A stretch of 64,000 nucleotides of DNA, taken from Heteronotia binoei. Lineage: Eukaryota. Every line of letters starts with the position of its first letter. Position 1 is the first letter of the stretch. The stretch lies in assembly GCF_032191835.1 (NCBI RefSeq), contig NC_083229.1, positions 43,958,001-44,022,000 of the forward strand, written 5' to 3'. Shown in pieces: positions 1 to 64,000 of this stretch. The translations under genes and the position numbers were made by a program. Under the pieces are notes generated by a model. The model was not told where the DNA came from. It saw nothing but the letters and a program-made list of their open reading frames with translations, and ran no database searches.

Positions 1-2311
1 GGAATTCCTGGAAATCTCTAGGAAGAAAGCTACAGGAAATGCTTCCTTGAGCTGGCCTGGAGAAACAGATAAGATTAAAATAAAAAAAACCTTGCAACAG
101 GAAGGAGGTCTCTTTTCCTTGGGTGCTGTGCTCCTGAATACACACAGACTTCTCCACTAGCAAGGAAGCCATTGCCCATATGCTTGTCTCAGGAGCTGGA
201 GCAAGCCTCAAGGTATTGCAGCTCTGTAGAGAACTAGAACTCTTAAGCTAAAAGAGCCTGTCCTATATTTTAACATCTGATGGGGCATGTATAGAGAAAA
301 GGACAGAGGATTTGCATTTTACTTATTTCTTTTGGAATCCCTCCCTCGATCTGGTGCTGTGCTAAAAGTATGCTTGTAAATATTTTCTTTTGAATAAATA
401 CTTTGTAACTTTTGGTGCTGGGAGTGGTTCTCTGTACCAAATAAGACCTCCACCATCTCAGAGACACTATTTTAAAAGGGGTGCCAGGGGGAAGGCAGGC
501 AGTTGGCAGGCAAGCCCTCCAAGGCTGCGCAAGGCAATACATTGTCCTCATGGTTAGCAGTTGCTGGGCAGTGGGAGACACAGAGGCAAGGCCTCTGACT
601 GTGGAAGGGAAGCTGGGAGCCCTGACCCTTCCACTAGGCAATTCTGGCAAAAGGTCATGTGGTGGTAGTGAGCTACCTTGAGAGTGAAAGAAAAGCCTCT
701 CCTGGTGTTGAAAAAACTCCAGGAGAGCAGGGCAGAAATGGAGCCTGCAGGTCAGAGCAGGTGTGTTTCACCACACCTTCCTTTTTGTAGCAAGTTTTTC
801 GATAATATAGCCTAGACCAACTTGTTTTCAATAAGTTTTCAGTATTGTACTGGTTTCAGTACAATTTTTCATGCATATGTATGTTGTTGAATGAATCACT
901 CATCCCCTATGAAAGTTAAAATTAATAAGTTCGTTAATTGTCATAACAACAGGCACTTTTTTGGGCCTTGCTTTTTCATACAGAATCACTGATCTTCTGT
1001 TGACATTAAGGTTGCCATCTTCCAGGTGAAGCCTGAAATTCTCCTAGAAATACAACTGTTCTCCAGGCTACAGGGATCAGTTCCCCTGGAGGAAATAACA
1101 GCTTTGGAGAAGTGACTTTAGGCATCATATTCCTGCTAAGCTCCTTCCCTTTCCCAAACTCTGCCCTTCCCAGGCTCTGTCCCCAAAGCTCCAGAAACTT
1201 CCCATGCTGGTGTTCCCATAGGATGCTACCTCCAGGTTGGGGAGATTCCTGAAGATTTGGGGGTGGACCCTGGAGAAGGTGAGTTTTGGGGAGGGGAGGG
1301 ACTGTAGGGCGGTAATCTGCCATACAGTCCACCATTCAAAGCAGCTATTTTCTCCAGGGGAGCTGATTTCTGTAGCCTGAAGATAAGTTAATTCTGGGAG
1401 ATCTCCAGCCGCCTCCTAGAGGCTGGCCACACTAGTTGACCTATATACTGAAAGCAACTCTGTGAGAGACAGAGAGAGGTGGGGTTGGGGAGAGAGAGCT
1501 TGACTGACTTCAGGCAGGTGAAATCAAATACAGGCAACTCAGCAGCTTTAATGCTTGCCTTTGTCCTTTCCTCATTGAAGTTGCCAGCTTCCCCAGCAAG
1601 AAGTTTTGTTGCTGAAGGGATCCAGTTCTGCATGATTCACAGTTTGCAGTCATAAAGCCCAAGCTGACTGCAGGATGTTTTTCTTGGTAGAACAATGGCT
1701 CTAGAGGTGTCTTTGAAAGGGGTGTGCGGTAAATATTGTCATTAATGCTCTTGGATTTCAAACTGGAGGGAATTTCTATTGATGACGTAACAACTGGGAT
1801 GTCTAAAAATGGCCACAGACAAAAATCATCTTCAAATACTATCAAACCAAACTTCCATTGGGCCAAATTGCTAATGCTTGTTCCAAAACATTAGGGAGTT
1901 TTGATTTCTGAGAAAAGTTGAGCTTCATCTCTTGACCTAAAAGCATACCCCAGTGGAAGATTAGAAATCAACAGCTGCTGCTGAGGAAGGAAGATCCCCC
2001 ATTCTAAATTAATTTGAAAAAAGATTAATTTAATGGACAGCCACTTGATATTTTAATTTGGAACTACAAAGAGCTCCAGGCTCAGTTTCTGCTCCATTCC
2101 TGCCAATATTGGTGCTGTGAGGATTTCTGTCTACTGCTAAATGATCCAGATTTAGGGCTGCTGCAACAGCAGAATTACTGCCCAGGCTGGTAGCAAAAGA
2201 TGAAGGGAGGACATACTGAGTCAAAACAAAGGTGTACTGACAGTTTTACATTTGGTCCTGAAACTCCGAGGAGGGGGCAATCCTTTCTGTAGTGTGATGC
2301 AAAGTCTTTCT

Positions 2312-2596
2312 GGAGAGCCAGTTTGGTGTAGTGGTTAAGTGTGCAGACTCTTATCTGGGAGAACCGGGTTTGATTCCCCACTCCTCCACTTGCACCTGCT
2401 GGAATGGCCTTGGGTCAGCCATAGCTCTGGCAGTGGCTGTCCTTGAAAGGGCAGTTGCTGTGAGAGCCCTCTCCAGCCCCACCCACCTCACAGGGTGTCT
2501 GTTGTGGGGGAGGAAGGTAAAGGAGATTGTGAGCCGCTCTGAGACTCTTCGGAGTGGAGGGCGGGATATAAATCCAATATCTTCATCTTCTTCTTT
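2312..2596 (+). mobile_element. Squam3-type (MIR/Ther1-derived) SINE
   Basis: GAGAGCCAGTTTGGTGTAGTGGTTAAG head with A and B boxes, core, (TTC)n tail. Confidence 0.85.
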
Positions 2597-3119
2597 CTGT
2601 AGAAGCTTTGGAGAAATGACATCTCCCAAAGGTATTTTCATAAAATGTATAGCTTTGGATAGTAAATGGTCAAATTAAACTCTGTGGATTCTCAAGGGTT
2701 AACCTAAAACAGGCAGGCAAAACACTGCCAGATCAAGTTATGGATGTGGAGGATGGCCATTCATGCATTACAAAATGGTAGCCAAAGGAACAAAATAGTT
2801 GCTTCCTGCAGTCTCAGGAACCGTGAGCAACGAACTGATAAAAACCTATAGAGAGGCTAGTAATCAGGCAAGATGTGAGTGGTTTCAGAGTGTTTAAAGA
2901 GGAAACTCTGTTCTTTGTTGGGTAACTGGGAAGCTGAAAGTGACAGGGTAATGATTTTGGAACAGGAATATTTTAAGAAAAAGGGAAACTTGAGTTCAAA
3001 TTGCCAGAATGAGCAGGGAAAGGGAGGCCAAGAGACAGCCTGGCTGGAAATTGTGGCTTCATAAGAAGGCTTAGAATGAAATATTTTGTCTACCTCTTAG
3101 CTCAAAACTACATAGTGGC

Positions 3120-3225
3120 AGGGCTTTTTTGTAGGAAAAGCCCAGCAGGAACTCCTTTGGCTATTAGGTCACACTTCCTAACACCAAGCCAGCTGGAACT
3201 ACATTCTTGCTCCAAAAAAGCCCTC
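3120..3225. mobile_element. Short hAT MITE (CAGGGCTTTTTT...AAAAAGCCCT)
   Basis: TIR-bounded; a related copy lies at ~3663-3777. Confidence 0.75.
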
Positions 3226-4514
3226 TATAGTGGTATATTTCAACCCAAATCAAAGAAGATTGTGATTCTTGCTCAGTGTATTTATTCTTTGCTGAGGTAC
3301 TTGTTAGTTTTTGTTCAACTATATGATTTCCGTTTTGGAACTAGGGACTGAAAAGACTAGTAAAGCTAAACTTTTTTTTTTATGAAACTGATATTATCAG
3401 GTGGACTGGCATGGTCTTGCTAATTGCAACATGCAATAAAGTATAGCAAAAACTTGTATATTTTTAATAGCCACCACTCATGCCTGATGAAAGCCATAGA
3501 TCATATCTGCTAATAAAACATCAACCTATGATGTGAAGTATGCTGGGTGACCTTGGGACAGTCATATTATCTCAGTCTGCCCCCTCCCCCGGGGCTGTTG
3601 TGAGAATGACTTAGGTAAGAAAGGTGTACACTATTCAGAGCTCCTTGGAGTATGAGTGGGATCAGGATTTTTTTGTAGAAAAAGTCCAGCAGGAACTCAT
3701 TTGCATATTAGGCCACACCCCTGTGGTCAAGCCAGCTGGAACTGCATTCCTGTGCTTTCTTGCTCAAAAAAACCCTTGAGTGGGATAAACATTTATTAGA
3801 CAGAATTCTAGGTAATGCTGCTGCTTAAATAGTATGTACTGATTTTTAAAGCAATCACCAATCAGAGATGGGAAAAGACCACTTAAACCCACTTGGTTCT
3901 TGTTCCAAGTGGGGAAAGACTGAAAGAAGCAGCCAATTTTGTGTTAGATGCTCTGTGTGACTCCTATAAACATGTCAGACTAACTCGTCAGTAGCCACAA
4001 TGAAGACTTTGCTGCACTAATATTTTTAATTTTATAACCTCTAGACTTGAGCTGGACTTGACTTCATCCCATTTATATGGTTCAGATCAGAAATCAATAG
4101 TGTAAGCCATCTATTGCTTCAATGACAGCCTAAAATCAAGTTTTCTAGCCACAATATTAGTGGCTGGGAGTGGAGAATTTAAAGCTATCTGAGGACATGC
4201 TAATCTGGAGATTTCTCAAGAGAGTTCCAGCCTCAAGAGATGTACCATGATGAGCAGCTGTTATCAGACACAAAGTAAGCTACAGCTGCTGCCATGAAAT
4301 TCTATTGTGCCGACAAATGACTGTGTGTCTTATTGCAGTGTCATGAGATAATGCAAACAATAACATTCTGATGACAAGGCACACTCTGTACATCACATAT
4401 AGTTTTTCTGGCCCATGGCCTGACAAAATCAGTACAATGTGGTGATTAGACAGATTCATCATGGAGGATAAGTCCTTTGATGGCCACTAACCACTAAAAG
4501 GAACCTTCATGTCT

Positions 4515-4775
4515 AATTTTTTAAATTTTTTTTGTTTTGTGTGTGTGTGTGTGTGTCTGTCTATGTCTGTATGCGTGCGTGCGTGCCTAGAAGTCCTAGT
4601 TGAATTCTGGTGCCCCCTATTGGGAGTTCAGAGTGGTAGCTTGATATTGCCTGCCTTTGTGTCCTGGCAATGGTGTTCCTTGGAGGTCTCCCGTTCAAGT
4701 ACTTGCCAGGGTTGGCCCAGCTCAGCTTCTGAGATCTGATGAGATCAGGCTTGCCTGGGCTCTCCAGGGCAAGAC
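4515..4775 (-). mobile_element. 5S rRNA-derived SINE (SINE3-type)
   Basis: Minus strand CCTGATCTCATCAGATCTCAGAAGCTGAGCTGGGCCAACCCTGGCAAGTACTTGAACGGGAGACC resembles the 5S rRNA body. Unrelated 3' part with a (CA)-type tail. 16-bp TSD AGGAACCTTCATGTCT at 4499-4514 and 4776-4791. Confidence 0.8.
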
Positions 4776-7700
4776 AGGAACCTTCATGTCTTGAGGCAGC
4801 AAATTTCTGATTACCAGTGCCAGGAGGCAACACTAGAGGGAGGCCTTGGCCTCTGTGCCCTACTTGGTAATTGTTGGCTACCAAGAGAAACAGGATGCTG
4901 GATTTGATAGAGCACGGACCTAACCTGAGCAGGGTTCTTCTTATGGTGGACAGAGGCCTGAATTCAAACCCCTTCTCAGCCATCAATCATGCTGTGTGAC
5001 TATGTGCAAGGCATTCTCTATTAGACTTATCTACTTCCCTGAGAAGTTAAAAGATTTTTAAAAAACAGGATAGACTCTGTGCATACTTACAAATTTATTG
5101 TAGGAGTGCTAGACTACAAATTCAACAAATGAAATGTTATGACCAGACGAGAATGGGCGTAGATCTGTTCACCTGGGGTTTCCTGGGACATTGTTCTTTG
5201 TGTTCTTTCAGGGGTGACCACCGAACTAGAAGAGGTGGATGTCCTTGAATCTGCCCTGGGGATGTGCTCCAGTTTTAAAGAATGAGTTCCCACTCAGGAA
5301 CTCCTTTAAAGTGCATCATGGCGGGGAGGGGGGGCTGATTCTGGTCAGGAAAACCATGGTTCAGGGGGAAGAGGGAACCCAGAACTCACTCTAAAATGGT
5401 GGTGCAGCCACTTGGGGATGCCCATGTCATCTAGTTTGGCCCTGACTTTGTGGGCATAAGGGTCAGGACATAAGTATTAACCTCAGGTTACCCTACTGTC
5501 TTGTCACCAATATGATGCCTTCTGAACTTTATGGACATCATTAATTGAACTTGTGGTACCATCTGATGGATATGGCCAAGATGGCAAGATGGCCAGTGCC
5601 AGAGCACTGCTTGATTAACCCATCTAGCTAATTGGAAGTAGCTGCAAGGTCTCAAGCAGAGGTCTTTTCCAGGCCCAGTTCTCAAGATGTTTTGAAAACA
5701 AGGTGATGCTAGGCGTTTGAAGCAGCAGCCTTGGGAATGCTGTGCATGTGGTCTTCCATTACACTATAACAACTTTTTGACATATGAAATTGTTTGGCAT
5801 AAAATCCAGACCACTGGTCCATCTAACCCAGCATGTCTAATCAGACAGCAATTCTCTGTTATCTTCTTTAGCATCTGAATCTGAAAACCTTTAATTGAAG
5901 ATTCAACTGTGTTTGTGGGTCATGGATGGCAGGCTACATACAGAAGAGATGAAGAGTGGCTGAGATCCCTATTCCTATACCCTTCCCAATGGTTCATATT
6001 CTGTAACAGGTGTCAGGGAGAATTGGAGAGGCCCTGTTTACACGCCAGAAGCCATTTCTTGCCTTTTGTGTCTCTTGGTCACACTAGATTTGCCATTTCA
6101 TTCTGCTTACATCAGAGTTTTTGTTTGTTTGTAACATATTTATTGTATCTTTGTATAGTGTTCTGACTGCTTTTCATTGATGGAACAGATTCAGATATCT
6201 GAGCACAATACAGATGTCAAAAACTGACTGAGAATAATAATATAAAAAATCTAAACCATGGTCAGCTCACATCTTAAACTAAGTGTAAAATTGCCGCTTT
6301 GCTTGAGTAACTCACCAATCTTTTCGTACATAGAAAACCCTTCAAGGTGAATGTCAGCCTCTACTTTCATCTGAAAAAGGTGCTCATGTGAAAGTCCTCC
6401 CCAGGCCTCTGTTAACATTATAAGCTACTAGAAAATAAATGGCTGTCAAGATACAGAAACATGAGATTTTACCACATATTTTCATGAGCTCATTTTTATC
6501 GTAAGCATCACAAGGAGTGGTTAGTAAAAATAAGACCTATACTTTGCAGTACTGAAATTATGCAGCATTTCAGAAAAGGCAAGTCATGCCAAAAGACTGG
6601 AAAATCTGAAGCTGCTATCCTGTGTGTGTTTATTTAGTGTCTGTTTGTAAAGGGATTTGACAAGATAATCTGTTTTCCCTTACTCATGTCAAATGACTCA
6701 CCTTTTGCGGAGTAACAGGACTTTTAATGCCATTTTGCAAAGCGGGTGTCAACTTTATCTCTATATGTCACAAAGGACAAGAAGCAAAATATGGGAATGC
6801 ATGACACATTAGTCCTCCACGTTGTTATTATCTGTAGTGTAAAGGTTTGATATTTTCCATTTTAGTCTAATGGGGTCCAAAGGTTTTGAATGTGAGACTG
6901 AGTGACTGCTAAGGGGGGGTGGTGGTGGTAAGGCAACCTTTTCATTGTTCTGTCTAGCTGGAAAGTTAATAAACTGTTAGAGAATCATTCAGGAAGAATT
7001 CCTGATAATCTCTATTTCTGTGAATGAAAAGGAGAGGTGGATTCTAAAGACAACAGCAAGCCCCAGATTTTTTTCCATCAGATTAAACTCTATTTATATC
7101 AAGGAGATCAAAGCTCCTGGAGGGGTACAAAATCCTGGTGATGTAATCCTTGGCAAGTGCTCCTTAAGTATACTAGGGTTGCCAGCCTCCAGGTCGTGGC
7201 TGGAGATCTCCTAGGATTACAGTCGATTTATAGGGGACAGAGATCAGCTCACCTGGAGAAAATGGCTGCTTTGAAAGGTGGACTCCATGGCATGATACCC
7301 CATTGCAGTCTCTCCCCTTCCCAAACCCTGCCCTCCCCAGGCTCTCCTCCCAAGTCTTCAGGTATTTCCCAACCTGGAACTGGCAACCCCAAGGGTGTCA
7401 CCAATATGGCTCCTCTGATGAATTATTTTGTATTATATTGTTGGCAATTATGAATTTGTTGGTGTTCCTTTATTGTATGGTATAGTTATTTTAGCATGAT
7501 CCCTTAAGGTGAAAGCCTTTGCTTTAGTTTCATTTTACAGTTGTGGTTTCTGCCTGTGGCTGGTTATAGCTTAGCAGAGCCCAAATCAGGTCTTGTTTAT
7601 GTTCTAATAACATTCTGTTCTGTTTTAGTACCAGTGCTGCTGAGTTACTATATCTTGTGTGTATCCTTCTGATTGAGGATGAGGTCCACAGGAATCTTGG

Positions 7701-8502
7701 TCTAGGGATACATTTTGGCAGCCCCCTGTGAGACAACAGCTGTCTTGTGGGTTTTCAGGGTTTTTTAAGCTCAACTTCTTGATCTCAGAAACAATTCATG
7801 TGACTACTTTTGAGCTGGCAGAATCACCATTACTTTGTTATTCACTATTCATGTATAAAGGGATTCTATAAGATCACAGATCAACACATTATAAAGAATT
7901 TGTGTTTTGTAGATGAGAAAATATGTGTTTTTACACTGTGGAGGCTCTTTCACAAGACCAGTTTACCATGTGAAAATTTAAAGGGTAAGAAATATCAAGC
8001 AGAACAGACCTGTACTGATAAGGAATTGAAAACCATACCTTCCCTAGGACAAATTGCTAGCCCTGTGAAGATGACTAAACTGAGGGGATAAGAAATGCAC
8101 AGAGAGCAGAGCAGAATCACACCTCCTTACCCACCCCCAGTTCTCTGTGCAGAGCCTTTCCCTGTACAGCTTGCATATGAGTGATGTCGGTGCAGAATAG
8201 CCGGTTTGGAAGGTGGAGATGAAGCCAACAACTTTGATCCTGCTCACCTCCATAAATTGAGTTAGATTATGTCCATATTTTAGTTGTCTGCAAAGGACTC
8301 CTACCTAGTGACAAACTATTCATGGGCTATAAATCCCATTAAAAGGAGTTTACTTGTATTCTTGCATTCTTCTACTTGTAGGATATATGTTCCAAATTTT
8401 AAAATTTGGTAAATATCAACTTTTTAAAAAAGCTTAAAACTGGAACATAGTATCTATCAGAGCGAACTTAAGCAAATAGGGCTGCCAACCTCACTAAGCA
8501 AG

Positions 8503-8718
8503 TAGGGTTGCCAACCTCCAGGTAGTGACTGGAGATCTGCTATGACAACTGATCTCCAGGTGGGAGAGATCAGTTCACCTGGAGGAAATGGCTGCTTTGG
8601 AAGGTGGACTCTATGGCATTATATCCCATTGAAGTCCCTCCCATCCCCAAATCCCACCCTCTCCAGGTTCCACTTCACAAAATCTCCAGGTATTTCCCAG
8701 CCCAGAGCTGGCAGCCCA
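8503..8718 (+). mobile_element. Abundant ~215-bp hAT MITE (TAGGGTTGCCA TIR)
   Basis: TIRs and TSD TAAGCAAG / TAAGCAGG. Other copies at ~1006-1432 (two), 7174-7391, 17227-17442, 22422-22640, 41247-41460, 50530-50740 and 56893-57005. Confidence 0.85.
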
Positions 8719-8997
8719 TAAGCAGGTCTACTCAGAATCCTACTCAGGTCTATTAAATGGAGCTTACTCCCAGGAAAAAGGATTGTACTGTCTGGATGCA
8801 TACCCCTTCGCCTTTTCTGTATAGTAGGCTACAACTTAATTCTTTCGTAGACCTTCTTTGCCAAGCAGTAATTTTTCTCCATGATAATTTGGCCAGGGAT
8901 CCTAGAGGCTTTTTGCCATCTTATGGGCATGGAGCAGGGGTCACTGGGTATGTTGGGAGAGGTATTTGTGAATCTCCTTCATAGTTCAGGGGCTGGT

Positions 8998-9281
8998 GAG
9001 AGCCAGTTTGGTGTAGTAGTTAAGTGCGTGGACTCTTATCTAGGAGAACCAGGTTTGATTCCCCACTCCTCCACTTGCACCTCTGGGGTGGCCTTGGGTC
9101 AGCCATAGCTCTGGCAGAGGTTGTCCTTGAAAGGACAGCTGCATGAGAGCCCTCTCAGCCCCACCCACCTCACAGGGTATCTGTTGTGGGTAGAGAAGAT
9201 ATAGGAGATTGTAAGCCGCTCTGAGACTCTGATTGAGAGAGAAGGGCGGGGTATAAATCTGCAATTCTTCTTCTTCTTCTT
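8998..9281 (+). mobile_element. Squam3-type SINE
   Basis: Same family as 2312-2596, (TTC)n tail. Confidence 0.85.
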
Positions 9282-10060
9282 GGATTAGATGACTCTGGAG
9301 GTCCCTTCTATGATTCTATTTGAATAGTTCCAAAAGAATAAGGTGCTTTCCTTACATAGTGGAATTGGCTCCAGATAGGTCTTTGGTATTTGTGTGGGTC
9401 TTCTGGGAAGGCTTTTACAACATGCAAAATTAGGGAACAGCATAAAACTTGGTGAATGAGTGATTGTTAGCATGATCCTATGAGTAAATTTTCTTTGAGA
9501 AAATTAAAGACAACTAGCAAGAAGGGCAGAGAGATGGCACTGTTGTGCCTGGCTCCTGGGTAATAAATGCCCTATAGTTTGCCATTTAAGAGATCAGGCC
9601 ATGTGTTAGCACTGGAAGAATCAAGAGTACCCCTTACATTAATGAATTATGCAAATTCCCAAAGGAAAGATCTATCAATAGCTATTAACCATCATAACTA
9701 AACAGGAAACCACCATCTACTAAGGCAATATACATCTGACTTCCAGATGCTAGAAATAAACTGCGTGGGAAAGTCAGCCTTCTTCATGCCCCACATGGCT
9801 TTAATCCCATTCATCTTCTAAAGAGGTCAAAGCAATATATATAGTTCTCCCTCTGCATATTTTAACCTCAACCTTATGAATTTGACTATAATGAAAAGTT
9901 GTGATTGGCCCAAGATCAGCCTGTGAACTTTATGGAAGAGTGGAGGATCGAACCCAGGTCCCTGCTGGCCACTCTAATGACTACATTACACTGGCTCAGG
10001 AGCTTCAAGGTGCTTTTGTCTGGTGGGGAGGAGGAGAGGGTAGGAGCTGGAGCTGAGGAT

Positions 10061-10257
10061 GGGGACATAGCTCAGTGGTAGAGAATCTAACTTGTACACA
10101 AGAGATCCCATGTCCAGTCCTGGTTTTCTCCAGTTCAAAGGATCAAGTAATGAGTAAAGAGAAAGAACTTTGCCTGAGACCCTGGAGAGCTGCTGCCAGT
10201 AAGAACAGTGAATAGTGGTGACCTTGATTGACCAATGGTCAGACTCAGCTTCATGTG
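10061..10257 (+). mobile_element. Squam2-type tRNA-derived SINE
   Basis: GCTCAGTGGTAGAG head; CTGAGACCCTGGAGAGCTGCTGCCAGT core; CAGCTTCATGTG end. Confidence 0.75.
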
Positions 10258-12378
10258 TGAAATTTTGGTCTGCTCAAGCAGCAAGTTTTGCTTCTGAGCT
10301 GTGCTTGTGAATTCATTTTTAGTCAGTCTGAACTGACTTCACGAAGTGTGAAAGGTACTATGATGATTCTTGAGAATGGCAGCACTCATTGGTGCTTCCC
10401 TCTTTTAGAAGAAGGATATTAAAACTTCTATTTATCCTATTTTAAACCAGCTAAAATCAGATCACAACTGGCCTAATGCTGGCCATGCATATCCCAGCAA
10501 ACATGTGGTGAGAGGGTGATTGCATAGTCATATGAATGCCATGCTATGAAGCAGACATCACCATCCAGTCCTCACCTTGCTTGCAAGATGAGCCCACTGG
10601 CTGATCCAGAGCCAGTTTGGGGGCGTGTGAAAGTACACAAAGAGGCTCCTCTTACATTTATAGGAAGGCATGCCAGAATTCTTTTTTCCTATCAGAGTAA
10701 AAAAAGAGAGAGAGAGAGGGTTGATAAAGAGGAAAGGAATCTATAATTTACTTTTAAGGGAAACCAGATAGCAGTGGACATTGGCCAGTGAGGCTACGAT
10801 GTCATACCGAAAGCAATGCCTTTAGTTCTCCTTTCTGCATTACCTTATACCCGAGATGTCTTTAACGTAACCTTTCAGTGTTACCCTATCCATTTGATAC
10901 CTTGAGCTTAACTGTAAATACTGCATCTGGTGGCTTTACTGGAAAGAGAGAGCAGGGTGGGAAATAAAATGCAACCACATCAGTTTCCTAAACATGACAC
11001 CTTGAAAACTTGCAGTGGGCAACTTTCCGAGTAGAAGGTGAGATGGAAGTCAGCTTTAGCGGGGAAGATTAAAAGAATCTGGGCTTATCTTTTATTAACA
11101 GATGTTGGACTTCCCCAAAAAAATCTTGCGGCAAGAATCCACCATCAATAACAAAGCATTCCTCTTCTCTGGCACATCGGGCTGATTTATTTCCAGAACA
11201 TAACTGCTTCACCAAGAGTAAATGGATCTGTATGGCAAAGGTGATGATATCTTACAGGCAAACTCTAAACAAACTGCTGCGCTTTCCACTTCAGCATTTT
11301 GCTTTCCATTAGCACAATCTTCACTAGGGAGCGTATTAATAAAAGTCAGAGACAGCAATTTCCGATTGACAAGGCAACAAAAGCATTTCTGCTGTCAGGC
11401 TACAAATGCTGGGTGTGATTTTGCCCCTGTTCAAAAGTGACAAGGTGCAGCAGCAGCACATATATCCAAGCACGCTGCAAGACAGGTAGGGACAGTCGTA
11501 TGGAGAGGCATCCTAATCTGATCCCTGGGTGCAGCTCACAATCCTCACGGCCTCTTTATTTAGATATTTATACTCTGCTTTTCTTCCCAATGGGGACCTC
11601 AAGCAGCTTACAACATCATTCTTCCCTCCTCCATTTTATCCTTACACCAACAACCCTTTGAGGTGGGTTAGGCTATGAGATGAGTGATTGGCTCGAAGTT
11701 ACCCAATGAACTTCCATGGTGGAGTAGGGATTCAAGCCTGGCTACTCACACTGGCTCTCATAGTGCTATTTCACCATGCCTGTTCTGGCACAGCAAGATT
11801 CCCAGGATTCCAATCTATCATGCACTGGCTACACCTGCTTAAGACAGGGGTGGGATCCTCACAACTGTAGGCCCACTAGTAGAGTTGCCAGTCAACCAGA
11901 AAAAAAAACCCCTCTGAGCAGCACTTTCCATGGTAGGCAGGAGAAGAAAGATGATGGACAGTATTCCCACTGATTGTCCCTTCACCTGCAAATATTTACC
12001 CTAATGCATACCCTAGTCCTAGTGCATGCTGAGCTAGGCCTGGTGCTGGGAAGCTGCTATTGCACATAATTACCAAATTTTAAATGACTGCCATATTCTG
12101 TCTCTTGGTCTCTGCCAAGGTCAGGGACTGGAAGGCAGGTGGAACAGGCAGCTTAGGCAGGAGCCATGTCTACTGCAACACTCAAGGGTGGGGTGAAGGG
12201 ATGAAGAAGGAACAAATAAATTGAAGTGATGGCAATTGACCAGGCAAGTTCCAGTTGTCCCTGATCCTCTTACTTCCCTGCTTGTCTGCCCACACAAGGA
12301 GGGTCTATCACTGCTGGCCAGCCCAGTCTGCTCCTCCTTGCCTACATGTATGCTCTCTTGCTGCCCCAGGAAAAAGAG

Positions 12379-12840
12379 AACATAAGAACATAAGCAAAGC
12401 CATGTTGGATCAACACTCTGTGTCACACAGTGGCAAAAAAAACCCCACGTGCCATCAGGAGGTCCATCAGTGAGGCCAGGACACCAGAAGCCCTCACCTG
12501 TTGCCCCTCCCAAGCACCAAGAATACAGAGCATCACTGCCCTAGAGAGTTCCAACAATACACTGTGGTTAATAGCTACTGATGAACCTCTGCTCCATATG
12601 TTTATCCAATCTCCTCTTGAAGCTGCCTATGCTTGCAGCCATCACCAGTGAATTCCATGTGTTAATCACCCTTTGGGTGAAGAAGTACTTCCTTTTATCC
12701 GTTCTAACCCGACTGCTCAGCAATTTCATTTTGTGCTCACGAGTTCTTGTATTGTGAGAAAGGGAGAAAAGTACTTCTTTCTCTGCCTTCTCTATCCCAT
12801 GCATAATCTTGTAAACCTCTATCATGTCACCCCCTCAGTC
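12379..12840 (-). mobile_element. CR1 LINE 3' fragment
   Basis: ORF2 end MIEVYKIMHGIEK...RTDKRKYFFTQRVINTWNSL...LDKHME, 3'UTR, (TTATGTTC)n-type tail. Confidence 0.92.
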
Positions 12841-13060
12841 AACTAAAGTGAAGAGGGCAAGGGGAGGACGCCAACTCAAAAGTCTTGCACAGCTAGCAAG
12901 TAACAGAGGATTGGGAACAGAAGTGCCCCTTCTTAATTCACTGACTAGCCTTTGCCAAACTGCAGCAATTCACATTAATTGAAAATGTCTAACAAACTTA
13001 TGGGACCATGACATATTTATTACAACATGAGCTTTTATAAGCAAGAGCCTACATTTGGGT

Positions 13061-13222
13061 GTAGTTTCAAAGGGTAGCCATGTTGGTCTACAGAAGAACA
13101 ACTAGGTTTGAATCTAGTAGCACCATAGATACCAATAAGATTCTGGGGGTATGAACTTTCAAATGTCAAAGCTCCAACAAAGGAAACTCCAACTCTTGGA
13201 AGGTTATACCCTCAGATGCTGC
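13061..13222 (+). mobile_element. Penelope-like terminal repeat fragment
   Basis: GGGTAGCCATGTTGGTCT...AGTAGCACC..AGA..AATAAGATT motif. Related pieces at ~46225-46427 and ~53690-53780. Confidence 0.65.
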
Positions 13223-14228
13223 TGGACTTGAAGCTAATTGTACTCATGATTCCATTAAATAGACCAAAAACAGCATTCTATCATGCAGCATCAAGGATGT
13301 GAATTGATCTCAAAATGAAAATGGTGTACCTAATACCTTACGATGCCATCCTTAGCAGAGTTACAGCCTTCTTAGTCCATTGAAGTTAAAGGGAGTAGGA
13401 AGGTATAACTCTGGCTAGGACTGTGATGCAACTTCTATAAGCCATCCTGCATCCTGGCTTGTACCCCCAACAGTATTTTAAATTCCTATTGACCCTTTGG
13501 GTTCTGTGTTGTTTCTCAGCTGGAAATAGGACCGGTGTTGCCCCTTTTTAAAAAATTAAGATCCACTCATAATGCTTAGTGCACATCTGAAGAAAGACCA
13601 TGCAGGAAATGAGTATAGCTTGGTGTAGTTGGGCTCCTGCTTCATTTTCAGCATAATGATTCATCTAGGCTTATGCATACCATTGCCTTCATATGAATAT
13701 TTGTTCTGGGGTTAATTCATATCCTTGGAAAAATTCTTGATGCATCAACCAAATATGCAACAGAAAGTATGCAGACTTGGAATCTTGCCTCTTCCAGGGG
13801 ACATTGGTCAGACAGCCTACACCAAAGAGATCGTTTGGTTGGTACATGATTAGCTTGGTAAGGGGGTGGCATTGCATGCAAGCTAGACTTGCCACTATTT
13901 TATAACTTTATGGAATGTTCATATTTATTTATTGTGCTTCATTTATTCCCCATCTTTATCTCTAGTTGTGACCCAAAGTGGCTTACGTTGTTCTCCTCTC
14001 TTTCATTTTATCTTTGCATCAGCCCTGTGAGACAAGTTAAGCTGACAGTATGAGTAGTTCAAGGTCACCCAGAAAACTTGCTTAGCAATAAGTGGGGTGC
14101 AGTGGACAACACGTTGCATTACAGTCAGAGATGCTCACATTCACGTCTCAATACAGTCCTGAAGCTTGCTGGGTGACCTTGCTCTAGGAACATACTTTCA
14201 TCCTAACCTAATTCAAAAGGTTGTTGTG

Positions 14229-15730
14229 CAATGTTCCCTCTAAGCTGAGTCTTTTTTTTTTAGACTCTGGTCGTTTTCGCACTTAGCGTTTGCTCCCCTT
14301 ATTCCGCGGCGCAATTATGTCCGGCTCATTTTCCTCGTTTTCGCACATGGACTCTTTGGCGGAGTCGCTTTCCATGAAGCCCCAGCTCAAATCGTTTTCC
14401 CACTGGCATCGACTTGAGTTCGATGCCCTGTCAATCATTTTTTTTTAAGCGCAAGTCTGGTTGCGTAACTACGTAACAACGTAACATCGAGCAGTCACAG
14501 CTGTTCATTCCCCTTCTTTTCGTGGACAAACCGCATCACGTGTGCTGCTTCTGCTTATGGATTGGCTGCAGCTGTAGTATCCTCCACAGCCCTTTATGTA
14601 TTAACAGAAGCATTCACAGTGGAGAATCCCAGCACTAGATTCCCCCCCCCCAACACAAATTCCGAAGTTGCAAAATATCGCAATAACGAAGAGAGAGAAA
14701 TCGAGGGGTTTGTGTGTGTGTGTGTGTGTGTGGCAGCTTCTTCCTTTCCCAGCCTCGCTCCCTCCCGGGTGGCGAAGCTGGGATTTCCTCCGCGCTCTTC
14801 CCCCTCCCCGGCTGGCGCTTGCAGCTGCAACGGGGACCTGACTGATTCCTGCTGCCAGAGCTCCCCCCCCCCGCCCCATTCTCTCCTTCCCCTTCTGTGG
14901 CGCGTGTGAAGAGTGAGCTCGCGTCTATTTTCTAACCGAGTGGAATGTAGCCAGGGAGGAGAATGCAGGACTCCAACTTCCCATTTTATACATGGCGATT
15001 TTGTGCAGGTCCAGAAATGCTGGTGGCACAGCTGAGGGAGGCATTGCCTTTTTAAAACACACACACATGAACGCTTTGGCCCGCGCCGGCACTAGATTCC
15101 CCCCCCCCAACAATGTATAATGTATAATGTATAATGCAATTCCGTAGTTGCAAGATAACGCAACAGCGGAAAAGCAACCTCACATACCCGCCGCTTTTTT
15201 CCCCCCTATTTGTTAATTTCAAAATATCGCTATTACGCAAGAAATATGAAGTTTTTTAAAAAATGGCCATGCGGGCACTTTTGGGAAGCGCCGCGAACGG
15301 CTGATGATTGGCCAAGGGGGTGGATGGGGTGGGAGGACGGAAAGGGAGAGGGTGACACCCACAAAGCAGTCGATCCAGCGTGGATGGATTTCCCACAGAA
15401 AACTCCGCGGAGTGGATCCGGAGGTTTTCAAAAACTCCGGAAGCATGTTGAAAAACATACTCCGGCGTGAAACCCTTGAAGCGCCGGAGCAAACCGCAGC
15501 ACCGGAGCAACAGGTGCGAAAACCAGGAAAAGATTCGGAGGTAAATGGGGTGCTACGCCGGAGTAAACGCTAGTGCGAAAACGCTCTCTGACTCACACGT
15601 TTTTGACTTGGCTCAGGAAGGATAGTCCCAGAGCATGCAGTAGCCAAATTGCTTGCTCATATCTTTAAAACCAGTAGCTCATGAAGTAGAATTTTTGTTC
15701 ACAAGATTCCACAGCTTAGAGGGAGCACTG
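14229..15730. mobile_element. hAT MITE (CA(A/G)TGTTCCCTCTAAG TIR) interrupted by the Harbinger-like element
   Basis: Ends match the uninterrupted copy at 58155-58346. Confidence 0.75.
14269..15586. mobile_element. CpG-rich non-autonomous DNA transposon, PIF/Harbinger-like
   Basis: TIRs GGTCGTTTTCGCACTTAGCGTTTGCTCC and (reverse complement) GAGCGTTTTCGCACTAGCGTTTACTCC; 3-bp TSD TCT (CTG also possible); no transposase ORF. Confidence 0.75.
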
Positions 15731-15769
15731 GAGGATAGAATGGGGGAGCACTGTATCTGGTGTGCATGG

Positions 15770-16180
15770 GGTGGAGAGAGTTGACAAAGAGACATTTTTC
15801 TCCCTCTCCCAAAAGACTAGGACTCAAGGGCATCCATTGAAGCTGAGGGCAGTGGGTTCAGGATGGACAAAAGGAAATACTACTTTACACAGACAGTGAG
15901 TGAAATGTGGAATTCACGGCCAGAAAATGTACTGATGGCCATAGGAATAGACAGGTTTAAAAGGGGATTAGATAAATTCATGGACAATAAGTTATCAAAG
16001 GTTCACCCATGATGGCTGAGGGGAGACTCCACATTCAGAGGCAGTAAACTTCTAAATCCCAGAGACCTTTGTCTTCTATGCTCTGTTGCTGGCCATCCAG
16101 AGAAACAAGTCGGCCAGAGTGAGACAGGATGTTGGACTAGATGGACTCTTGGTCTCATCCAGCAGGATTCTTCTTATGAC
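15770..16180 (+). mobile_element. CR1 LINE 3' fragment
   Basis: CTAGGACTCAAGGGCATCCATTGAAGCTG...AGGGGATTAGATAAATTCATGGA...TTCTTATG tail. Confidence 0.85.
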
Positions 16181-16291
16181 ACAGTGAACTTAGATGATGG
16201 ACATATTCTCACAAAATCTTAATTTTGAACCCCTTCTTTGTCTGTGGGCATGACCATATTGTGGGTTGCTATGGTGGAAGACCTCCTTAGG

Positions 16292-16471
16292 CAGGCCTTT
16301 TTTGGAACAGGAACTTCTTTACATATTAGGCCACATACCCCTGATGTAGCCAATCCTCCAAGAGCTTACAGGGCTCTTAGTACAGCGCCTACTGTAAGCT
16401 CCAGGATGATTGGCTACATCAGGGGTGTGTGGTTTAATATGCAAAGGAGTTCCTGCTATAAAAAAGCCCTG
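16292..16471. mobile_element. Palindromic hAT MITE, same family
   Basis: Same arms; TSD TCCTTAGG / CCCTAAGG. Confidence 0.85.
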
Positions 16472-18284
16472 CCCTAAGGGAACCGTTGCTGTTTGCTGCG
16501 CCTATGAGCAGTGGCAGCAGAATGTTGTTTTTTAAAGCTAGAGTTGTGTGTGCCATGATGTCACTTTTAGGGAAGATCCATAAGTGACATCCTGTCAATC
16601 TAGGAATTGTCAGAAATGCTCTAGTTTTACCAGACCCCAACCCTCCATTTTCTCCCACTGGTTGATGTCTTTGGGCTGGTAGCCCTACAGCCAATCTTTA
16701 TATAGGATTCCAAGGAGGTCTGCTGTTCAAGTATTGAGCAGAACCATATCCTGTTAGCTTCTTCAAAAGGGTCACCAAGTGGTCCTGTCCCTTTGATAGA
16801 GGTTTAATATATAGAAATGGGCAACTGAAGCTTTTTCTGGCATGAAGCCAAATAACACCACCTGCTCATTTCTGCAGATCAAATTGATAGTAACGGATTG
16901 TGTGGACAGATGTTTAAAAGTTGGCAAATCTTTCCCTCAGTGTTCTATATTCTGTGCCCTTCACCTCTATCCTGATACCCCTGACCCAAGTTACCAACTT
17001 CCCCATAGGCCCTGGTATTCTTCCAGGATTACAACTGATCTCCTGACCGCAGCAATAATTTTCCCTGGAGAAAATGGCAGCTTCAGAGGGTGGGATCTGT
17101 GACATCACACATACAGCCGGGATCTGCTGTCTCTTTCCATAGTCTGCCCCACCAAGCACTGCCCACAGATCTCCAGGAATTTCCCAAGCCAGATTGAAAA
17201 AAGAAAATAGCCACTATCAGCACAGATAGGGTTGCCAGTCTCCAGGTGATGGCTGCAGATCTCCAAGAATTACAACTGGTCTCCAGGTAAAAGAAATTAA
17301 TTCCCCTAGAGAAAATGGCCACTTTGGAAAGTGGATTCTTTGGTATTATACCTTACTGGGAACTCTCCACTGCCCAGACCCTGTCCTTTCCAGGCTGTAC
17401 CCTTATCTCCAGGAATTTCACAATCCAAAGCTGGTAACCCTAGCACAACAATGGTGCCAGTGGACCATTAGAAAGGACCCCTCACAAACAGAAGCTGCCA
17501 CTGTCTTGCTTCTATCATCACTGCTTATCACCAGCTTTCTTTCCCAGCCTTGCTTAATGTTATAGACGCTGGTGTTGAACCCTGTGGTGATGTTTATGGC
17601 TCCTCAGGCTCATAAACAGCAAAGTGCAAAAACAATCCCGCTGACTTTGCAGCAGGGAATCTAGAAAATAATTAGCTCTAATAGCCCCTGTCCAGACACT
17701 TTATACTGCTGTGTTAAAGAACAAACTCTAACAGAAAAAACACACACTTGTGCTTGAGCTAAAGGATGGGTATTCTGACCTGTCCGCTCCCTCCTTTACC
17801 CAGCAGAGTGCCTTGCACTCCAAGAGAAGCAATTACAAATCCTTTGTTGCATGATTTTATTTCCTCTCTTCATTTTTTAAAGCCTTGTACTATGATTGTA
17901 GAAGCTCTGTTTCTAGAATTTAATTACAGAAGAAACCCCATTATGTGGCCCTCTGCACAAAGTATTGGCTGAGTCCAGGAAGATCTTGTTCCTGTCCATG
18001 CTCAGGGATCATCTCCCAGAATGACCCTAGGCACGTCATTATGTTGGCCTCAGTTCTCCATCCATAAAATGAGGATGTTAATGACCATCCTGGCATTGAG
18101 AGCCCATGTGTGGTAGTGTCAGATAATGTGTGGTAATATCTGGGAGAGCCAGCTTCAAATGCTCACTTTGATATGAAGTTTTCTTGTTGACCCTGGGCAA
18201 ATCACACTTTCATCCTTACATGGCTGTTGTGAGGATAAAATGGAGGAAGAGAAAACTGAGTCCTCTGTCTCAAACTCCTTAGAG

Positions 18285-18899
18285 CAGGGTTTCCTAAACT
18301 TTTATTTCCCATGGCCCGGTTATTTCTACACTTCTCCTTTGTGACCCACTAAAATTTGGGGGTGGAGCCAGGAGACTTTGGGGGTGGAGCCGGGAGACAG
18401 GAATTATGTCATTTCCTGTGGTGTCAAGGGTCAAGTGATGTCACTTCTGGGGCACACTGAACCAAAACTCTATCTTTTCCTGTGATGTCACTTCCAGAAT
18501 GTCCACCAGTGGGGCCAGGGCACTAGTAGCCCTCCCACTGTTGCTTCCCCCCCTCCCAGCACCAAGAATACAGACNNNNNNNNNNNNNNNNNNNNNNNNN
18601 NNNNNNNNNNNNNNNNNNNNNNNNNNNNNNNNNNNNNNNNNNNNNNNNNNNNNNNNNNNNNNNNNNNNNNNNNNNNNNNNNNNNNNNNNNNNNNNNNNNN
18701 NNNNNNNNNNNNNAAAGCCTTCCTCGCCATCAGATGACCTCAGCCAGCAATAATTCTGCCAGGGGTCATTTGGTAAAAAAAAAAATATGCCCACTCCTCG
18801 CTTTGCTGGGGGCGAGGCTAGCTTTGGTTTTTTTGTGACCTGGTAGTGAGGCTTCTGTGGCCTGGTGCCAGGTCACGACCCTGCAGATGGGAAACACTG
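18285..18899. mobile_element. hAT non-autonomous element spanning the N gap
   Basis: CAGGGTTTCCT...GGGAAACACTG ends; exact 8-bp TSD CCTTAGAG. Confidence 0.85.
18576..18713. other. Assembly gap (138 N)
   Basis: Run of N. Confidence 1.
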
Positions 18900-21759
18900 C
18901 CTTAGAGGAAGGGTGTCATAAAAATGTGATCAATCATTTGTGGTACAACTATGATTTTGCAAAGCATTTAATGTTTTTATTCACATTCAATATGAGATGT
19001 CAACTTAAGCAGCAGCAATAGAGAACCTGTTTATTAGGAATGCCCAAGTAGTAATGAACAACTTCTGAGTCCCACAGAACTAATCATCAAGCTCTCTGTG
19101 CATCTTCTAAGATGATAGCAAAGATCATCGTGGCCAGAAGATCGTCAAAGAGAGGGGAAGCAGAAAAACCTGCTTCAGGGCACAACAGAAAAAGCCTGAA
19201 GTCTGTAGTCTTGAAATGGAGAACATGAGTTGTTGCAGGTTTAATTAGATGGAATGGTGCAGGCTTCTGGAATGTGTGTGTGGAAAGTGCCAATCAAGTC
19301 ATAGCCAAATTATGGCAACCCTGTAGAGTTTTCAAAACAGAGGTGGCTTGCCATTGCTTTCCTCTGCTTAGTGACAGGGAATTCCTTGGTGGTTTCCCTG
19401 CTTAACATTCAAGATCTGATGAGATCAGGCTAGCCTGGGCTATCCAGGTTGGAGTAGATACTGGAATAGGGAAGCAAAAATAGCCATTCTCTCTTTGAAA
19501 AGACAGAAGCCTGCAATCAACCAGATCCTTTCTCAGCTCTGATCTGAATGTAAGGCTTAGAGCAGAAGGAAATGCAGTTGCCCTTATTAATGAAGCTGAA
19601 GATTAATTTTCGGTGATACATGAAGCCACTAGTCAATCAACTTGGTTGCAGCCTCTAGTGGTTGTGGGCCATGGCACCTCTGGAAGCAAAGTCCCATTAG
19701 GTGATCTCTCTCCAGTTTATATTCCCTTTCTTGGATGGCTAATTTTGGTATTTCTGAAAATAGAAAAGAATTAGAACACTTTCTGGTAAATCAAGGCTCA
19801 GATAAAAGTGTGAGTTATTTATGATTGCCCCTAAAATAGAATTTTTGGAAACAGATTGCACTTACTTTAAAATAAATAAACTGTGTGTGCATCCTCTAGG
19901 ATCACAGCAAAGATCATCATGGTCAGGGTTCTGTTTCATGCCAGAAATGGCCTTGTGCAGGAAAAGCTGTTTTCTAGTGCTATCTGAATGATAGCCACTT
20001 CACTCTTTCATTACAACTAGATTAACTACATCATGAATTCAAACATTCAAGGACAGTTTATAAAGCCTGAAGAAATCCATCTTAATGTGGGTTGGCTGCT
20101 GGTGCTTCTGCAAGATGGGAAGAGCCAGTTTGATTCCTTCACTTCCTCAGTGCTTAATTTTGAGAGAGAACCATGCTAAGGCTCATGTCAAGCACAGCGC
20201 TCTTACTGGGACCCCCAAACTGCAACAGGTGATTTAGTGGGAGTGGTTAGAGTATATGACTAAGATCCAGGAGAACCAAATCAGAATCTCCATGGTGCAC
20301 TGGAGACTTGGTAGGGGACCTTGGACTACTCAATGTCTTCCAGTCTCACCTACATTATAGGGTTGTTATTATGAGGATAATATGAAGGAGGAGATACAAA
20401 TGGGATATAAATAAATTTATTTTAGTTTTTAATAAGGACAAGGGTTGGGGATTGAGGGTTCTAAAGCTTTATGTATTGCATGTCATAAATAAGACCCGTC
20501 CCTCCTTCATGACTCAAGAGATTGTATTCATGGCAGGGACAAGTTTGTGCCAAACTAAGAAAAATTAAGGCTGGGCACAGATTTTATTCTAGAGGTTCGT
20601 AGAGGATACAATAGTCAGTGAAATATACCATACTTGGCACCAACTCAGAGACATTGATTGTTGTATTGTCTCATACTTTGTATTGACCAGTTCTAAAGCC
20701 TTACTTTTGAAAATAGACACTGAGACTAAGTTCTGACACTGAACACCCCCCCTTCCTCCATTCCAAGGGTTAATCTCTTTGTGACATGTGTTAGGTATTT
20801 CTGTGGCTAGCCTCACCAGTCTCAAGAACTTGGAGAAAGTAAGAATATTTTAGTGGCTAGCTGTTATAAAAAGTCCTGTTTTCTGTTTATTGCACACAGT
20901 TGATCAACTGATATGTTGCCTGGACGAGGGAAGTTATTTCATAGTTTGTTGTATTCAAAATTGTGTCCCAAGGAAAATATTTTGGCTAGATGATCTTTAG
21001 GTCCACCCTAGTCCTAAGAATTATAGGCCCACCCTAGGCTCAGGGCAAAAACAAAACTGTATATGTGTCCTCGTTTGAAAACAGCACAAATGCCTGGTCA
21101 AATATAAAATAGCTTCCCAAGGGAATATAAACAGCCATAACAATAGTAAGTAGGACATCGCTTGTCTGTCAGAATACCACCCAGGCAAGAAAAGAAATGT
21201 AGCAGTTGTGTTTGCGATTGGATTTCATCGGTTGGATCAGTAAATTCAACTTGAAATTCAGTCCCTGCTTGAGAAATTGAGTGTGTTTTTATGCTTCCAG
21301 TAACAGTTGAAGCCTGAAGCAACCTTAACTAGGGACATCATTTATATAGCTGTTGTAAGGCATATTTACTGGCTGTGGCTAACTAGGTTTTCATGTGGGG
21401 AGGTCAGCTCTGATGACCTAAGCCACTCAAATGAGCAGAATGCTCTGCTGGGAATTATGTGAGTGGCTTCCAAGACAGATCTTGCTTGGCTTCAGCCTGG
21501 AGGATATCAACTGCTCTCCTAAAGCCTGTTTTTGCTGGACTAGCTTAATCACTTGGGCTCCTGATAATTACTTCCTTCCCCACATGGAGCAACCTCAAAA
21601 AAAGGATATGGAACATGTGCATGGTGCAGCCAATATCTTTGGGCCTAGTCACATGTGACCTTTCCCATATTATACGCATTGATAGGTGTCATGATAGAGG
21701 AATGCACGACTCCTACATTATCACACAAGAGGTACTAGTCCCCATATAGATCATCCTGT

Positions 21760-21990
21760 TTCCTGGGAATGAGGCATGTTGTTGGAACTCTCTGTCTGGG
21801 CCAAGTGATGCTCTGTATTCTTGGTGCTTGGGAGGGGCAACAGTGTGAGGACTTCTAGTGTCCTGGCCCCACTGATGGACCTCCTGATGGCGCCTGGTTT
21901 TTTGGCCACTGCATGACACAGAGTGTTGGACAGGATGGGCCATTGGCCTGATCCAACATGGCTTCTCTAATGTTCTTATGTTCTCTTAGG
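21760..21990 (+). mobile_element. CR1 3'UTR fragment
   Basis: Reverse complement of the 12379-12560 UTR; ATGTTCTTATGTTC tail. Confidence 0.8.
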
Positions 21991-22107
21991 CTCATAAACT
22001 CCTAGGATCTGGAGCTAAAGGAAGATAGGTTCTCTTTATGGAGACAAAAGGGCAGGATATGGCCATTTGTCCACTTGCCAGAAAGAAGTTATATAGATTG
22101 TTGTTGT

Positions 22108-22289
22108 CAGGGCTTTTTTTGTAGCAGGAACTCTTTTGCGTATTGGGTCACACACCCCTGATGTAGCCAATCCTCCTGGAGCTTACAGTAGGTCATGTGC
22201 TGAGAGCCCTGTAAGCTCTCAGAGGTTTGGCTGCATCAGGGGTGTGTGGCCCAATATGCAAAGGAGTTCCTGCTACAAAAAAACCCCTG
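22108..22289. mobile_element. Palindromic hAT MITE (CAGGG...CCCTG)
   Basis: Near-perfect internal inverted repeat; exact 8-bp TSD GTTGTTGT. Confidence 0.9.
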
Positions 22290-25200
22290 GTTGTTGTGGA
22301 TATCTTATGTTGGGGCAATAAAAGCTGACATGTGCCTTGTTATATTGAGGAAAGGTGCAGAACCGCACATGTGAGAACTCAAATCCAATTTCAGGCCAGG
22401 TCAATGTGAAACCTACCCAGTTAGGGTTGCCAGGTTTGTATTGGAAAATACCTGGAGACTTTGGGGGTGGATCTGGGAGACGGAGGGGATTGGGGAGGGG
22501 AGGGGCCTCAACAAGGTACGATGCCATGGAGTCCACCATTCAAAGCAGCCATTTTCTCTAGGGGAGCTGATCTCTGCCAGCTGGAGATCAGTTGTAAAAG
22601 CAGGGGATCTCCAGCCCCCACCTGGAGGTTTGACAATGAAAATGAGACTCATGGATGGAGGTGGAAGGCAAAAGAAGCAATGCTTCCATGTAAAATGTCC
22701 AAACAATACTATTGAAGAAATCACTACCAATAACGATCACTTAGAAAATTAACTTAAATTCCTTAAAAGTACATAACAAAGCATACACTTCTGAAGGACA
22801 GAATAAATTATTACATTTAAACAGGGAGGCGGAACAATCAATTCCCAAAACCTAACAGTTCAACAGGTAAGTTCATTTTTCTTTCTTTTTAAGGTTGACT
22901 GTCCAATCCTCCTGTGGTGTAGATACTGAAAGGACAGACCTCAGGATGCAAGGAGAATAGCAAGCTGCAGTCCAAAGAGGTTCTTTGATGTGCAGTGATA
23001 TTTTAATCCTTTTACAAGATGAATAGGCTCTCCCAGGACTTTTGAACCTCGTTTTCACCCGAAGGGCTTTTTCCAAGCAAAACAATAGAATACATATCAA
23101 GAATGCCCATTAAGATATTGTTTTTCTGGCAAATGTGTCATACTGGCCTGACGGTACATTTTGCCCTATATCAGGAACACCCTGCTTCCCAGCTGTGCAC
23201 ACCTTGGATCTTCCACATACACTCCTGCTTTGTTGAGTTCTCTTCTCTCTTGAAATGCTAGCCATTTTGCTGCTTCTGCAGACTGCTTTAACATTGGTAA
23301 TTCTCACTTTCTCTGAAATTGCTTTCCCCCTCCCCTTCCTGTGTTTCTCTTAGCTAGCTCTTGTATTTGTGTTTATTGTGTATATTTGTTTTATTCTTTT
23401 TCTGTTTCTTAATAAAAACCTTTCTGGTTGAACATCTGCCTGATTTATTTTGTGAGCTCTCTTAAGGGGAAAATCCCCATATGCATAGATGGAGAATCCC
23501 AGTTACCCCCTTCCCTGTCTCCTTAAAGCTAATTCCCCCAACTAATTAGGAGAGTGCCTCTTTGGGTAACAAGACAGTTTGAGGAGTGTCTGCTACCAGG
23601 GTAAGCAGGGCTTTTTTTGTAGAAAAAGCCCATCAGGGATTTATTTGCATATTAGGCCACACCTTCTGAGAGTGTCATCATTCTGAAAGTGTCATCATTC
23701 TGCCATGCCTACCTTACCACATCACAAGAAGTGACATCAGTTAGGCCACACCCTCTAACACTTACTCAAAGGCTGGGGTGGCCAAACTGTGGATCAGGAG
23801 CTACATGTGGCTCTTAAAGCCCCCACCGCCCCAGCAGCCAGTTTGGAGAAGGCATTTGTCTCTTTAAATCACTTCTCCAAGCCAACCAGCAGCTTGGAGA
23901 ATGCATTTAAAGTTGCTTTATTTCCACTCCTCCCTCCCCATCTTTCTTCCTTCCTTCCAGCACCATTTCTGCTGCCTGGTACGAGACAAGTAAACTCTTG
24001 GAAATCAAAAAGGACAACCCTCAGCTCAGTATTTTCTAGAACAAGGACAGAAACCCCATCCTCTGTTGCATCTGGCTACCTTACTCAATATGCAGTACCC
24101 AATACTGGAAACTGAACTCCTGACTTTGGGAAGTGCCATATTAAAAGTAATGTATGAGTGAGAATCTCATAACTTAAATGTTCAGAATGCTGTTAGTTTC
24201 TGGGATCTCTGTGTGAGATGGATTGTTTAAATTGAATGTACAAAAATCATAAATGTTGATAATTGACAGCATTTTGTTCTGGAGCTGTTCCTGCTCTCAT
24301 TCCCCTCCCCCCCCACACACACACCAAGGCAGCTACTGTAAAACTTAGGCTTATGACATAGATAATGAGAACAGAAAAACTTGTAATCTCATGAAGTCTT
24401 TTGAGGAAAAACGGGAGTGCCGGGATTCCTGCCAAGATGACCCAATTAACCTCATCCAGAAGCACCTATGCTGATAACCTCAATGTGAAACGCAAACATC
24501 AAACATCTAATGTGGTACACAGTTCATCACACTTCCCCCAACACCTTTAGATTAGAGTTTGCAAAACTAGTGATGCATACACAGATCTTTTTTTCACATC
24601 AGCTCTGCTGTGTCGACTGTATTATAAATGACCCTTTTCCAGAAATCAGTCCAAGCCTCCAGCAAAATCATAATTTGAACCTAGCTCTTAATCAGATTGC
24701 GAGTTGCCTCCCAAGTATAAATAATAGCAATATCTGACACAAATTAATATTCCTTTTACATTGAACTCTTTTTTCCCAGTTAAAATAGCTGGCATTTGTT
24801 ACTTTGTAGTGAGCTGCAACTGTTTACCAAAGTTATAATAACACAGATATACTGAAACCTTAGAAATGGCTTAAAATGATTAGCTAGGCAGATATTTGTG
24901 GCTTCCTGCACTAAATGGTCTGCAAGTTAAATGGCACTAAAAATAGGTACTGATACCTATTTCTAAAAGTCAACAATTTCTGCTCTGAAAAAAAATCAAC
25001 ATTGTGATGATGTGTGCCATCATTGCTGTCCTGCTATTTCACTTCCCAAATCATTGTCTCTGTTTGCATGCAAAAGACTTTCCCTCACTCCCTCTGCCAG
25101 CCTTCCCCAAGTCAACATGAAGCAAAGTAAACTGAAGCTCTTTCATTTACACTTCATCCATAATATAAAAAGTTCTTGAATCAAAATTAGCACCCATGGC

Positions 25201-27659
25201 TCCAGCTGTAGAAGCAGCACAGTCCATTTTAATGAGGACTTTGGTGACACCTGCCTAGTCTGATGTCTCCATTAGGCTTCCAGCATACCTTGCTGTGTGT
25301 AAGGAAGACAGCTGTTGACAAATAATGCCACAGACCAGTTCAAATGGCAATCAGATTGTTCTTCTTATAATGCCTCAGCACAGCCAAACTGGGTGAATAA
25401 CAGTGTTCCCAAAGGAACCAGATGACATTCAAGTCTGCAAACACATTGCCAGATATCAGGGTATGATTTGAAGTTTCAAGGTTTGAGCCTCCTTCTTTGG
25501 GTCTTCTGTGGAAAGAAGACTAACACCTCAGAATTAGGAAACAGAACCAAGGTGACAGGCTAGGTTTTTGCTGGGCTTGATATCTCCATGCTCATCTGAC
25601 TCCATCCCGAGAGACCATCCTAAGCCAGGCTTTGACCCCTGATCCCCTAGGTGTCATTGGGTGTTTTTACACAGGCAACTGTTTGTAAATGGATCTTGCC
25701 ATTCTTACACAGTGAAAATCCAGTTGCAAAGCACATTGTTTAGCATGTGTGAATGTACCCATCCTATCATCCACCAGGCATCTCTACGATTCACCTTGTC
25801 CCACCTTCATCTATGAACCACTGTTCCGTGCTTTGCATACTGAGCTTCAAGGGACCTGGTGACCCTGCACATATTCTTATGTAATGAATATATGTTACTG
25901 GTTAAACAAAAAAAGCAATGGGTGGATAGAGTACATATTGTCTTGATACTTCTGACAATGGTAGAAAAAGAATGAAATAACTAGGCTGAGTCAGATCTAG
26001 TGATTCTCCTGTATTATGTTTACCAGGGCTGTTTCCACACAGGGATTTTCCCCTGGGTGGCATACAGTATGTCCCCACTGTTTAGGAGCTTTCACATGAG
26101 GTCACAGATTGTGTGCTGGACTCCCTTATTTACTCCAATTTAAAGGGAAAACAGCGTGGCAGCTGTGGCTAGAGCTGCTATGTAAAAACTGCAGCCAACT
26201 GGGGATGAGGCAGCACTTAGCATCACCTTCAAAATGGCAGCACTCAGTTTGGGTGCTTTTTAAATAGGTTTTTTAAAAATAAAAACACCCCACAAAAACC
26301 CAAGAGGGGCTCAGCTGTAAGCTTCATCTCAGCTGCTGTGGGGGGTGGCAACATTATCATCAGGCTGGTGCTTCTGTGCTGATGTCATAAGTAGGGAGGG
26401 AATGGAGAGAGGCCATAACAGCACAGGGTGTGTGTGTGCTGTCCTGCATGTTTCAATCCTGTTCACTGCTGCTTGGACAGCAGGGGTGGCTTTTCTTGAT
26501 GCTACATGAAAGCAGCTCAGCAGCTGTTAAGCTGATCCTCAGACCTTGAGAGTGGAAAGTGCCCTCAAGTCACAGCTGATTTACAATGACCCCCTAGAGT
26601 TTTCAAGGCAAGAGACATTCAGAGGTGGTTTGCCATTGTCTCCTTCCTGGTATTCCTTGTGTTGGAAAAGGCAATGTCTGGCGTACAAAGAAAAAGACCC
26701 TGAAAGAGGCAGCAAAAAGACAATTGCATAGGATAGTGAGGACAGTACCTTCTCTCTCCTGTTAAGTGTCATTCCTTATCTGTTTCCAGATTGCTAATCT
26801 TATGGCAATTTCTTCCTTCTTCTAGGAAGTTATTTATTCAGTTTACCCCCTCTCTCAGCTAGAGAGGCACCTAGGAACCTGACTCTGGGTGTGATCAGGT
26901 GAGCAGGTTGCCATGGCAGGATCTCAGCTTTGAATAAGCTGTGTGAGTTTGGAGTGGTATATGTCCATCAGATAGCACCCCCTAAACCAACATGATAGTG
27001 TAGTGGGCCCATGGTTGTCATCCACATTGCTAACATGCCACAATGACTGACCTGTAGTTGGGTTGGAGGTTTTCTGTCCCGTTGTGTGGTGTGCAGAAGA
27101 AACAAGTGCACACACAGTCCTGGCTGGATCTATGGGGGCACTGAAGCACGTGTCAGAGTGGGGCTGGGGGGGGGGGAAGGATGTGTCAGAAACAAAGTGA
27201 AATAATTACACCACTCCAGGGCGCACGGGGCCAATCAGATGGCTGAAAGCCTGTCACGGAAGTGCTTTTCTGGGAAAGCCACCAGAATCTGCCGGTGGCT
27301 ATTTAATCCGTGTGGGAGTTGTTTTAGCATGAGGTAAGGATGAGTGAGGCATGGGAGCCAGATGTGCATGTCCAGAGGGAGGGGTGGCTGTGTGGGGCCA
27401 AATTGCTCATGTGATTGCACCCAGTGTCTCCAGTCTAAAGAATGATTTGTTGGTTAAAACAATTTTATTTGGTAACATATGGTAAGATTATTTTTCTTGC
27501 ATCATTAATAACTTCTTTTATCTATCCCATATATTACTTTCTACCCACCCCTCCCCCCGTTATGTGACCCCCGCTGGTGTTATTTACTTAAAGTACTAAT
27601 GTTTAAAGGTACCCTTAACTAATAAAACCAAAAATTAATATTCTTCTTTTTTCTAAGAC

Positions 27660-28131
27660 TTAATCATTATCAAAAATTGTCCAATGTCCTTTTACTTTCC
27701 ACTCTTTTTCTACATATCTTCTGAACTTTTTCCACTCCATCTTAAAAACTTCAAAATCATAGTCTCTTAAAATTCTTGTTAATTTGTCCATTTCACTCCA
27801 TGTCATAACTTTTACAATCCAATCCCATTTCTCTGGTATTTTTTTCTTGCTTCCACAACTGCGCATATAATATCCTAGCAGCTGAAAGCAAGTTCCAAAT
27901 TATAGTTCTATCTTCTTTTGGAAATTTTTCCATTTGTAATCCCAACAGAAAAGTCTCTGCAACTTTCTTAAATTCATATCCCAAGATCCTAGAAATTTCT
28001 TGTTGAATCATCTGCCAATACTTTTTTGCTTTTTCACAAGTCCACCACATATGGTAGAAAGAACCTTCATGTTTTTTACATCTGTCTGGCATCTTATTAT
28101 TCATCTTTGCCAATTTCTTAGGAGTTATAGT
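27660..28131 (-). pseudogene. L1 ORF2p C-terminal Cys-rich remnant
   Basis: ITPKKLAKM..DRCKKHEGSFYHMWWTC..LSAARILYAQLWK, then a frameshift and WIVKV..EWKKF. EN and RT are absent. Confidence 0.88.
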
Positions 28132-28755
28132 TTTTCTGTCAATTTTTTGTATGCTTTTCTGTCATTTATCACTTGTCTTGGCAATTCTTTCATGATTCTT
28201 ACTCTGCTGCCTCCCACTATCAATGTCTTTTCAAAATTTTTGTTCAAGATTTTTCCCACCATTTCTTTTGTTATATATCTTATAACCACATCTCTTGGTA
28301 GATTATTTTTCTTGGCATATAGTGAGTTCACTCTATACATATAGTCATACATGCTTCTAGTTCCTTCAGGATCTTCCTCCAAAAATTCTGCAATTATTCT
28401 TATTATATATCCTTTCAAATCAGTCTCTTCATCCTCAGGTACTCTTCTCAGACGTATCTGGGTTTCCATCAATTTGCAGTCATGAATTGCCACCTTTTCT
28501 TGCATTTTTAGCTAGGTGGAATCATGTACTTTCACTCTCTCTTCCACCTCTTGCACTTTCTTTGATGTTACCACAGTCTCATTTCTGAGATCTTCTATAT
28601 CTTTCCTTAGCTCTTCAATGTCTTTTCTAATTTCTTTTTTAGAAGCAGTTATCATGTCTCACCCCTTTCATCATCTTGGCTTCCAGTGCTTCTAATTGCT
28701 CTTGCATTTTCTCCATTGAGGCAGTCCTTGCATGGGTTAACTTATGCTCTGACAT
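28125..28755 (-). pseudogene. L1 ORF1p remnant (coiled coil, RRM, partial CTD)
   Basis: MSEHKL... coiled coil with one frameshift and one stop, then LPRDVVIRY...IMKELPRQVINDRKAYKKLTEKL. Confidence 0.85.
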
Positions 28756-29846
28756 TTAAGAAAACACCAAAAATTTTGACCTCTCCAAATTAAATTTAAA
28801 CTATCAGGTTTGATAGAGTAAGGCTTGCCCTTTTCAATAAGCCTAATTTCGCCGTCCTCAGAGCCTCCTGGGCTCAGATATTAATTTTTAGTTTTTATTT
28901 CTTCCAAAATGGCGGTCGCGACTTTCTGCTTCCCTTTAAAAAATTTTCCTTCAAAAGGCTTCTAAACTAATTATCAGCGATAATGTCCAATAGTATTTAC
29001 CTTATAATTGTCACCTGTCAGCTTCACCAATTTTTAATATCCCGAACAGTTTAAAAACTTTGCTTAAATTTTGACCTCCTAGCAATGGCCGCCAATGTTT
29101 TTCTATGATATTATAGTCCTAGAGTAGGCTAGCTGCTTCAGTGATTTCCCTTTTTCCATCTGACACTTTCTGCTTTTCTTGCCACCAAATCCCGTTTTCA
29201 CTGGTAAAAAGATCTTGCGATGTTTGACGTATTTCCTGTGTTGACTGTGAGAGCTGCAAATCTGTGACGATGGGGCTTTTTCACCAAAACCGCAAGTAGA
29301 CAAAACAATAAATTCCTTTCCACTTTTTTAGCACTGTCCTTTAAATTTACAAAGTTCAAATTTCGCCCCTTCTCCCCTTCTTCTTCCAAACTTTCTGAAT
29401 CTCTATTTCCCACCTTCTGATTTTATTTTGTTTAACTTTAAATAGTCCCGGAATGAAGATAGTCATCAGTACCTTTTTCTGCAGTTATCCAGATCCAACA
29501 CCAGTCTTGTATAGCTTTAGATGTTTAGCAGTCTCAAAGAAGGTTAGGAGCCTGTCGAGCTTATGTCAAATAAATGACTCTGGAAACTTTTGCAGATGAT
29601 GAATATGCAACTGGTCTCTGGAGACCCCTCAAAGCCTCAAAAGAGCCCCCCCCCCGGGACTCTCTTTTAGCCAAGGTAAATCTCCTCAGTTTCCTGTGCA
29701 TATCTTGGACTGATCTCTGACTGAGAAAAGTAGGCAGTAGGCATTAAATTGCCCTCCACTACCCTGAACAGAAGCCCCAGCCTGCTCCCCTTCTGAGAAG
29801 CAATTCAGCTCAGCATATTCCAACCCCAGTCTAAAGAATGATTTGT

Positions 29847-30310
29847 CACTCCAAAGCGTTATCAAATCAATTTGAGAAGGAATATGATGCATGGGAATTA
29901 AGGAGAACAGAGGCTAGCCAAATGGCTTTGAATATAAATAACAAAGGGAAGAAAATTTGTCACTTCTATGGGAAGCAAGTCCTCATTAAGAGAGACTCTT
30001 CTATTGCTAAGCAGAAAAAAGCCTTTCCCAAAGCAGCGAGGAGGAGGGGGGATGGCAAGAAAGCTCAGATCAAATTTAAGCAGCCAATAAAGAAATGTTT
30101 TATATTATCACCAGAAGCCACAAAATGTAATAGATGGCTTATTGATTCCAGGACCACAGCCCACATGTGTGCTGATAAAGCATTTTTGAAACACTAGATG
30201 GCCAAAAACAAGAGAAGTTAAGTGTTGCAGACGGATGTCCTGAAATGGCCGAAATCATCAGTTCCAAGACAATAAAATGCATGCTACTAAATGGAGAAAC
30301 CCGAGAGGTG
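29847..30310 (+). pseudogene. Ty1/copia gag zinc knuckle and aspartic protease relic
   Basis: KICHFYGKQVLIKRDS (decayed CX2CX4HX4C); WLIDSRTTAHMC (copia WLIDSG(A/T)T.HM); after a frameshift, FETLDGQKQEKLSVADG...IKCMLLNGETREV. Confidence 0.8.
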
Positions 30311-30572
30311 AACCAGTTTGGTGTAGTGGTTAAGAGCAGTAGACTCCAATTGGGAGAACTGGGTTTCATTCCCCAGTCCTCCAAATGCAGCTGTCTGGTG
30401 ATCTTGGGTCAGTCACGGTTCTCTCAGAGCTGTTCTCTTAAGAGCAGCTCTCAAAGAATTCACTCAGCCCCACCTACCTTACAGGATGTTTGTTGTGGAG
30501 AGAGGAAGGGAAGAAGACTGTAAACCACTCTGAGACTCTGAGTGAAGGGTAGGGTATAAATCCAATCACTTC
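30311..30572 (+). mobile_element. Squam3-type SINE ending the copia relic
   Basis: CCAGTTTGGTGTAGTGGTTAAGAGC...GTATAAATCCAAT. Confidence 0.85.
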
Positions 30573-32387
30573 ATTACAAACTGGCAGGCATTCACTTTTT
30601 GGAACTCCTTGCCTACCCACCTTTCAGGAAGACAATATGGTGTTAGCTGGCCACTTCAGGGTTGAGCAGGGATTTGAGAGATGTCTCTCTGTGCGTGTCT
30701 ATCTCTGCCTCTCTCTCACACACAGAGGCATACAGAGAGCTCTGTGGCTGCTTCCTGCTTTGTGCAGGAGAGATATATAATAAAGCATGTATAACTGGAA
30801 ACATCAATAAAGCATGTGTAAGCTGTTGGAAGAATTTTGCCTCTTTATTGGAATGGAATCCTGGCCACCATTTAGCCTCTTGTGGGCCTCCATGTTGCAA
30901 GTGCCACACCTACCTGCCCCTGCCCAAGAGCCTGTGGCACCTTCCTTTCCCCTCCCTTTCCCTTTCCTGCTGTCTGACGGTTTTGCAAGTGCTTTAGGGA
31001 AAGGGCCTGCTTCAAAGCTCAGCAATACTCACATTTTGTTGCCTGCACATCCAGTTGTGTGCCAAAAGTAGCTGAGTAACCATCCCATTCCCCCCATGCT
31101 GGACAGCATAGGGGTTCAACTGATGGGCCTCCAGCATCTAAAGGGTTGCCTCCCTACCCTCCTGGGTCTGTTTAGGCATGATAGGATGGACTTCTCCATC
31201 ATTAAATGCTTTAGGATTCCCACCAGGTTTTCTTACCTTACAGCACATAATCTGCATTATTCCTCCTTACACCCTTTTAACACCTGACTTATCTAAAACA
31301 CCCGCTCCATACCAGACAACATCAAGCAGCTGGAAACATCTTTTCCCAGCAATATGAGAAGAATTCCTCAGATCTCTGCTCAGCTCCGAAGTGACCAGTT
31401 AATACCACATTGTCTTCTTGAAAGGTGGGCAGTCAAGGAGTTCCTAAGAGTGACTGCCTGCCTGCTTCCTTAAATACTCATGTCTCCACCACTCCCTGTT
31501 GGCCAGAACACATGAAGCTCCCAGCCAGGCATCATTCTGGACCTTTAACACCTTCTGTTCCTAGAATGAAGGAGATGAGCAAAACAAATCATTGCATCAT
31601 GCATGGCAGGGACGGAAAAATTCTATGCACCTGAGAGTTCATACTGGGCAAACCATGAGATCTGCCATGGGATTATGGCTCTGCCACTACTCTTAAAGCC
31701 AAGATAAAGCATCAACTCCTTTCAAAAACACAGCTACATGGGAGCCACTTTTCTGTGGTGTGAATACCTGTGGCTGTGGTATTTGTGGGAATACTGCAAT
31801 GATTTGTGGAGAGCAGGGGTGTATGAGTATTTCCCACCTGATTCTTATATGGATGCCAATCAGGTGAAAAGACTCATTTGGTTGGCTCAACCTATATAAC
31901 TGAAGCCTTCACACATATAGCACAGTCGCACGTGAGAGCATAAAAGATGCATTCCCACTCAACGCAGTGTCTGCTTGTGTGTACTGGATTAAGGCTGCAA
32001 TCCAGAGGACTTTCTGTGGGCAGGAATGGAGCAGTTATATTCCTCTAAACATCTTTCTGAAAAGAGGATCAGTGTTATTCACAGACTCTCTGCATATGGA
32101 AATTTGGTTTGCACAGCAAAAGGTGCACATTGGTTATGTAAAGACTTGGGACATCTTTGTGTAGAACTACATTAAAGACTTCTTTTTCTTCTGCTTGATG
32201 TTATGATCCAAAGACAAGCTGGTTTTGTGGCTTAAGCCAGAACCTTTCCCCAGGATAATTATGACCAAATTACTTCAATGCTCTGTTAGTCTTTCCACTT
32301 CTCTTAACATAGTTCTCAGAATAGAAATACATATTTAAGAACTCTGATTCATTACGAGGAATCCATTCAAAGGCAGGAGATATATAA

Positions 32388-32808
32388 TGTAGGAAGCAAC
32401 CACACAAGACACATGTCCTGGGAGAATTGCTCAGCTTGCAAGCCAGCAGTCTTTATTTTTATAGGATTTTGGTCTCAGATTTTGTCATCACAATCACAAG
32501 ACTCGCACAAGGGACATGCAAAACATTTACCGAAATACCGAAATCTACCATGACAATTATCCAGAAATAACTTGTCTCAAGGTGACAGACGTAAGAACAT
32601 CTCTGTTTCCCCACATTTGAGAAAGTCCCTGCTGACCTTTGTCTGGGTAGCTAGACTCGTGATCTTCCCACCCATCTAGTGGTTGCTGGGTCAAAAAGTC
32701 ATGTAACTGCTCTCTATAACTGGGGCAGTGTTAAGTATTTACTGCATGATGGGTAAGTGCTATGTGTTACTGATTCAGGGGTCCCTGGTCATGTTGAATG
32801 GTACCACA
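32388..32808 (-). repeat. 3' LTR (421 bp)
   Basis: Identical copy of 38759-39179, preceded on the sense strand by an A-rich tract at the PPT position. Confidence 0.97.
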
Positions 32809-35616
32809 TGTCATTATTTTTTATTTATTTATATATTTTTGTGAGGCTGCATACAAAGGGCAGTGGAATAATGATTTGAGCTTGACATTCCCAGGAAGGA
32901 AGGAATACATAAAAATGGGATAAGAAAAATATGTTGATACGGATGGGGTGTTAGATAGGTAAGTGGGAAATAGGAGACAGGTGCTTGCATACTGGCACAT
33001 CGTAGTATTTCACTTTATTCATCCAGAGAATGCATATGTTGGGGGAAAAGGTCCATTTCAGAGGCATACTTACAGGCTAGGCAGGCCAGCTTTTCTACCA
33101 CAGAGCTACTGGAGTCTCTATCATGGGGCTGGATATTCAGGCTAGCTGGAGAGGGCTTCTGCAACCTGCCACCTCTTTGTGGGAGAGGATTCACTAGGCC
33201 GCGTGACAAGCTACTCTCATGGTACTTAGCACTCTTTAATGTTCACTTTTCCACCTTTTTGCATTGTTATTTTCTGAAGAGTGTATGTCAAATTGTATGA
33301 TGTGGTCTCTATTGATTTCAAACATTCAAGGTTAGGTATATAGTTAAAACAAAGATAGAATGGGAATGTCAAGTATCAAAAGGTAATTTCTATATGTATG
33401 AGGGAAAACTATGTGTCTTGGAATTGGGGAATTCTTTGTCAATGGTCACTATTAGCTATGTTATAAAAAATTGCAAGATGAATATACATAAACAATAATA
33501 AGAATATAAAACTCATTTTAGCTTCTAGGTACATGAGCAGTAATAAGGGACATATACAAGTACATGTTATAAACTGAATCAATTCATGCGCCTTTATGGC
33601 AAGTAACATATTGTAGCCTAGGTGATTAAAATACACACATTCAGACATAGGTGAATGTATGGCCAGAAATGGGCACTCCATACTGGCCATTATTACAATA
33701 TAAAAACCATTTCAATGTTCATTTTTGTTTTCCTCTCCCCTTAATCTGACAAAAGGTCTTCTTTCTTGAATTCATGGAAAGTTTGTGTGCTCTATGCATA
33801 ACAATCTTTTCACGGGGAAATGTGTTTTTATTGCAGCCAAAAAGAATTCAGTGGGGCTGCTGTTGTCATCTTTCTGGGGCCTCTAGCCTTTTGCTAGGCA
33901 GAGGAATTTTCCTGGAAAGAAGTGGTCTCCATAACTCAGTTTGGATGGAGCTTTGGGGGGAGGCCCTCCTTCCAACACCAATGAGGCATGATTAAGCAAA
34001 TTTTAGGACATCTGGGTAAATATGGAAGAGCCTGGAAAACATACTTGGAGAAACAAACAAACCAAATAACAATAATAGATTTTTTCTTTTCTTTTCTTTT
34101 AAAGGTTTTTTTTTTTTTTTTGCTATAAGTTGCCATAACTAAATTATCATATTTGTTTTGGACTGGAGACTTTCTTCTCCTCACATAAAGTTTTAGTTTG
34201 ATAATGTCTCTGCCCTTCTAATATTAAAGGGTAAATTTTATATACCATATATTATACAGAATACAAAGTTGTAATATAAACCTATGTATCACTTCTCATG
34301 ATTCAGGCCAGTGCACATCCATATAAAATAAAACATGCACCTAGAGATTCATGAGAGGCTTTTTACCTTGTTGCAACAGATGTGAATTTAAAAAAGAAAA
34401 CATGCAGTTGTATATAAGATTGGAGCTCCAGAAAATTAACAGTTTGAATTATCCCAGGATTAGGAAAATGGTCACAAAAAAGAAGAAAGAAAAAACTTTT
34501 GCTATAGCTTTGGAACATATGAAATTGTTAAAAATAAGAAAAAACTTTAAAAACAACTAAAATAAAACTGAGGCCTCAATAAAACAATGCTAGCTTTAAT
34601 CATACATGTATGTGAAGGATCAGATCTAAAATGATTAGAGAACTGGATCAGAGAATTTAAACCATTGGAAATCAGTGGGTTGATCAAGTCCCACTGAACC
34701 CCATTTTTCTCTGTGCCAGCCCTTTTAAAATTTGTTTTGTGGGTCTCACACAGGTGTGAGAATGGGTTTCAACAAATAACAAAATCCTAAAAGCAAATAG
34801 TAATTAATCCTTAAACAAACAATTCTTAACAGACATACCAGCAATTCTTAAAACTATCATAATGAATATGCAGTTAAACTTGACTTGTGGGTCTAGATTT
34901 CCTGCACAGGATATAATATCTGGTCATAAACACAAAACAATTCTTAAATCTATTTATAATAAACATGCAATGTATATATAAACTTAAGAGAAAACCTAGT
35001 AAAGAGCTCGCACAGCCAAGAAGATGTGTGTGGCAGTGCAAAGACAGAATTTAGAACTGATGAATAAAACAGGGTGCTAAAACATGCACCTTGATGAAGA
35101 ATGGTTGAAATAATGGAAAGGCTGAAACTTAAAACAAATAAATGGAAATGTGTTATCCAGTAGCAAGCCTGGCCAGGGCTGCAGACTGAATTAAAACAAA
35201 AGATCAAGCAAAAATGGACTTCTACCATGGTAAGAACATGAAATATTGAAAGGATTTTCTAAACAGAACACTCAGAAAAAGTCAGACTCTAACAAGATAC
35301 TCTAGAGGTATAAAACTAAATAGATAAGTATGTAGATGGAAATAACTATAAGAGAACAAATGAAAATACACATTTAAGGAATGCAGAACATTATTAAAGT
35401 CCAGATTTCTAATGAAGACCAAGAGTTTTCAAGAATTCTGCCTAATGAATCACCAATAAATCTAGAAAAGGTATTTTTATGAGAAACATGATACTGAGAA
35501 TAATTGGGTCACTGATAAAACAAGGTATTTAGTTTTTCAAGACTTAAAAGAGAAGATGCATAATGAGAGAGTATTTTTATCCAAGGAAGGGTACAGATGT
35601 TTTTCTATAACACATG

Positions 35617-35997
35617 CTATAACTTCAAATGAAAAAGGTAACCAAAATTGGTGAGGTAGAATTTTAAAACATTGATCTTTGCAGAAAATAAAGATTTAGT
35701 ATCAACAATAAAAAGAATTTTCAGATTTAAATGAATAAAAATTGTGAAGCAATTCAAAATAAGATGAAAAATTGTGATCAATGTAAAACTAATAGCCTTA
35801 ACAGGAAACAAAATACATAAATACAAACAATAGAAACTAGTCATGGATTTCATTGTAAACTGTAAACACAGCAGCCACCAAATTTTCTGGAGAAGGCTCT
35901 TGCCCAGCCTCTTCCAGCATTTGAGGCTGAGATTGAAATTAAGAATCAGACTTAAAAGACTCTTATGCCATGCCATCTTTAGCCAAGCAAATAGGAC
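35617..35997 (-). pseudogene. Putative env start: splice acceptor, ATG and decayed betaretroviral Env-leader-like segment
   Basis: TTTTCTCTTGCAG|G acceptor at 35998, AAGATGG at 35976. An alternative frame reads MLEEAGQEPSPENLVAAVFTV, resembling the betaretroviral Env leader (..L...G...TPE.(L/M)..A.L.V). Downstream sequence has many stops. Confidence 0.4.
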
Positions 35998-36779
35998 CTG
36001 CAAGAGAAAACACAGCAGCATGCCTGCGCCCCCAGGTAAGGGGGAACTGGATCATGCCAAGTTAATAGGACAAAATTCAATTTAAATCCACATTTTTACT
36101 CCTTTTAATTGCTTTTGAAAAGTGGTTTTTAACGTAAGATTAGCATTTTTTTTTTACAATAACTTGATCTGTGGAATTACATTAAATGTCATACTGGAAT
36201 TAAATGTTTCATTGTATACAAAAATCAACAAATTTAGAAGAACAGGTAAAAATGGGATTCAACAAAAGAAATACAGAAAGAGAGATAAAAGCCTTATTTA
36301 GCATATAGAAAACCAACAGGCACATAGCAAGATCTATTATTATTTCCCCTTGTGCTCTTGCAGTAGGGAGGATGTATATCTGTACTCTATGCAAAAAGCA
36401 CTAAGCTATTGCACAGTGAAATTTTGTTCACTTCCTGTCTCTGTTCAAAAGGCAGAGAGAAAAAAAGAAATGGCTATAAACACGTCTCTAATAAAAAATC
36501 TGGCTGGGGTTTTTAAAGTAATGTTATCTGTCTGTCTGTCCTCTATTGGCAGTAAAGTTTTTCTTGGGCTGTTTTTCTGTCTTCATTGCACAAGCCTGCT
36601 GTTTGTACCTGGCCCACCTTGCAGGGCTGATGTGCAAGTTCAGAGCAGAGTTGTTAGCAATGAGAGAGAGAGAAAAAAAATGGGTACGTGTGTCAATGGC
36701 TTTTTGTTCCTACTAAGCATGCAATGAAATTACTAAGCAGGCAGGTTAAAATAAAAAAAAGAAGTACTGTTTTACTGTT

Positions 36780-37147
36780 ACAGGAGGTGGTGGCACCTAC
36801 AAGCATAGCCATTCCCAAGAGGGGGTTAGATAAAAAACAGAGGTCCATCAGCAGCTGTTAGCCACAGTATGGATATACATATATATAGACATGTGTAAAA
36901 AAAGATCTTGGATTAATATTCTGCCCTCCATTCAAAAATCCTGGAGCAACTCACAATTTTCTTTATCTCCCTCCCTCACAATAGAGGTGGGTGGGGCTGA
37001 GAGAGCACCTAGCTCTTTCAAATAAGACTTACACAGGTTTAATCACTATACCAAACTGACACATATATTGGTTGCTGAATGACACAGAGTGCTAGACTGG
37101 ATGGGCTGTTGGTCTGATCCAACACAGCCTTTTTTATGTTCTTATGT
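36780..37147 (+). mobile_element. Old CR1 3'-end element interrupted by a decayed Squam3 SINE, inside the provirus
   Basis: GGGGGTTAGATAAA..CAGAGGTCCATCAGCAGCTGTTAGCCACAG ... GACACAGAGTGCTAGACTGGATGGGC...TTATGTTCTTATG tail, with an antisense Squam3 remnant at ~36910-37058. Confidence 0.75.
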
Positions 37148-37542
37148 TGATTTGCACACTACACCGGTTAATAGCATAATCAGGAAATAATTAGTAAAGT
37201 TCCAATGTGCTAAATCTGATCAAAAACAACAAAAACTGGTCGTTTTGGCATTTTAGTCAAAAATAAGTATGACTGAAAGAAAGAATAGAGAAGTGACATC
37301 TGTCTTCAAATGCATTGCCCTGAGCAATCACACCAGAAGGATAAATAGTGAGCAATGAGAAAAGTAAGAACAGAAATTTAAAACCTGCAAGATTAAAAAT
37401 ATAGCCAATCAAATTAAGGTCAATTTGGAAAAATACATGTACCAGGAAATTTGATGAATCAAATTACGTGTATATAAGGTATCAACTTTTAAGTTGAAAG
37501 CCTGTGTGAATAGAAATGAAAAGCCATTGCTCTGACAACAAT

Positions 37543-37680
37543 CTCAGAAAAATGGAAGGCTGAGTAAACTTGAGACAACTATCTGAATCCAGCTTCCACC
37601 AGGATCAAACTTAGGGTGTAAGCAGACCTCAAGACTGCAGTACTATAGCTTTAAAGCCATTGCTCTGCACCACGGGGCTT
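37543..37680 (-). mobile_element. Diverged Sauria SINE (Squam1) 5' part truncating gag
   Basis: Minus strand CCCCGTGGTGCAGAG...AAAGCTATAGTACTGCAGTC...GATCCTGG..GAAGCTGG...CTCAAG.TTACTCAGCCTTCCAT aligns with the Sauria SINE copy at 51702-52002. Confidence 0.8.
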
Positions 37681-38614
37681 TTTTTTCTGAATCCAAATTA
37701 GCATTTTCTTTGGCCAATTGCATCATCAATTTTCCTGTTGCATCAGGATTATCAATCTGTCTGCTGATTGATGCCTGAAGACAGTTGAGAAGGTTTAAAT
37801 AGAGCTGTTGTGGCTTGTAACAAACCATTGCAAAAATATGGGCTGGCTTCTGTTCTGTAGGTACCTTAGCAAAGTCCTGTAAAGCACATTCCACATTGTG
37901 GTCATCAGAGAGTCCTTCTAAAAGATTTTGCACATTGGTTCCCTCTGTGGCAATATCTCTGACAGCCTTTTGAGTTTCACTCAAGACAGAGTGGGACAAC
38001 ACAGTATAGTTAACAGCGTGTTGCCTATTTTCATTCTGTACAGATGTTACTGGGCATATCGATAAAGAGTCAGACAACTCTTCCCCTGTCAAATCTACAG
38101 GGCAAACAGACAACATTTCTACCAATTCTGGGACATTTTCCAATTTAGTCTGATCAAGTTCCTTCTCTAAAACTTCACAGACCATGCGTCCCTGGGCGTT
38201 AGATAGTGAGCCCATGGGTGGATCTGTTGGTGGAGGAGGGGAAAAAGGAGGAGGAAGAAAAGGAGAAGGAGGGGCAGGGGACATAAGTTGAACACCCATG
38301 TCTTTTAGGGAACAATCTTTAGAGAGGTGGCAGGGGTTAGAAACGGGCATAAATTTTTCTACTGCATTCCTGCATTTATGCCAGGTTTTAAGAATCTTAA
38401 CAGGAGATAGTGGCTCCATATGAAGAATATTGCCAATTTTCTCCCAGTCCTTTAGATTCAAGGAGCCACTCTGGGAGTACCATGGACATCGTTGTCTAAT
38501 TACTTTAAGAAGACTCTGTAACTGAGAGCAAGACACAGACCCGCTGGACTTTTTCACTAAGAATCTCAGTTCCTCTACATGTTTCTGTTCAGCCTGTGAT
38601 AAATTTGAACCCAT
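37643..38614 (-). CDS. gag: Truncated betaretrovirus-like Gag (MA, Pro-rich region, deleted CA; no NC), 323 aa
   Basis: MGSNLS myristoylation motif. CPWYSQSGSLNLKDWEKIG resembles HERV-K MA (CPWF..GTLDLKDW.RIG). Pro-rich spacer, CPV CA start, degenerate MHR, LAKENAN CA-CTD motif. The last ~12 codons come from a SINE. Confidence 0.9.
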   Translation of the reverse strand: MGSNLSQAEQKHVEELRFLVKKSSGSVSCSQLQSLLKVIRQRCPWYSQSGSLNLKDWEKIGNILHMEPLSPVKILKTWHKCRNAVEKFMPVSNPCHLSKDCSLKDMGVQLMSPAPPSPFLPPPFSPPPPTDPPMGSLSNAQGRMVCEVLEKELDQTKLENVPELVEMLSVCPVDLTGEELSDSLSICPVTSVQNENRQHAVNYTVLSHSVLSETQKAVRDIATEGTNVQNLLEGLSDDHNVECALQDFAKVPTEQKPAHIFAMVCYKPQQLYLNLLNCLQASISRQIDNPDATGKLMMQLAKENANLDSEKKAPWCRAMALKL

Positions 38615-38621
38615 TACTTAC
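38615..38621 (-). promoter_or_regulatory. Major splice donor of the provirus
   Basis: TTG|GTAAGTA directly abuts the gag ATG, the usual betaretroviral position. Confidence 0.75.
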
Positions 38622-38738
38622 CAAGTGAGGGGGGTCGTATAAATACGACGACAAGTGCACTTCTGGGGCCTTTCCTTCTAGGCGGTTGGTAAGTAGAACT
38701 GAGCGGCTACCGAAGCTTCTCTGCTATCGGAGTCGAGG

Positions 38739-38756
38739 GCCCCACGTTGGGCGCCA
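38739..38756 (-). other. Primer-binding site, tRNA-Lys1,2
   Basis: Minus strand reads TGGCGCCCAACGTGGGGC, the 18-nt Lys1,2 PBS known from HERV-K/JSRV/MPMV-type viruses, 2 nt after the LTR-terminal CA. Confidence 0.95.
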
Positions 38757-38758
38757 CA

Positions 38759-39179
38759 TGTAGGAAGCAACCACACAAGACACATGTCCTGGGAGAATTG
38801 CTCAGCTTGCAAGCCAGCAGTCTTTATTTTTATAGGATTTTGGTCTCAGATTTTGTCATCACAATCACAAGACTCGCACAAGGGACATGCAAAACATTTA
38901 CCGAAATACCGAAATCTACCATGACAATTATCCAGAAATAACTTGTCTCAAGGTGACAGACGTAAGAACATCTCTGTTTCCCCACATTTGAGAAAGTCCC
39001 TGCTGACCTTTGTCTGGGTAGCTAGACTCGTGATCTTCCCACCCATCTAGTGGTTGCTGGGTCAAAAAGTCATGTAACTGCTCTCTATAACTGGGGCAGT
39101 GTTAAGTATTTACTGCATGATGGGTAAGTGCTATGTGTTACTGATTCAGGGGTCCCTGGTCATGTTGAATGGTACCACA
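38759..39179 (-). repeat. 5' LTR (421 bp)
   Basis: Sense strand TGTGG...CCTACA. No mismatch to 32388-32808 on line-by-line reading. Followed by TG and then the PBS. Confidence 0.97.
38823..38834 (-). promoter_or_regulatory. Overlapping TATA box and AATAAA in the LTR
   Basis: Sense strand CCTATAAAAATAAAGAC about 65-75 nt from the LTR 3' end; same in the 3' LTR. Confidence 0.7.
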
Positions 39180-42100
39180 ATATAAGACACAACAGTCTTA
39201 GACAAGTTCTAGTTTATTACCGAAATTCATTGAGAGGAATGTGTATTTAACTTTAAGTAAGCATACTAGCATAAAAGTGTTTGATTAATCTAATCTTGAT
39301 TAATTTGTATGGAAATCAGCAGCATTAGACCCAGCTGCATTTTCTAGAATCGGGAGTTCTGACAACATTTAATTATCCACTGACAAATGCTTCTTATTTG
39401 TTTACCCTAATACTTCTCCAGGCTAAACATGATAATTGTTGTACATATGCACACTCCTAGCAGTATTGGCCATCTGATGACTCAGTCCAAGGGTGATATT
39501 AAATTGGTGGCTGGATATTCACTGGGTTAAAAGTTTGAGCAACTTCAGAGTGGGTAGGTATGCATCACTTCAGGGTTACATGCTTCTTGCTAAAATGATT
39601 TATGGTATCAGGAAAAACTTTACCCTCCAGGACTTGTGGAGAACTTACATAGTGCAACCAGAGAGAGGTAAACCTCTGTTAGTGTTGAACCTCATTAAAA
39701 ACATAAACCTGACTACCTGCACTGAATAATTCCCCCTAACGGTTGAAGATATGATGCATATATATTTAAACAAGTGTCTATTTTTATTGCTATCCTGTGT
39801 CCCTGTGGGATCTTTCATAATGAAAAACTGAACTGCAGGCAAGCCTTCAAGTTATTATGGTCAAAATGAGGATTTTTATTAACCATCGTGGCTTTATTTC
39901 TGGGGCTGATAATTACAAAAACATTTGAATTCCACTTTCACGGTGACTTATGCTTTTCCTTGGATGTAGGCAAAGTCTGGCAGTTTCAACCTCTAAGGAC
40001 TGATGGAAAATGATCACAGAAGAGATTTGCATCTACCTTGGAATACATGTCAGTTGAAGCAGAATACTTGCATTATGTACCTGTAATTCTGTTTCTTTTT
40101 CTGTTCAAACAAATGTGTATATCCTTTATATATAATTCCCATTTCGTCTTGGCAAATTTAAACTCTCTCATTGGTTGGAACTGGGTTGGATTGTAGTGCA
40201 TCAGCCTTTGGCCCGCAGAACCATCAATCAGCTGCTCTTGCATTGCAGTGGCTGACTCTGCTCTCTCCCACCCACTGCTGGCCCCTGGACAGACAAAGAA
40301 ACTGGGGGGAACTGCTAGGCAGTGGCTGCTGCTAGGCAACTAGCCTTGCTTCTCTCAGTAAAAAGCAATCAAGCTTGGTTCTCTCAGTAGAAGCCAGTGG
40401 GGGAGGCCCTTTCAAGTCCTATTTTGGCCTTTGAGGGAAAACTCATTGGTTGACTCCGCTTCTCTCTCTCACCCGAGTAGCTGTTGCTAGCCAGCTAAGC
40501 TGATTCTGTCAGTAAAAGGCAACCAACTTTGGTTCTGGCAATTTATGGCTCTCCCTACTCTCCCATTGGCTAAGTTGCCTGTCACACTGCTTTCCCTTTA
40601 CTGGTTGAGGGATGAAGGAGGAGGGAAAGAGCCATAGATAAAGCCTTCCCATGATTGGCTGAGGGAGGAGGAGGGAAGGCTTTCTCTCAGCTGGCTGAGG
40701 ACTCCCTTGATTGGTTGAGGGTTCCTCCCTGTCCTCTGAAAAGGAAACACCCAGTGATGGGGGGGAAATGGTGTCCTGTCACATAGGCCAGATACAGAGG
40801 AGACAGTTAGGGAGGGAAAACAAGAGACAGAGAGATTGAAGCCAGTGTTATCAGAGAGACAGTGTTGTTCTGAAAGATATCACTAAAGGACTTTGAGGGA
40901 GAACCCATTGGAACCAGTCCTGACGAGGGTTGCCGGTTCCAGGTTGGTGGGAAATTCCTGCAGATTTTGTGGTGGAGTTTGAGGAGAGCTTAGGCTTCAG
41001 AGTGGGGTCTGCCAGACCCAGATTCTTGCTGGGGAAACTGACTGGGTGATTTCAGACCAGTCACACACTTCCAGCCTCACCTACCTCACAGAGTTGTGAT
41101 GCAGATCAAAGAGAGGAGAAAAGATTGATGTAAGCTTCTTTGCCCCCCACCACCACTGTGGAGAAAGAAGTCCTATGTAGAGGCTGCAGGGAGGGGGGAG
41201 GTGACAGAAAGCTGAATTCAGAGAGGCAGATAAAGGGAAGGTGATAGGTTGCCAACTTCAGCTTAGGAAATTCCTGGAGATTTAAGGAGTGTAGCCTGGA
41301 GAGGGTGGAGTTTGAGGATGGATGGGACCTCAGACGGGTACAATGTCATACATGCCACCCTCTAAACCAGCCATTTCCTCCTGGAGCACCACCATTGCCA
41401 ATCTCCTGGTGAGGGCTCGAGTTCACTCAGGATTACAACTGCTCTCCAGATGGCAAAGATCAGCTCCTCTTGAGATGGGGTGGGGAGAGTGAATGCCTTC
41501 ACTTGGGTAGGTGGGAAGATAGCAAGGATGGAGGGCACTCATCCAGAGCCTCTTTCTAGAGCCCGTTGTATTTTTCTTCACAGCGGGCCCTATCCCTAGT
41601 AACGATATAAATAAGGACACCATGTGAGTTCTACTATGATTCCCCCTCTAAATTTCTTCGACTGTTATACTTAGAAGATGTATCCTGACAATAGAGTCAA
41701 ATTTCACAATAAGATGTGAACAAGCTTCTGACCATACACAAGTCAAGCTGGAAGACTGAATTTGTTATAAAATTCATTGACAGACTGAATTCATTCATTG
41801 TATATATCTTATGTCTCCTTTCAGACTTGATAATAACTTTTTCTGACATTATATAAAGAGAATGTAGGCCATGATAGAAATCATGATAGAAAGTTAAACA
41901 CTGTTAAGTTCACTTGCTCTCAATGGCAGAATTAAGCAGTTTGGTGTTTACAACGTCAGGTTAGGATCTGGGAGGGAGGCCCGGGTTCACATACTCAGAG
42001 TTCCTTGAAGCTCACTGAACAACATTGGACTAGTCAATCACAGCCTAACTTCCTTACTTGAGGAGAGGAAACCAACATACAGCACTCTGAGCTCTTGGAG

Positions 42101-43008
42101 GAAGGATGGGATAAAAAATGTACTAAACTGATCAATAATCTTATTGTTGCCATTGAAATCAATGAGACTCAATGACACTTGGCTTTGGCCAGCTTGTGGC
42201 AGTTGATTTTTCTTCCACAAACTGGCATGAATGCCTTCAAGGTAGAGCAAAGAAGTCAACTCAGTGGGGGCTGCAAAAGGCCATTTTTTGGGAAAAGATG
42301 ATAAATTAAAATGCATCCTGTTCTTGTTTGGACTCTTGACAGCTGGTTTTCTGCAGAACAGCTGTGTCCATCTGTGCCTGAGCTTTCCCATTTCTGCTCT
42401 TACAGTTGCTATGAGACCAGCCTGAGCAGGCAACTTCTGAAGAACCCTGCAATACCTTTAATGGGATGACTATTTAGGAGAGGCCAAGAGGCCCAAATTT
42501 CTGAATGGAAGAAGCAGTTGAACTCATTTACATGCCTGCTTTTAAACACAAAGTGTGATTCCAGTTTTCCTACGTGTAAGAGAACAGGTACACCTACCCC
42601 TCATCAGCTTTAGTATAGAAGCATGTACAAATGAAGTGTTTCCATAGCAATGCCCCTAGATAGTTGTACTGTTCCACTTGCCCCTCCTTTCCCATTATAA
42701 GCAAAGAGAATGCTGTAAAATCAGAGCTTTCAAATGGCAGAGATTATGTTTTGACATGTGATGCCATTAAGGCTATGTCATAAATTGCAGGGAGATGAAT
42801 ATGAAATCGGATGGACAGACTTTACCTCCTAAAAAGCCCAAAGGAAATGAATTTCAATACATGAATGAATTTTGCATCAGTTAGCTTGCATTTTTCTTAA
42901 ATTACACATTATTTTGGTTAACATTTGGCATAATTAACAGCCTAGTCTTGAACCTTGTAATGCTGACTAAGCAGCTGAGATCCTATGGTGGACACCAGCT
43001 GTTCCAGT

Positions 43009-43161
43009 CAGGGGTGGAATTCTAGCAGGAGTTCCTTTGCATATTAGGCCACACACCCCTGATGTAGCCAGGGGCTTACAAAAAAGAGCCTTGGAGGATT
43101 GGCTACATCAGGGGTGTGTGGCCTAATATGCAAAGAAGCTCCTGGTAGAATTCCATCCCTG
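43009..43161. mobile_element. Palindromic hAT MITE (CAGGGGTGGAATTC subfamily)
   Basis: TSD GTTCCAGT / GCTCCAGT. Confidence 0.88.
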
Positions 43162-43374
43162 GCTCCAGTAATGCAACAAAAATCTGACAGTTTTTGTTAT
43201 GCCGAAGCTGTAGCAAATGCAGATCCAGCTGAGTAACAATTTAGGATCAGTATACTGAAATGCTGTAATCCTACATCTCAAAGAGTTAGGAATCTTAACT
43301 CAAATACTCAGTTTCCCCTGTGAATTTTGCATTCTGCTCACTTTTTATGTTTAGTTTTGCTAAATAAAAAGTTG

Positions 43375-44045
43375 TAAGAACATAAGAAATTCAGAAGAGC
43401 CCTGCTGGATCAGACCGATGTTCCATCTAGCCCAGCATCCTGTCTCACACAGTGACCAACCAGTTTCTTTGGATAGCCTTCCCCTGATGTTGCCTCCTGG
43501 CTCTGGAATTCAGAGGATTAGTGCCTCTGAAATTAGAGATTCCCCCTAATCACCATGAATAGTAACCACTGATAGATTTATACTCAATGAATCTATCTAA
43601 TCCCCTTTAAAGATGTTTATTCCTGTGGCCATCATTACATCCTCTGGCAACAAATTCCATATTTTAATCCCACTGTGTAAAGTAGTATTACCTTTTGTCT
43701 GTCTTGAACATAGTGCCCATCAGCTTCATTGGATGACCTTGGGTTCTAGTATTTTGGAAGAAGAAAAACTTCTCTCTCAACTCTCTTTACCCCATGCATA
43801 ATTTTATAAACCTCTATCATGCCCCCCCCCAATTGTCTATTTTCTAAACTCTTCCATCTTTCTTCATAGAGAAGATGCTCCAACTCTCTAATAATCTTGG
43901 TTGCCATCCTCTGTACTTTTTCCAGCTCTGCAATGTCCTTTTTGAGATACGGTGACCTGAACAGTATTCCAAATGAGGCTGCACTATAGATTTATACAGG
44001 GACATTACTATACCAGCTGTTTTATTCTCAGTTCCTTTCCTAATA
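43375..44045 (-). mobile_element. CR1 LINE 3' fragment
   Basis: AAGAACATAAGAA tail at the left; antisense CR1 ORF2 C-terminal sequence. Confidence 0.85.
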
Positions 44046-46986
44046 ATCCCTAACTCATAGTGTAGTATATTGCAGTGTGGTTATCATATAAGTACAAAGT
44101 TGGGGAGATTCAAATTCAAATCTCGAATGAGGGAGTAAGTACATGCTATATTTTTTGCTGGGGACATCTCCAGATTGGTTTGTGTTCTGAAGCTATGCAC
44201 TTCCCAGGAGTTCTGTATGAGCTTGATTTGGATTGGGATGGTAGTATGCAAAGAGAGGGGTCTTCCCTCTGTACTTTTTTCCTGATAAGGAGTGGTCCCC
44301 AAGAGTTACCCCAGAAGCATATGTAGTGAAGAGCCACATTCATTTTCCACAACAGAGCAAACATGCCACCAAGGCTGTTATAGGGGAAAGTAGTGGTGTC
44401 GGACAGGGCTGGGTAACCAGTGGAAGACCAGGTTGGTTGGGGAGATGGGAGGGAAAGTGACTATAAATGAAAGTGTGACTTTTGGGGTGATGTCATTTCT
44501 GGATTTCCCATCAGTCCTCTCTAGGAATTGCCAAAAACTCAATGTTATAATCATACAATTTCCAGAGAATCCTAGACAGGCATGACATCACTTCTGAGTT
44601 TTCCAGAAGTGATGTAATACCATTGCCAACAGTGTTTTTAATTTTTCTTTCTACTGCTGCCGTTGGGAGTGCTGACAGGCACCTGGCAACCCTATGGGGA
44701 TGGTCTAAGACACCTTTCTCTGCATGCAGTGAACCTAGTCCTGTCAAGTCTGCACACACTTTGGATGTGTGGGATTTCAGAACTCACCTCTCCATCTGTC
44801 CAAAGAGCATTTTGTGTGGAAAGTAATGTGTACTTAAGCCCACAAAGCACACTGTGGGATAATGGACCCATCACCACCTCTCTGCCTCACCTATCTCACA
44901 GGATTGCCATGAGAGTAAAATGAAGGACAACCATGAATACTGCTCTGAACGCCTTGAAGAAAGGGGTGAGAAAAAAATGCAATGCATAGATAACTTCAAG
45001 CACCCAGATTCCTAAATATGGTGAATCAATGTGCTAAAGTTTGTGGACTGCTGATGAACATTTATGCAAGTTTATTCCAAGGCCACCCATCCCTTCTTAG
45101 AAGAGATTTGGGTAGCTTCTTTCCAGGGAGAAATTCAACAGGTGACCCTTTCCACATCACTACATTATTATGCTGAGAAAAGATGAGTCTGTTGCTTTGC
45201 TCTTGGATGTGCAGCTGCTCCAGGCTGCAGAGCATCTGGCAAAAGGGGGAAATGGCAGCCACCGTTTGTACAAGCAGTATATCTGGCTCAAAAAGGTTTA
45301 TGAAACGCTCCACACATTTGGCAACTTAATGCAGATGGGAGGGCGAGAAAGGGCTTCTTGAGTGTTTGAGGAATGGAAACAAATCCCCAGACATTAATGG
45401 GAAGCCCACCCTTTGTTTTTGGATCCCTTAGTATAATCATCAGACAGGCTGTCTGCTTTCAAACCTAGTCTAAGGGGAAAATTATACCCAAGGTGAATTC
45501 TGAAACAACTGTGTCATACGGAAACTGATCCTTCAGCTATTCTTATCTGCAAACGATGGGGCATTTGTTCCATTGAATGTCACAAGGATAAAGTCAGTCT
45601 AAAGTCTCAAGTTAGTTGCTGGCATTAGCGTAGAACCAATAAACCCAGGGAACGGGTCATAAAAAATAAACAAGACTTATGATCCCACTACCTCTGCAGC
45701 AAAGTGCTTTTCCTCTGCAGGTGGTTAGAGACTTTAAGAGCTACCTAATGTACACTTCAGAAGTCTTGAGATGGGCATCACTTACTCTCAGGCCCCTGTC
45801 AACACCTCACCTTCAAAGCTCAAATTATACTGTGAGGAAATCCTGGTCGTTTGACAGAAACATGAGAACTCATTCAAACATGCAGGAAATGTACACAATA
45901 CAAACATTGTTGGACTCTTACAATGTATGCAGAAGTTCACTTGCTTGACAGCTTATCCGCATCAGACTTTCCTTCCACTTGCATTCTGAGGGGGTACACA
46001 GCTCATTCTCATAGCTACAATGCTACATGCTGAGAGCTTGTACAGCACAGTGGTGAATCAAATTATCTGGAAGGTTCAGGATTCAAATCGCTCTTCGGCT
46101 TCAAACTCACTTAGGTGGCCTTATGCAAACTACTCTGCCTTAGATACCCATCTCCATTAGAGTATAATAATACTATCTTGCCTTACAGGGCTTTTGTAAA
46201 GATGGTGATAAGGTTGTATAAATCCCTTTGAGTATGGCAACTATGATGGTCTGCAGTAGGAGAACTAGATTCAAGTCCAGCAGCACCTTAGAGGTCAACA
46301 GGGTTTTCAGATATAAGTTTCCAAGAGTCAAAGCTGCCTTCTTCAGATACAGATAGGAATGGTATCTGATGAAGGGAGACTTGACTCTCAAAAGTTTATA
46401 TCCCAAAAATCTTGTTGGTCTCTAAGGAATAGAATTCATTTCTGAAACCTCTGTGGTTTCAGGTACTGGATTCCAATCTAGCTCTGAAACCACTACACAT
46501 AAGTGCTACGTAAGTATTATTATAAATATTAACATAACTGTGAAACGTTCACATGCCAACATGAAGTATTCTAGCCTAGTCTCATACTTTGCCATTTCCA
46601 GGGAGAGGTGGAGTCACATTCAGGTAAGTGATGTGTGTTCTGAGATGGCACAATTCTTTGAGGCCTGTACAATATGCATTTGAATTCTGCATCTAAAATT
46701 GTACAAGAATGCATTTAATTATCTCAAAAATTATGATGGTGAATAATGAATCTGATTAACCTAATTACAGCAAAAGAAGAACATGAAGCCCCATAACTTT
46801 GATATTGTGTGAGAAAAACAGAATAGTTTTCTTTTAAATCAACACTGGGAATGTTTTTCTTTAATTATGCACTGCAGCCATCTGAGCACTTTCATCCATA
46901 GTTGCACTACATCACAGGTATATAGTGCTGACACTGCATGCACTGCCATTCTCATGTTGCACCTGGAAGAAGGAATTAAGTTTCAT

Positions 46987-48760
46987 TAGGGATGCCAGGT
47001 CCCCTTGCTGGTCTGGTGGGGGGATTTGGGGACCATTCTGGGGGGCTGGGAGGGGACATTGTGTGATGTTCCTGATGCAATGGTGTCGCTCAGAAGTGAT
47101 GTCAATTGCCTCAGGATGTCGCACAGGGGACTTAGGTTAAATTGGGCTTAAACTATTTATTTATTTATTTATTTATTTTATATCCCACCCTCCCTGCCAA
47201 AGCAGGGTCAGGGCGGCTCACAGTATAAAATCACAGCAACAATTAAAACAATACATATTATAAAATTACAGATTCTACAAGTTAAAACAATCAGAATTGG
47301 TTTGATGCTAATCTCATTAGATGTTGTATATTTTCAGTGGCGATGGCATTTCTCCAGTTTCCTGCGATGTAGGCTCCACATCAGTTAAAAGCCAACTGGA
47401 AGAGAGCGGTCTTGCAGGCCTTGCGGAACTGACAAGGTTCCGCAAGGCCCTCACTTCCTCTGGCAGTTGGTTCTACCAGTGGGGGGCTGCAATCGAGAAG
47501 GGCCTCTGTCTGGTGGTTTTTAATTTGGCCTCCTTCGGCCAGGGGATTACCGATAAATTTTGAGATCCAGATCGAAGTACCCTCTGGGGAATGTGTGGAG
47601 AGAGACAGTCCCTAAGGTAGGCAAGTCCTAGGCCATATAGGGCTTCAAAGGTAATAACCAGCAACTAGTAACGAATCCGGAATACTATTGGCAGCCAGTG
47701 CAGTTCCCGTAGCCCCAACTGTATGTGCTCCCACCCGGGAAGCCCCAATAGCAACCTGGCTGCCGTGTTCTGCACTAGCTGTAGTTTCCAGGTTCGGCAC
47801 AGGGGCAGCCCCAAGTAGAGGGCATTACAGAAGTCCAACCTCAAGGTGATTGTTGCATGGATCTCTGTTGCCAGGTCGTCACGCTCCAGGAAGGGGACCA
47901 ACTGCTTCACCCACCTAAGATGGAAAAAAGCAGATTTGGCAGTGGCTGCTATCTGGGCCTCCATTGTCAGGGCAGGCTCCAGCAGCATCCCAAGCTCTTG
48001 ACCTTGTGCGCCATTGTCAGTGGCGCACCGTCAAATGCTGGTAAGGGGATTTCCCTACCCAGACCACCACGATTCAGGCAAAGGACCTCTGTCTTTGCTA
48101 GATTCAACTTCAATCGACTCAGCCTGCCACAGCTTGCAACGCCAGATCCAGATTTTCTGGGACAGTCAGGCCAGCCATTCATCAGTAGACAGAGATGAGT
48201 GTCATCAGCATACTGGTGGCAACCCAACCAATACCTCCGGCCAATCTGGGCAAGGGGGCGCATATAGATGTTAAACAACATTGGGGAGAGCACTGTCCCC
48301 TGAGGCACCCCACAATTAAGCGTGTGCCTCCGGGACAGTTCTCCCCCAATCACCACCCTTTGTCCCCGACCATCAAGGAAAGAGGAAAGTCATTGCAAGG
48401 CCAACCCCTGAATCCCTGCGTCGGCGAGGTGGTGGATCAGTAGCTGATGGTCGACCGTATCGAATGCAGCCGATTGGTCTAAACATCAGTACCACCGAGC
48501 CGCCTCGATCCAGATGCCGCTGGAGGTCATCCACCAGGTCAACCAGCAGTGTCTCTGTCCCATGACCTGGGTGAAAACCGGACTGGTGGGGGTCTAGTAG
48601 AGTTTGTTCCAAAACCAGAGCATCTCCCATGCAATATCCCCATTGTAGTGATGTCACTTCTGGGTGATGTCATCACGTTGGGGATGTCATGCAGCAATGT
48701 CCCTGTTTAGGGGAGGGTTTCCCCCCACTGGCCAGCTAGAACCTGGGGGCTGGCAACCCT
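46987..48760. mobile_element. hAT-type non-autonomous element (TAGGG(A/T)TGCCA TIR) split by the L2 insertion
   Basis: TAGGGATGCCA at 46987 and TGGCAACCCT at ~48751-48760; internal TGATGTCA(CTTC) repeats on both sides of the L2. Confidence 0.55.
47153..48615 (-). mobile_element. 5'-truncated L2 LINE (RT and C-terminus), frameshifted
   Basis: LDPHQSGFHPGHGTET, GVPQGTVLSPMLFNIYM, HQYADDT, RLDFCNALYLGLP, LHWLPI, LRS..., (ATTT)n tail at ~47153-47180. Confidence 0.93.
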
Positions 48761-51124
48761 TTGTTTAGGGCAGAATGTCATGAGCCCTGATGAGGAGGAG
48801 CTGGAAGGGTTAACAGACCTGGAAGTGTTGCCCACCAGCTCCTCAGCCGAACAACCAAAAGCTGGCACATCAATCACTCTCCCTGCATTCCAGGCACCAT
48901 TGCTGGTTGTTGACAATCAATCTCCTCCAAGCTCTCCCCCTCTCATCTCAAGAGTTTGAAGCAGGCTCTGGAAAGAACTTTCAGAGCAAAGACATGAGGC
49001 ACGCCGATGCTTCAGATCTCTCAGTCCTGAGTTATAGCAGAGTTGCTGCCACCCAGGGATTTGCGATTTTGCTTTGGTGACTTGGCCCCTGCTTGACTTC
49101 CTGGACTTTGACCTTGGACTGGCTTTGGACTCCCGCCTGCCTGCACCCTGAGAATGTGACACAGAACAGGCCTACCATTTACCTCCCCATTGTCATGCAA
49201 GCTGCTGCTTCCACCTTACATTGCCCATGTTCAATCAATGGGGCACTAAAAGAAAGAATGAGGGAAAGAAACAACATCACACTTGATGTTCTATGAATTC
49301 CTCTATGGTCTTTTCTATAGATACTGGGGTCTTTACCATCAAGACTGGAGGAATTCCTAGAGTGTCATGGGGGTGGTGTGATGCCACTTTTGAGTAATCA
49401 CTCAGAAATGATATTACAGATTCCACAGGCTCCCCCCCCCCACCCCCGAGTTCCCAGGATTTGCAGATGCAGGCCTGGTAACCCGATGGAGGTTAAATCA
49501 TCTAAACTTGTTTATAGTTTAGGACTGGCAGCATGAGGCTGGCAACCAATGGGAGACTTACCTTCCAAAATGGGGTCTCACTGGTGACATAAGCCACTTT
49601 CACACATACTAAGCAATATACTTTCAATCCACTTACAATGCACCCTGGAACTGGGTTTTACTATGTGAAAAGGCAAAATCCACTTGTAAATGGTCGCTGA
49701 AGTGAATTGAAACTGCATCCACTATGACATCAGCACATTGCTGGCAACACTCTTGCGTTAGCATCACTAGTGAAGTCCTGACATCACTTCTGGTTGTGCC
49801 TGAAGTGACTTCAGTGTGTTGGTATGCTGGTGTCTTCACCCCCCTATCCACCCCATCCCCCCAATTTTCTTCTGCCACCCAGTTGAGCAGGGGCTGGAAT
49901 TCTCTCACTCCACTGGGCATATGGCAGTCCTAGAGTTGGATACAAAATAACATGTAATTCCATAAAGCCTATGCCCTGTTAGCATGAGCTACTGATGGAT
50001 TTGTCAATAATGCCACAGATTTCAAAATGACTGCAAGATATTTGGTCGAAATTTGGAAGTGGCAGGCCCATATTATACTAATTAAATAGTGTTGTTTATA
50101 GAGGTTAAATATAACCTCCAAACCATAATTTCATTAGATGCTATTTACATGCCGGGTGTAATTATGTTTAATTTAAGAGGACTTAAATCTATTACTCCCT
50201 CCATTTTGTGAACTTTTTCAGTTAAATGTGGCATCACCTGACCTTAACTGAGAGCAAAACATGACAGTTGCTAGTGAACTGAACTTTTTGGGATGGTTAA
50301 GGTCTGAAATTTTCCTTCCCTACTCTGACTCACTAATGACCGGCTGTTGCAAATATTAACCTTACAGACAGGACAGTATGAATCATAAAGCAATCTCATC
50401 TAGCCTTTCAGAATCCCACTGAAACAAGAATGGCTGGAACAGCTTGAGCATCATACATTGCTCCAAAAAGGATAATCCAGCTGTTATAGCAACGATTTGG
50501 TTGCTTGTGCCTCTTTTTAGAAACACCCTCCCCTCCAGGTGGGGCCTGGAGATTTCCTGGAATTACAATAGATCTCCAGAGGATAAAAATCAGTTTCCAT
50601 GGAGAAAATGGCTACATTGGAGGATGGATTCTATGGCATCATGCCCCTCTGAGGTCCTTCCTATCTTCAAGCCCTGCCTTCTCCTGGCCTCCACTCCCAA
50701 ATCTCCAGGAATTTTCCAACTTGGAGTTGGCTACTCTGGGTACTAAGCAAGAAGAAGGTCCAGAAATGACAGCTCTCCAGCAGACATTACATACTACTAA
50801 CAGAAACCTTGATATGTTATATAGTTAAGAGATTTTTACCCTGCAATGTTTACCGTAAAAGGCTCTGTCAGGGTAGCTTCCAATGTAAACCAAGCAAATA
50901 AAACCTCTAGTAACTAAAGCAGTCTTCAAATAAAGCAATGTCAAAACAGCCAATTAAAACATCAATACAAATATCTAAATGTTAGTAGACTAAAACAGTG
51001 ATATGACTAAGACCCTATTTTTTTTAGAAAAAAATCAAATAAAAGACTGAGAAACACGGTACCTAAACTCAACAAATTGCACAGAAAAGCAGATTTTAAA
51101 ATGTTGCTACTTCAGAGAGACTGG

Positions 51125-51279
51125 GGCTGCAATCACACACACAAAAAAAATAATGCACTTTCAATCCACTTTCTGTGTACTTTCCAACTGGATTTTACTG
51201 TGTGAACTGGCAAAATCCAGTTAGAAAGTGCATTGAAAGTGGATTGATAGTGCATTATTTAGTGTGTATGATCACAGCC
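51125..51279. mobile_element. Palindromic MITE (GGCTG...CAGCC), Harbinger-like
   Basis: Whole element is an imperfect inverted repeat; related copies at ~49596-49712 and ~25660-25760. Confidence 0.7.
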
Positions 51280-51701
51280 TAGGAGAGCAGGAGTTAAACT
51301 GCCCTGGTTTGGACAGCTATTGTGATGGGCTGTTTTTATTTTCTCTCTGATTGGCCAGCATCTGTTGTAAGCAAGTTAATTATCAGCTGTTCTGGAGGGG
51401 AAAGGATTTTCTGTCTTTGGTCCTTGGGTCTGAAGTGAGCAAGCCAAAAAGTTTCTGACAAAGGAAGGAATAACTGTAGTCAATGACAGGGTTAGTCAGA
51501 AAGGTTCTTCTACAGATATAAGAAAATCTGTGGAAGAAACTTCCTTCTACAGTAGTTCCAATATTAGAACTACTCTGAGGGAGAATTGTGATTCTGAGTC
51601 CAGAAGGCTAAAAAAAGACCATACTGCTTTACAAAGACAACAGTCACTGGAAGAGAGAGTTGGCTAGAGTAATGGATTATTAAGCAGTAACTCCCATTCA
51701 G

Positions 51702-52002
51702 TGAGTCCCATGGTGCAGAGTGGTAAAGCTGCAGTACTGCAGTCCAAGCTCTCTGCTCATGACCTGAGTTAGATCCTGGCAGAAGCTGGGTTTAGGTAGC
51801 CAGCTCAAGGTTGACTCAGCCTTCCATCTTTCTGAGGTCAGTAAAATAAGTACCCAGCTTGCTGGGGGTGGGGAGTGTAGATGACTGGGGAAGGAAATGA
51901 CAAACCACCCCATTAAAAAGCCTGCCATGAAAACGTGATGTGACATCACCCCAGAGTCGGAAATGACTGGTGCTTGCATAGGGGACAACCTTTACCTTTT
52001 TT
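51702..52002 (+). mobile_element. Sauria SINE (Squam1), near full length
   Basis: GAGTCCCATGGTGCAGAGTGGTAAAGCTGCAGTACTGCAG...GGTTGACTCAGCCTTCCAT...CAAACCACCC...ACCTTTACCTTT tail. Confidence 0.85.
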
Positions 52003-52269
52003 AGTCTGTCGATAGCATCTCAGAGAACAACTGGTGCTAACTAGCTTCTAGTGCATAGCCTGTAGCACTGCTAACTGTTAATCTGAAGTAAAAATAGAAC
52101 TTGCCCACTGAGCTGGCTAATTTTTTTTACTCCCTTTTGCCCCGTCTTCTGTCCTCAGTGTTAATGCAGAGCCGGACAAAGGACTGCCAATGGTCCTCAG
52201 TTCAGCACTGTGTTTGAGGAATAATGTCATACATATAGTAGAAGGAGATGCATTGTTATGCATCCATTG

Positions 52270-52803
52270 ACATAGAAAATGGCCTTGAGCAGTCTGGGAC
52301 CTATGTATCTACAGGACCGCCTCCTCTGCTATGTCTCTGGAAGAGCATTATGCTATGCTGGCCATAATTTGTTAATAAACCCTGACCTCAAAGAAGTCCA
52401 GCTGTCCTCGATGAGGGCCTTGACCATTACAGTTGTGGCCCTGATGTGGTGGAACTCTCTGCCAGAGAACATCAGGGCCCTGTGTGATCTTACAGTCATG
52501 CAGGGCCTGTAAGGCAAGAGATGTTCTGCCAGACTTTCAATTAGGACAGCGACAGTAGTTGGCTGGCATCTTTCCTCCTTTACCTCTTTGGGTTCTCCCC
52601 CACCAAATGTAGCATCTGGAAATCTGAAATAGAAACATGTTTTTAGGATGCCATTAGAGGTTTATAACTATTCTGGGTTAATTGTTTTATTGATTTTATA
52701 TAATTGTATTTTGTCTACCGTTGTAAATCGCCCAGAATCTGGCACTAGGTGGAGCAGGGCGATTCATTAAACTGAAGAGATAAAATAAATAAATAAATAA
52801 ATA
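52270..52803 (+). mobile_element. L2 LINE 3' fragment
   Basis: LGPMYLQDRL...LMWWNSLP; GTAAATCGCCCAGA...GGGCGA; (AAAT)n tail. Confidence 0.8.
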
Positions 52804-55244
52804 TAAAACTGATATTTTTTCAAAGGGATTTTCATGTAGCAGTTGGCAAAGACAAGTAGATTCTTTCAGCCATGTATTTTGGTTGCCAGGTGTGTGCAAC
52901 CTTACTGTTTTAGCACTCAGCACCAACAATAGGAAGTTTATAGAATGTCTTATAAGCTTCTATTTTAAGGCTACATTCAGCCTGGTAATTTAAGTTAACT
53001 GCATTAAGTTAAGAAAAAGATGACTAAAAGAAAAAGAAAAGGCATGATATAGGTCCATAACATAATGAGTGGTGTGGTGAAAGGGGATAGACTGGAAGTT
53101 TTCTCTTTCCCTCATACGACTGGAACTTATAATATATCACATGCATTTTCACAAGAAAAGATGCTCAGCTTTTGGAATTTATTGCCACAGGGAGTGGTAA
53201 TGGTTACTGGCTTAGAATGTTTTTCAAAGAGATTAAACATATTCAGTCTACCAATATGTTATTACCTAGGGTAGGTAATGAAACCTCCACCAACCATTAT
53301 TCTGAAAACTAATTACCAAGAGGCAAGTCACAAGCAGCAGCCCTTGTGGGATTTCCTTTAATATCTGCCCAGCAAAGAACTAAAGGTGTATAGTCTGGCC
53401 CTGTCCATGAAATATTTTCATTCATAACTGGAAACACTGTAATAAGCAACTGACATGTGACAGTTGTGTTCTGCTCAGTCATTCCCTTTTTGTACAATAT
53501 GCTGCAAGCTGAATTAAAACTAGGTTTCCACACACTTAACATAGTACTATATTTTCAATTTTTAAAAAATCTACTGATGGCTGTCTCAGTTGGCAAGAAA
53601 GCACTTATGTTTACTTGGAAGTAAGTCCCATGAGCAAAGCTTCTGCCTTTCCTTGCAGTTTTCCTGTTGTCCTTTTGTTTTACAGACAAAATACCCTGCA
53701 TCTGGTAAAGAGAGCTGTGATTCTCAAAAGCTTATGCTACAATAAAATCTGTTAGTCTTAAAGGTGCTACTAGACTCTTTACCTGTTCACTCAAGCATTT
53801 ATGAATCCATTGTTAATTATCAGTTCTATATTAGTGCATGTGTTTGTGTGAAAAAAAGAACTGCTTTTCACTTTGTAGCCAAAACTATTGCCTATCTTTT
53901 AATTTTATTTTTTAATGACTGTAATACCACAATTACAAAATTATAAGAGATGTCATTTTAAATGAACAATGGCTTTGGCAATGCAGTGAACCTTATTAAT
54001 TAATTCCTTCCCAAACAACAATTGAATGGGAACGATCATTCATGATTGAATGGGAACGATCACAGTAGACCAAAACAGGAAGTAATCAAATTGTAAGCAG
54101 AAGAAAATAGCAATGGCATTTTAAAATTTTGTCACACTTGGGGAAAAAAACTTGGGAGGAACAATAGGAGAACACTGGGATGCAACTCGTTGTCAAGGAT
54201 TTCACAAGGATTTTCTATTCAAATGAGTGAATGAAAGATGGAAATTCTGTGCTAAATGGCCAGAACAGAGGCAATAATAAAACAAAGTGCAGAGTAACTA
54301 CATTGGTGTTGTAATAGATGACAAGGATATCATAAGCAATATTGCAGTAATAATCTAATCCATCTGTATTAGGCAATAAGATAAGCATTCTTTTAAGTGT
54401 GAATATTCAATCTAAACCAGTAAATCAATAACACTTGGCCACTGCCTTTGTTTGGCTTCTATTTGTTTTAACTTACTTAGGTTTTTCATGCTGATAGTGT
54501 TATAAATGTCACCCTTTTCCATTAACACACGAAGCTGATCTTTACTCTCTAGCAGTCCGGGTCTGCCATTAAAAAGGCCTTGTTGACCTCTTTTTTTCCC
54601 TTTCTCTTTTTTTGTATAAGACATTGAGACATTTGTGTGCTACATGAAAGACATCTTCAACACCACCCCAGCTCCAAAGGTGAAAGCACATTAAACATTC
54701 AAAGACTTTAGAATGAAATTAACTGAAATTACTATAGAATGAAATTAACTGAAAGCATGCAACCTCTGGGCAACTACTGCAGTTGGCGGGTGATAAAATC
54801 CATTCACATTTGATCAATACAGAGAAGGCGATGCAAGCAATTTTGAAGAGCTAATCAATGATCTGCAGTCCAATCTTACTCATTTAATATTGCCCATGTA
54901 ATGACATGTGTGCCCCATCAATGGTATCAGATTTCAGTTTTAATCTGAATGACTCCACTTTACAGGTACTAGGTTAATCTGAGGGCTGCTGGTCACTGTT
55001 GTACATTATACCAGATATACAGAGGCTGGCTGAAATAGCTCCCATGCAGCTCATCCATGAAGAGATGTCAAATACGTAAGTGATCAGCATTCATTATTCA
55101 ATGAGACACAGCTAGTAGGTCACAGAACAAATGCACAACTTTCCCATCACCATAACAATCCCCCCTTGATTGTAGTGGGTTGTACCCCACCCCCATGTAA
55201 CATTATTTATTAAGACCAGTTATGATTACACCAAAGAGTTGCAA

Positions 55245-55612
55245 GGTATTTTTTTTTTAAATAATGCATTTATTTTATAATATTTAAAACATGAGACTAC
55301 ATAACATAATATACAATATCCATGAGGTAAGATTTCACAATCTAAACAAGGTTCAATATATCTCTTTTGACTAATTCTTTAGATTTATTTCTAGTCTAAA
55401 AGGTCATAAAGGGAGACCAAACTTGTACAAACCTATCTAGTGCATATCTGTTTCCATCCCAAAACTTCCTATATGCAGGTATTTACCTGTTAACATAATA
55501 TGTCATGCTTTTCTTAGACGTTTTTCAGTATCTGGTGCCTTCTTCTGTCTCCACGCTACAGCTATTAACATTCTGGCTGTGGTGAATAAATTTCCTATTA
55601 ACCACATCTTAT
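55245..55612 (-). mobile_element. L1 3' fragment
   Basis: Minus strand GNLFTTARMLIAVAWRQKKAP...QVWSPF (ORF2 end), then A-rich tail. Confidence 0.75.
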
Positions 55613-55614
55613 TA

Positions 55615-55890
55615 AGAAGATGAAGATATTGGATTTATATCCCACCCTCCACTCTGAATCTCACAATCTCAGAGCGACTTACAATCTCCTTTACCTTCCC
55701 CCTCCTACAACAGACACCCTGTGAGATGGGTGAGAGAGCTCTCCCAGAAGCTGCCTTTTCAAGGACAGCTCTGCAAGAGCTATGGCTGACCCAAGGTCAT
55801 TCCAGCAGCTGCAAATGGAGGAGTGGGGAATCAAACCTGGTTATCCCAGATAAGAGTCCATGCACTTAACCACTACACCAAACTGGCTCT
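55615..55890 (-). mobile_element. Squam3-type SINE
   Basis: Reverse complement of the 2312-2596 family, with a (GAA)-type tail at the left. Confidence 0.85.
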
Positions 55891-56264
55891 GAGACCCCTC
55901 TGGGCATAATGTTCAAAAGAGCTATGCCAGGATCTTTTCATATTTCCATACACAGGATTTATCTTGCTAACTTAAACACGTTATTCCAAAAAGCTTTGAT
56001 TATAATTAGCACTCCCTCTAGATATGAATGAAGAAACCCATGTGTCTTTTACATCTCTGGCATATATTTGATGTGGAAGATGTAGTGTTTATATCATTTG
56101 TGGCATGCAACATACAAATTTTATTTCTATGTGATATGTCCTCATTCCATTCTCTAAAAGAATGACAGCTTTAGGTACTGAAATCCAAGATTCAGAAATC
56201 ATATCCATGAAGATGTCTGGGCCTTTCTTACTGGCTGACTCATGTGCATGGGAAAGATGGCCAT

Positions 56265-56508
56265 GGGGAGTGCTGCGGTTCTGTAGGTAGAGCATGTGCT
56301 TTGAATGATGAATGGACTAGATCCAGTCCCTGGTATCTCCACTTAAAAGGATTTCAGGTATTTGGAAATACCTTACATAAAAAAATCTGTACTGCACTTC
56401 CTTAATATAATATTCTCTACTTGAGACACCAGAGAGTTGCTGCCAGGCAGAAGAGACAATACTGGGCCAGATGGATCAATGGTCTGAATCAGTATAAGAC
56501 AGCTTCAT
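56265..56508 (+). mobile_element. Squam2-type SINE, decayed
   Basis: Same core and GTATAAGACAGCTTCAT end as 10061-10257. Confidence 0.65.
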
Positions 56509-58154
56509 ATATTATGGTTTTCTCCAACAGACAGAAAATTGAAATTGAGGATGAACATGTGGGCTTTCTAGCAGTAAGCTAACAGCAGCTGAGGTCCACC
56601 TGAACTAACGTTTTGTTTCATCTTCCTGCAGGTATTTGGCCAGAGCCAGGAGTGCAAGTTTGTGAGCATGAACCAATAGACAGCAGCCAAGGGGTCTTGG
56701 CCCTTTTCATTTAGTCCATGGATCACAGCTCAGAACCTGTGTGGGTCTACTCGGCAGAGTCAGACCACCTCAGATTTGTTTGTGGATTTGCTTTTGTAAT
56801 TTGGACTTCCCCTTTTTTGCTTTGAGTCACTTTAGGGAGAAAAGAGGCCTGAAAGTATTTAAATATACATTTGGTATACATGATCCAAATAAAGTTGCCA
56901 ACCTCCAGGTGGTAGCTGGCAAACTCCTGGGATTATTACAACTTCTTTCTAGGCAACAGAAGTCAGTTCACCTGGAGAAAATGGCCACTTTGGAAATTGG
57001 ACTCTAAGACAGGGGTGTCAAACATACAGCTTGTAGGCTGGATAGGACCCCTGCAGGGTGATGTGCTTGCTGTGAAGGATGACAGATATTTTGCACAGAT
57101 ATTTTGGAGTAAATATATTTAAGGAAATAAATAGCATTCTGGATTGCAAGCTGGAGTGTAAAGCCTGGGATAGCACTGGAGTTTTTGGGGTTTTTTTTTT
57201 TTTACCAAGTAAGCTGGAGAAAGGGGGAAAGTATACAATTAAAAATCTGTTGGTGGCAGCAAAGCAACCTCTTGCACAGGCCTGGAAACAGTCATTTATC
57301 TTGGTCATTGATGAATGGGCATGTGAATTCTGGCAGATGGTGGGGTGGGGTTTTTAAAATATTTTTGTATGTGCATGTATGTGTGTGTGAGTGCACTTGG
57401 AAGTGTGAGTGCACTTGAAAGTTATGGTGACCTCTGGTGACTGACCCCTACTTGGGGCATAGATGATATTCAGAGGGGTGGCTGAACACAGCTTGCCCCT
57501 GCCTCCCAGCTCTGGTATTTCAAGGAGGCCTCCTTGGGCTATCCAAGTGTCTGGCATATGGTTTTGATGGCAGTGTACAAGAACTGCAAAGAGAAAACTG
57601 GCTCTCAGGAATTCTTTAATCAGATTTGATCCCTATTTGTTAAATTGTGGGATAAACATAGACAAAAAGAACAGGTAAAAAAAATTATTCTATGTCATAT
57701 TAATTGATTGTAATAAATGGAGGATCAGAACAGAATAAGATATAAGCAGTAGCACAATTGGGAGATCTATTGTATGCTATTTTTAGGCATTTTTGTATTT
57801 CTGTAATTTTGTATTTCAAATTTTGGAATTTGGAATTTTGGTCTTTGGAATTTTGGTAGTTATTTATTCTTACTGTAATTATCTAAGTGTGTTTTGCAAT
57901 TCGTTAACAAAATAAAATTTTAAAAAGCATGACAGAGAGCAATGATGCTACAGGGGGTTGCAGATGTATCAGAGATAAGGGGATTCTGCAGCTAACAAAG
58001 ACCATATATTCCATGGATTATACATTCCTAGTTACTAATTGTCCTTTAACTTATTTTGCTTTATGGACCTAGATTCTGTCCTTGTAGCACCCTGAGTTTG
58101 TGCCTTGTAGAAATTAAGGTGTTTTTTTTTTAAAGAGTCTGTACAATTTCTTAC

Positions 58155-58346
58155 CAGTGTTCCCTCTAAGCTGAGTTAGTATGAGCTAGCTCACAGTTTT
58201 TTATGCTCCAGCACACGTTTTTGTCCTAGCTCAGGAAAAATGGTCCCAGAGCAAACTAATTTATGCAGTAGCTCACAACTTCAATACCAGTAGCTCACAA
58301 AGTAGAATTTTTGCTCACAAGACTCCATGGCTTAGAGGGAACATTG
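58155..58346. mobile_element. hAT-type MITE
   Basis: TIRs CAGTGTTCCCTCTAAG / CTTAGAGGGAACATTG. Confidence 0.8.
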
Positions 58347-58752
58347 GACTCCTTACCCACCTGCTTTAGCTGTTTGGCATTCGACAATGATACAGGGCAA
58401 TCCACAAGAGAGAGAAGGGCTGGATTTTACTCTGAGTGGCAGCAATGGCAGTAAAAGGGAGGGCAAGACAGTGGCTAGTCTTGCCTCACAAGCTAACAGA
58501 GATCATGACATTGCTCTTCTTCCAGCAAAAGAGTTGCTTACATGCTTGCATAGACACACACATATATACATAAGCAAACTTTCATCAGTAGAGTGGTGGG
58601 AGGTTGGATCCACTCCGATATGTATTCATCTCAACTGAAATCTGTGATATAAAGTTGGTTTCATAACCATAGTATTCAGAATTCCAGCAGACAGGAAGGC
58701 AAACTGCATTTCAGATCACAGAATGTTGGGGAATGACATTTTAATACACATC

Positions 58753-58888
58753 TAGGGGTGGAATTCTAGCAGGAGCTCCTTTGCATATTAGGCCACACAG
58801 GCTCTTTTTTGTAAGCTCTTGGAGGATTGGCTATATCAGGAGGTGTGGCCTAATATGCAAATGAGCTCCTGCTAGAATTCCACCCCTG
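58753..58888. mobile_element. Palindromic hAT MITE (same subfamily)
   Basis: TSD TACACATC / TATGCATC. Confidence 0.85.
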
Positions 58889-61800
58889 TATGCATCTATG
58901 GCCTTTGGCTCAGGTGACAGCCAGGTGGACTTGTGGTGGCAGTTAGGAATGTTAGCTGTGCTTTCAAGAGGTAAGTTGCATTTTCTAATGTTTAAAATGT
59001 GAGTCCAGAAGAGCATAATCCAAAAATGCTGGTGAAGTTCCAGATGTCTTTGTTAGGCACCTCGAAGCCATCACATCAAATTGCCAGCAGCTATACAAAG
59101 CAACCCAGGTTGTTGGGACATAGCTCTTGAAGCCTAAAGAGACTTTTATGATAGTAGCACTTACGACAATGTACTGAGTGAAGTTATAAGTTCAGCAGTG
59201 TTAAAAGTTGAACCTATTCACCCATGTAGACTGTTTGCCTTTGTTATTGGTTTTTCCATATTATGCTTTATTGAGACTTTAGTCAGGTAATTTCTCTGCT
59301 TTTAAGCCATATACGTTTGACCTGTAATAAAGGAATTTGGAATTAGATAACCCACTTTTTCCATTATCCTCCAGGGGCTGAGGATATCTATTAAAATGCA
59401 GTCATAGTCTATGATACTGCTTGAATGAATACTTGCCCAACCTATAATTACGTCCTACCTGATTTTTACAGGCTGGAAACTATCCAGGATTGGATTGTAC
59501 TGCCAAGCGTATAAAAATTATAAGTACTAACAGCCTACTAGGGTTCACACGGGAAAGATGTATATTTCTTAAATATAACAGCCCTTTCTATTTTATTATT
59601 CTACAGGCAATAGTTTTATGTAACTCCTAATTCTTGTTTCCTGGAGGGATTACAAATTTGATATTTAAATCTACCATATGTGTATCCCATCTGCAGGGAG
59701 TAAGCAGTACATGGAGAAACCCAGGGCTTTTTTTTCTAGAAAAAGAGGTGCTGGGCCTCTCAAGAGGGAAATGAAGGAGAAACACAGATACCCCTCATGA
59801 ACTTTTAAACATTTTTTGAGAATTTTGTTTTCACAAATTGTTTCTGGAACTTCATTCTTCCATATTCCCCCAGGGAAAAAAAACCCAAGGAGGAACCTCA
59901 CTTTATTATTACAACAGCCCTTTAGAGTGGATTTGGTTGAGTGACTGTGATGTGTCCAAGACTACTTTGTTTCATGCCTGAGAAACCTCAAACTCTGAAC
60001 TCTCTGGTTTAAGTCCTATGCTGTATACAGGTATCCTTTTCAGATCCCAGCAGCCAAATGCTCAGATCCAAAGTAACATTTCCATGGGCACACAAACTTC
60101 TACCTATGGAGCATGACCCTCAGAAACAGGATTTCAGGGGGCATTTTGGGCTGCCACAGGAGAAAGGGGCAGGAAAACCATGTTCCATAGGCAGAAGTCC
60201 TTGCATCCCCGGTAAATGTTGATCTGGATCCAAGCCAAAGAGATCTGGCAAAAGGAAGGTGAGATTTTTGGCATGGTTCAAAAATACGTTAACAGTATTC
60301 ACTATGGTGACTTTTAAAATACTTTATAGCAATGCTCTCCACACAGGTCAGTTACCTATTAAGCACAGAGTGTTTTTGGCTTTGGCATGCATGCTGAATA
60401 CATAGACCTAATATTGCTTCTAACAAAAACCATTTGTGTGGAACATGTGAAATTTGCTAGAAATGTAGATGCTGCTTAGGCACAATCACTCATGACCTAT
60501 AAAACAACAGTTCTTGATGTCCCCCTGCTGTCCCTAAATGGCACCCCTGCTATCACACCACACTGAATCAATCTCCTTCATTGACTGCAGTTTCAGTTTG
60601 GCTACAGATGGTTCCTGAAGATGATTCTTTACTCTTTGGTTTTTACTGGCACCTTGTTTCTGAAATCAGCTGCATTTGGTCTGAGGCACAGATGGATCTG
60701 ATTGAATAGGAGACTTCATAACAACAGCAAAAGTGGCCTTTGTAAAAGGTGCGCATGGGACTGGGCACTTAATGCTGCTAAGAAGAAAAAGGGGGGAAAG
60801 CATAGTAAGATACATTAATGAGGGACAGCTTAAAAAAGGGTGTGGAGTGAAGGTACTAATACTGATATAATATAGTGGGTTCCATGCAATGGTGGTAGTG
60901 AAAATCAGCTCTTTATTGGATACAGCTTAGTATAGGGCTGTACTATAAGACTAACTACTGGGACAACAGGGACAACTATATATACATTCCAGGTTCCTGT
61001 GCTAGCATCCTATTGGACCATTCAAACCAGCAGAAGGCCCATGATTGGAGCATGGCAGCAGGGATTTGGATCCTACTGCCCATTGTTCCCGAGTCCCCAG
61101 GCTCAGTCTTCCAGACTCCAATGAGCCCGGCAAGAACTCCATATCTTGAACATCATTCAGGTCACATATATAACAACTGACTTTCACCTAATCGGCACAT
61201 CTGTATCATCAACTTTCTGTCTTTTATCCAGCGACCCTGTTTAGTGAATTCACCTTTGGAGTATAATTAACTGTACTCCATTCAAGCCCTGTGCTTTCGA
61301 CAAAATAGTGCCCAGACTGACACATCATGCTCAAGAAATAATTTACTATTATTTTGTCTCAGTGAGAAAGCTAGCAATAAACTATGCAAATTAAATCATG
61401 ATTTACAGATTAGGTTTCACACTTTTTGAATCCCTGGAAGATGAGGGAGATCCTATGACTCCATTTCACTAATGGCAGCATTTTCTCCCAGAGCAAAGAG
61501 CCTCCTCCAGAACAAGAGGCTCTTCCACCAATAGAAGAGAGTTTTTTTGTAGAAGCAGAAAGCCTCTTGTGCTAATGGAAAGTAACAACAGTGCCCAAAA
61601 GGAGCCCTAGAATCCAATCCAATTGGGTTACTCAGTTATCTTCTGCCCTCTGCATGACCTCATACATGGAACTCCATGCTAAAGTGAATTTTCTGTTGGT
61701 TCATTGATTAAGCACCAGCTGTTTCTTGCCTCTTCCTGTTTACTACTCTTTCCCATGTAAGGCCTTAGAAGACTTCAGATTATCTGTGATCAATATTCCC

Positions 61801-61954
61801 ATTTTGCCATGAAGTTCACTAGGTGAGCTTGGGCCAGCATTCTTTCTTCATCTAATGCACCTTACAAGGTTTGTTGTGAGGATAAAATGGAGACCATGTA
61901 CGCCATTTTGAACTCTTAGGAGGAAGATGGAAAGCTAGGTGGGTAAAAAACAAT

Positions 61955-62590
61955 GGATAACCCTGTTAGATCACACCAATGGTACATTTAGCCCAGCATC
62001 CTGTTTTCCAGGTGGCCAGCCAGATGCATCAGAAATCTAACCACATGGACACAGAAGCCAAAACCTTCACATACTACTGTTCCCACTGATTAACATTCAG
62101 AAATATACTGCCTCCCAAGATTGGATGCCCCATTCATCCATCATAGCTAGCAGTTATGACCACACCCATGGCACAAGTTAGCTGCATTACTTGAAAAAAG
62201 TTTAGCTGCTTTCTGAAATGAATATATCAATTCATTTCATTGGATCCGACTAATGTTGGTATTATGAAAGGAAGAAAAACATTCTATCCACTTTCTGTAA
62301 ACCATGAATCATTTTATAAACCTCTACCATGTCGCGCTTAGTGGCTTGTTTTCTAAACTGAAGAGCTGCAGACTCTTCAACATCTCTCATAAGGAAGATA
62401 TTCTAACCCCAGGATCATTTTAACTGACCTTTTCTGCACTTTCTGCAACTGTACAATATCTTTTTTGAGATGGGTCAACCAGCACCATACGCAGTATTAC
62501 AAATGCTACCATACCATACCATATATAAAGACACTATGATGGTGGCTGATTTGTCTCTAATCCCTTTCCTAATAACCCCTGGCATAGAAT
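61955..62590 (-). mobile_element. CR1 LINE 3' fragment, decayed
   Basis: Similar to 43375-44045. Confidence 0.7.
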
Positions 62591-62667
62591 CTGTCTTTTA
62601 CTCTGACCTTTTGCTTTCTGTCATTTAATTAATTACTAATCCACAAGACAAGAGGATCTCTTATTAT

Positions 62668-62845
62668 GGAGCAGAGGTTCATCAGTGGCTATTAGCCACA
62701 GTGTATATATATGTGTGTGTGTGTGTATGTGTGTGTGTGTGTGTGTGTGTATACACACACACATATATTGGCCACTGTGTGACACAAAGTGTTGGACTGG
62801 ATGGGCTATTGGCTTGATTCAACATGACTTCTCTTATGTTCTTAT
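62668..62845 (+). mobile_element. CR1 3'-end derivative with internal (TG)n/(CA)n microsatellite
   Basis: GGAGCAGAGGTTCATCAGTGGCTATTAGCCACAG-(TA/TG)n(CA)n-ATATATTGGCCACTGTGTGACAC...TTATGTTCTTATG. Confidence 0.75.
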
Positions 62846-63333
62846 GTCATCTAATCTGATGACCTCAGGAGCATTTAGTGAGGTGAGGTGACTAAATTTG
62901 CCCTTACCAAATAGATGTATCTTGCATTCTGGATTTATCCCCATTCTGACCTTAATTTGACTCTGTGTTTTGGATTACCTTCCTATTAGGCCTTAGCTTC
63001 CAGCTGATGTTCTGATCTAAACCTCAGTGAAGTTAATGGAAAGTGTTTACAACTTGCAAAGTCTATTAAAACTGGTTACTATTCAGTAAGGGAATGATGA
63101 CTGCTACATATGAAGTTTCTCATGCAATCCTCTCTCAGAGGAGCCTTGAAAACTAAGAAGTCTATTCCTGCCAGTAACCAAATAGCTATATATTGAAGTA
63201 AAAGTATTATGAAATAGAAAGGAAGAAATCTGGAGTGAAAAGAACTTCTGACCTCCTGTTCTTTAATGCATCTGTTACGGAATTGCTATAATGAGTTACA
63301 GAAGCTCTTGGGTATGGAATAAAAGCATAATAA

Positions 63334-63412
63334 AATAGTCCCCCTGAACCGCCTCGGTGGGGAGGGCGGGATATAAATTGAATAAAATAAAATAAAATAA
63401 AATGAAAATAAT
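63334..63412 (+). mobile_element. L2 3' tip
   Basis: GAACCGCCTCGGTGGGAGGGCGGGATATAAAT followed by (AAAAT)n. Confidence 0.65.
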
Positions 63413-64000
63413 AATATATCATTAAATTACTATAATCCTAAACATTCAAAGCACAGTATCTTGGAAATCCTAGCATAAGGCAGACTAGTGATAAGATCTC
63501 CACATTGCAGATGTAGCTAAAAAAAAAATCACTTGTATGTGACCCTTGACATGTTCTTGGTTGAGCCAAGATGGGAAATGTATTTATAATATATTTATTT
63601 AAATATCTATTTTCTACCTTTTGGGGGAAAAACCTTTAAGGTGGATTGAAATGGGGATTCCCTGTACATAGCTCAGGTGCTTAACTCTTATGTTAATCAA
63701 GCTCTTTGAATCATCCACTAGAACCCACAATAGTCCTTTCTACCTAAATACCTAATGTAAATATCCCAAATGTTTGGAGCAGTCCAGTCCAACCCTTTCT
63801 CCATGTCCAAATACCACTACTGATCTGTGGCTTATGGTAGATGAAAATTGGGCATTGTAGGAATATCTTCCAGAGACCTAAGAATGACATATGTTCAACT
63901 TCATTTTAATACCAAATCTCAGATGCTGTTAGATTGTGATATTGTGTTTATTCAATGTGAACTCAAAGTTACCCAGTGAATTTCATGAATAATTAGAGGC

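What the first reader, a model, noticed from the sequence alone, without database searches (positions are those of the whole stretch)
32388..39179. Old, insertion-riddled defective betaretrovirus genome with identical LTRs: candidate recently active non-autonomous ERV family in a lizard
Seen: the two 421-bp LTRs are identical and the 6-bp TSD is exact. The interior lacks pro/pol and is decayed, and it carries three diverged host retroposons (Sauria SINE head at 37543-37680, CR1 end plus Squam3 at 36780-37147). Known: LTRs are identical at integration, and non-autonomous LTR elements such as mouse ETn are mobilised by autonomous partners (MusD). Inference: decayed nested insertions cannot postdate a 0%-divergent LTR pair, so an ancient defective provirus was copied recently, insertions included, by a helper betaretrovirus-like element. 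That would imply a possibly still active helper/parasite pair, and a locus that may be polymorphic.
Basis: partly seen in the sequence, partly recalled or inferred. Interest (0 to 1): 0.8.

Follow-up and report, generated by a model that had tools for sequence, protein, structure and literature searches.

The report
Young provirus with an old core
A broken retrovirus in a lizard genome has fresh ends and a fresh front part around a long-decayed core, so it was probably re-copied with borrowed enzymes, as already known from cattle, koalas and mice.

Summary
The element is real: two identical 421-bp LTRs (32388-32808, 38759-39179), an exact 6-bp target duplication, minus strand. The interior is a decayed beta-like provirus, not captured host DNA. 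An env leader is detectable (0 of 150 shuffles reach it), with weaker RNase H and integrase traces in the right order, plus old host retroposons.

It has a perfect Lys1,2 primer site, a CpG-rich leader, a splice donor and an open 323-codon gag frame. In that frame matrix is as conserved as in 20 relatives, while capsid is degenerate and nucleocapsid is lost at a SINE head that stands where pro-RT should be.

Best reading (0.75): a defective genome recently reverse-transcribed with a helper's proteins, probably a young-front/old-body recombinant like bovine ERVK D-type or recKoRV. Against: no canonical polypurine tract, and tree tests do not establish the recombination. Copy number, helper and polymorphism could not be tested. 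Identical LTRs allow up to 0.7% divergence, so they do not show present activity. A known kind of element; I found no squamate report.

The parts
39180..39185 (.). target-site duplication, 5' LTR side (ATATAA on +)
38759..39179 (-). 5' LTR, 421 bp, TG...CA; candidate TATA and AATAAA at LTR positions 346 and 352
   Evidence: function of the motifs inferred
38739..38756 (-). primer-binding site, 18 of 18 match to PBS Lys1,2, both CpGs intact
   Evidence: sequence as printed in PMC8775094
38615..38758 (-). leader: 10 CpG in 144 nt; consensus-like splice donor with GT at 38621-38620
37643..38614 (-). open gag-derived frame, 323 aa: conserved matrix (1-92, Gly at position 2), proline-rich linker, 16-codon duplicated motif (codons 163-189), capsid with an in-frame loss of about 69 codons at 240/241, no nucleocapsid; last 11 codons come from the SINE
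38080..38128 (-). duplicated cleavage-site-like motif; candidate crossover between a younger 5' and an older 3' parent near 38095 (inferred, not established)
37543..37679 (-). SINE 5' head (Sauria-type by recall), 3' part absent, in place of NC-pro-RT; holds a 15-nt exact copy (37653-37667) of 37520-37534
37379..37548 (-). RNase H-like remnant, broken by a frameshift and a stop (weak: 9 of 150 shuffles reach the score)
36723..37148 (+). LINE 3' end (CR1-type by recall), antisense to the provirus
36885..37060 (-). SINE (Squam3-type by recall) nested in the LINE piece; 8-bp duplication at 36877-36884 and 37061-37068; head seen by eye, middle deleted
36149..36256 (-). integrase-core-like remnant with two stops (3 of 150 shuffles)
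35998..36046 (-). integrase C-terminal-like motif (recalled; Pfam and PDB blank) ending in a splice-acceptor-like pyrimidine tract and CAG at 36000-35998
35809..35979 (-). env leader / signal-peptide remnant, frameshifted; matches lizard ERV env leaders
   Evidence: 0 of 150 shuffles
32831..35808 (-). unassigned; position of env SU/TM and 3' UTR; strongly T-rich on the viral strand; no homology found
32809..32830 (-). polypurine-tract position: A-rich (16 of 20 purines), no G run
32388..32808 (-). 3' LTR, identical to the 5' LTR
32382..32387 (.). target-site duplication, 3' LTR side

Best explanation
A non-autonomous, beta-like (class II) endogenous retrovirus that integrated here recently by ordinary reverse transcription, using Gag, RT and integrase supplied in trans. 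Its body (capsid region, pol and env remnants) comes from a provirus that sat in host chromosomes long enough to decay and collect a LINE end and SINEs. Its front (LTR, PBS, leader, splice donor, matrix) is undecayed. Most likely a template switch with a younger co-packaged virus near gag codon 173 joined the two (about 0.45 of total probability). Otherwise a long-lived parasitic lineage kept only its 5' cis signals, matrix and an open frame under selection (about 0.30). Shown: the anatomy, the decay gradient and the lack of coding capacity for RT/IN. Inferred: recent reverse transcription, the helper, the crossover, and any cis role of the gag frame.
For: LTRs 421 of 421 identical with an exact 6-bp duplication; 95% upper bound on divergence 0.71%. 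The nested retroposons differ from flank copies at 36 of 126, 10 of 67 and 29 of 117 scored sites. PBS 18 of 18; chance of staying perfect at 15-25% divergence is 0.054-0.006. The leader has 10 CpG (11 expected) against 1 in 1901 nt at 34100-36000; 4 of 397 flank bins reach 10. The gag frame has no stop in 312 codons where 6-10 are expected at 15-25% divergence (P 0.002 to 3e-5), and both large indels keep frame. Matrix scores above 20 of 20 relatives and capsid C-terminal domain below 20 of 20; end branch 0.31 (median 0.43) for matrix against 1.13 (median 0.53) for capsid. The best-matching relative switches from P0001 (matrix and codons 145-173) to P0016/P0002/P0004 (174-312) at a duplicated motif. 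Precedent: PMC10924933 describes the swap of a central segment for an old retroelement piece in cattle, koala and mouse.
Against: No canonical polypurine tract: no purine run of 9 or more in the last 700 nt, though reverse transcription needs a plus-strand primer there. LTR (5 CpG, 19.9 expected) and matrix (2, 10.9 expected) are about as CpG-poor as host DNA, so only the leader looks fresh by that measure. AU tests rejected none of 5 groupings (p 0.075-0.32), so the crossover is not established. The matrix ranking is inflated because relatives were picked by similarity to this frame. RNase H and integrase hits are individually weak (9 and 3 of 150 shuffles), and the integrase zinc finger was not detected (122 of 150). 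Retroposon divergence was measured against 3-5 flank copies, which may be other subfamilies. No second copy and no helper were seen.
Confidence: 0.75

Rival explanations
1. An old provirus fixed at this site, whose LTRs were recently homogenised by gene conversion and whose matrix-bearing frame and leader were kept by host selection (a co-opted gag, for example an antiviral one).
For: Explains the lost polypurine tract, the CpG-poor LTR, the open frame and the conserved matrix. LTR-LTR conversion is documented (bioRxiv 10.1101/024190, passages).
Against: Needs a complete and very recent 421-bp conversion. It gives no reason for a perfect PBS (P 0.054-0.006) or a perfect target duplication (P 0.38-0.18). 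The conversion passages read describe reduced divergence and younger dates, not full identity.
Confidence: 0.1
2. Assembly artefact: near-identical LTRs were collapsed to one sequence, or a solo LTR here was expanded with an interior from another locus.
For: The window holds a 138-N gap, so it may be scaffolded from short reads; a solo LTR would also give a perfect target duplication.
Against: Collapse can hide only a few percent of divergence, far below the 15-29% of the interior. A borrowed interior must still adjoin near-identical LTRs at both ends somewhere, so the age contrast survives. No gap lies within 13 kb of the element.
Confidence: 0.1
3. The 4.9-kb interior is host genomic DNA captured by a young retrovirus (transduction), not a decayed provirus.
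For: Host-like CpG depletion and ordinary repeat content; Pfam blank on 6 full frames and on 63 windows; 3 kb remain unassigned.
Against: Env leader, integrase and RNase H remnants all lie on the gag strand in proviral order, with a splice-acceptor-like site at the expected place.
Confidence: 0.04

Closest known systems
Bovine ERVK[2-1-LTR] D-type elements (PMC10924933; passages and one section read)
   Same: Beta-like, Lys PBS, about 6.8 kb, identical LTRs, partial gag and env, no intact genes, central segment described as an old retroelement piece, mobilised in trans.
   Different: There the family, helper and new insertions are shown; here there is one locus. This element carries nested SINE/LINE pieces, keeps one open truncated gag frame and lacks a canonical polypurine tract.
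recKoRV (KoRV x PhER; PMC6112702; first fifth and passages read)
   Same: Young LTR, leader and gag start joined to an old degraded retroelement; target duplications; microhomology at breakpoints.
   Different: Gammaretroviral; recKoRV1 also keeps the young virus's env end next to the 3' LTR, whereas here no fresh 3' segment could be shown.
Mouse IAP 1-delta-1 and ETn/MusD (PMC6466679, passages)
   Same: Class II non-autonomous elements; in IAP 1-delta-1 a deletion-born open gag frame acts in cis, which would explain the open frame here.
   Different: IAP 1-delta-1 is a gag-pol fusion; here the frame ends 11 codons into a SINE head. ETn lacks coding frames (recalled).
Lizard beta-like ERV proteins P0016 (Phrynocephalus forsythii) and P0114 (Hemicordylus capensis), named; unnamed P0001-P0004
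   Same: Gag_p10 matrix, p24-type capsid, similar env leader.
   Different: Only 36-40% identical, so none is the helper; their SU/TM did not match the interior above background.

Membership tests
Class II (beta-like) endogenous retrovirus | Paired TG...CA LTRs with 6-bp target duplication | tested here: met
Class II (beta-like) endogenous retrovirus | Lys-tRNA primer-binding site | tested here: met
Class II (beta-like) endogenous retrovirus | Gag_p10-type matrix and p24-type capsid | tested here: met
   Pfam E 7e-13; PDB matrix hits; capsid by alignment to relatives, Pfam only E 0.11
Class II (beta-like) endogenous retrovirus | Gene order gag-pro-pol-env on one strand | tested here: met
   gag, RNase H-like, integrase-like and env-leader remnants collinear; pro absent; only the env leader is strong alone
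Class II (beta-like) endogenous retrovirus | Polypurine tract before the 3' LTR | tested here: inconclusive
   A-rich, 16 of 20 purines, no G run, no purine run of 9; the family's native tract is unknown
Genus Betaretrovirus | RT phylogeny and beta-type TM | not testable with these tools
   RT absent, TM undetectable; hence 'beta-like' only
Trans-mobilised defective ERV (D-type / recKoRV / ETn kind) | No coding capacity for RT and integrase | tested here: met
Trans-mobilised defective ERV (D-type / recKoRV / ETn kind) | Young ends with intact 5' cis signals around an older core | tested here: met
Trans-mobilised defective ERV (D-type / recKoRV / ETn kind) | Recombinant origin with a mapped crossover | tested here: inconclusive
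   pairwise switch and duplicated motif; AU tests not significant
Trans-mobilised defective ERV (D-type / recKoRV / ETn kind) | Several loci sharing the junctions; an autonomous partner with the same LTR | not testable with these tools
   no vertebrate genome collection; no second LTR in the window; no close protein relative

The most novel reading that the evidence does not exclude
A long-dead lizard provirus, with its SINE and LINE scars and a decayed polypurine tract, was brought back into circulation by one template switch that gave it a working 5' end. It now spreads as a parasite family whose myristoylated matrix-plus-broken-capsid protein, capped by a SINE-derived tail, is selected in cis to hijack or poison the helper's particles. 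That would be a polymorphic helper/parasite pair in a squamate that primes plus strands without a G-run tract.
Probability: 0.15. Interest if true: 0.7.

Novelty: new member of a known kind. Interest (0 to 1): 0.42.

Why it matters
If several copies and a helper exist, the 'young ends, old core' parasite pattern known from cattle, koala and mouse extends to squamates, where my searches found no report. It would also show old retroposon copies being moved as cargo, which confounds repeat dating, and it gives a natural test of whether an open truncated gag frame is needed in cis and whether a G-less tract can prime. As a single locus it is a good example of a known process.

Tried and rejected
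- Antisense gypsy/L1 pol at 34100-35750 (A-rich + strand, one CxxC): no support from Pfam, PDB in 3 frames (83-85) or tblastx to the flanks.
- Captured host DNA as the whole interior: rejected by the collinear remnants.
- Word-seeded protein search of the gag frame found nothing; the HMMER library gave 113 distant hits.
- Env SU/TM, NC, dUTPase/protease, RT thumb and integrase zinc finger: at background.
- The integrase C-terminal motif was not confirmed by Pfam or PDB and rests on recall.
- Rfam: nothing meaningful in the element (9, 62).
- RNA folding: leader not more stable than shuffles (z -0.6); 7 of 61 windows were flagged below z -2, the strongest at 34630-34779 (z -5.8; -3.1 on a wider window); no export element identified.
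- Strand-biased mutation (APOBEC-like): not seen in the nested repeats, C>T 21 against G>A 17 (50).
- Single-sequence structure prediction was uninformative (pLDDT 41); atlas hits on gag were all under 0.9, mostly Gag clusters.
- No host exon found among 95 of 102 long flank frames.
- Source names for most relatives stayed unchecked.
Full report
OBSERVATION. The two LTRs (32388-32808 and 38759-39179) are 421 of 421 identical, begin TG and end CA on the minus strand, and are flanked by ATATAA on both sides. The window's only gap is 138 N at 18576-18713. No other copy of the LTR lies in the window. The three repeat pieces are there and match flank copies at 70-85%. Their family names, and my impression that the repeat set is gecko-like, are recalled and unverified (searches gave no sequences). 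The named relatives are lizard proteins.

THE FRONT END IS NOT DECAYED. Two bases after the 5' LTR comes an 18 of 18 match to the Lys1,2 primer site printed in PMC8775094 (passages), with both CpGs intact. The 144-nt leader holds 10 CpG against 11 expected, while 34100-36000 holds 1 in 1901 nt. Only 4 of 397 flank bins reach 10; CpG-rich flank bins fall in 14257-15696 and 47665-48528, which look like young repeats. A consensus-like splice donor precedes the gag start. From 38614 an open frame runs 323 codons, with a Gag_p10 matrix (E 7e-13; PDB matrix hits).

GAG DECAYS IN A STEP. The HMMER library returned 113 hits, the four best 36-39% identical; I picked 20 full-length ones by hand for comparison. 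Matrix keeps 14 of 16 conserved columns and scores above 20 of 20 relatives. The capsid C-terminal domain keeps 15 of 23 and scores below 20 of 20; the capsid start is above only 1 of 20. End branches are 0.31 for matrix (median 0.43, 22 rows) and 1.13 for capsid (median 0.53, 21 rows); P0025 and P0067 were left out. The matrix rank is inflated by how the relatives were found, but the branch contrast runs the same way. About 69 capsid codons are missing in frame (66-101 in relatives), and everything after the capsid core, including nucleocapsid, is gone. A motif that relatives carry once occurs twice, 16 codons apart. Among the fetched proteins the best match is P0001 for matrix and codons 145-173, and P0016, P0002 or P0004 for 174-312, where P0001 falls to ninth or lower. 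This suggests an out-of-register crossover near 38095, but none of 5 AU tests rejected a grouping (p 0.075-0.32), so it remains a lead.

THE FRAME LOOKS SELECTED. At the 15-25% divergence of the nested repeats, 6-10 stops are expected in 312 codons; none is present (P 0.002 to 3e-5; 0.125 at 5%). The capsid stretch alone is less decisive.

THE BODY IS AN OLD PROVIRUS. Pfam was blank on the six full frames and on 63 of 120 planned windows, so I first suspected captured host DNA. Frameshift-aware alignment to fetched lizard-type proteins says otherwise. The env leader of P0016 scores 77 at 35935-35809 (0 of 150 composition-matched shuffles; P0088's leader 1 of 150), an integrase core 48 at 36256-36149 (3 of 150) and RNase H 51 at 37548-37379 (9 of 150). 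All lie on the gag strand in proviral order, and all are broken by stops or frameshifts. The integrase zinc finger (122 of 150), NC, dUTPase/protease, RT thumb and env SU/TM were at background. An integrase C-terminal-like motif (recalled) ends in a splice-acceptor-like site at 36000-35998. The stretch 32831-35808 is unassigned; its T skew at 34380-35879 (0.24) exceeds 38 of 38 flank bins.

THE INSERTIONS. The LINE end and its nested SINE (8-bp duplication) look like ordinary chromosomal insertions. They differ from flank copies at 10 of 67, 29 of 117 and 36 of 126 sites, within the 4-46% range of the flank copies themselves. The SINE head at 37543-37679 is different: its 5' end abuts gag, its 3' part is missing, it stands where NC-pro-RT should be, and it contains an exact 15-nt copy of the adjacent RNase H-like sequence. 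Insertion followed by deletion, or template switching through a SINE RNA, both fit.

MECHANISM. Identical LTRs cap divergence at 0.71% (95%). At an assumed 1-2 x 10^-9 per site per year (my assumption) that is under about 2-3.5 million years: recent, but not evidence of present activity. The old insertions must predate this integration. The perfect PBS and fresh leader fit passage through reverse transcription (that the primer site is re-templated from tRNA is recalled knowledge), and the element encodes no RT or integrase, so proteins came in trans. I give this 0.75, split between a young-front/old-body recombinant (0.45) and a long-lived parasite under selection on its 5' region and frame (0.30). 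The main objection is the polypurine tract: A-rich, without a G run or any purine run of 9. Search-listing abstracts describe a conserved G tract in HIV; the native tract of this lizard family is unknown. LTR and matrix are also CpG-poor. Rivals are gene conversion with a co-opted gag (0.10), assembly collapse or misjoin (0.10), which could hide only a few percent of divergence, and host-DNA capture (0.04).

COMPARISON AND NOVELTY. PMC10924933 (passages and section 11) describes 6.8-kb bovine D-type ERVK elements with identical LTRs and partial gag and env. It notes that cattle, koala and mouse pairs share a central swap with an old retroelement piece. PMC6112702 (first fifth and passages) documents recKoRV. 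PMC6466679 (passages) reports the cis role of the IAP 1-delta-1 frame. bioRxiv 10.1101/024190 (passages) documents LTR conversion. Three searches for a squamate case returned 1, 1 and 18 papers, none on this by title or abstract start; I read passages of one (PMC3230843). The library lacks most subscription papers, repeat databases were not available, and I looked in the supplements of only one paper, so an existing annotation cannot be excluded.

VERDICT. A real, well-formed element of a known kind. Copy number, helper and polymorphism decide its interest and could not be tested here. Interest 0.42.

Noticed in passing
window 14260-15590: CpG-rich, apparently young DNA-transposon-like element with imperfect inverted ends of about 27 nt; no long coding frame matched Pfam.
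   Followed up: partly
window 35617-36051 (minus): Longest stop-free frame of the pol/env part (144 codons; 119 aa from a Met just after the acceptor-like site). It starts like lizard env leaders and holds the hydrophobic core, while the middle motif lies in another frame. Length alone is not clearly beyond chance.
   Followed up: partly
window 34380-35879: Viral strand strongly T-rich (646 T, 393 A), beyond all 38 flank bins; cause unknown.
   Followed up: partly
window 34630-34779 (minus): Most stable local hairpin in the element (z -5.8, -3.1); no Rfam match; possible export element or chance.
   Followed up: partly
window 37520-37534 and 37653-37667: Exact 15-nt repeat: a patch in the SINE head identical to the adjacent RNase H-like sequence, possibly a template-switch scar younger than the surrounding decay.
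   Followed up: partly
window 47970-48389 (minus): LINE reverse-transcriptase fragment (RVT_1, E 1.7e-11) in a CpG-rich stretch.
   Followed up: no
window 4662-4768 (minus): 5S rRNA-like match just above the Rfam cut-off, probably a pseudogene or SINE head.
   Followed up: no
proteins P0034 and P0093: Predicted proteins joining beta-like capsid domains to host REC114-like and RhoGAP domains; probably gene-prediction chimeras.
   Followed up: no
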